Virus record (IMG/VR): IMGVR_UViG_3300037440_000117
Span: 1-42,925 of that record
Source of the DNA: a virus
Strand: one strand, 5' to 3'
Length of the DNA stretch: 42,925 nucleotides
Program-made: the position numbers and the translations under genes
Part shown: positions 1 to 42,925 of the stretch, one piece after another
Position numbering within the stretch: position 1 is the stretch's first letter
Layout of the letters: the number at the start of each line of letters is the position of its first letter
Notes under the pieces: model-generated
The model's database searches: none
What the model was told of the DNA's origin: nothing
The model's input: the letters and a program-made list of their open reading frames with translations, nothing else

Positions 1-127
1 GGCTCGGTGTATTGGAAGGATGAACTCCCACCCGGCGCGACACCGCGAGACACCCGCAACGTGATCGAGAAGTCGATTAAGTGGGCGAAGATTGACGGCT
101 ACCAGGAACTCGATAAAGGCGACTGGG
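1..127. repeat. Terminal direct repeat, left copy (circular-closure overlap)
   Basis: Bases 1-127 (ggctcggtgtattggaagg...ataaaggcgactggg) recur base-for-base at 42799-42925. Confidence 0.95.
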
Positions 128-1560
128 CAGGGCCGGATATTCCGATCATTAAGTGCCTCGGGGAAGAGGTGCATCCCTACGATAGCGAGCGGCGCTCGGT
201 CGGCATGGTGAGCCCGTCTGCCCAAGAAGCGAACTTCAGCGGCAACGTGATGATCTCGAAGATGGTCGAGACGATCGGGCTGGCCCCGATCGCCCAGATC
301 ATGATGGCGAACGGGCAGGATGAGGGGTTTGAGCAGGAACTCGCGCAGATCAATACGCGGACGTTTGGCATCCTGCACTACAACCAGACGGACGCCGAAG
401 GTAAACCCGCTCCGCCGCCGTCTCCGGTGCCGATCACGACGCAGATCGGGCCGATTGTGACCGCGCTGCAATTCTTCAATGAGTCGGTGCTGTCGGTGGT
501 CGGTCAGCCGTCCCCGACGCTCGGGGAAGTCGATCCGTCCATCAAAACGAAGGGCGGGCTGGAACGGCTGCTGGATCAGGCGGCGCACGGCAACAGTAAC
601 TACATCGACAACCTCGCGAAGTCTGTGCGCCGGTTGGGCGTCGTGCTTAATGGCCTGTTTTATCCGCTCTTGGGGCAGAAGCCGGGACGACTGGCGCGGA
701 TCATCAACGGGGAGGGCGAATCCGAGACGGTGATGATTGGGGAGCGTCCCCAGATGCGGAACGTCACGCCGGGTGGCCCGATGGGTCAACAGTCAGTCAA
801 ACCGCCGAAGGTCTACCGACTGACGAAGGATGCGAAACTCAACATCAACATCAAGGTCACAAAGAATTACGAGACGCGCCGGGATCAGGAAAGTTCGATG
901 CTCGGGGATCTCATCGGCGCCAATCCGGAGTTTATGACGTGGTTCGGGGACAAGTTCCTCAAGAACACGGACATCCCCGATTACAAGGAACTGGCCGAGC
1001 GGGCGAAGGTCATGCTGGCCCCGCCGATCCAGGCGATGTTGGCGGAGAAGGAATCAGGCGAGCCGATCCCGCCGCACGCGCAAGCGAAGCTGGCGAAGGC
1101 GCAAGAGGTCATCCAGCAGTTAACAGAGGCGAATCAGCAACTCCTCAAGGAACGCGAGACGGACGGGATCAAGGAGCAGGCCGAGACGCAGCGGGCCGAG
1201 CGGGATAACGCCACGAAGGTGCAGATTGAGCAGATCAAGGCACAGGCGGCGATTGCGAAACAGGAAGCGGTGGACTTCTTTAAGCAGCAACTCGAGGAAT
1301 TCAAGGCCGCCCACGCCAGGATGATGCAGGACGACGAGCAGCGTCACGAAATGGCGCTCGCGTCGGCCGAAGCGGCACAACAAGAGAAGGACGCCGAGGC
1401 GCAGCGCGTTCACGATGCCCAAATGGGCCGACAGATGGCGGAAGCCGGCGAACTCAGTGAGCAGGCTGGCCATCAGCGCACGTTAGAGCAGGGTGAACGC
1501 GGGCACGCGCAGAATTTGGAAGCGCAAGCCGCGAAACCGCAACCAAACAAGGATAACTAG
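1..1560 (+). CDS. Portal protein, 3' part with long Q/E/A/K-rich helical C-terminal extension
   Basis: The frame is open from base 1, and the track ORF 7..1560 is its internal part. It lies between terminase and scaffold/coat. The C-terminal ~190 aa are coiled-coil-like (AQAKLAKAQEVIQQLTEANQQLLKERE...), as in the P22-type portal barrel. Confidence 0.75.
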   Translation, partial: GSVYWKDELPPGATPRDTRNVIEKSIKWAKIDGYQELDKGDWAGPDIPIIKCLGEEVHPYDSERRSVGMVSPSAQEANFSGNVMISKMVETIGLAPIAQIMMANGQDEGFEQELAQINTRTFGILHYNQTDAEGKPAPPPSPVPITTQIGPIVTALQFFNESVLSVVGQPSPTLGEVDPSIKTKGGLERLLDQAAHGNSNYIDNLAKSVRRLGVVLNGLFYPLLGQKPGRLARIINGEGESETVMIGERPQMRNVTPGGPMGQQSVKPPKVYRLTKDAKLNINIKVTKNYETRRDQESSMLGDLIGANPEFMTWFGDKFLKNTDIPDYKELAERAKVMLAPPIQAMLAEKESGEPIPPHAQAKLAKAQEVIQQLTEANQQLLKERETDGIKEQAETQRAERDNATKVQIEQIKAQAAIAKQEAVDFFKQQLEEFKAAHARMMQDDEQRHEMALASAEAAQQEKDAEAQRVHDAQMGRQMAEAGELSEQAGHQRTLEQGERGHAQNLEAQAAKPQPNKDN

Positions 1561-1561
1561 A

Positions 1562-2614
1562 GTGAGCGAACCAGTTGCCGCCGTCGTTGACACCGCCGAA
1601 TCTACATCCCTTGCTGACCATGAACAGGCGTTTGCGCCTTCACAAGGGTTACAGCGTCCTGAACGTCCCGCGCCCGTTGAGCGTGCTGATGATGGCATCG
1701 ATCCACCCGAGACGGCGGACGCCAAGGTGGAGCGTGAGCGCAACGAGGGCGGCCAGTTCACCAAGCACCGCGCCAAGAGCCAGCAGGCCGGCAAAGATGA
1801 CGTTGCGGCCATCAACGCCTACACGAAGCGCATCCGTGAGGCGGAAGAATCGCTCGGGCTGAAGGTGGAAAAGCAAGCCGGCGAGAGTGAGCGCGTCTAT
1901 CAGTTGCGCCGCCGTGCGGAACTACTGGAAGCGAAGCGCGAAGCCGCGCGCGTCGAGGCACGGCCTGAGCCCAGACCGATCCCGAAGGCGCCCGAGCCGT
2001 TTAAAGACCCTGAACCCCAATACGAGGACTTCGCGGATCAGGCTGATCCATACGGGGCGCATCAACGCGCCCTCGCGGCCTACGACCGGCGCAAAGAGGC
2101 GGCGGACGGCGCGATCAAGACACATCAGACTCAGCGCAACGAAGCGATTGCCGCGCGCAACCAGCGGCGCGACGAATGGTTCCAAGCCCGTGAGACGGAG
2201 CACCTGGATCGCATGGCCTCGTATCATGAGGACCATCCAGAGGCACAGGCCATTCTGGACAAAGCCGGGGACGTGAACCTCACGCCCGCGCTCTATTCTG
2301 CGATCATGACGGCGGCGAATTCACCCGACTTGTTGATTTTAGTTGCGCAGAACGAAGACTTGCGCGATGATTTGACCATTCTCACGGACGGTAAGCCCGT
2401 GACGAAAGACCTCGTTGCCCTCGTGCAACGCCGCTTGACTCGGGGACTCACAGCCGGAGTTACCGGATCGGCTCCCGCCCCGAAACCTGTTCCAGCGGTA
2501 CCACGCCCGCCTAATCCGGTGCGGACTGGCCCCATGACAGCCGCCGATACGCCTCCCGGCGACGAGGATAGCCTCGCCGCTCACGAGAAGTTTTACGGGA
2601 GCAAACGGCGATGA
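1562..2614 (+). CDS. Scaffolding protein (candidate)
   Basis: Track ORF 1493..2614 trimmed to GTG 1562, which is 1 nt after the portal stop with AAGGA ~8 nt upstream. The sequence is strongly charged (E/R/K/A-rich) with a Pro-rich tail. It occupies the portal-to-coat position. Confidence 0.5.
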   Translation: MSEPVAAVVDTAESTSLADHEQAFAPSQGLQRPERPAPVERADDGIDPPETADAKVERERNEGGQFTKHRAKSQQAGKDDVAAINAYTKRIREAEESLGLKVEKQAGESERVYQLRRRAELLEAKREAARVEARPEPRPIPKAPEPFKDPEPQYEDFADQADPYGAHQRALAAYDRRKEAADGAIKTHQTQRNEAIAARNQRRDEWFQARETEHLDRMASYHEDHPEAQAILDKAGDVNLTPALYSAIMTAANSPDLLILVAQNEDLRDDLTILTDGKPVTKDLVALVQRRLTRGLTAGVTGSAPAPKPVPAVPRPPNPVRTGPMTAADTPPGDEDSLAAHEKFYGSKRR

Positions 2615-2623
2615 GGTCGGTCG

Positions 2624-3850
2624 ATGAATACGACAATTACCCCAACGTGGGTATCGAAAGATACCGCCATGTTTTGGAAGAACTCGATCCGGTTGATCGG
2701 GCAAGCCAAGCGTGGCTACGGTAAGGAATGGCAGAACCTCCCGGAAGGCGCCAAGATCGGCTACACCGTGCAGCAGCGCGTGCCGACCGCCCCGATCGTG
2801 AATGAGGGGCAAGCGCTTCAGATTCAGCCCTACATCAACCAGACGGTCCCGATTTCCCTGACGCATCAGTTGCAGGTCGCCTGCGGCTGGTCCACCGCCG
2901 ATGACACGGTGGTGGTCGAGGAAGTACAGGAACGCTGGACGCAGCCTGCCGGCAAGTCGATGGGCAGCAAGTGCGATCTCCTGTTCGGGCAGGAAGTTTA
3001 CAAGTCGGTCTACAACACCATCGGCACGCCGGGTGTGGCGATCACGGACAACTCGACCTACACGGATGGTGTGGCGAAGCTCACCAACATCGGCGCGGGT
3101 GAGGGCTTGTCCGCGGTGCTCGATCCGAAGGCGATGAGCAAGATTGTTTCAGCCAACTTCGCGATCTTCAACCTGCCGGGTGGGACGCGGAACTTCAAGA
3201 CGGGCCAGTTCTCGGGTGAGAACTTCGGCATCGATGAGTGGTTCCAGGACCCGTTCATGCCCACGCACACGACGGGCACATTCACATCCTCAACGCCCTT
3301 GGTGGCGGGTGCTAACCAGACGGGCTCCACCTTGGCGATCGATGGCATGGGCACGTATGCGCTCAAGGCGGGGGACACGTTCAAGGTTGCCGGTCTGAAC
3401 TCGGTGAACCCGGTGGGCAAGAACGACACGGGCGATCTGGCGGAATTCTCGCTGTCAGTCGATGTGGCGGGCTCGAGCACGGCCACACTGACGTTTACGC
3501 CGCCGATCATTCTATCCGGCCCGCTCCAGACGGTCGTGGCGGCGCCCGCGAATGACGCGGCGATCACGTTCAGCGGGGCCACGGGCACCGTGGGCGCGAC
3601 GATGACCGCGACGACCTCCAAGCAGAGCATCATCTTCAACCCGAGCGCGTTCGCGTTCGTGAATGCGCCACTGGCGAAGAAGCTGGCCGGCGCCGAAGTC
3701 GGGTCTGTGCGTGACGCGGAGGCGAAAGTCTCGATGCGCTACGTCGAGCAGTACAACATCCAGACCGATCAGGAACCGCGCCGGATCGACATGCTGGTAG
3801 GGAATGCCTCCGTGCAGCCCTATTTCGCCCTCCGGGCTTGGGGAGCTTAA
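2624..3850 (+). CDS. Major capsid (coat) protein, P22 gp5-like by position and size
   Basis: 408 aa, with a GAGG RBS, directly after the scaffold candidate. The gene order (terminase, portal, scaffold, coat) fits. There is no motif-level proof. Confidence 0.65.
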   Translation: MNTTITPTWVSKDTAMFWKNSIRLIGQAKRGYGKEWQNLPEGAKIGYTVQQRVPTAPIVNEGQALQIQPYINQTVPISLTHQLQVACGWSTADDTVVVEEVQERWTQPAGKSMGSKCDLLFGQEVYKSVYNTIGTPGVAITDNSTYTDGVAKLTNIGAGEGLSAVLDPKAMSKIVSANFAIFNLPGGTRNFKTGQFSGENFGIDEWFQDPFMPTHTTGTFTSSTPLVAGANQTGSTLAIDGMGTYALKAGDTFKVAGLNSVNPVGKNDTGDLAEFSLSVDVAGSSTATLTFTPPIILSGPLQTVVAAPANDAAITFSGATGTVGATMTATTSKQSIIFNPSAFAFVNAPLAKKLAGAEVGSVRDAEAKVSMRYVEQYNIQTDQEPRRIDMLVGNASVQPYFALRAWGA

Positions 3851-3852
3851 TC

Positions 3853-4485
3853 ATGGCTTTGACACGCACGTCACTCTCGGCTGATTGCACGGCCTCGGAT
3901 CTCACGCTCGCGATCACGTCCACGTCGAGCGGCTTCCCCGCCGTGGGTACCTACGCCTCGCCGCCGCAACTTCTGCAGGTCGGTGGGGAATACATGCTCA
4001 TCCAGGTTGTGCCGGTCGCCAACACGGTCAAGGTGATGCAGCGCGGCTACAACGGGACGGCGGCGGTCGCACATGACCTCCTCACGCCCGTGGTCACGTC
4101 CTCGGACCCGCAGGACTTCGCGGATGTCCCGGTGGGCGGCGTCGATTCCAGACCGCCCTACGTCGATGACGTGCTGGCGGTTGGCGAGAACGGCGCCATT
4201 CCGGTCCCGGACAAGAACACGACCTACCTCCTGACGAAGGCGTCGGCGTTGGCCTCGACCACGCTGGCCGCGCCTGGGAAGGATCAGGACGGGCTGACCC
4301 TCACGTTCACGTCACAGACGGCGGCGGCGCACGTCATCACGGCGACGACCCTGTGGGGTGACGGCGTGAGCGGTTCCCCGCATACCACGGCGACGTGGGC
4401 GGCGTACATCGGCGCCTCCCTGACGGTGAAGGCCGACAACGGCATCTGGAACATCGTGTCTGCGGTCGGCGTCACCATCACCTGA
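3853..4485 (+). CDS. Head accessory / decoration protein candidate (hypothetical)
   Basis: Track ORF trimmed to ATG 3853, 3 nt after the coat stop. The sequence is T/A/V-rich and beta-type, and is followed by a strong hairpin. Confidence 0.5.
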   Translation: MALTRTSLSADCTASDLTLAITSTSSGFPAVGTYASPPQLLQVGGEYMLIQVVPVANTVKVMQRGYNGTAAVAHDLLTPVVTSSDPQDFADVPVGGVDSRPPYVDDVLAVGENGAIPVPDKNTTYLLTKASALASTTLAAPGKDQDGLTLTFTSQTAAAHVITATTLWGDGVSGSPHTTATWAAYIGASLTVKADNGIWNIVSAVGVTIT

Positions 4486-4493
4486 TAACTCGT

Positions 4494-4522
4494 CCGGCTG
4501 GCGACTCATCTCCGCCAGCCGG
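4494..4522 (+). terminator. Stem-loop (10-bp perfect stem) after the coat/accessory pair; attenuator or terminator candidate
   Basis: CCGGCTGGCG-actcatctc-CGCCAGCCGG, starting 9 nt after the stop at 4485. It is followed by atcgcTTTc, so the U-tract is weak. Confidence 0.45.
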
Positions 4523-4545
4523 ATCGCTTTCAAGGGAGTACCAGA

Positions 4546-5019
4546 GTGGGCATTCAGAGAAGCCAGGAAGACAGTTGGACGAAGGAAATCGCCAAGTGGG
4601 AAATGCGTCCCGTGCTGGTCAATGGCACGTACGTGGAGCCCATCCCGGTGGCGATGGGCGGTCGTGGGGGTGCGGAGCGCACGGAATACCCCAAGATGAT
4701 CTACCGCGCGGAGTCTGCCGATGGCGGGCCGCGGATTGCGGGCTACAAGATCGTCCCTGACGAAACGCAGGAGCGGGTGGCGCTCGGGCAGGGTTGGTCA
4801 CGCTCGCAGGAAGAGGCGCTGGAGGCGGTGACGGCGCAGCAACTGGAGTTGGCCAAGCTCGCGGCGAATCGGGCGTACAACGACAAGTGGATGAGCGACA
4901 AGGCGAGGGCGGAAGCCGCGGCCGTGGATGAGTCCACGATCGCGCATCTGCCGGAGATTCCGCGCACGCCGATTCGGAAACGTCGCACGAAAGCCGAGAT
5001 GGCGGCGGCGAAGTCGTGA
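4546..5019 (+). CDS. Hypothetical protein with YPKMIY motif
   Basis: GTG start with AGGGAG 7 nt upstream. Contains the motif EYPKMIYRAE...KIVPDETQERVALGQGW. Confidence 0.55.
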   Translation: MGIQRSQEDSWTKEIAKWEMRPVLVNGTYVEPIPVAMGGRGGAERTEYPKMIYRAESADGGPRIAGYKIVPDETQERVALGQGWSRSQEEALEAVTAQQLELAKLAANRAYNDKWMSDKARAEAAAVDESTIAHLPEIPRTPIRKRRTKAEMAAAKS

Positions 5020-5228
5020 GCGAGTATCCGAAGGTCATCCAGGCCGGCGGGATCAACGTCACCGTTGATTCGGAAGCCGATGAGGCGCGCTGGAGACAGA
5101 CGCCGGCCCTGATCGACGCACAGGAGCCCGTGCCGGCTCCCGACCCGGAGCCCGTGATCGTGTCCGCGCCGCCGGTGGTGCCTCCGACCACGGCGCCGAA
5201 GAAGAAGCGCACAGCCAAGAAGAAGTAG
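5016..5228 (+). CDS. Small protein with YPKVI motif, paralogous to the upstream gene
   Basis: GTGA overlap with the upstream stop. Contains EYPKVIQAGGINVTVDSEADEARW, a Pro-rich middle and a KKKRTAKKK tail. Confidence 0.5.
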   Translation: MSEYPKVIQAGGINVTVDSEADEARWRQTPALIDAQEPVPAPDPEPVIVSAPPVVPPTTAPKKKRTAKKK

Positions 5229-5297
5229 TTTCGCCATTCCGCCTCGGATCGTGTGAGCGGTTCGGAGCGGCCCTCTCAGAGTGGAATGGAGTGAGTC

Positions 5298-6305
5298 ATG
5301 TATACACCGCTTAGTGGAGGCGGGGCCCTTACCCGCCAGAACATCTCAGACATCAACGCGAATTTTGCGGCGCTCTTTGCCGGCATCACGCCGGGCAACG
5401 TCATTTACTGCAATCCCGCGTCGGCCAACGCGCAGGCACAGGACGGCAGTCAGCAGAAGCCGTATTCCGACCTCCCGACCGCCTATAGCAAGGGCCGGAG
5501 CGGTTTCAATGACGTGATCGTGCTCGTCGGTGATGGGGGCACGGGCGCGACTGCTCGGCTCACCAGCACGTTGACTTGGGCGAAGAATGCGCTGCATCTC
5601 GTTGGCGTCGGGGCGCCGTCTTACAACCCGCGTGCGCGCATTTCGACGCTCTCGGGGGCGACGGCCTTTGCCGGGTTCGTCACGGTCACGGGCACGGGCT
5701 GTATCTTCTACAACTTCGCGCTGTTCAACGACAACGCCATTGCGGCACAGATTACCTGGCTCGATCAGGGCGGTCGGAACTACTACAACAGCGTGATGTT
5801 CGGCGGGATGGGCGATGCGACCTCTGCGGCCGATGCGGACAGTCGCGTGCTGAAACTCGGCGGCTCCGGCGCCTCTGGTGAGAACGTCTTCGAGAACTGC
5901 ACCATCGGGCTCGACACGATCGCACGGTCGGACGCGAATGCGTCGGTGGAATTCGCCGGCAATTCCAAGCGGAACGTGTTTCGGAATTGCCTGTTTCCCG
6001 TGCGGGCGACGGCGGCGACTCCGGTCATCCTGCTGTCGTCTGGAACGAATCCATTGGAGACGTTCCAGTTGTTTGTGAATCCGGTCTTCTGGAACCAGCA
6101 GGCCAACGGATCGGGCACCACGTTAAGTGCGGTCGCAACCTTGGCCGCGAACGGCAATGGCAACGTGGTACTCAAGAATCCCAGCCGGTTCAACGTGACC
6201 GATTGGGGCACGAATGCGACCTCCAACGCGCAGATATACGTGGATGGCCCCGCGACTGGTGCCACGGACGACATCGGTCGAGGCGCGGTAGCGATCGCGA
6301 CGTAA
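5298..6305 (+). CDS. Right-handed parallel beta-helix (pectin-lyase-fold-like) structural protein
   Basis: 335 aa with recurring short G/N/S/V-rich rungs (VTVTGTGCIFYNFALFN, GENVFENCTIG, KRNVFRNCLFPV). Located in the virion module. Confidence 0.5.
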   Translation: MYTPLSGGGALTRQNISDINANFAALFAGITPGNVIYCNPASANAQAQDGSQQKPYSDLPTAYSKGRSGFNDVIVLVGDGGTGATARLTSTLTWAKNALHLVGVGAPSYNPRARISTLSGATAFAGFVTVTGTGCIFYNFALFNDNAIAAQITWLDQGGRNYYNSVMFGGMGDATSAADADSRVLKLGGSGASGENVFENCTIGLDTIARSDANASVEFAGNSKRNVFRNCLFPVRATAATPVILLSSGTNPLETFQLFVNPVFWNQQANGSGTTLSAVATLAANGNGNVVLKNPSRFNVTDWGTNATSNAQIYVDGPATGATDDIGRGAVAIAT

Positions 6306-6308
6306 CAC

Positions 6309-7061
6309 ATGGCCACGACGGCGGGGACGATCATTCGTACGGCGTTTGCCGACATTGGTGTGCTGGGGGAGGGTCAGACATTGGACTCCGCCAAGGCCGC
6401 TGATGGCTTGCATCGGCTGAATCTCATGATGTCCTCGCTCTCGATTCAGCCGATGTCGATCCCGGTGATTGCGCGGGAAGTGTTCGACATGACGAGCGGC
6501 AAGGGTAGTCCGACGAATCCCTACACGATTGGCGTCGGCGCGAATCTCGACACGGCCCGCCCGCCGACGCAGAACAGCATCGTCGGAGTGGGGCTGATTC
6601 TGACCGCGAGCGATCCGGACGTGGAAATCCCTCGGACGTACTACACGGATGACGCCTACCAGGCGATCCAGATCAAAGACCTCGACAGTTCGCTGTTTAC
6701 GGGGCTGTACTACAACCCCACGTTTGAGACGACGGGGTTCGGGAACGTGTTTCTCTGGCCCGTGCCGGATACGGCGGATAACGATCTCGTCCTCTACCTC
6801 CGCAAGCAGTTGACCAGTTTCGCGGATCAGACGACGAGCTACGAACTGCCGCCGGGATGCGAAGACGCGCTCACGGATGGCCTCGCGGTGCGTCTGTGTA
6901 AGCCGTACAGCGTGCCGGTTGATCCCGATCTGAAAGCGGCGGCCGGTCGGTCGATGGGGAACTTTAAGCGCGGGAATTACCACCTTGTAGACCTCCAGCA
7001 AGACCCGGCGATGACGCACAGCCGACGATACGGATACAACATCAATTCCGGGAACGGTTAA
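6309..7061 (+). CDS. Head-to-tail adaptor, P22 gp4-like (candidate)
   Basis: The N-terminus IIRTAFADIGVLGEGQTLDSAKAADGLHRLNLMMSSL resembles the gp4-family N-terminal pattern as I recall it. The position upstream of the gp10-like gene fits. Confidence 0.5.
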   Translation: MATTAGTIIRTAFADIGVLGEGQTLDSAKAADGLHRLNLMMSSLSIQPMSIPVIAREVFDMTSGKGSPTNPYTIGVGANLDTARPPTQNSIVGVGLILTASDPDVEIPRTYYTDDAYQAIQIKDLDSSLFTGLYYNPTFETTGFGNVFLWPVPDTADNDLVLYLRKQLTSFADQTTSYELPPGCEDALTDGLAVRLCKPYSVPVDPDLKAAAGRSMGNFKRGNYHLVDLQQDPAMTHSRRYGYNINSGNG

Positions 7062-7064
7062 ATC

Positions 7065-7451
7065 ATGAGTCAAAACTACGGCCCGAAACGTGTTGTCTGT
7101 ATCGAAGCCGCGAGCGCGGATGAAACACTTGGGGTGGCGATGCCGGCTCCTGGCTACGACTTACAAACCTACGTCCTGCAATCAAACGGCGTGACCTCCG
7201 GCGGCGTGATCACGTTCGAGGAAGCCTCATGGGGGCCGAATCTGGCGGGCGTGCCAGCCGTGGATTACACCGGGACCTGGAGCGAGATCACCACGGTCAA
7301 CGCCTCGGATGTGAATACCGGCTCCGCGACTGGATCGGCGCAGAAGTTTGTGCATCTCTCCCCGACGGCGGGCGCGTATACGCGGGCGCGCATCTCGGCC
7401 GCGATCACGGGCGGCGGCACGGTGAGCGTGTTCCTGCACGAGCAGGGGTAA
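7065..7451 (+). CDS. Hypothetical virion protein
   Basis: 128-aa ORF, ATG 4 nt after the previous stop, in the structural operon. Confidence 0.5.
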   Translation: MSQNYGPKRVVCIEAASADETLGVAMPAPGYDLQTYVLQSNGVTSGGVITFEEASWGPNLAGVPAVDYTGTWSEITTVNASDVNTGSATGSAQKFVHLSPTAGAYTRARISAAITGGGTVSVFLHEQG

Positions 7452-7454
7452 TCA

Positions 7455-7895
7455 ATGGCCTCCAGTAGCTTCATTGGGTTTATCGCCGGCCTGAAGTGGT
7501 CCACGAGTGGGTCCGTTGCCACTGTGGCCGGCGGGCTCGCATCGTCCTCGCCAACGGCGGGGATTGGCTACGGCACGGGGGCGGGCGGCGCAGCAACGCA
7601 GGGGACATCAAAAGCGACGACCGTCGTCTTGGACACGATCACCGGCACGATCACCATGCACACCGCGGCGTTGAATGCCGCGACGATCGTCAGTTTCACG
7701 CTGACCAATGCGGCGATTGCGCTGACCGATCATGTCCTCGTGCAGCACATCTCCGCGGGCACGGTCGGGGCGTATACCTGCACGGCGATTGGCGCGGCGG
7801 GGTCGGCCACGATCTATGTCCGCAACAACACGGCGGGGAATTTGAGCGAAGCGATCGTGTTGAAATTCACCGTGCTGAAATCGGTCGTGGCATGA
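7455..7895 (+). CDS. Hypothetical virion protein (G/A/T-rich, beta-type)
   Basis: 146-aa ORF, ATG 4 nt after the previous stop. Its stop overlaps the next start (ATGA). Confidence 0.5.
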   Translation: MASSSFIGFIAGLKWSTSGSVATVAGGLASSSPTAGIGYGTGAGGAATQGTSKATTVVLDTITGTITMHTAALNAATIVSFTLTNAAIALTDHVLVQHISAGTVGAYTCTAIGAAGSATIYVRNNTAGNLSEAIVLKFTVLKSVVA

Positions 7896-8824
7896 CCCGT
7901 CTCTGTGTTCTGGTCGTAGTGCTCTGGGCCACAACGGCACAGGCGCAGCATTTGGGATTTGTGGTCGGGCCGACCGCGCCCACGAATGCCGAAGCGGGCG
8001 ACTTCTGGAGCGACACGACCTCGAACACTCTGAAGAAGTTTAACGGGGTGACGTGGGACGATTTCAGCGGCGGCGGCGGATCGTCGGCGTGGGGCGGCAT
8101 CACGGGCACGCTCAGTAATCAAACCGACCTACAAAACGCGCTGGACGCGAAGCAAGCGGCGGGATCGTATGCGACGGCGGCCCAAGGCGCGACGGCGGAC
8201 AGTGCGTTGCAGCCTGCCGGGAATGGCGGATCGCTCACGGGGCTGACCAAGACGCAAGTGGGCCTCTCGAATGTCGATAACACGAGTGACGCGGGGAAGC
8301 CCGTCTCCAGCGCCACACAAACCGCGTTAGACGGCAAGCAGGCTACGCTGGTCAGCGCCACGAACATCAAGACGATCAACGGCTCGACGGTGTTGGGCTC
8401 GGGTGATCTGGTGGTGAGTGGCGGAGGGGGACTCGCGGCGGGAGACATCATCATTCGCCTCTCTGCGTGTGGCGCCGGGTTCGAGGAAGCAACCGAATTA
8501 AACGGCGTGACCGTGATCGGCACGCTCGCGGCGAATGCGGACGTGGGCACCACCGGCGGCGCGGACACGATCACGGGCGTGATCAATCACACGCATCCCG
8601 TCACTGATCCGGGCCATGTGCATGTCGAGAACAGCAACAACGTGACCACGGGGGGCTTGCGTGGTTGGGCAGCGGCGGATACCAGCACGAATACGTCCAC
8701 AGCGACGGGCTACAGCACCGCCAGTGCGACGACGGGTGTGACCACGACTGATCCCGCCGGCGGGGTGGCGAGTCTCGATAATCGGAGCGCCTTCGTCCGC
8801 GTCATTTTTTGCCGAAAAACGTAA
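7892..8824 (+). CDS. Tail fibre protein with signal-peptide-like N-terminus and collar-like C-terminal domain
   Basis: Track ORF 7496..8824 trimmed to ATG 7892 (ATGA overlap). N-terminus is MTRLCVLVVVLWATTAQA-Q. Contains the fibre repeats GLSNVDNTSDAGKPVSSATQTALDGK, and the C-terminus has GGADTITGVINHTHPVTDPGHVH. Confidence 0.6.
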   Translation: MTRLCVLVVVLWATTAQAQHLGFVVGPTAPTNAEAGDFWSDTTSNTLKKFNGVTWDDFSGGGGSSAWGGITGTLSNQTDLQNALDAKQAAGSYATAAQGATADSALQPAGNGGSLTGLTKTQVGLSNVDNTSDAGKPVSSATQTALDGKQATLVSATNIKTINGSTVLGSGDLVVSGGGGLAAGDIIIRLSACGAGFEEATELNGVTVIGTLAANADVGTTGGADTITGVINHTHPVTDPGHVHVENSNNVTTGGLRGWAAADTSTNTSTATGYSTASATTGVTTTDPAGGVASLDNRSAFVRVIFCRKT

Positions 8825-10267
8825 ATGGCCCGTTATCCAGCGTTTTGCGATGGCTCATTTCGGGTGCAATCGCCCGTCACGTCGCAGACGCAACTCATTA
8901 ACTGGTACACCGAGATTGCCGAGCGGGAAGGCACGGTCAGCCAGAAGACCCTGTTACCCACGCCGGGGGTGGAAGCCTTTGTCACCGTCACGACGGCCAC
9001 GGGCGGACGGGCGATGTATGACACGGGCTCGGCGCGCACGTTTGGCGTGGTGGGCTCGGCCTTCGTCGAAGTCCATACGGGGGGCACCTACACGCTACGC
9101 GGTACGCTCGCGGTGGACGCGAACCCCGCCACGATCATCAGTAACGGGGACAGCGGCGATCAACTCTTCATCACGTCTGGAGACAAGGGCTATAACTACA
9201 CGCTCAGCACGAATACGTTGACCACCGTTCTCAGCAGCGGCGCGACACAGGGCGGGATGCTCTACGGCTATTTCGTCGCGTTCGACAAGACTAACTCACA
9301 GATTTTCATTTCCGATCTGTTCGACGGCACAGTCTGGGACCCGACGCAGTTCGCGGAGAACTCGATCAGCGCGGATAGCTGGCAGGCGATGCAAGTGACG
9401 GCGTTTGGGCAGATTTGCCTCGTCGGATCGAAGACGGGCCAGTTCTGGTTCAACTCCGGCGCGTTCCCGTTCCCGTTTGCGCCCGATCCGTCTGCGTTGT
9501 TCCAAGTCGGCATTGCGGGGGCGTTCTCGATCAAGGAAGTGGCCGGCGGGGTGGCGTGGCTCGCGACCAGTACCCAAGGCGGCTACTCGGTGGTGCTCGC
9601 CTCGGGGTATTCCCCGGCGCCGATTTCGGATAAGGCGCTGGAATTCGAGTTGTCGCAGTACACCGATCTCTCGGATGCGATTGGGGACGCCTACGAGGAG
9701 CAAGGCCATACGTTCTATACCCTCACGCTGCCGGATGCGAATGTCTCGTGGACGTACGACTTCTCCACGAAGCAATGGCACCGCCGGGGGACGTGGATCA
9801 CCGCCGACAACGCCTACACCTACTGGCGTCCGGTGTTTCATTGCTTCTCGTTCGGGAAACACCTGATGGCGGATCGCGAAAGCGGCGTCATTTACTGGAT
9901 GTCGAATGACTTCGGCTCTGATGTTGAGGACTTAGAGATACGGCGGCTGCGACGGGCGCCGGCCATCAACAACAACCATCTGCGGTTGCGGTTCTCGCGG
10001 CTCGAGCTACTGGTACAAGCGGGCCTCGGGAATGCGGAGGACGAGAACCCGCAGATCATGCTGCGGCAAAGCTCGGATTTTGGGCAGACGTGGGGGAACG
10101 AAACACAGACCTCCCTCGGGCGTGTGGGCGAATTCAGCCAGCCCGTGATTTTCTGGCGGATTGGGCAGGCGCGCGGCAAGGTGTTCGAGGTCACGACGAC
10201 GGCGCGCACGCCCGTTCGGATCACGGATGCGTACCTCCACATTATGCCGTCAACCGAGGTGGCCTGA
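8825..10267 (+). CDS. Tail hub / DNA stabilisation protein, P22 gp10-like
   Basis: 480 aa, close to gp10 at ~470 aa. The ATG directly follows the previous stop. The segments LLPTPGVEAF, SDLFDG, QVGIAGAFSIKE and the C-terminal VFEVTTTARTPVRITDAYLHI parallel gp10-family landmarks as I recall them. Confidence 0.55.
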   Translation: MARYPAFCDGSFRVQSPVTSQTQLINWYTEIAEREGTVSQKTLLPTPGVEAFVTVTTATGGRAMYDTGSARTFGVVGSAFVEVHTGGTYTLRGTLAVDANPATIISNGDSGDQLFITSGDKGYNYTLSTNTLTTVLSSGATQGGMLYGYFVAFDKTNSQIFISDLFDGTVWDPTQFAENSISADSWQAMQVTAFGQICLVGSKTGQFWFNSGAFPFPFAPDPSALFQVGIAGAFSIKEVAGGVAWLATSTQGGYSVVLASGYSPAPISDKALEFELSQYTDLSDAIGDAYEEQGHTFYTLTLPDANVSWTYDFSTKQWHRRGTWITADNAYTYWRPVFHCFSFGKHLMADRESGVIYWMSNDFGSDVEDLEIRRLRRAPAINNNHLRLRFSRLELLVQAGLGNAEDENPQIMLRQSSDFGQTWGNETQTSLGRVGEFSQPVIFWRIGQARGKVFEVTTTARTPVRITDAYLHIMPSTEVA

Positions 10268-10746
10268 TGGCGACTGAATCCGGCCCACTCTTCCCGTTCA
10301 ACGATCCGATCTCAGAAAAGGTCGGCGGGAAACAACTGGTGCAATTCCGGTGGCGGCGCTGGTTCCTGCGGTTGCGGGAGGCGGTCGATAACGCGGCGGT
10401 GGCGATCCCGGTCCCGCCGGTGCTGAATGCGTCGGCTAGTCAGCCGGTCACATCGATGGACGGCGGGGCGCTCAGTGCGGGGTTGTATTCGGTGGGGTGG
10501 TATCTGCCGATTGTGACGACGGAGGCGGGCAGCACGGCACAAGTCACGATTGCATGGGTCGATTTGGGTGTGTCGAAGTCATACGTAGCCACCGCCGTGG
10601 ATGGCAGTGTGGCGAATAACACCCAGCCGGACGTGCGGTTATTGATCTACAGCGATGCGGCCAGCCCGATTACCTATGCGGTGACGTACGTGGGGGCGAC
10701 GATGGTCTACAGCTTCCGCCCGGTGTTACAGAGTACGTCGTCATGA
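10267..10746 (+). CDS. Hypothetical virion protein (in the position of a tail plug/needle-associated gene)
   Basis: Track ORF trimmed to ATG 10267 (TGATG overlap). 159 aa. Confidence 0.45.
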   Translation: MATESGPLFPFNDPISEKVGGKQLVQFRWRRWFLRLREAVDNAAVAIPVPPVLNASASQPVTSMDGGALSAGLYSVGWYLPIVTTEAGSTAQVTIAWVDLGVSKSYVATAVDGSVANNTQPDVRLLIYSDAASPITYAVTYVGATMVYSFRPVLQSTSS

Positions 10747-11123
10747 CCTCGCGCATGTTACCGCCGGATCAGTGGCCGCGCCTCGATGAGGTGGGCGCGG
10801 AGACAGTCTGGAAGCTGCTGGACCCTGAGCACGCCCAGATTCTCGTGATTGAGGACGCGGGCCAGATCGTCGGGACGCTCACGCTGATGAGCGTGTTGCA
10901 TGTCGAGTGCCTGTGGATCAAGCCCTCGCATCGAAAGGGCTACGGCGTGATGAAACGGCTGCTGGATGGCATGTGGACCGCCGCGCACGTCAAGGGCGTG
11001 AAGGCGCTCTGGTCGGGATCGGTGAGTGACACGATGACACATATTCTACATCGCCTTGGGGCGTCGGAAGTGCCGGGGCAGGCGTTTGTCTTCCCGGTGA
11101 AGGAGGACGTATGCCGCCCATAG
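10743..11123 (+). CDS. GNAT-family N-acetyltransferase (small, single domain)
   Basis: IVGTLTLMSVLHVECLWIKPSHRKGYGVMKRLLDGMWTAAHVKGVKALW...LHRLGASEV matches the GNAT beta4-alpha3 core with an xRxxGxG-type AcCoA loop. ATGA overlap upstream. Confidence 0.65.
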   Translation: MTSRMLPPDQWPRLDEVGAETVWKLLDPEHAQILVIEDAGQIVGTLTLMSVLHVECLWIKPSHRKGYGVMKRLLDGMWTAAHVKGVKALWSGSVSDTMTHILHRLGASEVPGQAFVFPVKEDVCRP

Positions 11124-11674
11124 TCGCCGCCGCTGCGATTACAGGGATCACCGCCGTGGCTGGACAAGTCGCGTCCTCTCGGGCGGCGTCGTCTGCGAAT
11201 AAGCGATCGATCTCGGCGTCTGAACGCGCTGCCATGAAGGCCGAAGCCGCCACCCGCGAAGAAGAGGCGCTCAATCGTGCCGATCAGGAGCGCCGAGACG
11301 CCGAAGACAAGCGCCGATGGGAAGTGGATCAGGCGAATCAGGCGCGGAAGCAAGCGCAAGAAGACGCACTACTGAAAGACAACTTGGCACGCGCGACCTA
11401 CGAGGACCAGATTCGCTACCGCAAGATGGTGAAGCTGTCCCAGTTGACCGGATCGCCCCTGCCGCCGCCGTTACCGACGCGCACGAGCATCGACGCGCTG
11501 TCGGAAGCGGCGCCGAGTGCGCGCCAGCAGGCGTCCGCGCCGATCATGTCTCGGCCCTCGACGGCAAACGCCATGATGGCGGCGCCGGGGGCGTTTCCCG
11601 TGAGCCCATTGAGTCCTGAACCACCACAGCGCATGCCGATCAGTAACCTGGTCGGACGCCGGAGGGTTATTTAG
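11111..11674 (+). CDS. Internal virion / ejection protein candidate (N-terminal hydrophobic helix, charged coiled region)
   Basis: MPPIVAAAAITGITAVAGQVA is followed by an E/R/K/A-rich helix and a Pro-rich tail. RBS AGGAGG. Its position after the tail hub corresponds to the P22 gp14/7/20/16 block. Confidence 0.45.
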   Translation: MPPIVAAAAITGITAVAGQVASSRAASSANKRSISASERAAMKAEAATREEEALNRADQERRDAEDKRRWEVDQANQARKQAQEDALLKDNLARATYEDQIRYRKMVKLSQLTGSPLPPPLPTRTSIDALSEAAPSARQQASAPIMSRPSTANAMMAAPGAFPVSPLSPEPPQRMPISNLVGRRRVI

Positions 11675-12562
11675 ATGATCGAATACGATCCGTATGCTCC
11701 TGATCCTGACGAGGACTGGCGGTACAACACGGGCCGCACCGCCGTGCCGAAGGATGCGCCCGCGCCAACGGCGCCGTGGACCGATCCGGACAATGCGCCG
11801 CCGGCATGGCTGTACGACGGCAACCAACAACCCGTGACTGATCCGGGGCCGGGAAACTATTGGGCGTTCGACGGCACTATGTGGGTCATTCGCACGGCGC
11901 CGCGTGCGCCCAAGCCCCCACAGATGACCACGCCAGAGGCGTCCCCGCTTCCCACAGGAGATTACACGCCGCCGGGTGGGTATGGCGGAGACGGCGGCTA
12001 TCAGGCACCTGAACGGCGACCGCTCCGCGCGTTGAACTATCCGCAGTTCAATGCTGAACGCATGGGGGCGCCGACGCCGTTCTCGTACGATCCGTTCGCG
12101 TATGAGTCCTTTCAAGCCCCAACGATTGGCGAGGCGCAGCAGGAGCCCGGTTTCGACTACGCGCTACAGCAAGGGATCAAAGCCTACGAGAACAGTAAAG
12201 CGTATCTGGGCACGTACAAATCGGGCGGGACGATCAAGGGATTGAACGATTACGCCCGCAATATGGCGAACCAGAACTACAGCCAGGTGTTTGATCGGAA
12301 AGCGCAGACCTACGATCGCAACCGCGGCAACGCCTATGGTCAATGGAGCGCGAACCGGGATAACGCGGCCGATGCCTACGCGACGAATTACGGGATTTCG
12401 CGCGACGTGTTCGATCGCAACTACACCGCGGCGAAAGACGAGTACGCGCCGAAGGCCAGATCATCGGAACTGGAATTCGCGCGCGACTGGGATCAATACG
12501 CCTATGAAGGCGATGACGAGTATCGGCGTTGGAAGGCGCAGATCGACGCGAACACACCCTAA
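11675..12562 (+). CDS. Internal virion / ejection protein candidate (low-complexity P/Y/D/N-rich)
   Basis: 295-aa ORF. The ATG directly follows the previous stop and its own stop overlaps the next start. Confidence 0.45.
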   Translation: MIEYDPYAPDPDEDWRYNTGRTAVPKDAPAPTAPWTDPDNAPPAWLYDGNQQPVTDPGPGNYWAFDGTMWVIRTAPRAPKPPQMTTPEASPLPTGDYTPPGGYGGDGGYQAPERRPLRALNYPQFNAERMGAPTPFSYDPFAYESFQAPTIGEAQQEPGFDYALQQGIKAYENSKAYLGTYKSGGTIKGLNDYARNMANQNYSQVFDRKAQTYDRNRGNAYGQWSANRDNAADAYATNYGISRDVFDRNYTAAKDEYAPKARSSELEFARDWDQYAYEGDDEYRRWKAQIDANTP

Positions 12563-14166
12563 TGGCCCGTTACGATCCGCTCCCCTACGTCCGCCCCGCC
12601 CGCGTGAGGAATCTCCGCCTTGCCGATCTATATCTCCGTCAAGGCGATCAGCAGGCGGAGTCCGAACGCCGCCGCGGGGAGATTCAAGCGCAGTTGTGGA
12701 GCAATGTCGGGAACGTCGTCGGGCAGACCGGATCAGCCATCGTGCAGGCGCCCCAGCAGGAACGGGATCGTCAGGCCAAGGAAGCGGCCGACGCGCAGAT
12801 CGCGGAGTCGCGCGGGCTCCAGTTGGGTGAACAGCGACGGGCCGTGAACGACCGCGAAAACCTCGATCTGGCGATGGGGGCGGGCTCGAGACAGAAGACG
12901 CTGGCCGCCCTGAAGGATCGCCCGGAGCTCTACGAGAAGGCGCAGGCGCATTTCTCCAACATCGATACGTCGATGAAAAAGCTCTTGGGCGATACTGCGG
13001 CGGGGATTGCCGATTTTGGCTATACGCCCGAAGCCGCGATGGCCGCGATGGATGATCTGCTCGATCAAGGCTTTGACGAGAAGAAGATCGAGCCGTTCCG
13101 CGCAGCCATTCAGCAGAATCCGGAGGCGGTGAAGACGATCGTGCAATCGTTGTTGTCACAGAGTCCCGATCCACGGCATCAGGCGATGGCGAAGCCGCAA
13201 CCGCTGGTGGAATTGAACAAGGATACAAGCCTCTACGATCCGAACACGCGCACTACGGTAGCGAGCGGTCCGGTGAGTCCGCCCCCGCGAGAGCCGAATC
13301 CGACCGAGGCATCACTAGCAGCAGCGGCAGCGGGAGGCGATCCCACGAAGGCGTTAGCGATTTTGAAGGGCCAGCGGCCCACGCCAGCATCAGCGGCGAC
13401 GACCGCGCTCCCGGAGGTCCAGGCACCGGACGATCCTGATTCACAGGACATCATGTCGCAGGCGGGACTCTCCTATCAGGGGTTTCTGGCGGCGACTGGC
13501 GACCTCTCGAAATTGGGACGCGACAGAGTGACACGCGCCCGCGCGACGGCGGAGGTTCAAGCGTGGGCGCGCAGCCGCGGGATCGACGTGTCCACATTGT
13601 CATCCCAGTTCAAGGCGTCCAATGAAGTGTTGAAGCGCAACATCATGCGCTACAACAAAACGCTAATGGCTGAGGGGGAAATCATCGGGGACGTGGATAA
13701 CCTGATGACCGCGGCGAAGGAATCGAAGCTGGGTGATGCGCGGGCGATCAACGCCGCGAAACTCTGGCTCAATGGGGAACTGAACGATCCGTCCGCGGCA
13801 ACCTACGCCCTGCATCTGAACCAGCTTCGCAACGATCTCGCGCTGTATAACTCCGCGTCTCGGGACGGCAGCGGCGAAGTGTTCGTGTCGGACATGAAGG
13901 AAGCCGAGAACGTGATCCGGCAGGGCATCGCCTCTGGGAGCCTGACCGGGTTGCAGACGGCGATCAATCGGTCGGTCGAGAAGATGGGCGGGGTCTTGGA
14001 AACCGGCGTCAACCGGGCGCGGAAGGACGTGTGGAACCTGTTCGGCGTGGGGGATAAGTTCAAGCCCGTGAATCGGAGCGGCGGCGGCAATCAGTCAGAC
14101 GCGCAACCCGGCGACATTGAATACGACATGAACGGCAAGCCGATCACGAAAGGAAAGCCCAAGTGA
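12562..14166 (+). CDS. Internal virion / ejection protein candidate (534 aa, helical)
   Basis: Track ORF trimmed to ATG 12562 (TAATG overlap). Large A/E/Q/L-rich protein. Confidence 0.45.
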   Translation: MARYDPLPYVRPARVRNLRLADLYLRQGDQQAESERRRGEIQAQLWSNVGNVVGQTGSAIVQAPQQERDRQAKEAADAQIAESRGLQLGEQRRAVNDRENLDLAMGAGSRQKTLAALKDRPELYEKAQAHFSNIDTSMKKLLGDTAAGIADFGYTPEAAMAAMDDLLDQGFDEKKIEPFRAAIQQNPEAVKTIVQSLLSQSPDPRHQAMAKPQPLVELNKDTSLYDPNTRTTVASGPVSPPPREPNPTEASLAAAAAGGDPTKALAILKGQRPTPASAATTALPEVQAPDDPDSQDIMSQAGLSYQGFLAATGDLSKLGRDRVTRARATAEVQAWARSRGIDVSTLSSQFKASNEVLKRNIMRYNKTLMAEGEIIGDVDNLMTAAKESKLGDARAINAAKLWLNGELNDPSAATYALHLNQLRNDLALYNSASRDGSGEVFVSDMKEAENVIRQGIASGSLTGLQTAINRSVEKMGGVLETGVNRARKDVWNLFGVGDKFKPVNRSGGGNQSDAQPGDIEYDMNGKPITKGKPK

Positions 14167-15704
14167 GTCAGGGCCGCGTGGTGATCGTGGATGACAGCGG
14201 GAAGCGCCATATCTTCCCTGAAGGGTTTGATCCGCGCCGAGCGGCGGGCATTGTCGCGCAAACCACGAAGGCGAAGACGCCGCGTGAGCCGGGACCGGCG
14301 ACGATTGGTGATCAGGTGCAAACCAAAGACTCTGCAACGTGGCGATTCCTGTCCGGTGCAGGCGAGATGCTGAATCCGGTCACGATCGCCAAGGGCGCCT
14401 ATGGCATGGTGCGCCATCCGCTCGATACCTACGAGTCGATGGTGGATCAATCCGCGCAGCAATTCACGAAGGCCGGAGAAGCCTACGATCGCGGTGGGAT
14501 CTCAGAGGCGCTTGGACACACGGCCGCGGGTGTGTTGCCGATGGTCGGCCCATTAGCTGCTGACATTGGAGAGCAGGTTGTGTCTGGTGATTACGCGGGG
14601 GCCGCAGGTAAGACGATCGGGCTTCTCGCGGGTCCGAAGATCGCCAAGGAAGTCATAAAGGCGCCCATTCGTGTTCCTGCTGTCCGAGCGGCCCTGGAAA
14701 AGGGAGCGGCCGCGCGTGTCGCGGACGTGATGACGCCGAAGGCTAGCAACCAGATGGCGCGGCGCATGGGTGAGAAGGCGACGAAGATCGCGCCGGAGAT
14801 TCTCAAAGAGAACCGCGGGGGATGGAGTCGTGCGGCCATCCAAAAGCAGATTCTAGGCAAGCTCGATGAGGCGGAGGGCGCGCTGGATGCCGCGGCTGAT
14901 GAACGCCTCGCGGCTAGAGCACTCGACACGCAACCGATCAAGGAGGCGTTACGCGAGAAGCGCGGGGCGCAAACCGTCCGCGCCTCGGAAGCGTCACAGG
15001 CCACGCCACGCTCGTCTGCGATTGTGACTGATTCAGCAGGACGCCCCATCTCGCCAAAGGCCACCCCTTACGGTAAGGATGTCGTCCCCGGCCCGAATCA
15101 GCCGCGTGTCGGCCAGATCGATCAGGCGCTCAGTGAATTGGATCAACTCGGCCCCACGTCCACGTATGAGCCGTTACGGAAGATGCGAGCGGCCTACGAT
15201 GAACCCGCCAAGATGACCTATAACCCGTCACTCGTGGATGACTTCCTGAAGAAGTCCGGCGAGTCGAAGGGTGCGGCGGATGTGACGGCGGCGCTCAGGG
15301 AAACACTCGCGAAAGCCGATCCGCTGACAGCGGAAGCGAACGCGAGATATGCCCTCTATAGGAGCGCGTCAGACATCCTCGAAGCCGCCGCGCAGATCGA
15401 GAAGGTGAAACCCAAGGTTGGACGCCTGATCATGGCGCGTCTGACGGCGACGATCTTTGGTGGTCAGGCGGCGGGACCGGCTGGGGCTGCGGCAGGATTC
15501 GTGCTGGCACCGGCTGTGGATAGCCTCGTCAACGCGGGGTTCACCACGAAGCTGAAAACCGCGCAGTTAATGCAGGCGATTGCCGAGGCGACGAAGGCCG
15601 GGAACGTCCCGAAGATGAACAACCTGACGCAGCAGCTAGTAAGGTCGGCCCGCGTGCCCGTCACGGCGCAGAGCCGACAAATGGAACGGGTAGGCCAAGA
15701 ATGA
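14163..15704 (+). CDS. Internal virion / ejection protein candidate (513 aa, C-terminal hydrophobic segment)
   Basis: GTGA overlap start. Contains the hydrophobic stretch RLTATIFGGQAAGPAGAAAGFVLAPAV near the C-terminus. Confidence 0.45.
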   Translation: MSQGRVVIVDDSGKRHIFPEGFDPRRAAGIVAQTTKAKTPREPGPATIGDQVQTKDSATWRFLSGAGEMLNPVTIAKGAYGMVRHPLDTYESMVDQSAQQFTKAGEAYDRGGISEALGHTAAGVLPMVGPLAADIGEQVVSGDYAGAAGKTIGLLAGPKIAKEVIKAPIRVPAVRAALEKGAAARVADVMTPKASNQMARRMGEKATKIAPEILKENRGGWSRAAIQKQILGKLDEAEGALDAAADERLAARALDTQPIKEALREKRGAQTVRASEASQATPRSSAIVTDSAGRPISPKATPYGKDVVPGPNQPRVGQIDQALSELDQLGPTSTYEPLRKMRAAYDEPAKMTYNPSLVDDFLKKSGESKGAADVTAALRETLAKADPLTAEANARYALYRSASDILEAAAQIEKVKPKVGRLIMARLTATIFGGQAAGPAGAAAGFVLAPAVDSLVNAGFTTKLKTAQLMQAIAEATKAGNVPKMNNLTQQLVRSARVPVTAQSRQMERVGQE

Positions 15705-15841
15705 AGGCGCCGAGCATGATCAAGACCGTGACCACCATGACCGTGGCAAAGACCGCGAGCACGAACAGATATAGGCGCCAGATGCCTACCAAGACGAGCG
15801 CCGGAACGTCGATGAGCCAGAAGCGCACGGAGGCATTCTAA
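15701..15841 (+). CDS. Possible 46-aa basic peptide (uncertain)
   Basis: ATGA overlap with the stop at 15704. High-GC third positions. Ends 3 nt before the ATG at 15845. The antisense frame is equally open (see rejected list). Confidence 0.25.
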   Translation: MKAPSMIKTVTTMTVAKTASTNRYRRQMPTKTSAGTSMSQKRTEAF

Positions 15842-15844
15842 CCT

Positions 15845-17374
15845 ATGGCGAATCTCACGCTCGCCCCAAATCCCTGGTTTACCGGCTTCGATGATGACGG
15901 CGACATCGTTCCGGGTGGTTTGCTGTTCACCTATGCCGCCGGCAGTTCGACCAAAAAGAACACCTACACCGACGTGGCGGGGGCGGTGGCGAACACCAAC
16001 CCGATCGTGTTGGATGCGGCGGGTCGCGTGCCGTCTGGGCTGTTCCTGTTGCCATCCAGTTACAAGTTCGTATTGGCGCCGGCCAACGATACCGATCCGC
16101 CCGCCAACCCCATCCGGACGCAAGACAATATCGGTGCCGTCCCGACGACCGACATTGACAACGATGTCACGGGCACGGCCGGCGAAGCCATGACGGCTGG
16201 GGAGGGGGCCTATCTCTCGGATGGCTCTGGGGGGCTGATTGCGGGCCGCTGGTACCTGTTCGACTCGGATAACACCTACAGCAGCACGACGCCTGAAGTC
16301 TCCTTTGTGGTGTCTGACGTGGCCGCGGCGGCGACGGGAACCTTTCGCCTGTCGGGCCGAGAGACGAATCAATCCGGGCTCACGCCGGGTGCGAATTACT
16401 ATGTCAGCGCCACGCCAGGCGCGATCACCACGACCGCGCCTGCAAACGCTCGCTTTGTAGGCCAAGCCGACAGCATTACGTCCCTCATCGTCTCCCCAAA
16501 TCCGCCACTGGTAGCGGTCGCGACGGTGGTGGACCCGAAGATCAAAGACATCTGCGACGGGCGGTTGACCTTAACCTCGGGCACGCCGGTCACGACCGCC
16601 GATGTCACGGCGGCGACGACGTTGTACTGGGCGCTCTATAAGGGCAACCAAATTAGCCTCTATAACGGCACGCGCTGGCAACACTTCACCGTCGCGCAAC
16701 TGTCGATTGCGGTCCCGGCGGTCGCCACGCAAATGTACGATGTGTTCGTCGATTACAACGCCGGGACACCCGCGCTGTCACTGACCGCATGGACCAACGA
16801 CACGACCCGCGCGACCGCGTTGACGACGCAAGACGGCGTGCTCGTCCTGACCGGCACACTCGGTAAGCGGTACGTCGGATCGGTGCGGACGGTGGCCTCC
16901 GGGCAACTGAACGACTCGGCGGCGCTGCGGCATGTGTGGAATTACTACCACCGCGTGGCGCGCCTGTGCCGCGTGCTGGAGGCCACCGATAGCTGGTCGT
17001 ACTCGACCTCCACGCGCCGACAAGCGAACGGTAGCACCGCGAATCAGCTCGCGGTCGTGATCGGCGTAGCGGAAGTGATGGTGAATGCTCACGTCGCGGT
17101 GACGGCGGTCGCGTCCGCAGATTTAGCTGCATATGTGAGTATTGGAAGGGATTCGACGACGACCCCACATACGGGTTGCACGGGCATTCAACAGACCATT
17201 CTCACCGCAAACTTCACACGGTTGACGGCGGACTTACTCGACTATCCGCCCGTGGGCTATCACATCTACACCTGGCTGGAACTGGGTCCGGGCGCTGGCA
17301 CCGTGACGTGGTACGGCGACAACGGCGGTGCGTCGAATCTGCAATCCGGCATTTATGGGTCGGTGGAGGGTTAA
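15845..17374 (+). CDS. Tail fibre / tailspike protein
   Basis: The N-terminus FTGFDDDGDIVPGGLLFTYAAGSSTKKNTYTDVAGAVANTNPIVLDAAGRVPSGLFL matches a widespread phage fibre/spike N-terminal pattern. 509 aa, last large gene of the virion operon. Confidence 0.55.
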   Translation: MANLTLAPNPWFTGFDDDGDIVPGGLLFTYAAGSSTKKNTYTDVAGAVANTNPIVLDAAGRVPSGLFLLPSSYKFVLAPANDTDPPANPIRTQDNIGAVPTTDIDNDVTGTAGEAMTAGEGAYLSDGSGGLIAGRWYLFDSDNTYSSTTPEVSFVVSDVAAAATGTFRLSGRETNQSGLTPGANYYVSATPGAITTTAPANARFVGQADSITSLIVSPNPPLVAVATVVDPKIKDICDGRLTLTSGTPVTTADVTAATTLYWALYKGNQISLYNGTRWQHFTVAQLSIAVPAVATQMYDVFVDYNAGTPALSLTAWTNDTTRATALTTQDGVLVLTGTLGKRYVGSVRTVASGQLNDSAALRHVWNYYHRVARLCRVLEATDSWSYSTSTRRQANGSTANQLAVVIGVAEVMVNAHVAVTAVASADLAAYVSIGRDSTTTPHTGCTGIQQTILTANFTRLTADLLDYPPVGYHIYTWLELGPGAGTVTWYGDNGGASNLQSGIYGSVEG

Positions 17375-17378
17375 TGAG

Positions 17379-18365
17379 ATGAGTACGTATCTCCTCACGA
17401 AAGACCCCGGCAATCCGCTGATGACGATCCCGATTCCGGGGGAGTCAAAAAGTCAGTACGTGCCGCATGCGGTGGTGCTGCCGAATGGTGAGACGTGGGT
17501 GGCCGTGAAAGGTGATGAGTCGGCGTCGATCCACGCCTACCGCTCGACAGATGGATTCAATTTCACGCGCGAAGGGATCATGCTCGCGCCGACGCCGGGC
17601 GCGTGGGACAGCATCTACGTGAGCGATCCGGTGCTCGTCGTGCAGGGCTCGACGCTGCATCTGTACTACAAGGGGAACAACACCTACGGCTATGGCGGCA
17701 TCGACCTCGGGCACGCGTCTGCGCCAGTCAGTGATCCGATGGCGATGGTCAAGGATGCCAATCCGATTCTGACGAGCGCCGCCGTGCTGGCGTTCTACCA
17801 GACAAACGCGCCGTCGATGGGCCTCACCGAGATTCGCGATCTGTACTTGTCGGATTTCATTCTCGATCCGTGGGGCGTGCCGACGTGGTTCGGCGGGTTC
17901 TACGGGCAAGCGGGTACCCCGTATCGGATCAGCCGATTCCGTGGCGGGTGGACCTCGCCCGCGCCGCAACTCGGCTCGATTCTCGTCGGGCAGGCACCGT
18001 ATGACTTCGTGCAATGCCCCACGGTGCACCTCAACACGCAGACGGGCCGCTATGAAATGTGGTTCACCGAAGGCTACGACGGCAGCAACAACGATCTCCG
18101 GCTGATCAAAGCCGCGTGGTGTCTGCCGGATGGCGAATGGGTGTGGACGCGCTACGCGAATACCTTACTGTCGCCCGGTCCGGGCTGGGACGAGCGGAAA
18201 GTGTTCGCCGGTGCGCTCTTGAAGGGCGGCCCGAAGTACGACACGCCAATCCTGGTGAATGGTGCGATGCGATTCTTTTACTCGGGGACGAGTCATACCA
18301 GCCCGAACACGGCGCAAGCGGGCGCGGTGTCCGTGTTGCCGGTGAATTTGGTGACGCTTGGATGA
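17379..18365 (+). CDS. Beta-propeller glycosidase-like protein (GH43/GH130/DUF377-type pattern)
   Basis: Trimmed to ATG 17379, with GGAGGG 8 nt upstream. Five blade-like repeats, e.g. IHAYRSTDGFNFTREGIMLAPTPGAWDSIYVSDPVLVVQGSTLHLYYKG, GRYEMWFTEG and AMRFFYSG. Confidence 0.45.
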   Translation: MSTYLLTKDPGNPLMTIPIPGESKSQYVPHAVVLPNGETWVAVKGDESASIHAYRSTDGFNFTREGIMLAPTPGAWDSIYVSDPVLVVQGSTLHLYYKGNNTYGYGGIDLGHASAPVSDPMAMVKDANPILTSAAVLAFYQTNAPSMGLTEIRDLYLSDFILDPWGVPTWFGGFYGQAGTPYRISRFRGGWTSPAPQLGSILVGQAPYDFVQCPTVHLNTQTGRYEMWFTEGYDGSNNDLRLIKAAWCLPDGEWVWTRYANTLLSPGPGWDERKVFAGALLKGGPKYDTPILVNGAMRFFYSGTSHTSPNTAQAGAVSVLPVNLVTLG

Positions 18366-18724
18366 GCCGCGCGCTTGACGATCTGTCGCCCCGGATGCGC
18401 CCGTTTGCCGTTGAACTGCTGGCGCGTCTCGTGGAAGCGGGGATCATGGTGATGATTGTCGATACGCTGCGCACGCCTGAAGAGCACATTGCCAACCTTC
18501 GGCGGGGCGTGAGTTGGACGACGCGATCGAAGCATCTCGACGGCAATGCGATCGATCTTGCGCCGTACGAAACCTATGCCCTCCACGGTCCCGATAAATT
18601 GAAATGGGAAGCGAGCGATTCGGCATGGCTGAAGATGGGCCAGATCGGGGAGGCGGTCGGATTAGTGTGGGGCGGTCGATGGATCAAGACCCCCGACTAT
18701 GGGCATTTTGAATTGAAACTGTGA
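18362..18724 (+). CDS. Endolysin, peptidase M15 (VanY / L-Ala-D-Glu peptidase-like)
   Basis: Trimmed to ATG 18362 (ATGA overlap). Contains SKHLDGNAIDL (SxHxxGxAxD) and DYGHFEL Zn-ligand motifs. 120 aa. Confidence 0.8.
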   Translation: MSRALDDLSPRMRPFAVELLARLVEAGIMVMIVDTLRTPEEHIANLRRGVSWTTRSKHLDGNAIDLAPYETYALHGPDKLKWEASDSAWLKMGQIGEAVGLVWGGRWIKTPDYGHFELKL

Positions 18725-18729
18725 GAGGA

Positions 18730-18864
18730 ATGCGAGCGATGCCTGTCTATGTCTACAGGAGCGGGACTGCGCCCGTGGATGAGACGAACGCAGCCCCTTG
18801 TGACCATGAGCCACGTAACAGCCCATGCCCACCGAGGGCGTTTATCGGACGGAGGGCCGGGTGA
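18730..18864 (+). CDS. Possible 44-aa peptide (MRAMPVYVYRS...)
   Basis: GAGAGGA RBS directly upstream. Its stop overlaps the GTG of the next ORF (GTGA). Below the ORF-track size cut-off. Confidence 0.25.
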   Translation: MRAMPVYVYRSGTAPVDETNAAPCDHEPRNSPCPPRAFIGRRAG

Positions 18865-19241
18865 CTGCAACCGCCTTTCCCCTCACGTCCACGGATGTCC
18901 CGGTGTCCCCACCGCGTGAAGCGCGATCGACTGATGTCGCAGTAGGACGCATTACCTACACGACGCAGATGCTGATTGGCGCGATCTTGATGACTGCGAC
19001 GATCATCGGCGCGGTCTACGGTCTGACGGGCGGCATTCGCGAATCGCAACTCCGCACCGAATCAGACATGCGCGATCTGCGCACACGGATGGAATATCAG
19101 CAGCGTGTAAACGAAGCCGATGCCCGCGCGCAAGGTGTGGTGTTCGATAACATGAAAACCACGGTCGAACAACTACGAGCACAGGTGCAACTCTTACAGC
19201 TGCAGTACGCCGAGATCAACAAGCAAATCCGACAACGATAG
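18861..19241 (+). CDS. Membrane-anchored coiled-coil protein (i-spanin-like or lysis accessory)
   Basis: Single TM segment MLIGAILMTATIIGAVYGL, followed by the heptad-like sequence RTRMEYQQRVNEADARAQ...VEQLRAQVQLLQLQYAEINKQIRQR. Sits next to the endolysin. The start is uncertain (18825 or 18861). Confidence 0.35.
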   Translation: MTATAFPLTSTDVPVSPPREARSTDVAVGRITYTTQMLIGAILMTATIIGAVYGLTGGIRESQLRTESDMRDLRTRMEYQQRVNEADARAQGVVFDNMKTTVEQLRAQVQLLQLQYAEINKQIRQR

Positions 19242-19249
19242 AGGCCCTT

Positions 19250-19471
19250 ATGGACGATGCACTTTTGAATTGTTTAACCGGCGCGTGTTGCCCTCCCGGA
19301 GCGAGACAGGCCGCGCTCACAAAGTATCTGTCGCAGTTTATGCCAGAACAGTACGCGGCGATTGCGGCCACGCAGGTATTGACGAATGTAGATCTCGCGC
19401 CGAAAGGCACGATGCAGCCGTTGATTCAGGAAGTGGCCCGGTTGGCACGCGGCGCGGACTACCGACCATGA
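19250..19471 (+). CDS. Hypothetical protein
   Basis: 73-aa ORF with a GAGG RBS. Its stop overlaps the next start. Confidence 0.4.
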   Translation: MDDALLNCLTGACCPPGARQAALTKYLSQFMPEQYAAIAATQVLTNVDLAPKGTMQPLIQEVARLARGADYRP

Positions 19472-20142
19472 GCCTGACTCTCTCGCGTCAGGTCGATCAG
19501 CAGCACCCGGAATTGCTGCAACAGAACATCAACGCGACCTGTTATCAGTTCGTCGTCTACCTGATTCAGGCGTTGCGATCACAAGGGCATCGGGCGTATC
19601 ACGTCTGCAAGACTGCGGGAGAGGGGCAGTACACGCCGCCCGGTTTCCAGCCGCGCGAAGTGACTGGGCTCGACGGGAAGAAATACATCTGTACCGGCGT
19701 CTCGCATGATGCGCTGTGGTGTGATGATCTCCAGTTTGACACCATCGCGCGCGGGAACGATTCACCCGATCCGATCTCGCATCCTGACGGCTCGCACATG
19801 ACGGGCGAGGCGGTGTGGAACGCGATTCCGTCACAGCACTGGCGTCCGCAGAATCCTCCGCTCATGGACGGGAACGGACCACCGCCGGAGCCGCCAGAGC
19901 CTCAACCGCCGATCGTAAAACCCTATCCCGGCGATCCGGTGTGGGATGCCGTCGGCGTGACGTTGTTCGCGGACTACGCGCAAGCCGGACAGGCGCCGAA
20001 TCCGCAGATGGGACGGTGGTTTGGTCGCACGATCTGGGACGCGACCGAGGGCGATGAGAGTGGGGCCGTCCTCACGGTCGAGGCGTCGATCAAGAAGCAT
20101 CGCGCCGAGTGGCGAGCCGTGCTCGGACTGCCGCCGGTCTAG
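19468..20142 (+). CDS. Hypothetical protein (224 aa, central PPPEPPEPQPP linker)
   Basis: Track ORF 19270..20142 trimmed to ATG 19468 (ATGA overlap). Confidence 0.45.
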   Translation: MSLTLSRQVDQQHPELLQQNINATCYQFVVYLIQALRSQGHRAYHVCKTAGEGQYTPPGFQPREVTGLDGKKYICTGVSHDALWCDDLQFDTIARGNDSPDPISHPDGSHMTGEAVWNAIPSQHWRPQNPPLMDGNGPPPEPPEPQPPIVKPYPGDPVWDAVGVTLFADYAQAGQAPNPQMGRWFGRTIWDATEGDESGAVLTVEASIKKHRAEWRAVLGLPPV

Positions 20143-20151
20143 GCGTCTGAC

Positions 20152-20283
20152 ATGGCGAAGACCCCTACAAAGCGGAACATGCAGGACGCCTACATCACCC
20201 TGCATCAATCGCTGAAGAAACAGGTTGTGGCGCTGACCAAGCGAGTCGAGGAGTTGGAACGCCTCGCGAAGGCGAAGACGTGA
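20152..20283 (+). CDS. Possible 43-aa helical peptide
   Basis: ATG 20152. MAKTPTKRNMQDAYITLHQSLKKQVVALTKRVEELERLAKAKT. Its stop overlaps the GTG of a 28-aa TM mini-ORF (20280..20366). Confidence 0.3.
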   Translation: MAKTPTKRNMQDAYITLHQSLKKQVVALTKRVEELERLAKAKT

Positions 20284-20421
20284 ACGCGGCGAGAGGCATC
20301 CTGTTCGGGATCGCGCTCTCCGTGTTGTTGTTTTGGCTCCCGCTTGGCTGTTGGATAGCGCGATGACGTTTACGCCCGAGTCCATCGTGATCATCATTGG
20401 CGCGCGCTCGGACTCGCCATC

Positions 20422-20640
20422 GTGAATATCATCACGGCCCTTCGGCAAGAGTCGAAGATCGCGGCGGTGGAGGCCAAGGCTGACGTGATCGCGGGCCACG
20501 TGAATAGCGCGGCGTCCGCGAGTGTGGCGAAGATTGACGCGTTGACCGAACAAGTTGCCCAGTTGACGGCCTTACGAGCCGACGAGAAGAAAACGGCGGA
20601 ACTGCTCGCGCAAAAAGCCGGGCCGAAAAGGAAATCATGA
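20422..20640 (+). CDS. Hypothetical coiled-coil protein
   Basis: 72-aa A/E/K-rich ORF. Its stop overlaps the next start (ATGA). Confidence 0.4.
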   Translation: MNIITALRQESKIAAVEAKADVIAGHVNSAASASVAKIDALTEQVAQLTALRADEKKTAELLAQKAGPKRKS

Positions 20641-20828
20641 TACCTGCGATCTTTGTTCGACTCCTCATCGCGGCGTTGATCTTCGTCGGCCTCACGCTGG
20701 CGATTCCGGCGTTTGTCGGCATCCTTGGGTTTCCGCTGGATGCGAACTGGCGTATCTTGCTGCAGGTCGCGTGTGCGGCAGTGGCGATCTATTGGGTGTT
20801 CTACGGACGCCCGCAGAGTATCGGCTAA
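20637..20828 (+). CDS. Small multi-TM membrane protein (holin candidate)
   Basis: 63 aa. Hydrophobic spans IFVRLLIAALIFVGLTLAIPAFVGILGF and ILLQVACAAVAIYWVFY. Confidence 0.45.
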   Translation: MIPAIFVRLLIAALIFVGLTLAIPAFVGILGFPLDANWRILLQVACAAVAIYWVFYGRPQSIG

Positions 20829-20836
20829 AGGACACC

Positions 20837-21127
20837 ATGATGAATCCGATGTATCAGAAGATCGCCTTCAGCCTGATTCGCTACGCCCTGATCGCGGGCG
20901 GCGCGGAAGGGCTGATGTCTGATGACGATCTGTCGCAGGCGATTGGCGCGGTCGCGACGCTGATCGCGCTGGGCTGGTCAATCCGGAAGAACTTCAAGGA
21001 GCGCCAGGTGCTCGTCACGGCGCTGCAGGGCGCGGAGCTATCCGAGAACGACGTCAAGTTACTAGTGCAAGATCCAGCCGTCGAGACGCCGAGTGTCACA
21101 GCGCCGAAAGATGTGGTGCCGGCGTGA
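20837..21127 (+). CDS. Two-TM membrane protein, Pam3-gp28-like putative holin pattern
   Basis: Trimmed to ATG 20837. Contains KIAFSLIRYALIAGGAEGL...AIGAVATLIALGWSIRKN, followed by a charged tail. Confidence 0.45.
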   Translation: MMNPMYQKIAFSLIRYALIAGGAEGLMSDDDLSQAIGAVATLIALGWSIRKNFKERQVLVTALQGAELSENDVKLLVQDPAVETPSVTAPKDVVPA

Positions 21128-21399
21128 TGCCGCAGACCATCTTCGACCCGGCGAAGCTCGAGGAAGCCTCCGAGAAGGAACTGGCGAAGGTGAAGGCCGA
21201 GAAGCCGAACTCATTCACGGTGGGCGCGCACGCGGACATTCTCGCCCGCAAGGGTGAAGCGACGATCAGCTACGATAGACGGTGGTACAACGGCTGGGGC
21301 GCGACCGCTTATATCAAGGGATGGTACAACGATACTGCCGTGGTGCCACAAGCGAAGCGCGGAGTCACCATTGGCGGCGAAGGCTCCTACAAATTCTAA
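21124..21399 (+). CDS. Hypothetical protein
   Basis: 91-aa ORF with a GTGATG start overlapping the previous stop. Confidence 0.4.
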   Translation: MMPQTIFDPAKLEEASEKELAKVKAEKPNSFTVGAHADILARKGEATISYDRRWYNGWGATAYIKGWYNDTAVVPQAKRGVTIGGEGSYKF

Positions 21400-21492
21400 G
21401 CCGGTCAACGGCGTTGTGGTGGAGTGGGAACTGCCCGCGACTCCTACAGAACCCGTGCCGACCTGCAATAGGTGCGATACGACGCAGGAGCC

Positions 21493-21521
21493 GGAAGCAT
21501 TAGGCGGGGGGCGCTTCCTTT
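21493..21521. terminator. Weak hairpin between the convergent late operon and the minus-strand protease gene
   Basis: GGAAGC-N14-GCTTCC followed by TTT. It lies inside a doubtful 49-aa CxxC..CxxC ORF (21416..21565). Confidence 0.25.
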
Positions 21522-21542
21522 GTCCGTGCTGTAGCCAAGAGT

Positions 21543-22277
21543 TTACGGTGCCGCGCTCCCAATAGGACGAGAATACGCAATCGCGGCGTGGAACTTCTCG
21601 CGCTCAGACGGGTTGGCATCGCACGACTCAAACAGGTAGTACATCAGATCTAATCGTGAGTCGGTGTGCCAGTAGCCGAGCGCGTGTCCAAGTTCGTGTT
21701 TAATAGTGGAGAGCGACACGGCTGGCCCCCCCGCACAGCGACAGCCAGGCGTGCGCGGGTAGAGCGTGATCAGGTTTCCCCCAACCGCCGCCGATCCACA
21801 GGCTTTCGGGTTCGCCTCTGCGGCCCACTCCACCGTAATCCACCCACGCTGGCTCACCCGCGTCTCCGTCCCGCGTTCGACACCAGCGACTCCGAATTGT
21901 CCAGTCAGCGCACCCGTGGTCGTTTCAAGGGCTGCTGCGGTGTGATTCAGCGTAAAGGCGTCCATTGCATTACCGGCGTTATCGATCGTGCGGAGGTATA
22001 TCCGGGGCGCTTCTGTCTGCCGGCGTAACGGTTGGAGTTGATTCGGCGTCTCAAGCGCGTTGTGGACGAATTGCCGGTAGAACGCCAGATCAAACCGCGC
22101 ATCGGTCGGTGGGAAGGCCGGCGCGGGCGGTGGGGTCACCACTGGCGGCGCAACCGGCGGAGTGACCACGGGCGGGACGACGGCAACCGGCGGCGTCACA
22201 GGCGTCGGGGCGGTCGGACTCGAGCCACAGGCCGCGAGCATGGCGCTAAACATGGTAACGCTGAGAATCAGGCGCAT
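21543..22277 (-). CDS. Secreted lipoprotein Zn-metalloprotease (metzincin motif HExxHxxGxxH)
   Basis: Trimmed to the ATG at 22277 (GAGAGGAcatATG). Signal peptide MRLILSVTMFSAMLAAC carries an LAAC lipobox. A (V/A)(V)TPP proline-rich linker follows. HELGHALGYWH is encoded at 21666..21698, with a Met-turn-like DLMYY downstream. Confidence 0.7.
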   Translation of the reverse strand: MRLILSVTMFSAMLAACGSSPTAPTPVTPPVAVVPPVVTPPVAPPVVTPPPAPAFPPTDARFDLAFYRQFVHNALETPNQLQPLRRQTEAPRIYLRTIDNAGNAMDAFTLNHTAAALETTTGALTGQFGVAGVERGTETRVSQRGWITVEWAAEANPKACGSAAVGGNLITLYPRTPGCRCAGGPAVSLSTIKHELGHALGYWHTDSRLDLMYYLFESCDANPSEREKFHAAIAYSRPIGSAAP

Positions 22278-22461
22278 ATGTCCTCTCGGCTTCAGCTTCG
22301 TGCCGGGACCGACACTTTTCGTAGTTGTTTCGCCCTTTGCACTCGCATATAAGGCAGTCATTATCGTTGCCCCTCGGTTGGAGTCGTCATGCCGTTGTCG
22401 CCTACAGATCGTCGGCGCTGGTTCGCCTTACCCGTGGGAGTGCAGGCGGGTCTCTTAGACA

Positions 22462-23016
22462 TCATTCGCTCGTTCGACGGCCACCGCGCTCCTCGTCGCC
22501 GAGCCGGGCGGTCCCCCGAAGCGTCTTCAAGATTCCCCCCCGCGCCTGTTCGGGCGAGCGTGCGTAGAGATCGACCAGCAGTTGTTGCTCCTCGGTCAAC
22601 TCGGCACGTCCCAGCCGTGCGCGTCTCCGCTGCTCCGGCACGCTCGAAGAGCGATCCAGCACACTGAGAAGGCTGTGCCGCTGTAACTCGGTCATCTGGC
22701 GGAAGTGGCCCAGCAGTTGCGCCTCTAGAGGTTTGACCTCTTGCCAGAGCGATCCAGGCAGCGCGCACATTTCCGACACGCTCATCTGGTAGAAGCTCGT
22801 CACATCGTCGAGCCAATCGAGCGATAGATCGGGGCCACCCGACCTGAGGCGCTTGTGGATCGTGGACGGATCGGCCTTCAGGAAGCGCGCAAGGATCGAG
22901 AAGTTTGGCGTCTTCTCCCGAAGACGTTCGCGCACCATCTCCTGAAATGTGTTCAACGTCGTCACGGACGGTGCCGATCCTACCCGCGAAATGGGCCAGT
23001 TTCCACGGGAAAACAT
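22462..23016 (-). CDS. CI-like repressor (HTH DNA-binding protein, no S24 peptidase domain seen)
   Basis: 184 aa, divergent from a cro-like gene. HTH-like segment FSILARFLKADPSTIHKRLRSG. Confidence 0.55.
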   Translation of the reverse strand: MFSRGNWPISRVGSAPSVTTLNTFQEMVRERLREKTPNFSILARFLKADPSTIHKRLRSGGPDLSLDWLDDVTSFYQMSVSEMCALPGSLWQEVKPLEAQLLGHFRQMTELQRHSLLSVLDRSSSVPEQRRRARLGRAELTEEQQLLVDLYARSPEQARGGILKTLRGTARLGDEERGGRRTSE

Positions 23017-23092
23017 GCGATTTCAGCATACGGCCATTGTATCAAAAAAAGTCCTTGCATCTGTGATGTTTTAGCCTCACAATGCCCTCGTT
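23017..23092. promoter_or_regulatory. Divergent promoter/operator region of the immunity switch
   Basis: The most AT-rich stretch seen in the window. On the + strand: TTGCAT (23055-60), 17 nt spacer, CACAAT (23078-83), then ATG at 23093. On the - strand: TACAAT (23036-41) upstream of the ATG at 23016. Flanking inverted repeat CATTGT / ACAATG. Confidence 0.5.
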
Positions 23093-23302
23093 ATGTCGAA
23101 AACGTCCGAGAAGCCCCAATACGAGAGTGTCGCCGACTTCATGCGGGCGACCGGGTTGGATGACCTCCAACTGGCGAAGCTGCTCGACTGCGACCGCTCG
23201 CTGGTGACGAAACTCCGACTGGGCCATAAGTTCCGTTCGCTGCGCGGCCCGATGAAGATTTCAAAAACGTGCAAAGTGCCGATTGATCGGCTTGTCGCCT
23301 AG
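23093..23302 (+). CDS. Cro-like HTH regulator
   Basis: 69 aa. Contains VADFMRATGLDDLQLAKLLDCDRSLVTKLRLG (XRE-type HTH). First gene of the rightward early operon. Confidence 0.55.
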   Translation: MSKTSEKPQYESVADFMRATGLDDLQLAKLLDCDRSLVTKLRLGHKFRSLRGPMKISKTCKVPIDRLVA

Positions 23303-23356
23303 ATCACGGATCGACCGTCATGATTGGAACGACCGTTCAGAATCGGTAGTGACAAA

Positions 23357-23806
23357 ATGGCACACGAAACACAGGATCTGATAATCAATGGTTCGTTAAC
23401 GTGCGGAAACATCCGCACAGTGGAGCCGTGTGCGGTCGGCCAAGCAGGGTCGCAGGATACCACACTCGCGGCTCGGTTCTGGTCGAAAGTTGACCGCAAA
23501 TCACCCTCCGAATGCTGGCCGTGGCTCGCGCATGTGTCGAGCGGCTACGGGCGGTTCAAGGTCGCAGGGAAATATCGACAAGCCTCCGCGATCGCGTGGG
23601 AACTCGCGCACGGTCGGAAGCTCCCGGCCTCGCGGCTGATTCGCCACACCTGCGATTACTCGCGCTGCGTCAATCCGGCGCATCTGCGGGCCTCCACTCA
23701 AAAACACAACGTCCACGACGCGATGCGGAAGGGCCGTCATTGCCTGACGAACTGGCCCAAGGCGGTCGCTGCACGTAAGTCGTTCGACCGAAAGGACGCG
23801 GCGTAA
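23357..23806 (+). CDS. HNH homing-type endonuclease (HNH_3 pattern)
   Basis: Contains FWSKVDRKSPSECWPW...GYGRF...AIAWELAHGRKLP...IRHTCDYSRCVNPAHLRASTQKHNVHD. The start may instead be TTG 23324. Confidence 0.75.
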   Translation: MAHETQDLIINGSLTCGNIRTVEPCAVGQAGSQDTTLAARFWSKVDRKSPSECWPWLAHVSSGYGRFKVAGKYRQASAIAWELAHGRKLPASRLIRHTCDYSRCVNPAHLRASTQKHNVHDAMRKGRHCLTNWPKAVAARKSFDRKDAA

Positions 23807-24027
23807 TGAGCCAACGCGCAGGCCGCGATCGATTCACCCCCGGAAATAAAGGATGCCGGGAAGAGCGTATCAAGCCGCCGCAACACGGTACTGGTTTCAC
23901 TGCTGGGAGCGAACCAGAAACCATTGAACATCTCTCCGATCCTGACTGGCTGGCGCGTCGCAATACTAAAACCGCGTCGTCGAACATCTCTCGCGCTGCC
24001 GCCAAAAGAAAGCCGTTCTTATCATGA
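23806..24027 (+). CDS. Hypothetical protein
   Basis: 73-aa ORF. The start overlaps the previous stop. Third-position GC is only moderate. Confidence 0.35.
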   Translation: MSQRAGRDRFTPGNKGCREERIKPPQHGTGFTAGSEPETIEHLSDPDWLARRNTKTASSNISRAAAKRKPFLS

Positions 24028-24221
24028 CCTCGATCAACTGGCGCGAGTTCAAGCCGTTGCTGAAGTGCGACGACCTCACGCGCATCTATCCGTACCGACT
24101 GCGCACGATCCGCAACATGGCGGCGCAGCGCAGCCCGAAGATTCCGTGCCCTTGCGGAACCAGGCCGTTCGTGTTCCGTCGTGACGATGTGAAACGGCAT
24201 TACGAAAGGTTGGCCGCATGA
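24024..24221 (+). CDS. Excisionase/AlpA-like small DNA-binding protein (candidate)
   Basis: LKCDDLTRIYPYRLRTIRNMAAQRSPKIPCPCGTRPFVFRRDDVKRHYE fits the AlpA/Xis-type HTH pattern. Confidence 0.4.
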   Translation: MTSINWREFKPLLKCDDLTRIYPYRLRTIRNMAAQRSPKIPCPCGTRPFVFRRDDVKRHYERLAA

Positions 24222-24400
24222 ATAACTCCAAGTCTGCTTTCGCCACGTTGCTTGTCGCCAAACTTGATCGCGCCGAAGGTTGGGCGGTGAGGGCTTCGCA
24301 CGATGCGTTGCTGGATTTCTTACGCAAAGAGCATCTTGCGTTCCCTGACTGGGAATCGTATCCGCGCGCGCGGTCGATCTTTACGCAGATGTGGCGGTAG
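24218..24400 (+). CDS. Hypothetical protein
   Basis: 60-aa ORF, ATGA overlap. Confidence 0.35.
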   Translation: MNNSKSAFATLLVAKLDRAEGWAVRASHDALLDFLRKEHLAFPDWESYPRARSIFTQMWR

Positions 24401-24403
24401 CGC

Positions 24404-24637
24404 ATGACTTCAGAGATCGCCACGGAGTTGACGTACCTCGTGATCCAGAAGCAACGAGAGCGCGGCGAGTTGGGCGCGTGCAGTCTCGACAACAGCCATC
24501 AGCGTCTGTATGCGATCCCGAGCCTCATTGCGAACCGCAGGCGTTTCATCGCCGATGTTGACGAGTTCCTGACCGACGCCGCCTGCTCTCAGCGGGTGGA
24601 CGGCGTGACGCCGAGCTTCAACGGACGGCAGAAGTAG
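24404..24637 (+). CDS. Hypothetical protein
   Basis: 77-aa ORF, ATG 4 nt after the previous stop. Confidence 0.35.
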   Translation: MTSEIATELTYLVIQKQRERGELGACSLDNSHQRLYAIPSLIANRRRFIADVDEFLTDAACSQRVDGVTPSFNGRQK

Positions 24638-24647
24638 TTGTTCAGCC

Positions 24648-25001
24648 ATGAATCCCATGCTCACCCAACCGTCGTTGCCCACGCCGCTCCTGTTACCGGA
24701 CAAGAGCGGTCGAACAGCGAAAGCCTCTATCCGGAAAACGGACACCGAGGGCTATTACGCGGCGCTGGGCGGGTGCATTGAGGAAGTGCGGCGGGTGAGC
24801 GGGTTAACGCTGAAAGAGTTCGCAGCGGTCGTCGGGAAAGACGAGCGGCAGATCGCGCGGCAAGTGGAGGGGAAGGATCGGCCCCAACTCGAAGCCGTGT
24901 TTGCGGTGGAGCGGTTCCGGGGGCCGCTGGTAATCGCACTGGCGCGATTAGCGGCGGGATGCGAAATCGATACGGTTATTCATGTGCGGAGGTCAGTGTG
25001 A
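24648..25001 (+). CDS. XRE-family HTH protein
   Basis: Contains SGLTLKEFAAVVGKDERQIARQVEGKDRPQLE. Confidence 0.5.
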   Translation: MNPMLTQPSLPTPLLLPDKSGRTAKASIRKTDTEGYYAALGGCIEEVRRVSGLTLKEFAAVVGKDERQIARQVEGKDRPQLEAVFAVERFRGPLVIALARLAAGCEIDTVIHVRRSV

Positions 25002-25267
25002 AGATTCTCGATAAAGTGGCGACTGTTCCGTCGTCCTTCGGTAATACGAGCGATACATACGCACCGATCTATATCGCTGTTGTAGCGGCGGCTGGCGATT
25101 GGGTGCCCGTTGAGTGCGCAGACAAGACCGAAGCAAAAAGGGTGTTCAACGCCGTAAGGGGCCTGAGCACCTATCGCGGCGGACAGTTTGAGCTTAAGCG
25201 GCGCGGCCTCGTTATCTATATCCGAGTCGCGGCCCGAGTCACGACGCCTCTCGTGTTGGCGAAGTAG
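24998..25267 (+). CDS. Hypothetical protein
   Basis: Trimmed to GTG 24998 (GTGA overlap, GGAGG 5 nt upstream). Confidence 0.4.
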   Translation: MKILDKVATVPSSFGNTSDTYAPIYIAVVAAAGDWVPVECADKTEAKRVFNAVRGLSTYRGGQFELKRRGLVIYIRVAARVTTPLVLAK

Positions 25268-25289
25268 CCATGAGAACCGTGAGGACACG

Positions 25290-25601
25290 ATGAGTTTCCA
25301 CAACAGCGATCGCTACGACTGGAGCAAAGAACGCTTCGCGCCTGTGGAGCGCAAAGTCTGCCTCTGCGGCTGCGGGAAGCCGACCCGCTCGCCCACGCTG
25401 CTGAAGGTAGGACATGGGCTGTTCGCCTCGGACGCCTGCGAGAAGCGGTTTTACTTCGGCGTCACCTGTGACTGCGGACGGAAGCATCTGGCGGACGAGC
25501 CGTGCCCGGTGTGCAGTGCGGATGCCGTCGTGGAAGGCCGCGAACAGGAAGCCCGCGCCGATGAAGTGCGCGATGACTACATGGAAAGGGTGAGGCGATG
25601 A
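25290..25601 (+). CDS. Cys-rich small protein
   Basis: Trimmed to ATG 25290 (GAGGA RBS). Contains CLCGCG...CEKRF...CDCG...CPVC. Confidence 0.4.
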   Translation: MSFHNSDRYDWSKERFAPVERKVCLCGCGKPTRSPTLLKVGHGLFASDACEKRFYFGVTCDCGRKHLADEPCPVCSADAVVEGREQEARADEVRDDYMERVRR

Positions 25602-25900
25602 AAGCCGATGTGATCCCAATGGGCCTGATCTGCGCGTGGTGCAAGACGACGATCCGCGAGGGCAGCGATCCATTCAGTCACGGCATCTGTGACGCCTGCG
25701 CGGACGTGGCCGCGGCGGAGGCGGATACCGTGGCGGTCGTGGATGCGATGGAGAGCGGCTGTGAAGATTTAGCCGAATCGCTCTACCGCCTGCGGGCCTT
25801 GTGGATCGGCGGACTCGCCTTGCCCTGGGGGGTTCTGACGGACGGCCAGCGGCAGGGGTATCGGAACGAAGTGGAACGACTCGTAAAGGAGATCAAGTGA
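25598..25900 (+). CDS. Cys-rich small protein
   Basis: ATGA overlap. Contains CAWC...HGICDAC. Confidence 0.4.
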   Translation: MKADVIPMGLICAWCKTTIREGSDPFSHGICDACADVAAAEADTVAVVDAMESGCEDLAESLYRLRALWIGGLALPWGVLTDGQRQGYRNEVERLVKEIK

Positions 25901-26577
25901 GCGAACCGAAAGCGTTGAACGTCTACCAGTGCATCGCCAAAGTCAGCGAGAAGCTGTCGAAGGAGGGCATCAGTAAGAGCCGGAGCAACGAACAGCAGCA
26001 CTACAAGTTCCGCGGTATTGACGACGTGTACAACGCCCTTGCGCCGATCCTGGCCGAGGTCGGACTCGTGGTGATCCCGCGCATCCTCTCCCGCGAGATG
26101 GCGGAGCGCGTCACTAAGAACGGCGGCGTCCTATTCTACGTGACCGTCGAAGCCGAATTTGATTTCGTGTCGATCGCGGACGGGTCGAAAGTGACGGCCC
26201 GGACCTACGGCGAAGCGATGGACTCCGGCGACAAGGCCACGAACAAGGCCATGAGCGCGGCCTATAAGTACGTCGCGTTTCAGACGTTCTGCATCCCGAC
26301 CGAAGGTAACAACGACGCCGATGCCACGACTCATGAAGTCGCCGCCAAAGCGCCGGACGGCTTCGAGGACATGGTGGTTGACCTGGAGCTCGTCGCCAAG
26401 GAACAAGGGACGGAACCACTACAGGCCGCGTGGAAGAAGTCGAAGCCGGCGCTTCGGAAGTATTTCACGGATACGAATCTCGACGGATGGGAAGCCATCA
26501 AGGCGAAGGCGGTTGAGTTCGACGCAAAGAAAGCCGCAGCCGCAAAGGCGAAAACGCCGGAACTGGTGGGCGCATGA
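25897..26577 (+). CDS. erf: ERF-family single-strand annealing protein
   Basis: Trimmed to GTG 25897 (GTGA overlap). Contains NVYQCIAKVSEKLSKEGISKSRSNEQQHYKFRGIDDVYNALAPILAEVGLVV...KATNKAMSAAYKYVAFQTFCIPT. Confidence 0.75.
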   Translation: MSEPKALNVYQCIAKVSEKLSKEGISKSRSNEQQHYKFRGIDDVYNALAPILAEVGLVVIPRILSREMAERVTKNGGVLFYVTVEAEFDFVSIADGSKVTARTYGEAMDSGDKATNKAMSAAYKYVAFQTFCIPTEGNNDADATTHEVAAKAPDGFEDMVVDLELVAKEQGTEPLQAAWKKSKPALRKYFTDTNLDGWEAIKAKAVEFDAKKAAAAKAKTPELVGA

Positions 26578-27224
26578 CCTTCACCATCATCGACGCCGAA
26601 CAACGCTCGCCGGAATGGTTTCAGGCTCGCGCCGGCAAGCTGACCGGCTCCCGCGCCGCCGACATGCTCGCTACGATCAAGAGCGGGGAAGCGGCGGCAC
26701 GCCGGGACTATCGGATGCAACTCGTCTGCGAACGGTTGACCGGCCAACCCCAAGAGGATGGTTTCGTCAACGTCGCGATGCAGCGGGGTATCGATCTCGA
26801 GCCCGCCGCCTTTGCCGCCTACGAGGCGCTGACGGGCGCTGTGGCGGTGCGGACTGGCTTCCTGAGCCACAACACACATCTCGCCGGCTGTTCGCTGGAC
26901 GGCCATGTAGACGGCTTTACGGGCATCGTGGAAATCAAGTGCCCGAAGTCGGCCACACATCTGAAGTACTGGCGCGGTAATAGCGAAGCGCCGAGCGACT
27001 ACCTCCCGCAGATCACGCACAACTTGTGGATCACGGGGGCGCAGTGGTGCGACTTCCTGAGCTTCGATGATCGGTTCGGCCCTGAGCTCCAGACGTTCCT
27101 GGTGCGGGTCAAGCGGAGCGACGTGGACATCGACGGCTACGAGCGGAAGGCGCTGGCGTTTCTCGCGGAAGTCGAGGCGGAGTATCTGGCGATCAAGACG
27201 ATGACGAAGGGGGTAGCGGCGTGA
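26574..27224 (+). CDS. YqaJ / lambda-exonuclease-family recombination exonuclease
   Basis: Contains EQRSPEWFQARAGKLTGSRAADML...GIDLEPAAFAAYE...GCSLDGHV...IVEIKCPKS (PD-(D/E)xK). Confidence 0.75.
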   Translation: MTFTIIDAEQRSPEWFQARAGKLTGSRAADMLATIKSGEAAARRDYRMQLVCERLTGQPQEDGFVNVAMQRGIDLEPAAFAAYEALTGAVAVRTGFLSHNTHLAGCSLDGHVDGFTGIVEIKCPKSATHLKYWRGNSEAPSDYLPQITHNLWITGAQWCDFLSFDDRFGPELQTFLVRVKRSDVDIDGYERKALAFLAEVEAEYLAIKTMTKGVAA

Positions 27225-27466
27225 GCGAACGTGATCCGAATGAACTCGGCGCCTTGTGGGTGAAGACGGGCCGCAGGGGCGACTACATGACCGGGAAGAT
27301 TGGCGATCAGCCCGTCGTGGTGTTCAAGAACGACCGGAAGGCCGCTGGCAGTAATGCGCCCGACTGGCGCGTGATGAAGCCGGTGAAGCAGGACCGCGAG
27401 CAGGATCAGCGGATCACCGGCCCCCGTCCGCCGGCCACGATTGACGACAACGACATCCAGTTCTGA
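27221..27466 (+). CDS. DUF736-like small protein ending in an SSB-like acidic tip (DDNDIQF)
   Basis: GALWVKTGRRGDYMTGKIGDQPVVVFKNDRKAAGSNAPDWRV resembles the DUF736 pattern. The C-terminus is IDDNDIQF. GTGA overlap with the exonuclease gene. Confidence 0.4.
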   Translation: MSERDPNELGALWVKTGRRGDYMTGKIGDQPVVVFKNDRKAAGSNAPDWRVMKPVKQDREQDQRITGPRPPATIDDNDIQF

Positions 27467-27780
27467 TGGCGATTGACTACCGCGTCCTCGCCCTCGCCAA
27501 GCCGGAGCCGCACAAGCGGGTCAAGGCGAGACGTAAGCGGCAGCATGCCAAGGCGCGGAAGTCGTGCCGAGCGGCCCGGTATACGCGGGATGGCGGGTGC
27601 TGCGTCCGCTGCGGGAAGCCGCTGAAGCTGAATCCCTCGGATGAGGGCGCGGACTGGTACAACGTGGCGAACATCAACGAGAAGCGGCCCCGGTCACTCG
27701 GCGGCGATCCGCTTGATCCGAAGGGACAGAACACGCTCTGCGCAAAGTGTCATACGGGCTCAGGGAGACACGCGAAGTGA
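27466..27780 (+). CDS. HNH-like nuclease (degenerate first His)
   Basis: Contains CVRCGKPL...ANINEKRPRSLGGDPLDPKGQNTLCAKCH. Confidence 0.45.
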   Translation: MAIDYRVLALAKPEPHKRVKARRKRQHAKARKSCRAARYTRDGGCCVRCGKPLKLNPSDEGADWYNVANINEKRPRSLGGDPLDPKGQNTLCAKCHTGSGRHAK

Positions 27781-28001
27781 TAAATCCTAGTGATGTGCTA
27801 GCTGTGGTGCCGTTCCCGCCTAAATGGGCGCGCACGTCACAGATTTTTGCCGCAGTGAAGCGCCGCAACGTCAGCGAGAACCAGATACGGGCCGCGCTGT
27901 GGACGCTCCAGAGTCACCCGCATCGCAAGATTGATTTTGCGAGACGCGGACAGAGTTTGATTTGGCAACGCCGAATCCACGACGAAGGGTCTACGTCGTG
28001 A
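27777..28001 (+). CDS. Hypothetical protein
   Basis: Trimmed to GTG 27777 (GTGA overlap). Confidence 0.35.
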   Translation: MINPSDVLAVVPFPPKWARTSQIFAAVKRRNVSENQIRAALWTLQSHPHRKIDFARRGQSLIWQRRIHDEGSTS

Positions 28002-28333
28002 CGATCCGCGAGCGCATCAAGGGCATTCAGAGCGAGTTGGCGAATGGCGCCCTGACACCTGACTTGGCGCGCGAAAGTCTCGTGCGTCTGACGGCGCTGC
28101 TCGGCAACGTGCATGACGCGCAACGGAAGGCGGATCACGAATACAAGCTGGTGCTGCTGGGCTGCATGGCGGGCGGGGAACCGGCGAACCGCGCCCGGAT
28201 ACGAGCCGAGGTGAGCGAGCAATACCAGGCGGCGTCTGAGATGAAGGATTTAGCGAATCTGGTGCAGGAAATGATTCGGAGCTGCAAAGCGTATATGCGC
28301 TCCCTTGAGGAAGAACAGAGGCTAACGCGATGA
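27998..28333 (+). CDS. Hypothetical helical protein
   Basis: GTG 27998 (GTGA overlap) or TTG 27962. 111-123 aa. Confidence 0.4.
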   Translation: MTIRERIKGIQSELANGALTPDLARESLVRLTALLGNVHDAQRKADHEYKLVLLGCMAGGEPANRARIRAEVSEQYQAASEMKDLANLVQEMIRSCKAYMRSLEEEQRLTR

Positions 28334-28611
28334 GCACGCCGAATAAATACACACCACATCAGGGCGTGCAGGAAATCGCCCGCAGGAAGCGCCAGATGGA
28401 GCGCGGGCTCATCACGACTCAAGAGGTCACCCCGAAGACAGGATTGATCTGGAAGGCCTACGTTGCGCCCGTCAGCCATCCCCGCGAGTACGTGTGGAAG
28501 GGCGGCACCGCGATCCGTAAGCATCCGAAGGTGAAAGGTAAGAGCGCGATTAGGTTGGCGAAGAAGGCACGCCATCAAGAGGCGGCGGCGAAGAAAGCGC
28601 AGGCGGCGTAA
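28330..28611 (+). CDS. Hypothetical basic protein
   Basis: 93 aa, ATGA overlap, K/R-rich C-terminus. Confidence 0.4.
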   Translation: MSTPNKYTPHQGVQEIARRKRQMERGLITTQEVTPKTGLIWKAYVAPVSHPREYVWKGGTAIRKHPKVKGKSAIRLAKKARHQEAAAKKAQAA

Positions 28612-28626
28612 GTCGGTCCTGAGAGC
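28612..28626. repeat. 15-bp direct repeat, copy 1 (GTCGGTCCTGAGAGC)
   Basis: Identical to 28805..28819. Starts 1 nt after the stop at 28611. Confidence 0.9.
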
Positions 28627-28641
28627 ACAGAGGTTGATGAG

Positions 28642-28815
28642 ATGAAGTATCGAGTGGTGAGACGCCGTTTCGCTAACTCTCCGACGGCTTGGGGTGTCCA
28701 GATGCTTGATGGTTATACAGACGGGAAACCGTCATGGCGTCTGGCTACAGTACTGGTGTTTTATTCACGGGAATCTGCGCAGGAGTGGATTACGGCTAAG
28801 AGTCGTCGGTCCTGA
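28642..28815 (+). CDS. Possible 57-aa protein inside the repeat-flanked segment
   Basis: ATG 28642 with AGAGG 8 nt upstream. MKYRVVRRRFANSPTAWGVQMLDGYTDGKPSWRLATVLVFYSRESAQEWITAKSRRS. Third-position GC is clearly lower than in neighbouring genes. Confidence 0.35.
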   Translation: MKYRVVRRRFANSPTAWGVQMLDGYTDGKPSWRLATVLVFYSRESAQEWITAKSRRS

Positions 28816-28819
28816 GAGC
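28805..28819. repeat. 15-bp direct repeat, copy 2 (GTCGGTCCTGAGAGC)
   Basis: Identical to 28612..28626. Overlaps the stop codon of the 57-aa ORF. Confidence 0.9.
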
Positions 28820-28996
28820 GGCTGATGCGGCGTTGGGGCTTGGCTATGGCGGCTCAACGAAACACTGGCTCGCATCAGTCGCTCTGAGGATCGACGGATT
28901 TGACGCTCTGGAGAATTCGCGGGAGTAGACCAGCGAATCGTAAAAGAGGCTCCTAAGGCATCTGGAGGATTCGGGGCGCGTTAAACGCCCAGCGTC

Positions 28997-29062
28997 ATTG
29001 TCAATGTTAAGGCGCGCGATTGACAAGGTTAAGCAGGTTGATTGTCAACTTTAACGCAGGGC
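28997..29062. repeat. Three iterons phased at exactly 22 bp (ATTGWCAAnnTTAAsn)
   Basis: ATTGTCAATGTTAAGG at 28997, ATTGACAAGGTTAAGC at 29019, ATTGTCAACTTTAACG at 29041. The core ATTGWCAAT is near-palindromic. An AT-rich tract lies at 29129-29170, downstream. Confidence 0.8.
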
Positions 29063-29621
29063 TCGCGGCGGTCGTGAACGATACCCCGGTCGATGAGACC
29101 GTGGCGGCAAGCGGCGAAAGTGCGGCGCGAAATTATTTCGGTTTCATAGAGGAATTCGCTTGATTTTGAGAGGCGAAGGGTTGATGATGGCGGAAGTCGC
29201 GGCGAGGCTTGTTCAAGGCCCCGCCGCTGACCTACCGCACTCGCAACCGTTGGATAGAACGGAAGCAAGCGCAAGCAGGCTGATTCTAGCCTACCCGCTT
29301 CTCCCTCTACCAACCAAATCGAGCCAGGTATCGCGTTCTGAATGACGGGTTAGCCGTCTGAACTGGACGCCGGGTTTTTCATCATGCGGGCCGCGAGATC
29401 GGCGGTGGGCAGGCTGTGACGCTTCACAGAACCAGTGATGAACGGCTCGTGATTGACGCGAACGACTGACACGACCGAACGCATACCGCAGACCGTACGA
29501 CCGCTGACGTTTTCGGCGGACGGAGGGGCTGAACAGGATCACTCAGTAGTAGCGAGATGAGACTGCGGGCGCGGTGGATCGGGGAGGGCGGGGCGACGGG
29601 GTTGGTGTCTCTAAATTCTTT

Positions 29622-30002
29622 ATGGAGCAGTTCGCATCAGCGATTCAGCGATTGTGGGCCGAAAAGAAACGGCTCGGTGGAAATCGGCGCAAGCGGCTCG
29701 CGTTTTTGCTGCGATGGGCCGGACTCCACGTCGCGCACAAGAAGGATTACGAAAAGCGGCGTCGAGGTCCAGCGCGGACGAAAAGCTGGAAACGGTTTAC
29801 AAACGCGATGTGCTGGGTCTGCCATGTGGCGAAGGCGACGTGCCGTCACCACATCATCCAGGTGCAGCACGGCGGCGGCAACGACAACAGAAACATCGTG
29901 CCGCTTTGCGACGGGTGCCACGCTGAAGTGCATCCGTGGATGGACGCCTCAGCGCATCCGATGGTGAAAGAAGCGGAAGAAATGGACGCCTTCCGTCTCT
30001 AG
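29622..30002 (+). CDS. HNH endonuclease
   Basis: Trimmed to ATG 29622. Contains CWVCHVAKATCRHHIIQVQHGGGNDNRNIVPLCDGCHAEVH. Confidence 0.75.
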   Translation: MEQFASAIQRLWAEKKRLGGNRRKRLAFLLRWAGLHVAHKKDYEKRRRGPARTKSWKRFTNAMCWVCHVAKATCRHHIIQVQHGGGNDNRNIVPLCDGCHAEVHPWMDASAHPMVKEAEEMDAFRL

Positions 30003-30066
30003 TGCTGATGAGAGAAAAAGGCGTCCTTCTATGGCGCAGTGAATTTCAGAAAAGAGGATGTGCGTA

Positions 30067-30507
30067 ATGGCAACCGAAAAGACCGTAGACGTCGCCGCGG
30101 ACGCCATTGTTGACAAGGCGATCGCGCTTACTGCTGGGTGCTTGTCGCGCCGTGAGATCGATGAGGCCCGCGAGCAGTTACAGGATCTCGTGGATCGTCT
30201 GATCGACGAGTGCCGCGCCTACTATCGCGCGGACGCAGAAATCCTAATTGAAGACCGCGCCGAAGCGATTCGTAAAGCGCAAAGCTCAGCATCGAGTTAT
30301 GAAGCCGGGAATCTGCTCGATGCGAGGCTAGCTGAAGACGAGGCGCGGCATCTGTTAAGGCTGGAGCCTCGTGAGTCGAATCCTTCCAATAGCAACCATG
30401 GATGCGCCTATAGGCCGTGTGCAACGTGGGAGTTAGGGACAGCCGGTGACTGGCCCATCCGTGACCGCTGCAAGCATTGCGGCTGGACACGCTATGAGCA
30501 TATCTAG
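30067..30507 (+). CDS. Hypothetical protein
   Basis: ATG 30067 (AGAGGA ~9 nt upstream) preferred over 30058. Helical N-terminal half, with C...C..HC at the C-terminus. Confidence 0.4.
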   Translation: MATEKTVDVAADAIVDKAIALTAGCLSRREIDEAREQLQDLVDRLIDECRAYYRADAEILIEDRAEAIRKAQSSASSYEAGNLLDARLAEDEARHLLRLEPRESNPSNSNHGCAYRPCATWELGTAGDWPIRDRCKHCGWTRYEHI

Positions 30508-30512
30508 GCCAA

Positions 30513-30704
30513 ATGTGCTCCGTGACCGGACTCCTACGTATAACGCGATGGCTGGCAAACATCACTGTCTGTCTGTGCATCGGCGGAACGGCCGCTGCGG
30601 TCCAGCATGGTGATGTATCACGAATAATTCAATACGCTGCCGGTGCTGTCTGCGCGTTCTTCATCTACGGGCTCGTCTCGCTGGAGTTAGGAGACAACGA
30701 ATGA
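30513..30704 (+). CDS. Small two-TM membrane protein
   Basis: 63 aa. Contains ITVCLCIGGTAAAV and AAGAVCAFFIYGLVSL. Confidence 0.4.
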   Translation: MCSVTGLLRITRWLANITVCLCIGGTAAAVQHGDVSRIIQYAAGAVCAFFIYGLVSLELGDNE

Positions 30705-30721
30705 AAGTCGGAGGATGAACC

Positions 30722-31060
30722 ATGAAGACCTACTGCCGCAAGTGCGCGAAGCGGATTCGTCAAGGGCTGGGCTGTCTGTTTTGTCGTCGCCCGATTTGCT
30801 ATACGTGCGAGTGCGACTGTCCCGCCGTGCTGAAGCTCATGGCGAAGGAGCGGAGTAAGGGGAAAAGTTGTTCTCGTTGTCGTGGCCGGAAAACACAGCC
30901 ATCCGAATTACAAATGGGCACGCTAACGCATTGTGAACACTGCGGCGGCGCAGGCTTAGAGCCGAGTTCGGAGGAGTCTTTTCCGTGTCCAGACTGTGGC
31001 GCGCCAGACGGAGAGATTCACGACACAGACTGTAATTATTTAGTGCGCGGCAGACCATAA
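30722..31060 (+). CDS. Cys-rich protein with DnaJ-type CxxCxGxG-like zinc-finger repeats
   Basis: Contains CRKC..CLFC..CYTCECDC..CSRCRGRK..CEHCGGAG..CPDCGAPDG. Confidence 0.45.
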   Translation: MKTYCRKCAKRIRQGLGCLFCRRPICYTCECDCPAVLKLMAKERSKGKSCSRCRGRKTQPSELQMGTLTHCEHCGGAGLEPSSEESFPCPDCGAPDGEIHDTDCNYLVRGRP

Positions 31061-31072
31061 AAAGGGTGTCCA

Positions 31073-31405
31073 TTGGCTCACTCTATCAAGGCGTTATTGA
31101 GTCATTACGACGCAGCCTTTACCCAGAAATTCGGAGCCCGGTATCCGATTTCGCCGAAGAAGGATTGCGCGCTCGCGAAGCAGTTGTTAGCCCTCTACAC
31201 GTTCGAGCAACTCGCGGGATGGGTGGACGACTTCTTCGCACTGGAGGACGAATGGATCGAGCAGAGCGGGTACAGCTTCGGGGTGTTCCGGTCACAACTG
31301 GGGAAGGTGATCGCGTCGAAGACGATGACCAGCCCACGTATCGAGCGCCCGAAGGTCGTCCAGACGCGCCACAACACGCTCGAACAGTACCGCGTGATCA
31401 AGTGA
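31073..31405 (+). CDS. Hypothetical protein
   Basis: 110-aa ORF with a non-ATG start (TTG). Confidence 0.4.
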   Translation: MAHSIKALLSHYDAAFTQKFGARYPISPKKDCALAKQLLALYTFEQLAGWVDDFFALEDEWIEQSGYSFGVFRSQLGKVIASKTMTSPRIERPKVVQTRHNTLEQYRVIK

Positions 31406-31498
31406 CGGGCAAACAGTTAGCCGAGCAATTCCGTCTCTGGGCGGCCGAGATGGCGATGCGACCAACGCGCCCACCAAGAGTACCGGGAGTGACCCAAA

Positions 31499-31696
31499 AT
31501 GACTGAATACGATGTGACGGAAGCGATGTTGCGGTATGGCGGCTCTTTCGTCCAGCAACTCGCACGACTCATTCGCATGGCCGACGCGGACAACAAGCGA
31601 CGGTTAGTTGAGGCGTTTCCAGAATACCTAGAACAGTATCGCGAACTAGCGCGGAACGCAGTCGTTGCCCCGCAGTCCGACAAGGAAACCAAATGA
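31499..31696 (+). CDS. Hypothetical protein
   Basis: 65 aa. A possible 34-aa coupled ORF (31402..31506) bridges the gap upstream. Confidence 0.4.
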   Translation: MTEYDVTEAMLRYGGSFVQQLARLIRMADADNKRRLVEAFPEYLEQYRELARNAVVAPQSDKETK

Positions 31697-32013
31697 GCAA
31701 CACGGACATTCACGAACTGACTTACGATCATCTCCACGGGTTGTGTCGGTGTAGAACAACCGATGCCTTGACGGCAGCTATCAATAGCCTTCCTCAGCAC
31801 CTCCGTGACTACATCCATGATCTAGAGTCTCGCGCTGACCCTGCCGGTGATTTGCGCGCACGGAGAATGGCGGAGGACGCGGCTGAAGCCTACCGCCGTG
31901 AAATCGATCGGCTGCTGGCGATTGCCTTTGTCTCCGATCCGGTGATCGGCAGCGTCTCGGTCGCGGATGCGAAGCACTCGGACGCTCCGCGCAGGAGCGC
32001 AGCGCAAGAATGA
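31693..32013 (+). CDS. Hypothetical protein
   Basis: 106 aa, ATGA overlap. Confidence 0.4.
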   Translation: MSNTDIHELTYDHLHGLCRCRTTDALTAAINSLPQHLRDYIHDLESRADPAGDLRARRMAEDAAEAYRREIDRLLAIAFVSDPVIGSVSVADAKHSDAPRRSAAQE

Positions 32014-32342
32014 TCCAACAATCCATCACCTTTTTCGCGTCCGACGCGGCCCGCTGGGCCCAGAAGCTGGATCGGCTGCTGGCGATTTTGTCAGACGGCC
32101 ACTGGTACAAGGCGTCCGAGATCGCCCGGTTGATGGCCTCGAATGACCGGCTGATCCGGCGCTTGGCGGACTTGTCCGACGGGCAAATTATCAGCGGCCA
32201 GTACGGCTACAAGCTGACCCGCTTCGCCACGAACGAGGAGATTGATCACGCGGAAGCCTGGTTGTTATCGCAGGCGAAGCACATGCAGCAACGGGCCTTA
32301 GAGATTCGCCAGTGCCGGAATCGGAGAGGAGCGGCGGCATGA
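32010..32342 (+). CDS. Hypothetical protein (possible winged-helix)
   Basis: 110 aa, ATGA overlap. Confidence 0.4.
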   Translation: MIQQSITFFASDAARWAQKLDRLLAILSDGHWYKASEIARLMASNDRLIRRLADLSDGQIISGQYGYKLTRFATNEEIDHAEAWLLSQAKHMQQRALEIRQCRNRRGAAA

Positions 32343-32551
32343 GACCGCAATCCTTAGCGAGTGATGACGCGCTGGATCTGATCTGGTTGTCGCGCAACAT
32401 GACCGACGCGATCTATCGGACGCTCCGCGATCCAGAAAACTGCGGGTGGGATGACCTCGAAGACGCGCACACCGTGATCATAGCCATGCCGGTTGGGGAC
32501 TTACGAGACGAATTGATGTTGCGGATCAAGAAAGCGAAGCGGGAAGCATGA
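32339..32551 (+). CDS. Hypothetical protein
   Basis: Trimmed to ATG 32339 (ATGA overlap). Confidence 0.35.
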   Translation: MRPQSLASDDALDLIWLSRNMTDAIYRTLRDPENCGWDDLEDAHTVIIAMPVGDLRDELMLRIKKAKREA

Positions 32552-32823
32552 GACGAGTCTCTGAGCAGAAGGACCGCAACCACGACGCGATCGTGGACGA
32601 GTACCGTAAACAGCACTGCGCGGTGGTATCGCTCGTGAAGGTCGGTAACGGCTGTCCTGACCTCCTGGTGCTTGGCTACGGGCGACTGGCACTTGTAGAG
32701 GTGAAGACACCAAAAGGCCCGCTGAAGCCCTGCCAAGAGGAATTTATGCAGGTCTGGCCAGTCCGCGTGGTTCGGTCCCGAGAAGACGTGATCGCGCACG
32801 TCAACGCCTTGAGGGCGGCATGA
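32548..32823 (+). CDS. VRR-NUC-type PD-(D/E)xK nuclease
   Basis: Contains NGCPDLLVLGYGRLALVEVKTPKGPLKPCQEEFM (D...E-x-K...Q). 91 aa. Confidence 0.55.
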   Translation: MRRVSEQKDRNHDAIVDEYRKQHCAVVSLVKVGNGCPDLLVLGYGRLALVEVKTPKGPLKPCQEEFMQVWPVRVVRSREDVIAHVNALRAA

Positions 32824-33035
32824 CCGTGGATCGTCGCACGCTCCGTGAACGGCGGTTTGTCGCGGCTGGCACGTGTCGGAAGTGCGGCGGGGAATTGAAG
32901 CCGAATCGGAAAGCCTGTCCGCGCTGCTTACGGATGAACGCTCGACGTTGCCGGCAGCGGTATCGACGGACCGACTATGGAACAAGGTTTACGGTGGCGT
33001 TAATACGAAAAGGACAACGCTCATGCGCGCTTTGA
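32820..33035 (+). CDS. Zinc-ribbon small protein
   Basis: Contains CRKCGG...CPRC. R-rich. Confidence 0.35.
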   Translation: MTVDRRTLRERRFVAAGTCRKCGGELKPNRKACPRCLRMNARRCRQRYRRTDYGTRFTVALIRKGQRSCAL

Positions 33036-33093
33036 CCAGCCTCAGCTATCGCGCCGGAGAATCCGACCAACGCGCTGACCACCGAGGCGGTTC

Positions 33094-33819
33094 GTGACGC
33101 CCTATTACGAGCAAGACGGGATCACGATCTACCACGGGGATTGCCGTGAGGTGCTAGATGCCGTTCGTCCGTACTACGATGCGGTTGTAAGCGATCCGCC
33201 GTGGGGAACAGATACAGCGTGCGACTCAAAGCGATTCACCCGCAAGGCTTCTCCATTTTGGGCGAACGTCGATAACTCCAAAGTCCGCACGCACAAGCAG
33301 ATTGCCAACGACGAGCAGCCTTTCGCGTTTCTGTCATGGGTGCATTCCCCTGAGCGTTGGGTTGATGGTTCTGCGATTCTGTGGGGCGCGAACAATTTCT
33401 GCACTGAATTACCAATCTCAAACGGTTGGCTGATTTGGGATAAGCGCAAGGGCGCCGAGGATATGGCTGAGAAGGGTTGGCCGCTCGGCGAGGCCGAACT
33501 GGCGTGGACGAACATCATCGGAGCCACGCGGGTATTTCGAAATCTATGGTCTGGGCTGTTGCGCTCGTCCGAAAAGGGTGAATTCTACCATCCAACCCAG
33601 AAGCCGATTGCGTTAATGGAGTGGTCGCTGTCGTTTCTCCCTAAAGAGGATCGCGTGATTCTCGATCCGTTTATGGGCGCTGGCTCGACGCTGATCGCGG
33701 CCAAAAGACTCGGCTTACAGGCTATCGGCATCGAGCTTGAGGAAGTGTATTGCGAACGAGCCGCAAAGCGACTATCGCAACCAGTAGACGGGAAGCTTCC
33801 GATGGAGTTCTCCGCATGA
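33094..33819 (+). CDS. DNA methyltransferase (N6_N4_Mtase, beta class; canonical DPPW)
   Basis: Contains VVSDPPWG (motif IV), YHPTQKP and LDPFMGAGSTLIAAKRLG (motif I). Confidence 0.85.
   Translation: MTPYYEQDGITIYHGDCREVLDAVRPYYDAVVSDPPWGTDTACDSKRFTRKASPFWANVDNSKVRTHKQIANDEQPFAFLSWVHSPERWVDGSAILWGANNFCTELPISNGWLIWDKRKGAEDMAEKGWPLGEAELAWTNIIGATRVFRNLWSGLLRSSEKGEFYHPTQKPIALMEWSLSFLPKEDRVILDPFMGAGSTLIAAKRLGLQAIGIELEEVYCERAAKRLSQPVDGKLPMEFSA
33103..33137. repeat. 35-bp exact repeat shared by the 5' ends of the two methyltransferase genes (copy 1)
   Basis: tattacgagcaagacgggatcacgatctaccacgg is identical to 36492..36526. Confidence 0.9.
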
Positions 33820-33895
33820 CACACGAACGGCGTGCGATAGCTGTAGAACGTGCGGAATTGTTGAGCGGTGACGACCACCGTGAGCGGGTAGCGAA

Positions 33896-34039
33896 ATGAT
33901 TCTGATCGTCCTCGGCTCATTCGTCCTGTTCGGCTTGTTCTGTGGAGGGGTGTACGCAAGGTGGAAGTTCCACGAAGAAGCCAAGGCGGATCAACGCGAG
34001 CGTGATCGTTTGCGTCTCCAGCAGGCGGCGGTGAACTAG
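33896..34039 (+). CDS. Possible 47-aa single-TM peptide
   Basis: MILIVLGSFVLFGLFCGGVYARWKF... It is coupled (ATGA) to a 27-aa mini-ORF (33816..33899), which in turn overlaps the MTase stop. Confidence 0.3.
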   Translation: MILIVLGSFVLFGLFCGGVYARWKFHEEAKADQRERDRLRLQQAAVN

Positions 34040-34170
34040 CCCCCGAAGGATCAGGGGACACATTCTCAACCGTGGCGCAATAGACGAGTGAGTTAATAGC
34101 GCTGCGCTCGCGGTGGGCGCAAACGATACCGGACCTAGGTAGACCGAGAGAAGTTTGAGGGAGAGAACCA

Positions 34171-34515
34171 ATGGCGTGGACAAAGTTGGAACCCTATAAA
34201 GGTCAAGTGCATCACGGGTGCCTGAATTGCGGCGGCACTCACGATGTTGCGCCGATGGACATGGTGATCGGCGTCGGATTCGGCTCTGCCGTGGCGACCA
34301 AGGACGGCCAGATCGTTTACGACGAAATGGACGTGATGCGTGGTGGTGGTGATTTCGATGACCTTGCCACGCTTGAGCAGATCGAAGCGATGGCCTTGGC
34401 CGATCCCGATCACGATTGGCGCGTGGAACTTAATGGGCCGCTTCGCGGGCGCTCGTATCAGCGTCACGATACCGCGCACTGGGTGTTGATTAAATCAAAT
34501 CAGGGCTTCGCATGA
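34171..34515 (+). CDS. Hypothetical protein
   Basis: 114 aa, preceded by GAGGGAGAG. Confidence 0.45.
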   Translation: MAWTKLEPYKGQVHHGCLNCGGTHDVAPMDMVIGVGFGSAVATKDGQIVYDEMDVMRGGGDFDDLATLEQIEAMALADPDHDWRVELNGPLRGRSYQRHDTAHWVLIKSNQGFA

Positions 34516-35183
34516 GGCTTTATCACTACTGTTGCGAACACACACGGAACGCGGTCGGTCGGCGCGGGTTACTAATTCCACAGCCGCAACCAGTGCTAAA
34601 CGGCTTGCGGCTCTTATGGCTCACTAACCAAGAAGAACCAGACCGAGAGGGGTTGGGGCTTACCTCTCAGATTCTAGCCTGTGACCGCTTGCAGTACCGC
34701 TACATCGTGGAAACTGAGAAGGCGAAACACTACGCCGACATAGTTGCTGATGCGCCATTCGTCGGGCGGATGATGCTCGAAGCGGCAAAGGGTGCGCGTC
34801 CTGAGTTGTGGTGGGTTGTTCGAAGCGCGGTGACTGGCGAGCTAGACCGCAATTACGTATTCGCGGGCGGCAACCAATCGTCGATGGAACCTGCAAAGGC
34901 GACCTCCGCGAAGCGAAATGATCCACATTCACCATCTACAACAATGGCGGGAGCGGAGGAAGGTGTCATGACGAAGGATCAGAAGGATGGCGCAGGGCTC
35001 ATCCATCAAGCGATACCGGATGTAGTTGAGACCGAGCCGCGTTTGAGCCGAAAAGATCGCGAGGCGGCGATAGAAGCGGCCTTCGCGGCTGGAAACCGGA
35101 CGAGTCACAATAGGGCGCTCGCGTTGCAATACGTGGACGACGCTCGACGGCTACTTAAGCTCCCCCTTATGAAGGAGAAATAA
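34512..35183 (+). CDS. Hypothetical protein
   Basis: 223 aa, ATGA overlap. Confidence 0.45.
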   Translation: MRLYHYCCEHTRNAVGRRGLLIPQPQPVLNGLRLLWLTNQEEPDREGLGLTSQILACDRLQYRYIVETEKAKHYADIVADAPFVGRMMLEAAKGARPELWWVVRSAVTGELDRNYVFAGGNQSSMEPAKATSAKRNDPHSPSTTMAGAEEGVMTKDQKDGAGLIHQAIPDVVETEPRLSRKDREAAIEAAFAAGNRTSHNRALALQYVDDARRLLKLPLMKEK

Positions 35184-35184
35184 C

Positions 35185-35811
35185 ATGGCAGCATTGCCGA
35201 CGATGGGCGGCGATCACGGCGATTTCGCGGCGCAACCTACGGCTGAACAGAAGCAACGCTATGCGCTCCGTCAGTGCTACCTGCTAGCTATTCGCGAGGC
35301 GCGGCGCGAGCAAAAGGCTGATAACTCTCGGAGTAGCACTTGGAACCACATCATCCGGTTCTGTAAGGACGCCGACGTGGACGGCAATATCTGCGGCGGT
35401 AGCGTACTGCGCCAGAGTTCGGGCGACCGTGAATCTAAGTCGCGTCCGAACAGCGTGCTAGCCGAGTTTATCGAAGACCCCTATGCCTCTGGGTGTTTTG
35501 AGAACCTTGGCTGTCAGGGACTACGAGAGGACGTATATAACGAACTACTGAGGGTTGCGGCAGACAAGCACGTCAGCGTTTACTACCTAGCGGCCATCTA
35601 CAAGCGGGGGCACGCTGATGCGCTCGCTTCCGAAGAAGACGACGGTTCCTATCTGTGGGAGCGGTGCTACGCATGCGGGCATCGGCTGGTGTTGGCCTCC
35701 GATAGCTGCCCGCAATGCGGCATTCACTTCAAGGACGGCGACGATCCACCCAATTGGCCCGAGACGTGCGAGTGCGACCGATGCACGGAGGCGCGTAATG
35801 CCGAAGGTTAA
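35185..35811 (+). CDS. Hypothetical protein with C-terminal zinc ribbon
   Basis: 208 aa. Contains CYACGHRLVLASDSCPQCG...CECDRC. Confidence 0.45.
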   Translation: MAALPTMGGDHGDFAAQPTAEQKQRYALRQCYLLAIREARREQKADNSRSSTWNHIIRFCKDADVDGNICGGSVLRQSSGDRESKSRPNSVLAEFIEDPYASGCFENLGCQGLREDVYNELLRVAADKHVSVYYLAAIYKRGHADALASEEDDGSYLWERCYACGHRLVLASDSCPQCGIHFKDGDDPPNWPETCECDRCTEARNAEG

Positions 35812-36055
35812 TTACGAAGAGCGTTTCTACGTGGCGCTGAAGCGCATTACATCCTATATGACGCCAGCGCAGTTGCGGCGCGCTGCCGAGCGGCAATACG
35901 GCCTTGATCACGCGGAAGCCTTGGAGATGGCCTATGAGAACGTGATCGGCGAAGCAAAGCACGCGCTACGCGGCTATCGAAAACCCAAGGTCGGCTCTCA
36001 CGGTAACTCGCCACTCAGCGAAGCGAGCCCTTCGACACAGAGCGAAGCGCCATGA
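35798..36055 (+). CDS. Hypothetical protein
   Basis: Track ORF trimmed to ATG 35798. Confidence 0.35.
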   Translation: MPKVNYEERFYVALKRITSYMTPAQLRRAAERQYGLDHAEALEMAYENVIGEAKHALRGYRKPKVGSHGNSPLSEASPSTQSEAP

Positions 36056-36279
36056 GCTTTCTCCGTCGTCTCTGGACCGCCTGCCTCGAACATGACGACT
36101 ACCGCGAGCGCGACGGGCAGGGAAGGCTCGAGCTTGTCTGCAGGACGTGTGGTGATCGCCGGCACGTCTTAGAGGGGGAGATGCTGAAAGGACCGCAGTA
36201 CGAGCAGCACCAGGATTTAGGCACGTGTACGACGAAGGCCCGGAAGGCGATGCCGATGATTGGGAGGAAACGGGCGTAG
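36052..36279 (+). CDS. Hypothetical small protein
   Basis: 75 aa, ATGA overlap. Confidence 0.35.
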   Translation: MSFLRRLWTACLEHDDYRERDGQGRLELVCRTCGDRRHVLEGEMLKGPQYEQHQDLGTCTTKARKAMPMIGRKRA

Positions 36280-36482
36280 AGATGAATGATTTGGGAGCGC
36301 ATCCGCGCCACGGAGGCCGATGCATTCTCCGGTGTAGTTCTTACAGGTCAGCTATCGCACGACGAGGAATCATCCAGTCCTGCCGCGGTAACGGTGGGGC
36401 GAGTATCGCGGCCGATGGTTACGGGTTTCTAGATAAACCGCAAACGTCACGTCGCCCCTGACTGGAGCTTTGAGAGCCACGA

Positions 36483-37172
36483 ATGAAGCCATATTACGAG
36501 CAAGACGGGATCACGATCTACCACGGTGACGCCCGAGAGGTATTGCCGACGATCCAGCAGCCGGAGAGCTGCATCACTGATCCCGTGTGGCCGAATTCGG
36601 TGTTTCCGAACGTGCCCGATCCGATGCTCCTGTTCGCGCAGACGGTGCGGCTGCTCACCGTCAAACGTCTAGTCGTGCATCTGGGCTGCACAAGCGATCC
36701 GCGTTTTCTCGGTTCGGTGGGCGATGACCGTTTCCCGTTCGTTCGAGTTTGCTGGTTGCGCTATGCGCGGCCGTCCTATCGCGGCCGGATTCTGGTCGGC
36801 TCGGACGTGGCGTACGTGTTCGGAGAGGTGCCGCCGTCTCGTAAGGGCGCGCACGTCCTGAGCGGCGAAGTCGTCGCCAGTAACAACCGGACAAAGTTAC
36901 AACACACCCAGCGCGGCACGGGGCAGTTAGAAGATGTTGATTACGACGCAATGCCACATCCCAGCCCGAGGCGCTACGAGCACGTCGCGTGGCTTGTTGG
37001 CATCTATGGCCTTGGCGGCGTGATTGATCCGTTCTGCGGCACGGGAACCACGCTAGAAGCTGCTCAGCGCGCAGGGATTGCGGCCGTGGGAATCGAGATC
37101 GAGGAAGCGTATTGCGAGATCGCGGCGAAGCGTCTAATTCAGCGGACGCTTCCGATTGAGGCAACGGCATGA
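36483..37172 (+). CDS. Divergent DNA methyltransferase paralog (motif IV is DPVW)
   Basis: The N- and C-termini parallel the 33094 gene (MKPYYEQDGITIYHGDAREVL, IDPFCGTGTTLEAAQRAGIAAVGIEIEEAYCEIAAKRL). The catalytic loop reads CITDPVWP, and HPSPRR replaces HPTQKP. Confidence 0.6.
   Translation: MKPYYEQDGITIYHGDAREVLPTIQQPESCITDPVWPNSVFPNVPDPMLLFAQTVRLLTVKRLVVHLGCTSDPRFLGSVGDDRFPFVRVCWLRYARPSYRGRILVGSDVAYVFGEVPPSRKGAHVLSGEVVASNNRTKLQHTQRGTGQLEDVDYDAMPHPSPRRYEHVAWLVGIYGLGGVIDPFCGTGTTLEAAQRAGIAAVGIEIEEAYCEIAAKRLIQRTLPIEATA
36492..36526. repeat. 35-bp exact repeat shared by the two methyltransferase genes (copy 2)
   Basis: Identical to 33103..33137. Confidence 0.9.
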
Positions 37173-37276
37173 CGGTGGTCGGGCACGTCGCATCACTCTG
37201 CGTAATTGTCGAGCGTTTGACCGATGAGCGTTTAGCGCAAGAAAAGAAACCATCAATTTTCAACGGTAATTCTTCT

Positions 37277-37675
37277 ATGACCCCGATCCAGCAGGCGAGA
37301 GAGAACGTCCAGGCACCGACGCTCGAAGAGATTGAACGGGCGCTGTTGAACTTCGATAAGGCCGTAGACGCTGAAGACGTGTTGGCGGGGACGGTTCACG
37401 CGGCGGTCTGCACGGCCATGCTGCAACGTGTGGCGAACGCCCTCCGTTCCGGCTCCGCGCTGCTGTCGCGGGAGGATCGGGACTGGCAACCGATTGAGAC
37501 GGCGCCGAAGGGGCAACTAGTAATCGTGTATTTTCGGGAAGGCGGGACCACGACGCGGCGGCTGTGCGCGACGAGCTGGGATAACCATGTCTGCTGGCGC
37601 GACGTTCTCGGGAACCCAGGATCAACGCCGACCCACTGGATGCCGCTCCCTGCTCCCCCGAAAGGCACCCCATGA
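37277..37675 (+). CDS. DUF551-like protein
   Basis: The C-terminal WQPIETAPKGQLVIVYF...PTHWMPLPAPP is the DUF551 signature. The start may be ATG 37169 (ATGA overlap) or 37277. Confidence 0.5.
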   Translation: MTPIQQARENVQAPTLEEIERALLNFDKAVDAEDVLAGTVHAAVCTAMLQRVANALRSGSALLSREDRDWQPIETAPKGQLVIVYFREGGTTTRRLCATSWDNHVCWRDVLGNPGSTPTHWMPLPAPPKGTP

Positions 37676-38700
37676 TCCCCGATCCCGCCCGAGCGCAGAC
37701 CGTGGAACAGTTGTTCACAAGCCTTGATGATCTCGCTATCGAAATGGATCAGCGGCAGAACTCTGGCGAGTTTCCTCTGTTGTGTATCAAGCAACGGCAA
37801 TTACGAGCCGCCCTGATCACCGCCCTCCGCGTGTCACGAGAGGACGAAAAGAAGGTCGACGAAACGGGCGGTTTCAGCCCAGATAACGGTAGTAAACGCC
37901 AATCCGACAACAAGTTAACACTGTCGACGGATTGGTTGCCTTCCCGTCTCCGCGCCCATCGTGCGATGCGCCTCTACGAGCCGAGTATGGAAGGCTACCA
38001 CGCGGCGGTCGCCGTCTATGAAGCGGCCTTCGGTGAATCGTCTCAGGAGGACGCCCTCGCCGCCGCCCCGCCGCCCGAGCCCTCCGGATCGGTGGAGGAC
38101 GCAAAGGCGGAACTACGTGGCCTCATCATGCAGTACGCGAACCTCTTCGACGTGGCCGATGCCGTGCCTGAGATGTTCGATACGGTCGAATTACACATGG
38201 ACGCAGCCGTAGATGCCCTCATCTCCGCCGTGCGAGCCGATGAACGCCAGACGCCGCCCGAGCCCTCCGGATCGGTGGAACCGACACGCGCTGAGATCGA
38301 GTGCGCCTTAGACGAGTTTCCCAACGGGGGAGCCCACCCTTACGTGCGTGCCGAACAATTACTGTGGCGGTTCCTTCATTTCTCTGCGGTGCGAGCGCAG
38401 CAGGCCGAGCAGCTTGTACGGCGCGCGTGTGCTTGTGCTGTTCCTGATCCCGTGATGCAGGCAGACGCCAAGTTCTATTGCCACCAGTGCAGCTTTGAGA
38501 CGGGCGCTAGACCGACACAGCTTGAGCCTGAAGCATGGCTGAGACGCGCCGAGGCGGCCGAAGCCCGACTCGCCCACCAGGAGACAGGACCGCCGGTGTT
38601 CGATCCCACGTCCCTGACCCCTGCCGAACGCAGCGCCCTGAATGAAACGACCACCGTGGAGCCGCGAACGTATCCGCCGTCCCCCTCGGAGGAGCCATGA
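37672..38700 (+). CDS. Hypothetical 342-aa protein with an internal duplication
   Basis: PPEPSGSVE followed by a helix occurs twice, 61 codons apart. CxxC near the C-terminus. Confidence 0.5.
   Translation: MIPDPARAQTVEQLFTSLDDLAIEMDQRQNSGEFPLLCIKQRQLRAALITALRVSREDEKKVDETGGFSPDNGSKRQSDNKLTLSTDWLPSRLRAHRAMRLYEPSMEGYHAAVAVYEAAFGESSQEDALAAAPPPEPSGSVEDAKAELRGLIMQYANLFDVADAVPEMFDTVELHMDAAVDALISAVRADERQTPPEPSGSVEPTRAEIECALDEFPNGGAHPYVRAEQLLWRFLHFSAVRAQQAEQLVRRACACAVPDPVMQADAKFYCHQCSFETGARPTQLEPEAWLRRAEAAEARLAHQETGPPVFDPTSLTPAERSALNETTTVEPRTYPPSPSEEP
38071..38096. repeat. 26-bp exact intragenic repeat, copy 1
   Basis: ccgcccgagccctccggatcggtgga is identical to 38254..38279 (183 bp apart, in frame). 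Confidence 0.9.
38254..38279. repeat. 26-bp exact intragenic repeat, copy 2
   Basis: Identical to 38071..38096. Confidence 0.9.
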
Positions 38701-38912
38701 GCGCATTACAGCCCTGCGAGAAGTATCTCGACATCTGGCGTGTGGGTGAGGAATGGCTCAAGGTTCCCGAAGGTGCGGTCTGCCCTCGCTGCGGGTACTT
38801 CCGAGAGGAACATGCTCCGGTGATCGGGACCGAGGATCACTCGGCTCAGCGAAGCGAGCGGTTGGCTTCGGAGCGCAGCGCCCAAGACCACACTCTCAAG
38901 TGGACACCGTGA
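38697..38912 (+). CDS. Small zinc-ribbon-like protein
   Basis: 71 aa, ATGA overlap. Contains C...CPRCG. Confidence 0.35.
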   Translation: MSALQPCEKYLDIWRVGEEWLKVPEGAVCPRCGYFREEHAPVIGTEDHSAQRSERLASERSAQDHTLKWTP

Positions 38913-39184
38913 TGACTAACGGCGCTCTCCGAGTCCGCCACTGGCGCGCACAGAAGACCGCGCGAGGCGAATGTCACGGGACAGGCTGCCATCGGGCGGC
39001 GGCGGGTTATTACTGCGATCGCTGCGCGCGAGCCCGATCCCCGCAGAATGCCGCGCATTTCCGATCCTGGTGGCTCACGGAGCGCTTTCTGGAGGTGATG
39101 GCCCTGTTAGCTGAGAATAAATGCGTGGTCTGCCATCAGCCTAAGGATCGGTTTCAGCCGTGGACGCATCGGGGCTGTAGATAG
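38912..39184 (+). CDS. Cys/His-rich small protein
   Basis: Trimmed to ATG 38912 (GTGATG over the previous stop). Contains CHGTGCH...CDRC...CVVCH. Confidence 0.35.
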   Translation: MTNGALRVRHWRAQKTARGECHGTGCHRAAAGYYCDRCARARSPQNAAHFRSWWLTERFLEVMALLAENKCVVCHQPKDRFQPWTHRGCR

Positions 39185-39194
39185 GAAAAGCCGC

Positions 39195-39521
39195 ATGACT
39201 GAGCGTTACTGTCCTAATTGTGGCGATAAACTCGATAACTTCACCGCGCAGCACGAACATGACATCGTGTGTCGGTGGCGGTATGCCGTTGAGCGCGGGA
39301 AGCTCGCGATGGAGCAGTCCAACGTGAGAATCAGGCAACTAATGGCCCTAGAAGATGTGGCGATGGCTCGCATTACCGAGTTGGAATCCACCCTCACGCG
39401 CATCGCGACTCACGAGTGCATGTGCTGTTCTGGAGATTGCTGCTGTGGATTCTTATTTCAGGGCTGGGCGAGAGCGGCGATTAAGACTCAGCAAAACTAC
39501 AGCAAGCCGTCAGCGTCGTGA
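39195..39521 (+). CDS. Zinc-ribbon plus coiled-coil protein with a dense Cys cluster (CMCCSGDCCCG)
   Basis: 108 aa. Contains CPNCG...HEHDIVC, then a heptad region, then HECMCCSGDCCCGFLF. Confidence 0.4.
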   Translation: MTERYCPNCGDKLDNFTAQHEHDIVCRWRYAVERGKLAMEQSNVRIRQLMALEDVAMARITELESTLTRIATHECMCCSGDCCCGFLFQGWARAAIKTQQNYSKPSAS

Positions 39522-39536
39522 GAAACTGAGGGCCGC

Positions 39537-39761
39537 ATGAGGTGGGCTCTCAAGCAAGCGAATCTCTTGTATCGAGAACCGTCGCGGGTTCAGGACTGGC
39601 CCGAGATCCTTCCCGGCGACATCTACGAATTCACCGATCCGCCATTCTATGAGGTGGACCCGCACACAAGAAAAACGAAGGCCACGCTTCAATGTTTTCG
39701 CGTATTAGACGAGCATCTACGACTGGACCCAATCGCGCGAGATAGCTGGAAACACATCTAA
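39537..39761 (+). CDS. Hypothetical protein
   Basis: 74-aa ORF, last gene before the terminase leader. Confidence 0.35.
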   Translation: MRWALKQANLLYREPSRVQDWPEILPGDIYEFTDPPFYEVDPHTRKTKATLQCFRVLDEHLRLDPIARDSWKHI

Positions 39762-39881
39762 CCGTACACATCACGTCATTCCGCCTCATCCTACTCTGGG
39801 ATGATCGCAGAGACTGGCTCCTGTCCACCTGACCCCGTACGGCCGGACGCCCCGCGCACCGTTACGGGCATGGCATAAAGT

Positions 39882-40157
39882 ATGCCTACTTCTGGCGCCT
39901 TCAAGAAGGGTGACGGCCGTCCTCGCAAGCCTAAGGGTGCGGTTAATAAGACGACTAAGAGCGCCAGAGAAGCCTTCGCCCTTGCCTTCGAGGGATGCGG
40001 CGGGTATACGAGCCTGACGGCCTGGGCGATCGCGAATCAAACCGACTTTTACAAACTCTACGCCCGCCTGATCCCAGTCGAGCACGTCGGCGCGGGCGGT
40101 GAAGGCCCGATTTCGACCATCGTGCGGCATGTCTACGAATCCGAGAAACAGGCCTAA
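39882..40157 (+). CDS. Terminase small subunit (candidate)
   Basis: 91 aa directly upstream of the large terminase. The N-terminal FKKGDGRPRKPKGAVNKTTKSAREAF matches the common GxxGRPKG-type small-terminase/DUF5681 N-terminus. Confidence 0.5.
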   Translation: MPTSGAFKKGDGRPRKPKGAVNKTTKSAREAFALAFEGCGGYTSLTAWAIANQTDFYKLYARLIPVEHVGAGGEGPISTIVRHVYESEKQA

Positions 40158-40166
40158 AAATGCGAA

Positions 40167-41597
40167 GTGTCCATCGTGGAGTATCGCATGGCTGAGCGCG
40201 TCTTAGAGATGCGGTGGCGCGGCCCGATTGCGGACTTCCTACGAGATGAGACGCCGGAGATCGATCTTGAGGGTGCCCTGTCCAGCGGGAAGACGACGGC
40301 CTGTCTCTGGAAGGTCTTCAACAGCCTGCACGATAAGTTAGGGATTCATTGGTGGATTGGTCGCTACGGCGACGGCGAGACGCAAACAAAGGTACGCCCG
40401 GCGTTTGAGCAGATTTGCCAGCAGGCCGGCAGTATCCCGGCGTGGAATGCAAAGGAACTTGCCTATGATTTCTCGAACGGATCAAAATGTTACGCCTACG
40501 GTCTGAAGTCACCTGATGCCTTGAGTCGCTATTCCAAGATGCGCGGCATGGGCGTGGCGGGGATTTACAACGACCAGACCGAGGAGTTACCAGAGGACTT
40601 TAGCTTAGAGCTTCGCCTAAGACTCCGGCAACCTGGTTTCCCGCATCAGTTGATCTTCAGTCCGAACCCGCCGAACGTGACGCATTGGCTGGCGCAGCAG
40701 TTCCCTACGGATAACCGCTTTCCCGGTCGGAAGTATTACGCGATTTCGATCCACGATAACGCGCACAACCTGCCGGCGGCGCTATTGGCCTCTGCCCTGA
40801 TGGCCTATCCGCCTGAGCACGCGAAGCACCGGAGCGTGATTCTCGGGCTCCGCGGCATGAACGTGATGGGTGAGCCGGTCTATAAGGGCGCGTTCATTCG
40901 GGCGGTGCATGAGATTCCGGTGGCCTACGCGCCGCAACTCGCGCTGGAGATGGCGCTTGATTTCGGCAAGCACCATCCGTGTGTGATCTTCCGGCAAGTC
41001 TCACCGCTTGGTCAGGTCCGGTTCCTTGGGGGCATTCTCGGCCAGCACCTCTACCTGGATGACTTTATCGACATTGCGTTGACCCATCGGAGCCAGTGGT
41101 TTCCGAATCCGATCGAGGTGAAGGAGTGCTGTGATCCAGCCGGCGCCGCGGATACGTCACACGGGACAGAAGGCGCGGTGAAGACTCTTAGGGCGAAGGG
41201 CGTGCGGCCCGTCTCGGTGCCTGACAGTAATTCGCCCGCGGTGCGGCTGTCGATGATCGAGCGCATGGCCTCGCAGATGCGGAAGCGCGCGGCGGATCGG
41301 TCCGAAGCGTTCGTGGTGAACTCAGACAGTGAGCGATGGTTGACCATTTCGGAACAGTCCACCGTGCCGGATCGGTTCCTCGCGGATGGCTTTGAAGCGG
41401 GCTACGTGTGGGACGAGCACATGGTGAGCGTGGGCAACAAACAGGTACGGAAGGCGCGCAAAGACGGCTGGTATGAGCACGGCCAGAACTGCGCGGAGTA
41501 TCTCGAGTTGAATTTTGGGAACGAGCCGTTCAAGAAGAAGACGAGACCGCAATCGCGTGTGCCGATGCCGCGTGGCGAGATGAGTTGGGCCGGATGA
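40167..41597 (+). CDS. terL: Terminase large subunit
   Basis: 476 aa. Walker A-like LEGALSSGKTTA. Sits upstream of the portal. The alternative start ATG 40188 has GGAG 7 nt upstream. Confidence 0.75.
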   Translation: MSIVEYRMAERVLEMRWRGPIADFLRDETPEIDLEGALSSGKTTACLWKVFNSLHDKLGIHWWIGRYGDGETQTKVRPAFEQICQQAGSIPAWNAKELAYDFSNGSKCYAYGLKSPDALSRYSKMRGMGVAGIYNDQTEELPEDFSLELRLRLRQPGFPHQLIFSPNPPNVTHWLAQQFPTDNRFPGRKYYAISIHDNAHNLPAALLASALMAYPPEHAKHRSVILGLRGMNVMGEPVYKGAFIRAVHEIPVAYAPQLALEMALDFGKHHPCVIFRQVSPLGQVRFLGGILGQHLYLDDFIDIALTHRSQWFPNPIEVKECCDPAGAADTSHGTEGAVKTLRAKGVRPVSVPDSNSPAVRLSMIERMASQMRKRAADRSEAFVVNSDSERWLTISEQSTVPDRFLADGFEAGYVWDEHMVSVGNKQVRKARKDGWYEHGQNCAEYLELNFGNEPFKKKTRPQSRVPMPRGEMSWAG

Positions 41598-41989
41598 ACG
41601 AGTCTCCCAAAAAGGCGGCGCCTGAAGTGGATCGCGGTGGGCCGATGAGGGTGGACGTGGCTGAAGTGAATCGCCTACTGACCGCCTCGCGTGCCGCGCA
41701 TGACGCCAAGAAGCGCTCAGCCGGCGTGATCGATCGGGATGGGCGTGTATTGGCGCCGCCGGACTATCCATCGGCCGAGCAGCACATTGTGGAGGCGTTG
41801 CGGTTGAGGCTTGAGGCGCACGCGCTGGACCCGGCCCACACGGCGAGCGGCTGGTCTGCGGACAAAGCCCCGGATGACAAGTTGATTGCGTTCTACGTCG
41901 CGTATAGCAAGCCGTTCATTCCCGAGAAGGACATGCATCAAGTGCTCGCGCGCTTCCCCGCGTATGCGGAGATTCGGTATATCCCCTAA
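41594..41989 (+). CDS. Hypothetical protein between terminase and portal
   Basis: Trimmed to ATG 41594 (ATGA overlap with the terL stop). Its stop overlaps the portal ATG. Confidence 0.45.
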   Translation: MNESPKKAAPEVDRGGPMRVDVAEVNRLLTASRAAHDAKKRSAGVIDRDGRVLAPPDYPSAEQHIVEALRLRLEAHALDPAHTASGWSADKAPDDKLIAFYVAYSKPFIPEKDMHQVLARFPAYAEIRYIP

Positions 41990-42925
41990 TGGCGACTGAC
42001 TACACCGTCCCCGAACTCGTCCGCACCGCCCGCGACTGCTTCGAGCAAGGGGAGCAGGCGACCAAGGATCAGCGGACCCGTAACCTGAAGTCCCTGCGGT
42101 TCTACAACGACGATCAATGGCCCCAGGACATCAAGGACATTCGGGCTGGCACGCCCGCGAACTCGAACAACGGCCAACCGGCCGTCCCGGCTCGCCCGTG
42201 CATCACGATCAACCGCGTCAAGGAGCCGGTGAAGCAAGTCGTGAACCAGATGCGCTCCTCGGACATGGGCGCGGAGATTGTCCCCGCCGACGACTTCGGG
42301 GAGATGCAGGAAGTTGACGATGACGAGATTGAGCTACGCGAAGGGCTCCTGAGACGCATCCAGCGAGCGCCCGAGACGATTGACGCGATTCTTTGGATGG
42401 GGTCACGCGCGGCGATTTGCGGCGAAGGCTACATGGGGGTAATGACGCGCTATCTTCCCGGCAAGACCTTCGATCAGGAGCCCTACGTCCATCGGTTCTA
42501 CAACCAGAATTCAGTGATGCTCGATCCGTCACACGAGCAGCCGGACGGTTCGGATGCCGAGTGGGGCATTGTTGGCACGGATATGCCGTGGTCGCAGTAC
42601 GTGGCCGAATTCGGGATGGTGGCTGGCAAAAAGAATGACGTGTGCGCGCTGGATGATGACAAGTTCCGCGCGCTCGGGGATGAGGCGCCGGGGTGGTTTG
42701 ATTTCAAGGGGCCGGAGAACAAGGCGACTCGTATCTGCCGCGTGGTGGATTACTACTATACGGTCCGGAAGACGCGCGCCCTCTGTGAGCTCGCAGACGG
42801 CTCGGTGTATTGGAAGGATGAACTCCCACCCGGCGCGACACCGCGAGACACCCGCAACGTGATCGAGAAGTCGATTAAGTGGGCGAAGATTGACGGCTAC
42901 CAGGAACTCGATAAAGGCGACTGGG
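41989..42925 (+). CDS. Portal protein, 5' part (continues into 1..1560 through the circular junction)
   Basis: ATG 41989 overlaps the upstream stop (TAATG). The frame stays open to the window end and is in phase with 1..1560 (42805 corresponds to position 7). Joined product is 789 aa. It is absent from the ORF track because there is no stop in the window. It follows the large terminase. Confidence 0.75.
   Translation, partial: MATDYTVPELVRTARDCFEQGEQATKDQRTRNLKSLRFYNDDQWPQDIKDIRAGTPANSNNGQPAVPARPCITINRVKEPVKQVVNQMRSSDMGAEIVPADDFGEMQEVDDDEIELREGLLRRIQRAPETIDAILWMGSRAAICGEGYMGVMTRYLPGKTFDQEPYVHRFYNQNSVMLDPSHEQPDGSDAEWGIVGTDMPWSQYVAEFGMVAGKKNDVCALDDDKFRALGDEAPGWFDFKGPENKATRICRVVDYYYTVRKTRALCELADGSVYWKDELPPGATPRDTRNVIEKSIKWAKIDGYQELDKGDW
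42799..42925. repeat. Terminal direct repeat, right copy (circular-closure overlap)
   Basis: Exact 127-bp duplicate of 1-127. It lies inside one continuous reading frame, the portal gene. Confidence 0.95.

What the first reader, a model, noticed from the sequence alone, without database searches (positions are those of the whole stretch)
21543..22277. Repressor-adjacent, opposite-strand moron encoding a lipoprotein metzincin Zn-protease with a (V)TPP proline-rich stalk
Only two genes in the genome are on the minus strand: the CI-like repressor and, 184 bp downstream of it, this gene. That placement is typical of genes expressed from the prophage.

The product has:
- A textbook lipoprotein signal (MRLILSVTMFSAMLAAC, lipobox LAAC).
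- A ~35-residue stalk of TPPV/VTPP repeats.
- An exact metzincin signature, HELGHALGYWH, with a Met-turn-like DLMYY.

A surface-tethered zinc protease made by a lysogen could act in superinfection exclusion, envelope or receptor remodelling, or host-environment interaction. It is not part of any standard phage module. Its 3' end converges on, and overlaps by 23 bp, the last small late-operon ORF.
Basis: partly seen in the sequence, partly recalled or inferred. Interest (0 to 1): 0.65.

Follow-up and report, generated by a model that had tools for sequence, protein, structure and literature searches.

The report
Phage-borne lipid-anchored metzincin zinc protease
A complete 42.8-kb phage genome carries an optional gene for a membrane-anchored zinc protease of an unnamed family, probably copied from its soil-bacterium host; the enzyme type is well supported, but when it is made and what it cuts are unknown.

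Summary
ORF 21543-22277 (-) encodes a 244-aa protein with three parts:
- a lipoprotein signal (lipobox LAAC, Cys17);
- a roughly 40-residue Pro/Val/Thr linker;
- a 185-residue metzincin domain (HELGHALGYWH, then DLMY eight residues on).

All 120 listed homologues keep HExxHxxGxxH. The lipobox Cys and four further Cys are invariant in a 45-sequence alignment. The AlphaFold2 model (pLDDT 89.7) has the canonical metzincin topology. Its best structural matches are MMPs, ADAM33 and fragilysin, at only 11-17% identity.

No Pfam, NCBIfam, PHROG or PADLOC model covers the family, which has 561 clusters at E<=1e-10.

The gene is accessory. Only 5 of 41 related phage loci carry it. Close chromosomal relatives sit in non-phage contexts in Acidobacteriota.

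In the closest phages it is always the last gene on the repressor strand and faces the lysis cassette. In integrase-bearing relatives, a tRNA fragment (probable attP) lies between the integrase gene and the protease gene.

- The "overlapping late ORF" is probably spurious.
- This genome, a complete circle, has no integrase, so lysogeny is not shown here.

Expression timing and substrate remain inference. Rivals are an accessory lysis role (Listeria Mtz precedent) and a host-fitness protease. Interest is moderate.

The parts
21543..22277 (-). Complete CDS of the lipoprotein metzincin (244 aa plus stop)
   Evidence: ORF and sequence. At least 480 homologues at 50-76% identity. Start position agrees with homologues.
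22227..22277 (-). Signal peptide with lipobox L-A-A-C (residues 1-17; Cys17 is the lipidated first residue of the mature protein)
   Evidence: Cys17 invariant in 45 of 45 aligned sequences. Lipobox pattern found in 102 of 120; most of the other 18 carry a variant lipobox or are N-terminally truncated. It is the only convincing lipoprotein ORF in the genome.
22107..22226 (-). Pro/Val/Thr-rich linker (residues 18-57), ending in the conserved FPPxDxRF motif
   Evidence: Mean Pro fraction 0.34 in the 44 residues after the Cys, across homologues. Low-to-medium pLDDT and no secondary structure. Some chromosomal relatives have a CarboxypepD_reg-type domain here instead.
21543..22106 (-). Metzincin catalytic domain (residues 58-244)
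   Evidence: AF2 pLDDT of about 92-98 over this stretch, with beta-sheet, helix A, active-site helix B and C-terminal helix C. Foldseek probability 1.00 to MMP-7, MMP-3, ADAM33 and fragilysin.
21666..21698 (-). Zinc-binding motif HELGHALGYWH (H194-H204)
   Evidence: H194, E195, H198, G201 and H204 invariant. Motif present in 120 of 120 homologues. It lies on the predicted helix 189-199.
21639..21650 (-). Met-turn D210-L211-M212-Y213, with Met eight residues after the third His
   Evidence: D210 and L211 invariant, M212 in at least 90%. Aligns with DLMY of fragilysin.
22278..22461 (-). 184-bp spacer between the HTH gene and the protease gene; a promoter here is possible but not shown
   Evidence: No sigma-70-like site, terminator or tRNA-like element found. 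In relatives this slot holds an integrase plus a tRNA fragment, a small ORF, or 195-742 bp of spacer.
22462..23016 (-). XRE-type HTH protein in the CI position (putative repressor), upstream on the same strand
   Evidence: 33% identity (E 1e-19) to the L004 186-aa protein with Pfam HTH_31/HTH_26 hits. 50% identity to the L049 HTH protein. No Pfam hit of its own.
23093..23302 (+). Small divergent ORF in the Cro position (69 aa)
   Evidence: 37-62% identical ORFs sit at the same divergent position in L001, L004, L036 and L040. No Pfam family.
21400..21542 (.). Convergent intergenic gap between the protease gene and the last conserved late gene
   Evidence: No canonical terminator, and folding is no better than shuffled sequence.
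21124..21399 (+). Last conserved gene of the late/lysis operon (91 aa), convergent with the protease gene
   Evidence: Coding-like composition (GC3 0.78). 47-54% identical ORF next to the protease gene in L001, L004, L036 and L037.
20771..21127 (+). Holin (Phage_holin_10), marking the lysis cassette that the protease gene faces
   Evidence: Pfam PF23987, 33.9 bits against a cut-off of 27.
21254..21565 (+). ORF overlapping the protease 3' end by 23 bp; probably not a gene
   Evidence: GC3 0.60, below GC2 0.62; codon-adaptation index 0.47, against 0.60-0.74 for neighbouring genes.

Best explanation
**What the protein is (shown or well supported)**
- The gene encodes an exported, lipid-anchored zinc endopeptidase of the metzincin clan.
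- After signal peptidase II cleavage, Cys17 would be acylated.
- A roughly 40-residue proline-rich linker would hold the domain away from the membrane. I estimate about 10 nm if the linker is fully extended (not computed here).
- The domain is a single 185-residue catalytic unit without a prodomain. Zinc would be bound by H194, H198 and H204; E195 is the general base; M212 forms the Met-turn; four invariant Cys probably form two disulfides.

**What the gene is (supported)**
- It is an accessory gene of a lineage of about 39-44-kb phages with a P22-like portal.
- It was probably captured from a chromosomal lipoprotein-metzincin family of Acidobacteriota.
- It sits in the cargo slot between the immunity module and the end of the late operon, on the strand opposite all lytic genes.

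**How it likely works (inferred, not shown)**
- It is transcribed independently of the late operon, together with or just downstream of the repressor-type gene.
- In relatives that integrate, it would lie at the prophage end next to the attachment site.
- There it would act as a lysogenic-conversion protease that cuts a protein in the periplasm or on the cell surface.
- My preferred role is cleavage of a receptor, or of an incoming phage's ejected proteins. That would exclude related phages, by analogy with the lipoproteins Llp, Cor and Ltp.
For: **Identity**
- Motif-level Pfam hits: Astacin 23.8 bits (cut-off 22.5) and M10 19.6 bits (cut-off 24).
- 43 of 45 family members hit M10 and 35 of 45 hit Astacin.
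- A profile search of PDB sequences is best against fragilysin, [20 protein letters not shown].
- AF2 pLDDT 89.7 with canonical metzincin secondary structure.
- Foldseek E of about 3e-5, probability 1.00, to MMP-7, MMP-3, ADAM33 and fragilysin, and to viral MMPs.
- C17, H194, E195, H198, G201, H204, D210, L211, C160, C179, C181 and C219 are invariant.

**Export**
- Lipobox pattern found in 102 of 120 homologues; most of the other 18 carry a variant lipobox or are truncated.
- No match to the cytoplasmic ImmA/M78 family.

**Accessory status**
- Present in 5 of 41 related phage loci.
- L104 carries cytidylyltransferase/methyltransferase-like and glycosyltransferase-like genes (judged from sequence motifs) in the same slot.
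- Slightly atypical codon usage.
- Chromosomal relatives (47-53% identity) lie in non-phage contexts in Acidobacteriota MAGs and in unbinned metagenome contigs, one of which (L057) carries an Acidobacteria-typical permease gene.

**Position**
- The order Cro-like | HTH gene -> protease gene | <- lysis cassette is the same in L001-L006, L036, L040, L049 and L051.
- The order integrase -> tRNA fragment -> protease gene occurs in L035 and L038 (Rfam tRNA 33.7 and 30.3 bits). Weaker cases are L042 and L050.
Against: - No expression data exist. No promoter or terminator was detectable.
- This genome has no integrase and no attP-like tRNA fragment. Lysogeny is therefore unproven for it and for several close relatives.
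- In four more distant phages the gene lies elsewhere. In two of these (L041, L046) it sits just upstream of the terminase gene on the same strand, which suggests lytic-cycle expression.
- No hit in PADLOC defence models.
- No substrate or partner can be inferred; neighbouring genes vary.
Confidence: 0.55

Rival explanations
1. Accessory lysis or egress factor. The tethered protease would weaken the envelope, for example by cutting proteins that tie the outer membrane to peptidoglycan. This would help endolysin/holin lysis or replace a spanin, as the phage-derived Listeria metzincin Mtz (with its partner Tim) sensitises cells to phage lysins.
For: - The gene abuts the lysis cassette in nearly every close relative.
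- It is the only lipoprotein ORF in the genome, and no o-spanin-like lipoprotein is present.
- Its proline-rich linker resembles that of the o-spanin Rz1 (my own knowledge).
- Precedent: PMC8235301. In Listeria prophages, mtz-tim lies downstream of holin-lysin and enhances lysis and virion release.
- Many relatives lack an integrase, so the leftward unit must also serve lytic growth.
- In L041 and L046 the gene lies just upstream of terL on the same strand.
Against: - It is on the opposite strand to the whole late operon and converges on it.
- It groups with the repressor and integrase genes.
- It is sporadic (5 of 41) among phages with the same tail and lysis genes, so it is not a required lysis component.
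- Chromosomal relatives exist with no phage context.
- No TIMP-like partner is conserved.
Confidence: 0.2
2. Host-fitness cargo (an auxiliary gene). The phage would give its host an extra copy of a native surface or periplasmic protease. That protease would degrade extracellular proteins for nutrition, or process host envelope proteins, with no role in phage-phage conflict.
For: - The closest non-phage relatives are chromosomal lipoprotein metzincins of Acidobacteriota. They have the same lipobox-spacer-catalytic domain layout.
- The family is large, with 561 clusters at E<=1e-10.
- The slot holds other surface-modifying cargo in L104.
Against: - The phage versions consistently replace the host spacer domain with a short Pro-rich linker.
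- There is no evidence for release from the cell.
- Host benefit cannot be tested in silico.
Confidence: 0.17
3. ImmA/IrrE-type anti-repressor. This would be a cytoplasmic zinc protease next to an XRE repressor that cleaves the repressor to induce the prophage.
For: - A HExxH protease gene sits directly downstream of an XRE-type HTH gene. That is the typical ImmR-ImmA layout (my own knowledge; also mentioned in PMC8235301).
Against: - No Pfam Peptidase_M78 hit even at E<=1.
- The extended HExxHxxGxxH motif plus Met-turn, and the metzincin fold.
- A near-universal lipoprotein export signal and four invariant Cys indicate an extracytoplasmic protein.
- In relatives, an integrase gene and attP separate it from the repressor.
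Confidence: 0.02

Closest known systems
Matrixins (MEROPS M10A; MMP catalytic domains, bacterial karilysin)
   Same: - HExxHxxGxxH, followed by a small hydroxyl residue and the Met-turn exactly eight residues after the third His (MMP consensus HSxxxxALMYP recalled from memory; here HTDSRLDLMYY).
- A single domain of about 165-185 residues.
- Best Foldseek matches: MMP-7, MMP-3 and MMP-1, with target-normalised TM about 0.6.
- 43 of 45 family members hit Pfam M10.
   Different: - Only the motif region aligns (residues 191-220, 19.6 bits, below the 24-bit cut-off).
- 11-17% identity and rmsd 4-7 A.
- No cysteine-switch prodomain.
- Lipid-anchored.
- Four conserved Cys that the aligned MMP region does not cover.
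Fragilysin / BFT of Bacteroides fragilis (MEROPS M10C by classification; adamalysin-like fold, from my own knowledge)
   Same: - Best sequence-profile match among solved structures: [20 protein letters not shown] against HELGHALGYWHTDSRLDLMY.
- Among the top Foldseek matches.
- A lipobox-like LLAACS in its signal peptide is visible in the alignment.
- Carried on a mobile element (my own knowledge).
   Different: - NCBIfam fragilysin scores 23.2 bits against a cut-off of 190.7.
- Fragilysin has a prodomain of about 190 residues and is a secreted toxin (my own knowledge).
- Here there is no prodomain, and a Pro-rich tether instead.
Listeria monocytogenes Mtz-Tim (PMC8235301)
   Same: - A metzincin of phage origin, exported, with HExxHxxGxxH/D plus a Met-turn.
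- Found next to a CI/Cro-type switch, or next to holin-lysin genes in prophages.
- An accessory gene.
   Different: - Mtz has a type I signal peptide and is secreted. The lipoprotein in that system is its partner Tim.
- No Tim-like partner here.
- Gram-positive host.
- Sequence relationship not tested.
Prophage lipoproteins that block superinfection (T5 Llp, phi80/N15 Cor, Streptococcus TP-J34 Ltp); my own knowledge
   Same: - Phage-encoded lipoproteins.
- Ltp and Cor are expressed from the lysogeny side of the genome; T5 Llp is made early in lytic infection.
- They act in the envelope on a receptor or on entering phage proteins.
- Ltp lies in the lysogeny module between the integrase and repressor genes.
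   Different: - Those proteins act by binding, not catalysis, and have no protease domain.
- No homology.
- An exclusion phenotype is not shown here.
P22 gtrABC-type conversion cargo next to int/attP; my own knowledge
   Same: - An optional cargo slot between the attachment site and the end of the late operon in a phage with a P22-like portal.
- L104 carries transferase-like (possibly glycan-modifying) genes in the same slot.
   Different: - The cargo here is a protease, not a glycosyltransferase.
- The window genome has no integrase or attP.

Membership tests
Metzincin clan (MA(M)) | Extended zinc motif HExxHxxGxxH/D on the active-site helix | tested here: met
   HELGHALGYWH at residues 194-204, invariant in the 45 aligned sequences and present in 120 of 120 homologues. 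It lies on the predicted helix 189-199.
Metzincin clan (MA(M)) | Conserved Met-turn downstream of the third zinc ligand | tested here: met
   D210-L211-M212-Y213. M212 is kept in at least 90% and DL[ML] in 117 of 120. It aligns with DLMY of fragilysin.
Metzincin clan (MA(M)) | Fold: five-stranded beta-sheet plus helices A, B and C, split by the active-site cleft | tested here: met
   AF2 model: strands 92-99, 132-136, 146-151, 161-163 and 169-172; helices 107-125, 189-199 and 225-234. Foldseek probability 1.00 to MMPs, ADAMs and fragilysin.
Metzincin clan (MA(M)) | Zinc-dependent endopeptidase activity | not testable with these tools
   Needs the purified protein, an E195A control and inhibition by a chelator.
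Matrixin, Pfam PF00413 / MEROPS M10A | Whole-domain profile match above the curated cut-off | tested here: not met
   19.6 bits against a cut-off of 24, covering residues 191-220 only. 43 of 45 relatives match at E<=0.01; the window protein's own match, the only one whose extent was reported, covers just the motif region.
Matrixin, Pfam PF00413 / MEROPS M10A | Cysteine-switch propeptide (PRCGxPD) | tested here: not met
   No prodomain. The mature protein goes Cys17, then the linker, then the catalytic domain. There is no Cys between residues 18 and 159.
Astacin, Pfam PF01400 / MEROPS M12A | Whole-domain match; motif HExxHxxGFxHExxRxDRD; Met-turn SxMHY | tested here: not met
   23.8 bits is just over the 22.5 cut-off but covers only residues 188-214 of a 189-position model. 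The residue after the third His is Thr, not Glu, and the Met-turn is DLMY.
Fragilysin, NCBIfam TIGR03935 | Equivalog-level profile score | tested here: not met
   23.2 bits against a cut-off of 190.7.
Bacterial lipoprotein (SPase II substrate) | Positively charged n-region, hydrophobic h-region, lipobox [LVI][ASTVI][GAS]C | tested here: met
   M-R, then LILSVTMFSAMLA, then L-A-A-C17. The Cys is invariant. The pattern is found in 102 of 120; most of the other 18 carry a variant lipobox or are N-terminally truncated. No SignalP or LipoP run was possible.
Bacterial lipoprotein (SPase II substrate) | Actual lipidation and membrane localisation | not testable with these tools
   Needs globomycin sensitivity, palmitate labelling and cell fractionation.
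Moron / lysogenic-conversion gene | Present or absent among otherwise syntenic phages | tested here: met
   Present in 5 of 41 loci that share the tail protein and have at least 6.5 kb downstream. L104 has different cargo in the slot.
Moron / lysogenic-conversion gene | Own promoter and terminator, and expression in the lysogen | tested here: inconclusive
   No sigma-70-type promoter or intrinsic terminator was found, but the host's promoter type is unknown. The window has no integrase. A tRNA fragment (probable attP) lies next to the gene in L035 and L038.
ImmA/IrrE anti-repressor (Pfam PF06114, M78) | M78 domain in a cytoplasmic protein | tested here: not met
   No M78 hit at E<=1. An export signal is conserved.
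Known anti-phage defence proteins (PADLOC) | Match to a defence-system model | tested here: not met
   No hit at E<=0.01.

The most novel reading that the evidence does not exclude
The protease would be a catalytic superinfection-exclusion or conversion factor. It would be anchored in the envelope and cut a phage receptor, or the proteins that an incoming phage ejects into the periplasm.

In the relatives that integrate, its expression would be switched on by integration itself. The attP core (the 5' half of a tRNA) ends 12-14 nt before the start codon. Recombination would therefore place the gene directly behind the host tRNA promoter (promoter capture).

To my knowledge, no protease-based exclusion system acting in the periplasm has been described.
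Probability: 0.2. Interest if true: 0.7.

Novelty: new variant of a known kind. Interest (0 to 1): 0.45.

Why it matters
**If the protease modifies the envelope of its host**
- It would add a catalytic, proteolytic mechanism to phage-encoded surface conversion or exclusion. The mechanisms known so far rely on binding proteins and glycan-modifying enzymes.
- It would do so in Acidobacteriota, an abundant soil phylum whose phages are almost entirely uncultured.

**Independent of function**
- The result defines a sizeable, unnamed metzincin family: 561 clusters at 50% identity with E<=1e-10. No Pfam, NCBIfam or PHROG model describes it.
- The family has a minimal, prodomain-free, lipid-tethered architecture that could be annotated and tested.

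**Side observation**
- In L035 and L038 a tRNA 5' half abuts the start codon. If confirmed, this would be an unusual attachment-site arrangement with a built-in expression switch.

**Limit**
- Phage-borne metzincins and prophage lipoproteins are both already known, and nothing here demonstrates a function. The finding is a good annotation and a testable lead, not a surprise.

Tried and rejected
**Searches that found nothing**
- Nucleotide and protein searches of 50,697 GenBank phage records.
- PHROGs for the protease and eight neighbouring proteins.
- PADLOC.
- Sigma-70 promoter and intrinsic terminator scan; folding of the convergent gap gave a z-score of 0.18.
- Operator-like repeats in the immunity region: only short, chance-level repeats.
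- tRNA or attP-like element near the gene in the window.
- An exact-match scan of metagenome contigs for the L038 tRNA-protease junction, intended to find an integrated form.
- The literature search produced only the Listeria Mtz-Tim precedent. Nothing on this family turned up.

**Checks that could not be completed**
- Looking up the window protein's own contig: not on record.
- Measuring the three-His and Met-turn geometry, or linker docking: model coordinates are not exposed to scripts.

**Ideas rejected**
- ImmA-type anti-repressor: no M78 similarity, and the protein is exported.
- A conserved partner or inhibitor gene: the small ORFs flanking the gene in relatives (60, 76, 32, 39 and 44 aa) are unrelated to each other and absent from the window.
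- The longer start at 22361: non-coding composition.
- The linker as a DNA tandem repeat.
- A third minus-strand gene at 34135-34479: the overlapping plus-strand ORF looks like the real one.
Full report

Yes. The minus strand carries an ORF ending at 21543, with in-frame starts at 22361 and 22277. From 22277 it encodes 244 residues with these parts:
- MRLILSVTMFSAMLAAC, a charged n-region, a 13-residue hydrophobic core and the lipobox L-A-A-C17.
- A Pro/Val/Thr-rich stretch, residues 18-57.
- HELGHALGYWH at residues 194-204.
- DLMYY at residues 210-214.

The 28 codons upstream of 22277 have non-coding composition (GC3 0.50). Homologues begin at the MR/MK position.

An XRE-type HTH gene (22462-23016) lies 184 bp upstream on the same strand. 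It faces a divergent 69-aa ORF in the Cro position (23093-23302). Codon-position GC analysis found no other credible minus-strand gene.

Two details need correction:
- The plus-strand ORF 21254-21565, which overlaps the 3' end by 23 bp, looks non-coding (GC3 0.60, below GC2 0.62; codon-adaptation index 0.47). The last late gene conserved in relatives is 21124-21399.
- The linker is not a tandem repeat at the DNA level.

**2. What is the protein?**

*Sequence libraries give only motif-level matches.*
- Pfam: Astacin 23.8 bits (cut-off 22.5, residues 188-214) and Matrixin 19.6 bits (cut-off 24).
- NCBIfam: fragilysin and LegP, both far below their cut-offs.
- PHROGs and PADLOC: nothing.
- 50,697 GenBank phage records: nothing.

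*The family is nevertheless large and conserved.*
- The 5.8-billion-protein search returned at least 480 hits at 50-76% identity. Almost all are unnamed metagenomic proteins.
- A profile search of 1.84 billion cluster representatives found 561 clusters at E<=1e-10.
- In a 45-sequence alignment, C17, H194, E195, H198, G201, H204, D210, L211, C160, C179, C181 and C219 are invariant. M212 is kept in at least 90%.
- All 120 listed homologues have HExxHxxGxxH, and 117 have DL[ML] just after it. A strict lipobox pattern is met by 102; most of the other 18 carry a variant lipobox or are N-terminally truncated fragments.
- 43 of the 45 aligned members hit Pfam M10 and 35 hit Astacin at E<=0.01. The extent of the match was reported only for the window protein, where it covers the motif region alone.

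*The predicted structure agrees.*
- The AlphaFold2 model built on this alignment is confident: mean pLDDT 89.7, and about 92-98 across the catalytic domain.
- It shows the canonical metzincin layout: five strands, helix A, the active-site helix at 189-199 and a C-terminal helix.
- Foldseek against the PDB gives probability 1.00 and E of about 3e-5 to MMP-7, MMP-3, MMP-1, ADAM33, snake-venom metalloproteinases, fragilysin and karilysin. Identity is only 11-17% and target-normalised TM about 0.5-0.6.
- Against viral models, the best matches are insect-virus MMPs and a few unstudied phage 'M10' proteins.
- A profile search of PDB sequences is best against fragilysin, [20 protein letters not shown].
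- The Met lies eight residues after the third His, as in fragilysin and in the MMP consensus as I recall it.

*Conclusion on identity.* The protein belongs to the metzincin clan but to none of its described families. It has no prodomain. The four invariant Cys and the export signal place it outside the cytoplasm. This rules out the obvious alternative for a HExxH gene next to an XRE repressor, an ImmA-type anti-repressor. There is also no M78 hit, even at E<=1.

**3. What is the genome?**

- The first 127 nt of the window equal the last 127 nt, and an open reading frame of about 800 codons matching the P22-like portal family spans the junction. The window is therefore a complete circular assembly of 42,798 unique bases.
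- It encodes a large terminase, an ERF and YqaJ recombination pair, two DNA methylases, several HNH endonucleases, an M15 endolysin and a holin.
- No integrase was found. Pfam scans of the larger early-region ORFs found none, and tblastn with four integrases from relatives found none.
- There is no tRNA gene and no tRNA-like fragment.
- The protease is the only convincing lipoprotein ORF in the genome, so no o-spanin candidate exists.

**4. Comparative context**

*Closest phages.* In related phage contigs of about 39-44 kb the arrangement matches the window. A Cro-position ORF diverges from an HTH gene, which is followed on the same strand by the protease gene, which converges on the lysis cassette. 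This holds in L001-L006, L036, L040, L049 and L051.

*Relatives with an integrase.* In L035 and L038 an integrase gene sits between the HTH gene and the protease gene.
- Between the integrase and protease genes lies a tRNA fragment in the same orientation.
- In L035 it is the 5' half of a tRNA-Pro(GGG)-like sequence, ending 12 nt before the ATG (Rfam tRNA 33.7 bits).
- In L038 it is the 5' half of a tRNA-Arg(UCG)-like sequence, followed by AGGAG and the ATG (30.3 bits).
- L042 and L050 have weaker fragments resembling a tRNA 3' end.
- These are probable attP cores. Integration would send the integrase/repressor genes and the protease gene to opposite ends of the prophage.
- In the two 5'-half cases, integration would place the protease gene directly behind the host tRNA promoter. 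This is inference; no integrated form was recovered.

*Other positions.* In L033 a helicase-methylase gene precedes the protease gene. In four more distant phages it lies elsewhere. In L041 and L046 it sits just upstream of the terminase gene on the same strand.

*The gene is optional.* Of 41 IMG/VR loci that share the window's 509-aa tail protein and extend at least 6.5 kb downstream, only 5 carry a relative. L104 fills the slot with genes that, judged from sequence motifs, resemble a cytidylyltransferase/methyltransferase and a glycosyltransferase.

*Chromosomal relatives.* Relatives at 47-53% identity occur in non-phage neighbourhoods in Acidobacteriota MAGs (L007, L008) and in unbinned metagenome contigs (L054, L056, L057, L062). 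L057 carries a gene typical of Acidobacteria, the duplicated orphan permease. The full-length copies (L007, L008, L062) keep the lipobox but carry a spacer domain of roughly 100 residues, of the carboxypeptidase-regulatory type by the Pfam hits of two aligned relatives, in place of the Pro-rich linker.

*Codon usage.* The window gene is slightly atypical for this genome: GC3 0.69 and adaptation index 0.60, against 0.62-0.74 for neighbouring genes.

Together these results support an accessory gene captured from an Acidobacteriota host family. It is carried in the cargo slot between the lysogeny module and the end of the late operon.

**5. How it most likely works**

*Shown or well supported:* an exported, lipid-anchored, single-domain zinc endopeptidase held on a flexible Pro-rich tether.

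*Inferred:*
- It is transcribed apart from the late operon, with or just after the repressor-type gene. In integrating relatives it would be transcribed from the prophage end.
- It cleaves a protein in the periplasm or on the cell surface.

I favour a conversion or exclusion role, meaning cleavage of a receptor or of an incoming phage's ejected proteins. This rests on analogy with the phage lipoproteins Llp, Cor and Ltp, and with the P22 gtr slot (my own knowledge).

Rough weights for the role:

| Role | Weight |
|---|---|
| Exclusion / conversion | 0.35 |
| Accessory lysis or egress | 0.2-0.25 |
| Host-fitness protease | 0.2 |
| Other | remainder |

The lysis rival deserves respect for four reasons:
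- The Listeria Mtz-Tim pair is a phage-derived metzincin system that sits by a CI/Cro switch or after holin-lysin genes. It increases sensitivity to phage lysins (PMC8235301).
- This genome has no spanin-like lipoprotein.
- Many relatives, including the window, lack an integrase.
- Two distant phages place the gene just before the terminase gene.

Three points count against it: the opposite strand, the association with repressor, integrase and attP, and the sporadic distribution.

**6. Comparison with known families, and novelty**

- The protein works like a matrixin or fragilysin-type metzincin.
- It fails the membership tests for M10A (score below cut-off, no cysteine switch), M12A (wrong family-specific residues, motif-only match) and fragilysin (23 against 191 bits).
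- It is best described as an unnamed metzincin family with a lipobox-linker-catalytic domain architecture. Phage members have swapped the host spacer domain for a Pro-rich tether.
- Phage-borne metzincins and prophage lipoproteins are both known. I therefore rate this a new variant of a known kind, of moderate interest.
- The tRNA 5' half that abuts the start codon in L035 and L038 is the most unusual by-product and is worth following up.

**7. Limits**

- There are no expression data and no host.
- No signal-peptide predictor was available.
- Promoter scans assume a sigma-70 consensus.
- Host assignment rests only on the taxonomy of the chromosomal relatives.

Noticed in passing
L035 7943-7987; L038 2578-2621; L042 about 5970-6000; L050 about 235-275: In relatives with an integrase, a tRNA fragment (probable attP core) lies between the integrase and protease genes. 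In L035 and L038 it is the 5' half of a tRNA (Pro-GGG-like and Arg-UCG-like) and ends 12-14 nt before the protease start codon. A 5'-half attP is unusual. It would put the protease gene behind the host tRNA promoter after integration.
   Followed up: partly
window 1-127 and 42799-42925: The first and last 127 nt are identical, and the portal ORF spans the junction. The window is a complete circular assembly of 42,798 unique bases. No integrase, partition gene or tRNA was found, although a CI/Cro-like gene pair is present.
   Followed up: yes
window 18059-21399: The lysis cassette (M15 endolysin, Phage_holin_10 holin, several small ORFs) has no lipoprotein ORF, so there is no recognisable o-spanin or u-spanin. 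The 91-aa last gene (21124-21399) ends in ...GGEGSYKF, which resembles an outer-membrane beta-barrel C-terminal signature, but it has no signal peptide.
   Followed up: partly
L104 18857-20771: A related phage carries different cargo in the slot after the lysis cassette: a 363-aa cytidylyltransferase/methyltransferase-like protein and a 304-aa glycosyltransferase-like protein, judged by eye from sequence motifs. Both are on the late strand. This suggests a variable slot for surface-modification cargo.
   Followed up: no
L010, L012, L013, L015, L017, L018, L021, L023 (about 20-60 nt upstream of the metzincin-like genes): Distant chromosomal relatives in Vicinamibacterales and other Acidobacteriota share upstream motifs resembling sigma-54 promoters (GCACG-N4-TTGCA) and a further conserved ..GGTAA.. 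element. The window gene has no such motif.
   Followed up: no
L001 7887-8069; L036 2544-2774; L004 10792-10890; L051 5852-5971; L050 1138-1272: Small ORFs flank the protease gene in relatives: a Cys-rich 60-aa ORF and a 76-aa ORF upstream, and 32-44-aa single-transmembrane peptides overlapping the stop codon. They are unrelated to each other and absent from the window.
   Followed up: partly
L033 5722-7998: In one relative the gene directly upstream of the protease gene is a 758-aa helicase plus N6/N4 methyltransferase fusion instead of the HTH repressor. It may be a defence or anti-defence gene in the same leftward unit.
   Followed up: no
L060 3-392 and 1370-1444: A contig starts inside a protease homologue. 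A complete tRNA-Asn gene lies about 1 kb downstream on the opposite strand, followed by host-like genes. This may be a prophage end next to its integration site.
   Followed up: no
window 23324-23806, 29574-30002, 33094-33819, 36483-37172: The early region carries at least two HNH endonuclease genes and two DNA methyltransferase genes.
   Followed up: no

Follow-up and report, generated by a model that had tools for sequence, protein, structure and literature searches.

Several phages place structured RNAs that act in cis at the head of an operon, among them the put RNAs of HK022, the 6S leader with qut at lambda pR′ and the long untranslated leader of phage P4. Large, ornate phage RNAs of the GOLLD and ROOL type sit near tRNA genes, and the free-standing HNH homing endonucleases of phages, for example those of the T4 seg and mob genes, adjoin tRNA or other conserved genes. 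In replication, G-quadruplex-driven primer formation at the mitochondrial CSBII is an established precedent (PMC3488243).

Our study concerns positions 28816-29621 of a 42,925-nucleotide (nt) phage sequence, the whole of which was analysed and is called the window hereafter. This interval is best explained as the junction where two operons meet in a circular phage genome, carrying a self-contained non-coding RNA module. Every sequence feature listed in a preliminary description of this DNA is present. Comparison with related loci makes it very probable that a conserved, structured plus-strand element exists here and, by the searches made in this study, the RNA is previously uncatalogued and found in a group of uncultured phages.

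The preliminary description had called the interval a coding desert, and a codon-usage log-odds scan agrees, with no positive frame except a weak blip at 29020-29140; in L001, the closest relative, 1-nt indels disrupt the open reading frame (ORF) behind that blip. We rejected the small ORFs at 29020-29163 and 29184-29345 as genes because relatives show frameshifting indels, loss of start codons and differing frames. For the latter, inspection by eye shows that ATG ATG becomes TAG in L025 and L029, and that the shared DNA is read in differing frames in L025 and L042. As judged from these alignments, the small ORFs of the interval are not conserved as proteins. The preliminary description had noted that nearly every other gene junction overlaps or is under 120 bp; a crude gene call leaves further gaps of 360-430 bp at 36055-36483 and 39521-39882, so that the interval is the largest gap in the genome without being the sole one. 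The GC fraction is lower here than upstream (0.57-0.59 versus about 0.61-0.63), but the entire 28-36 kb segment is equally low.

The core of the module is an element of about 290 nt on the plus strand (29333-29615) that is common to 12 phage contigs and in which a structured domain leads into a G-tract and a terminal box. Most members also carry, 5′ of this element, an AT-rich upstream tract, a promoter, a 5′ hairpin and a second structured domain, so that the order on the plus strand is AT-rich tract, promoter, 5′ hairpin, middle domain, 3′ domain, G-tract and GTGTCTYTAAR box. A long structured RNA had been listed among the possibilities for this locus, and that reading is strongly supported by covariation across the 12 members together with strand asymmetry. 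RNAalifold on a plain MAFFT alignment of 8 members gave 52 pairs, 24 of them with compensatory changes. With 12 members, 44 pairs were obtained and 95.3% of cells were paired, compared with 78.0 ± 1.1% in shuffles (0 of 500 as high); pairing counts are inflated in alignment A7, which was fitted to the model, and the independent MAFFT alignment agrees. Both sides had changed in 26 of the 44 pairs (14 ± 2 in shuffles), and the covariation score was 0.477 against 0.156 ± 0.016, with none of the 500 shuffles matching the observed value on any measure. When the 3′ partners were slid, pairing fell to 34-43% and the covariation score to 0.09 or less. These 12 members represent 9-10 clearly distinct lineages and were drawn partly via the HNH gene described below. 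G·U and U·G together fill 60 cells compared with 6 for A·C and C·A, an excess that identifies the plus strand as the folding strand, and two G·U pairs are invariant or nearly so (12 of 12 and 10 of 12 members). Minimum free energy (MFE) z-scores, which are uninformative in GC-rich sequence, were −1.4 on the plus strand and −2.7 on the minus strand.

The 3′ domain, a multi-helix region of about 240 nt (29333..29573), is defined by RNAalifold, covariation and single-sequence folds. It contains helices P1 (29333-40/29363-70) and P2 (29344-48/29354-58), a three-way junction closed by P3 (29372-85/29435-48) and holding H2 (29391-94/29402-05) and H3 (29414-19/29424-29), and helices P5 (29486-91/29563-68) and P6 (29501-06/29514-19). 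Two stem-loops seen in the preliminary description thereby find their place: the one at 29344-29358 is P2, and the one at 29414-29429 is H3, whose stem sequence differs in at least six members. Single-sequence folds recover the three-way junction in 9 of 12 members, and L052, L056 and L053 differ within P3. The RNA also has many invariant unpaired nucleotides. An ATTGAC at 29452, earlier taken for an iteron half-site, is present, but it sits in the conserved single-stranded junction of the RNA, GCUCGUGA..ACGCGAACGAC, and is not an iteron. In L025, L049 and L035, a type B 3′ domain has the core AACCAG..GGCU..ACGCGAACGA in common (by eye), and covariance model R1 did not detect this type.

Beyond the folded core, a G-tract (29574..29601) has its G-runs at the same position in all members, with 2-7 GGA motifs in each G-tail as counted by eye. 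The plus strand of the 42.9 kb window has a single canonical G-quadruplex motif, which lies within this tract at 29581-29601 (GGGGAGGGCGGGGCGACGGGG), compared with 4.7 ± 2.2 in shuffles, and 7 of 14 relatives have a canonical motif at the same position. The conserved GTGTCTYTAAR box (29605..29615) marks the 3′ edge of the module and is followed by the HNH gene or, in HNH-free relatives, by the next gene. A long-range closing helix between a CU-tract and the G-tract, present in the MFE fold, was rejected, as its duplex energies were no better than those of shuffles. No terminator, anti-terminator or helix sequestering a ribosome-binding site could be demonstrated.

The region 29195..29332 holds the 5′ hairpin (about 29199-29228) and the middle domain, whose central hairpin AGGCUG/UAGCCU lies at about 29279-29294. 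Both are drawn from single-sequence folds on the plus strand, which recur among members with differing stem sequences; RNAalifold found no structure in the MAFFT-aligned middle domain, whose hairpins do not line up in register, leaving the single-sequence folds as its support. Immediately upstream lies a candidate sigma-70-like promoter (29160..29188, plus strand), with a −35 hexamer TTGATT at 29160-65, a 17-nt spacer and a −10 hexamer GATGAT at 29183-88, and a predicted transcription start near 29195. The arrangement of TTGAnT, exactly 17 nt, and GAnnAT or GGTAAT recurs in L042, L052, L025, L049, L035 and L056 despite diverged spacers, so that the hexamers and a spacing within the sigma-70 range of 17 ± 1 bp are kept in seven divergent sequences. 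With 8 of 12, the copy in the window falls short of the promoter-scan threshold, and the assignment is drawn from consensus plus conservation. An AT-rich tract (29129..29159) with a conserved TCATAGRAGAA motif abuts the −35 hexamer. The preliminary description had placed this tract at 29129-29170 and read it as an unwinding element; it is present there and 100% identical in L001. Since it is conserved without iterons and lies directly 5′ of the conserved −35 and −10 hexamers, it is better explained as a promoter-upstream element and may represent an UP element or an activator site. L054 and L055 have neither promoter nor middle domain, which indicates that the 3′ domain can stand alone.

Further upstream, a 15-bp direct repeat, GTCGGTCCTGAGAGC, found by repeat search and alignment to L001, has its first copy at 28612..28626 (plus strand); in L001 it is single and forms the start of the left arm of a long hairpin. 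Between the two copies in the window lies a 193-bp insertion that is not in L001, with a 57-aa ORF (28642..28815, plus strand) that has no family match in Pfam, PHROGs or NCBIfam. The nested stem-loop reported at 28822-28878 exists and is the inside of a long inverted repeat (28804..28896, plus strand), with 26-nt arms at 28804-28829 and 28871-28896 that are 88% complementary and enclose a 41-nt loop. The same arms flank about 180 nt in L001, including a tRNA gene, and the repeat is probably an end-of-operon or processing hairpin. It is followed by non-coding block A (28896..28996), near-identical in L001 as aligned by eye; among its hairpins, GGGCG/CGCCC at 28975-28992 becomes ACGG/CCGT in L001, a putative structure seen in two sequences only. 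Non-coding block B (29049..29128, CTTTAACGCAGGGCTCGCGGCGGTCGTGAACGATACC...GCGGCAAGCGGCGAAAGT) is common to L001 and partly to L024 and L025, and corresponds to an inverted pair in L011. An inverted repeat specific to the window (29079-94/29318-33) is left unexplained; as a conserved helix it was rejected, with no counterpart seen by eye in L024 or L042.

As the preliminary description held, an HNH gene begins right past the module (29622..30002, plus strand). Its 126-aa product matches PF01844 at 23.8 bits (cut-off 21.4) and keeps the invariant C..C, HH and N..C..C columns; it has no RuvC domain, and scores 20.1 bits against an NCBIfam IscB cut-off of 175. A DNA pattern derived from P2 retrieved four IMG/VR contigs with full-length RNA matches and no HNH gene. 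In these four, the RNA is followed by small F..FW..YPR proteins that match PHROG 9474, 270 and 9327 (E 1e-14 to 1e-18), families whose annotation labels read replication initiation or primosomal protein. The F..FW..YPR protein also lies 3′ of the HNH gene in L024, L022, L051 and L052, so that the RNA and the F..FW..YPR gene flank the site of HNH both where it is present and where it is absent; the window itself has no such protein, and searches of the downstream proteins against PDB sequences gave no matches. Because the RNA directly precedes the F..FW..YPR gene in HNH-free members, the HNH gene appears to be an optional insertion, most likely a free-standing homing endonuclease, and would be a homing-type intruder that settled beside a highly conserved sequence. 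From the end of the RNA to the next start codon there are 28 to 95 nt across members, and the next gene differs between them; both observations argue against a gene-specific translational operator. As the RNA directly precedes matches to replication initiation and primosomal families in relatives, the locus may be linked to replication.

Covariance-model searches against Rfam 15 gave no match in the window at the gathering threshold, only two chance-level matches in 28500-29800 at E ≤ 10, and, across 15 related loci at E ≤ 1, only the L001 tRNA and one chance-level snoRNA match. HEARO, GOLLD, ROOL, group I and II introns, self-cleaving ribozymes and riboswitches were thus each considered and set aside. 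The comparison with phage genomes that the preliminary description had proposed was made by BLASTN and megablast, and neither the region nor 23 kb of the genome had a match among GenBank phages; the best relative in a TerL protein search is only 25% identical, and an exact-protein look-up of the exonuclease returned no record. Exact-word scans with conserved 20-25-mers recovered only the L001 and L011 contigs plus a chance hit, L020. Searched by the P2 pattern, 185k reference genomes gave chance matches only, with nhmmer covering just the hairpin of about 30 nt, and by this measure the RNA is not found in any of them.

Our best reading is a cis-acting leader RNA that heads a replication/middle operon, and for this explanation as a whole, leader function included, our confidence is about evenly balanced. 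Transcription of the module would begin at about 29195 and yield a leader of roughly 430 nt. Through its folded core and G-rich tail, this leader would control in cis the read-through by transcription, or the translation, of the operon behind it, which starts with the HNH gene and continues through the replication-module and methylase genes into the late genes.

The main rival, which we regard as unlikely, is a transcription-dependent, RNA-primed (R-loop) origin comparable to ColE1 RNA II, the T4 R-loop or mitochondrial CSBII. The promoter-driven structured RNA would enter the G-tract and form a persistent RNA–DNA hybrid or hybrid G-quadruplex that would be processed into the leading-strand primer, and the primosomal-like protein encoded just downstream in relatives would then load the replisome. 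The architecture fits, with a promoter, about 430 nt of structured RNA, a G-run and a short AT-rich patch; the sole plus-strand G-quadruplex motif falls exactly at the RNA 3′ end and recurs there in the 7 of 14 relatives; the RNA lies directly 5′ of proteins with replication labels; and the CSBII precedent counts in its favour. The preliminary remark that this genome has no recognisable replication protein also holds for the approximately 40 ORFs scanned, with no initiator, helicase or primase recognised by Pfam, PHROGs or NCBIfam. Against this, the invariant unpaired nucleotides and ornate junction exceed the needs of a primer, half of the members are without the canonical motif, an antisense regulator like RNA I was not found, and the replication labels are annotations for a protein that the window lacks. 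Cumulative GC skew, suggested earlier as a check, has no inflection at the locus, though skew tells nothing in a phage with almost all of its genes pointing in the same direction. The fuller proposal of a protein-independent, RNA-primed origin in a dsDNA phage, in which a G-quadruplex- or R-loop-forming RNA tail would become the leading-strand primer, strikes us as rather improbable.

It is quite unlikely that the RNA acts in trans, whether as a sponge or decoy that engages a host RNA-binding protein or ribosomes through repeated GGA/GGAGG motifs, or as a scaffold of the GOLLD/ROOL type. Such a role would suit a self-contained module with its own promoter, indifferent to the identity of the downstream gene and rich in invariant unpaired nucleotides and GGA motifs, and the tRNA gene beside the module in L001 also speaks for it. 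However, no terminator defines a discrete 3′ end, the GOLLD and ROOL covariance models do not match the RNA, and L054 and L055 are without a promoter of their own.

The preliminary description had offered as one reading a classical iteron-type origin, in which a phage initiator would bind three iterons, melt the AT-rich tract and recruit the host replisome; we now consider this very unlikely. The repeats themselves are real: ATTGWCAANNTTAAS occurs exactly three times in the whole window, all at 28997-29062 (starts 28997, 29019 and 29041) with an exact 22-bp period, whereas 0.86 matches would be expected by chance even with 2 mismatches allowed. Their core is ATTGWCAA-NN-TTAA, within which TTGWCAA is palindromic, and the spacers differ. 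Conserved cores with diverged spacers found nowhere else in the genome speak for an origin, as do the 22-bp phasing, which is typical of plasmid iterons, and the way the locus heads a replication-like module in relatives. However, conservation in relatives was the check proposed for this reading, and the iterons are lacking in all 74 related loci fetched, the closest relative included, with no other repeat array at the equivalent site; L001 has one degenerate iteron unit (ATTGATTTGAACGC), and L001 and L024 each have a single degenerate ATTGATTTG unit. On this sampling the iterons are specific to this one genome, and with only one member carrying them an iteron origin is improbable for the clade. 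Furthermore, the AT-rich tract starts 67 bp past the last iteron and is kept beside the conserved promoter in iteron-less relatives, and the flanking ORFs match no Rep-type initiator in Pfam, PHROG or NCBIfam. DnaA boxes are neither enriched (20 DnaA-box-like sites in the window versus 25.8 expected) nor clustered, the only two sites at the locus being 1-mismatch sites inside the upstream ORF. The iterons were also rejected as promoters, the sole match being 9 of 12 on the minus strand. Instead, this genome alone would have gained the repeats recently, within a hairpin loop that lies 105-165 bp 5′ of the promoter. Their palindromic conserved cores and diverged spacers suggest binding by a dimeric DNA-binding protein of this phage, which might regulate the promoter at 29160.

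Finally, it is extremely unlikely that the fold belongs to single-stranded plus-strand DNA and, once exposed by recombination-dependent or rolling-circle replication, serves as an ssDNA promoter or as a signal for single-strand initiation or primosome assembly: covariation alone cannot separate RNA from ssDNA, a neighbouring protein is labelled primosomal and the phage carries Erf and YqaJ recombination genes, but the invariant or near-invariant G·U pairs and 60 wobble cells point the other way, G·T pairs being poorly tolerated in DNA hairpins, and the conserved sense-oriented promoter upstream points to transcription.

Read as a cis-acting leader, the element resembles by analogy those of HK022, lambda and P4, with a constitutive-looking promoter followed by a structured, untranslated sense-strand leader that heads a long co-directional gene array and whose action would not depend on the next gene. 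It differs in size, however: at about 430 nt, with long-range helices and a three-way junction, it is several times as large as put (roughly 70 nt). It also has no sequence or model similarity to those leaders, and no terminator or antitermination target was found here. With HEARO, the omega RNA of IscB (RF02033), it shares a structured RNA of about 300 nt directly 5′ of a same-sense HNH gene; however, it has no Rfam match and also occurs without any HNH gene, and the 126-aa protein has an HNH motif only, whereas IscB is recognised by about 400 or more aa with split RuvC and HNH. To the iteron origins of plasmids R6K, pSC101, P1 and F and to lambda ori it is linked by direct repeats phased at about 22 bp, an AT-rich tract and a nearby promoter, but here the repeats are not conserved, no cognate Rep is recognised and the tract is better read with the promoter. 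Phased repeats beside an AT-rich tract are insufficient for an origin call; once relatives were compared, the flanking RNA and not the repeats proved to hold the conserved signal. The HNH gene, a small ORF fitted tightly between conserved neighbours and variably present in syntenic genomes, recalls seg and mob of T4 and would exemplify how a homing nuclease comes to lie next to a conserved RNA gene.

The promoter, several hundred nt of structured RNA and G-rich block, which favours a persistent hybrid or G-quadruplex with no element-encoded initiator required, are features shared with ColE1 RNA II and the mitochondrial LSP/CSBII, although no counterpart of antisense RNA I was found and about half of the members have a canonical G-quadruplex motif. 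If an RNA-primed origin proved true, it would be the phage counterpart of these two systems and would explain both the unrecognisable initiator and the clustering of homing nucleases and replication genes at the element. The RNA stands at the start of an operon with replication-type genes, in phages without a recognisable initiator, and its function could bring to light either a new type of origin for phages or a new RNA-based control of their middle or late transcription. Should the RNA be real, which covariation strongly indicates, a large multi-domain family without an Rfam counterpart joins the few ornate RNAs of phages.

Comparison of related loci shows a new conserved structured element on the + strand, with a promoter-like site, in the gene-free stretch upstream of the HNH endonuclease gene at 29622-30002. 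Relatives were gathered by a search with the HNH protein, and contigs encoding HNH relatives were then fetched; in all of them HNH is preceded by a long stretch without ORFs, measuring 270 to 755 nt where the contig extends far enough. Window 29338-29621 is homologous (BLASTN, MAFFT) to the HNH-upstream DNA of seven of these loci (L024, L042, L029, L022, L050, L051 and L052), with substitutions of the kind that preserves hairpins. The stem at 29414-29429, for example, reads CTGTGA/TCACAG in the window, GCGTGG/CCACGC in L024, TCGGGG/CCCCGA in L042, TGAGGA/TCCTCA in L029, GCGTAGC/GCTACGC in L022 and GCGCAGC/GTTGCGC in L050.

From an 8-member MAFFT alignment, RNAalifold predicted 52 pairs, 24 with compensatory changes, and a covariance model built from it recovered 12 members (E 1e-18 to 1e-86), with no other hit across 316 kb of DNA from related phages. 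In the 12-member alignment, which is fitted to the model and favours the structure (an independent MAFFT alignment yields the same helices), standard pairs fill 95.3% of 511 cells across 44 pairs, against 78.0 ± 1.1% in column shuffles, and both partners change in 26 pairs (14 ± 2 in shuffles). None of 500 shuffles reached the observed value on any of five measures, and pairing fell to 34-43% when the 3′ partners were shifted by 1-3 columns. The predicted + strand helices, with coordinates set partly by eye, are P1 (29333-40/29363-70), P2 (29344-48/29354-58), P3 (29372-85/29435-48), H2 (29391-94/29402-05), H3 (29414-19/29424-29), P5 (29486-91/29563-68) and P6 (29501-06/29514-19). Single-sequence folds place H2 and H3 in a three-way junction closed by P3 in 9 of 12 members, and give a different fold within P3 in L052, L056 and L053. 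In three contigs designated type B (L025, L049 and L035), the promoter and middle domain are shared; the 3′ domain there is divergent and was not detected by the covariance model. The strand that folds is the + strand, the sense strand of the surrounding genes: on it G·U/U·G cells outnumber A·C/C·A cells by 60 to 6, and one wobble pair is invariant (12/12) and another nearly so (10/12). As a conserved promoter lies upstream, the folded element is most simply read as RNA.

That promoter-like site is recognized by conservation upstream of the 3′ domain, with + strand hexamers at 29160-65 (−35) and 29183-88 (−10). TTGAnT, exactly 17 nt, and then GAnnAT or GGTAAT are kept in seven divergent sequences (window, L042, L052, L025, L049, L035 and L056) whose spacers differ. 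The AT-rich tract of the preliminary description is present, as are the stem-loops named there; the tract's position directly against the −35 hexamer and its conserved TCATAGRAGAA motif favour a promoter-upstream element over the unwinding element then proposed. Downstream of the −10 hexamer, single-sequence folds predict two hairpins, a long 5′ one and a central one, whose stems differ per sequence; an alignment-based fold gave no structure, so the evidence for this middle domain is weaker than that for the 3′ domain. The ORF at 29184-29345, situated in this stretch, was rejected as a gene: its start codons are gone in L025 and L029, and the shared DNA is read in different frames by L025 and L042. 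Promoter and middle domain are bracketed by a 16-nt inverted repeat (29079-29094/29318-29333; 81% complementary, extendable to about 19 bp); inspection by eye of L024 and L042 showed nothing equivalent.

Every member terminates in a purine-rich G-run and then GTGTCTYTAAR. The window's G-run contains the single canonical G-quadruplex motif that the whole genome has on its + strand (29581-29601), against 4.7 ± 2.2 in shuffles, and 7 of 14 relatives have such a motif in the same place. The − strand also has one (37668-37690); the genome is depleted of these motifs. A few hundred bp upstream of the module, two near-identical contigs carry a G-rich hexanucleotide microsatellite, (GGTCGK)n, of differing length (L044 ~525-685 and L046 1-105), which L042 lacks over the stretch examined (1-560).

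The neighbouring HNH gene is optional. A DNA pattern from P2, picked independently of HNH and run on IMG/VR, returned four contigs (L053-L056), all with full-length members of the RNA family and none (0/4) with an HNH gene. In these contigs a 107-152-aa protein with the motif F..FW..YPR+..K..A..AW is encoded 28-95 nt downstream of the putative RNA. This protein comes after the HNH gene in L024, L022, L051 and L052 and lies further downstream in L035 and L049; in L025, L042 and L050 another family follows HNH, its window copy being 31066-31506. The HNH-less members and the shared next gene show that HNH is wedged between RNA and next gene in some genomes only, a pattern that fits a free-standing homing endonuclease; its constant pairing with the RNA in the first sample arose because those loci were found through HNH. 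The three F..FW..YPR proteins scanned (those of L053 and L056 and the L024 homologue) match PHROGs 9474, 270 and 9327 (E 1e-14 to 1e-18), labelled ‘replication initiation protein’ and ‘primosomal protein’, and gave no match in Pfam, NCBIfam or PDB. In L054 (oriented), the gene immediately 5′ of the RNA (781-1356; ...GHDFHEKTKEQVTERNRRDRDLQADGWTVLHVSG...) has by eye a DUF559/Vsr-type endonuclease look; if it is one, a second kind of nuclease is parked beside the same RNA.

The window, whose ends overlap by 127 bp, represents the 42,798-bp circular genome of a tailed phage. Structural genes occupy about 0-19 kb, the large terminase 40188-41597 and two minus-strand genes 21.5-23 kb; a rightward early block encodes Erf (25897-26577), a YqaJ exonuclease (26574-27224) and three HNH endonucleases (23324-23806, 27466-27780 and 29622-30002), with two DNA methylases further on, past this block. 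The HNH genes belong to different PHROG families within 6.7 kb, which suggests heavy homing-type nuclease traffic in the phage group. No GenBank phage showed DNA-level similarity to the gene-free region or to 23 kb of the genome. The sole hint of a host is a contig of a Gemmatimonadaceae MAG (L041, DATLXE010000358.1), with relatives of the exonuclease and of gene 27221-27466 and a partial match to the HNH protein, making a prophage in Gemmatimonadaceae possible. A crude gene call leaves two further ORF-poor gaps, 36055-36483 (about 430 bp) and 39521-39882 (about 360 bp), neither matching Rfam at gathering threshold; the latter, just upstream of putative small and large terminase genes, might contain the packaging site.

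The element sits where the recombination block ends, and the next block in relatives opens with replication-annotated genes. We infer its function, favouring a cis-acting leader RNA of the downstream operon, because it is always in sense orientation, has its own promoter in most members, is independent of the identity of the next gene and has many invariant unpaired nucleotides, like RNAs that bind proteins or ligands. A terminator, an anti-terminator and an RBS-sequestering helix were looked for at the element, and none could be shown. The leading alternative is an RNA-primed origin of the R-loop type, for which mitochondrial CSBII offers a mechanistic precedent (PMC3488243); it draws support from a tail able to form a G-quadruplex, from the replication-annotated gene neighbours and from the about 40 ORFs scanned, in which no initiator, helicase or primase was recognized. 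A trans-acting RNA is possible, as is a single-stranded DNA signal; on sequence alone, folding as single-stranded + strand DNA is also possible.

A classical iteron origin, as first proposed, is unlikely: the iteron motif is absent from all 74 fetched loci, no DnaA-box cluster was found and cumulative GC skew does not turn at the locus. The iterons themselves (28997, 29019 and 29041) are borne out at an exact 22-bp phase, with the −35 hexamer 105-165 bp downstream. The window contains no other copy of their motif, and the corresponding site in relatives holds no different repeat array. L001 (an IMG/VR contig whose exonuclease shares 94% identity with the window's) replaces the three with one short degenerate unit, GCGTCATTGATTTGAACGCA; a single ATTGATTTG unit stands there in L001 and L024. 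The array is real and private to this genome. As ATTGWCAA and TTAA are kept at exact phasing in units about 68% identical overall, the pattern suggests selection for binding of a dimeric protein, not neutral slippage.

Codon-usage scoring agrees with the coding desert described at 28816-29621, finding no coding frame; weak signal is confined to ORF 29020-29163, broken by 1-nt indels relative to L001, which is nearly identical to window 28896-29206 apart from the iterons. The window stretch yielded no tRNA and no Rfam family, even at E ≤ 10. At its left edge, an inverted repeat with 26-nt arms (28804-28829/28871-28896) has a stem conserved in L001 (9748-9980, homologous to window 28804-28896). 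The loop measures 41 nt in the window; in L001 it has about 180 nt and includes a tRNA-Phe gene whose anticodon, AAA, is unusual (ARAGORN; Rfam tRNA 53.7 bits). Possibly the stem is a site of processing that can accommodate different cargo. A 57-aa ORF of unrecognized family (28642-28815) is carried by a 193-bp insertion with exact copies of the 15-bp sequence GTCGGTCCTGAGAGC at both ends (28612-28626 and 28805-28819). L001 has one copy and no such ORF, so the segment resembles a small gene cassette that entered the hairpin's left arm. In a related phage (L011), about 65 bp of conserved block B (window 29049-29115) occurs as inverted copies about 250 bp apart (7743-7805, +; 8058-8124, −) inside a predicted 166-190-aa ORF, an arrangement that might have been left by recombination or mark the two ends of a small mobile insert.

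Rfam 15 gave no match to the element in the window or related loci, and it was found in none of the 185k reference genomes searched, bacterial or archaeal. Pieces may be listed among the about 10,000 unnamed candidate structured RNAs (motifs 29-151 nt) of the IMG/VR catalogue (PMC10690425). We rate the element as akin to phage leader RNAs or large structured RNAs, without an Rfam counterpart.
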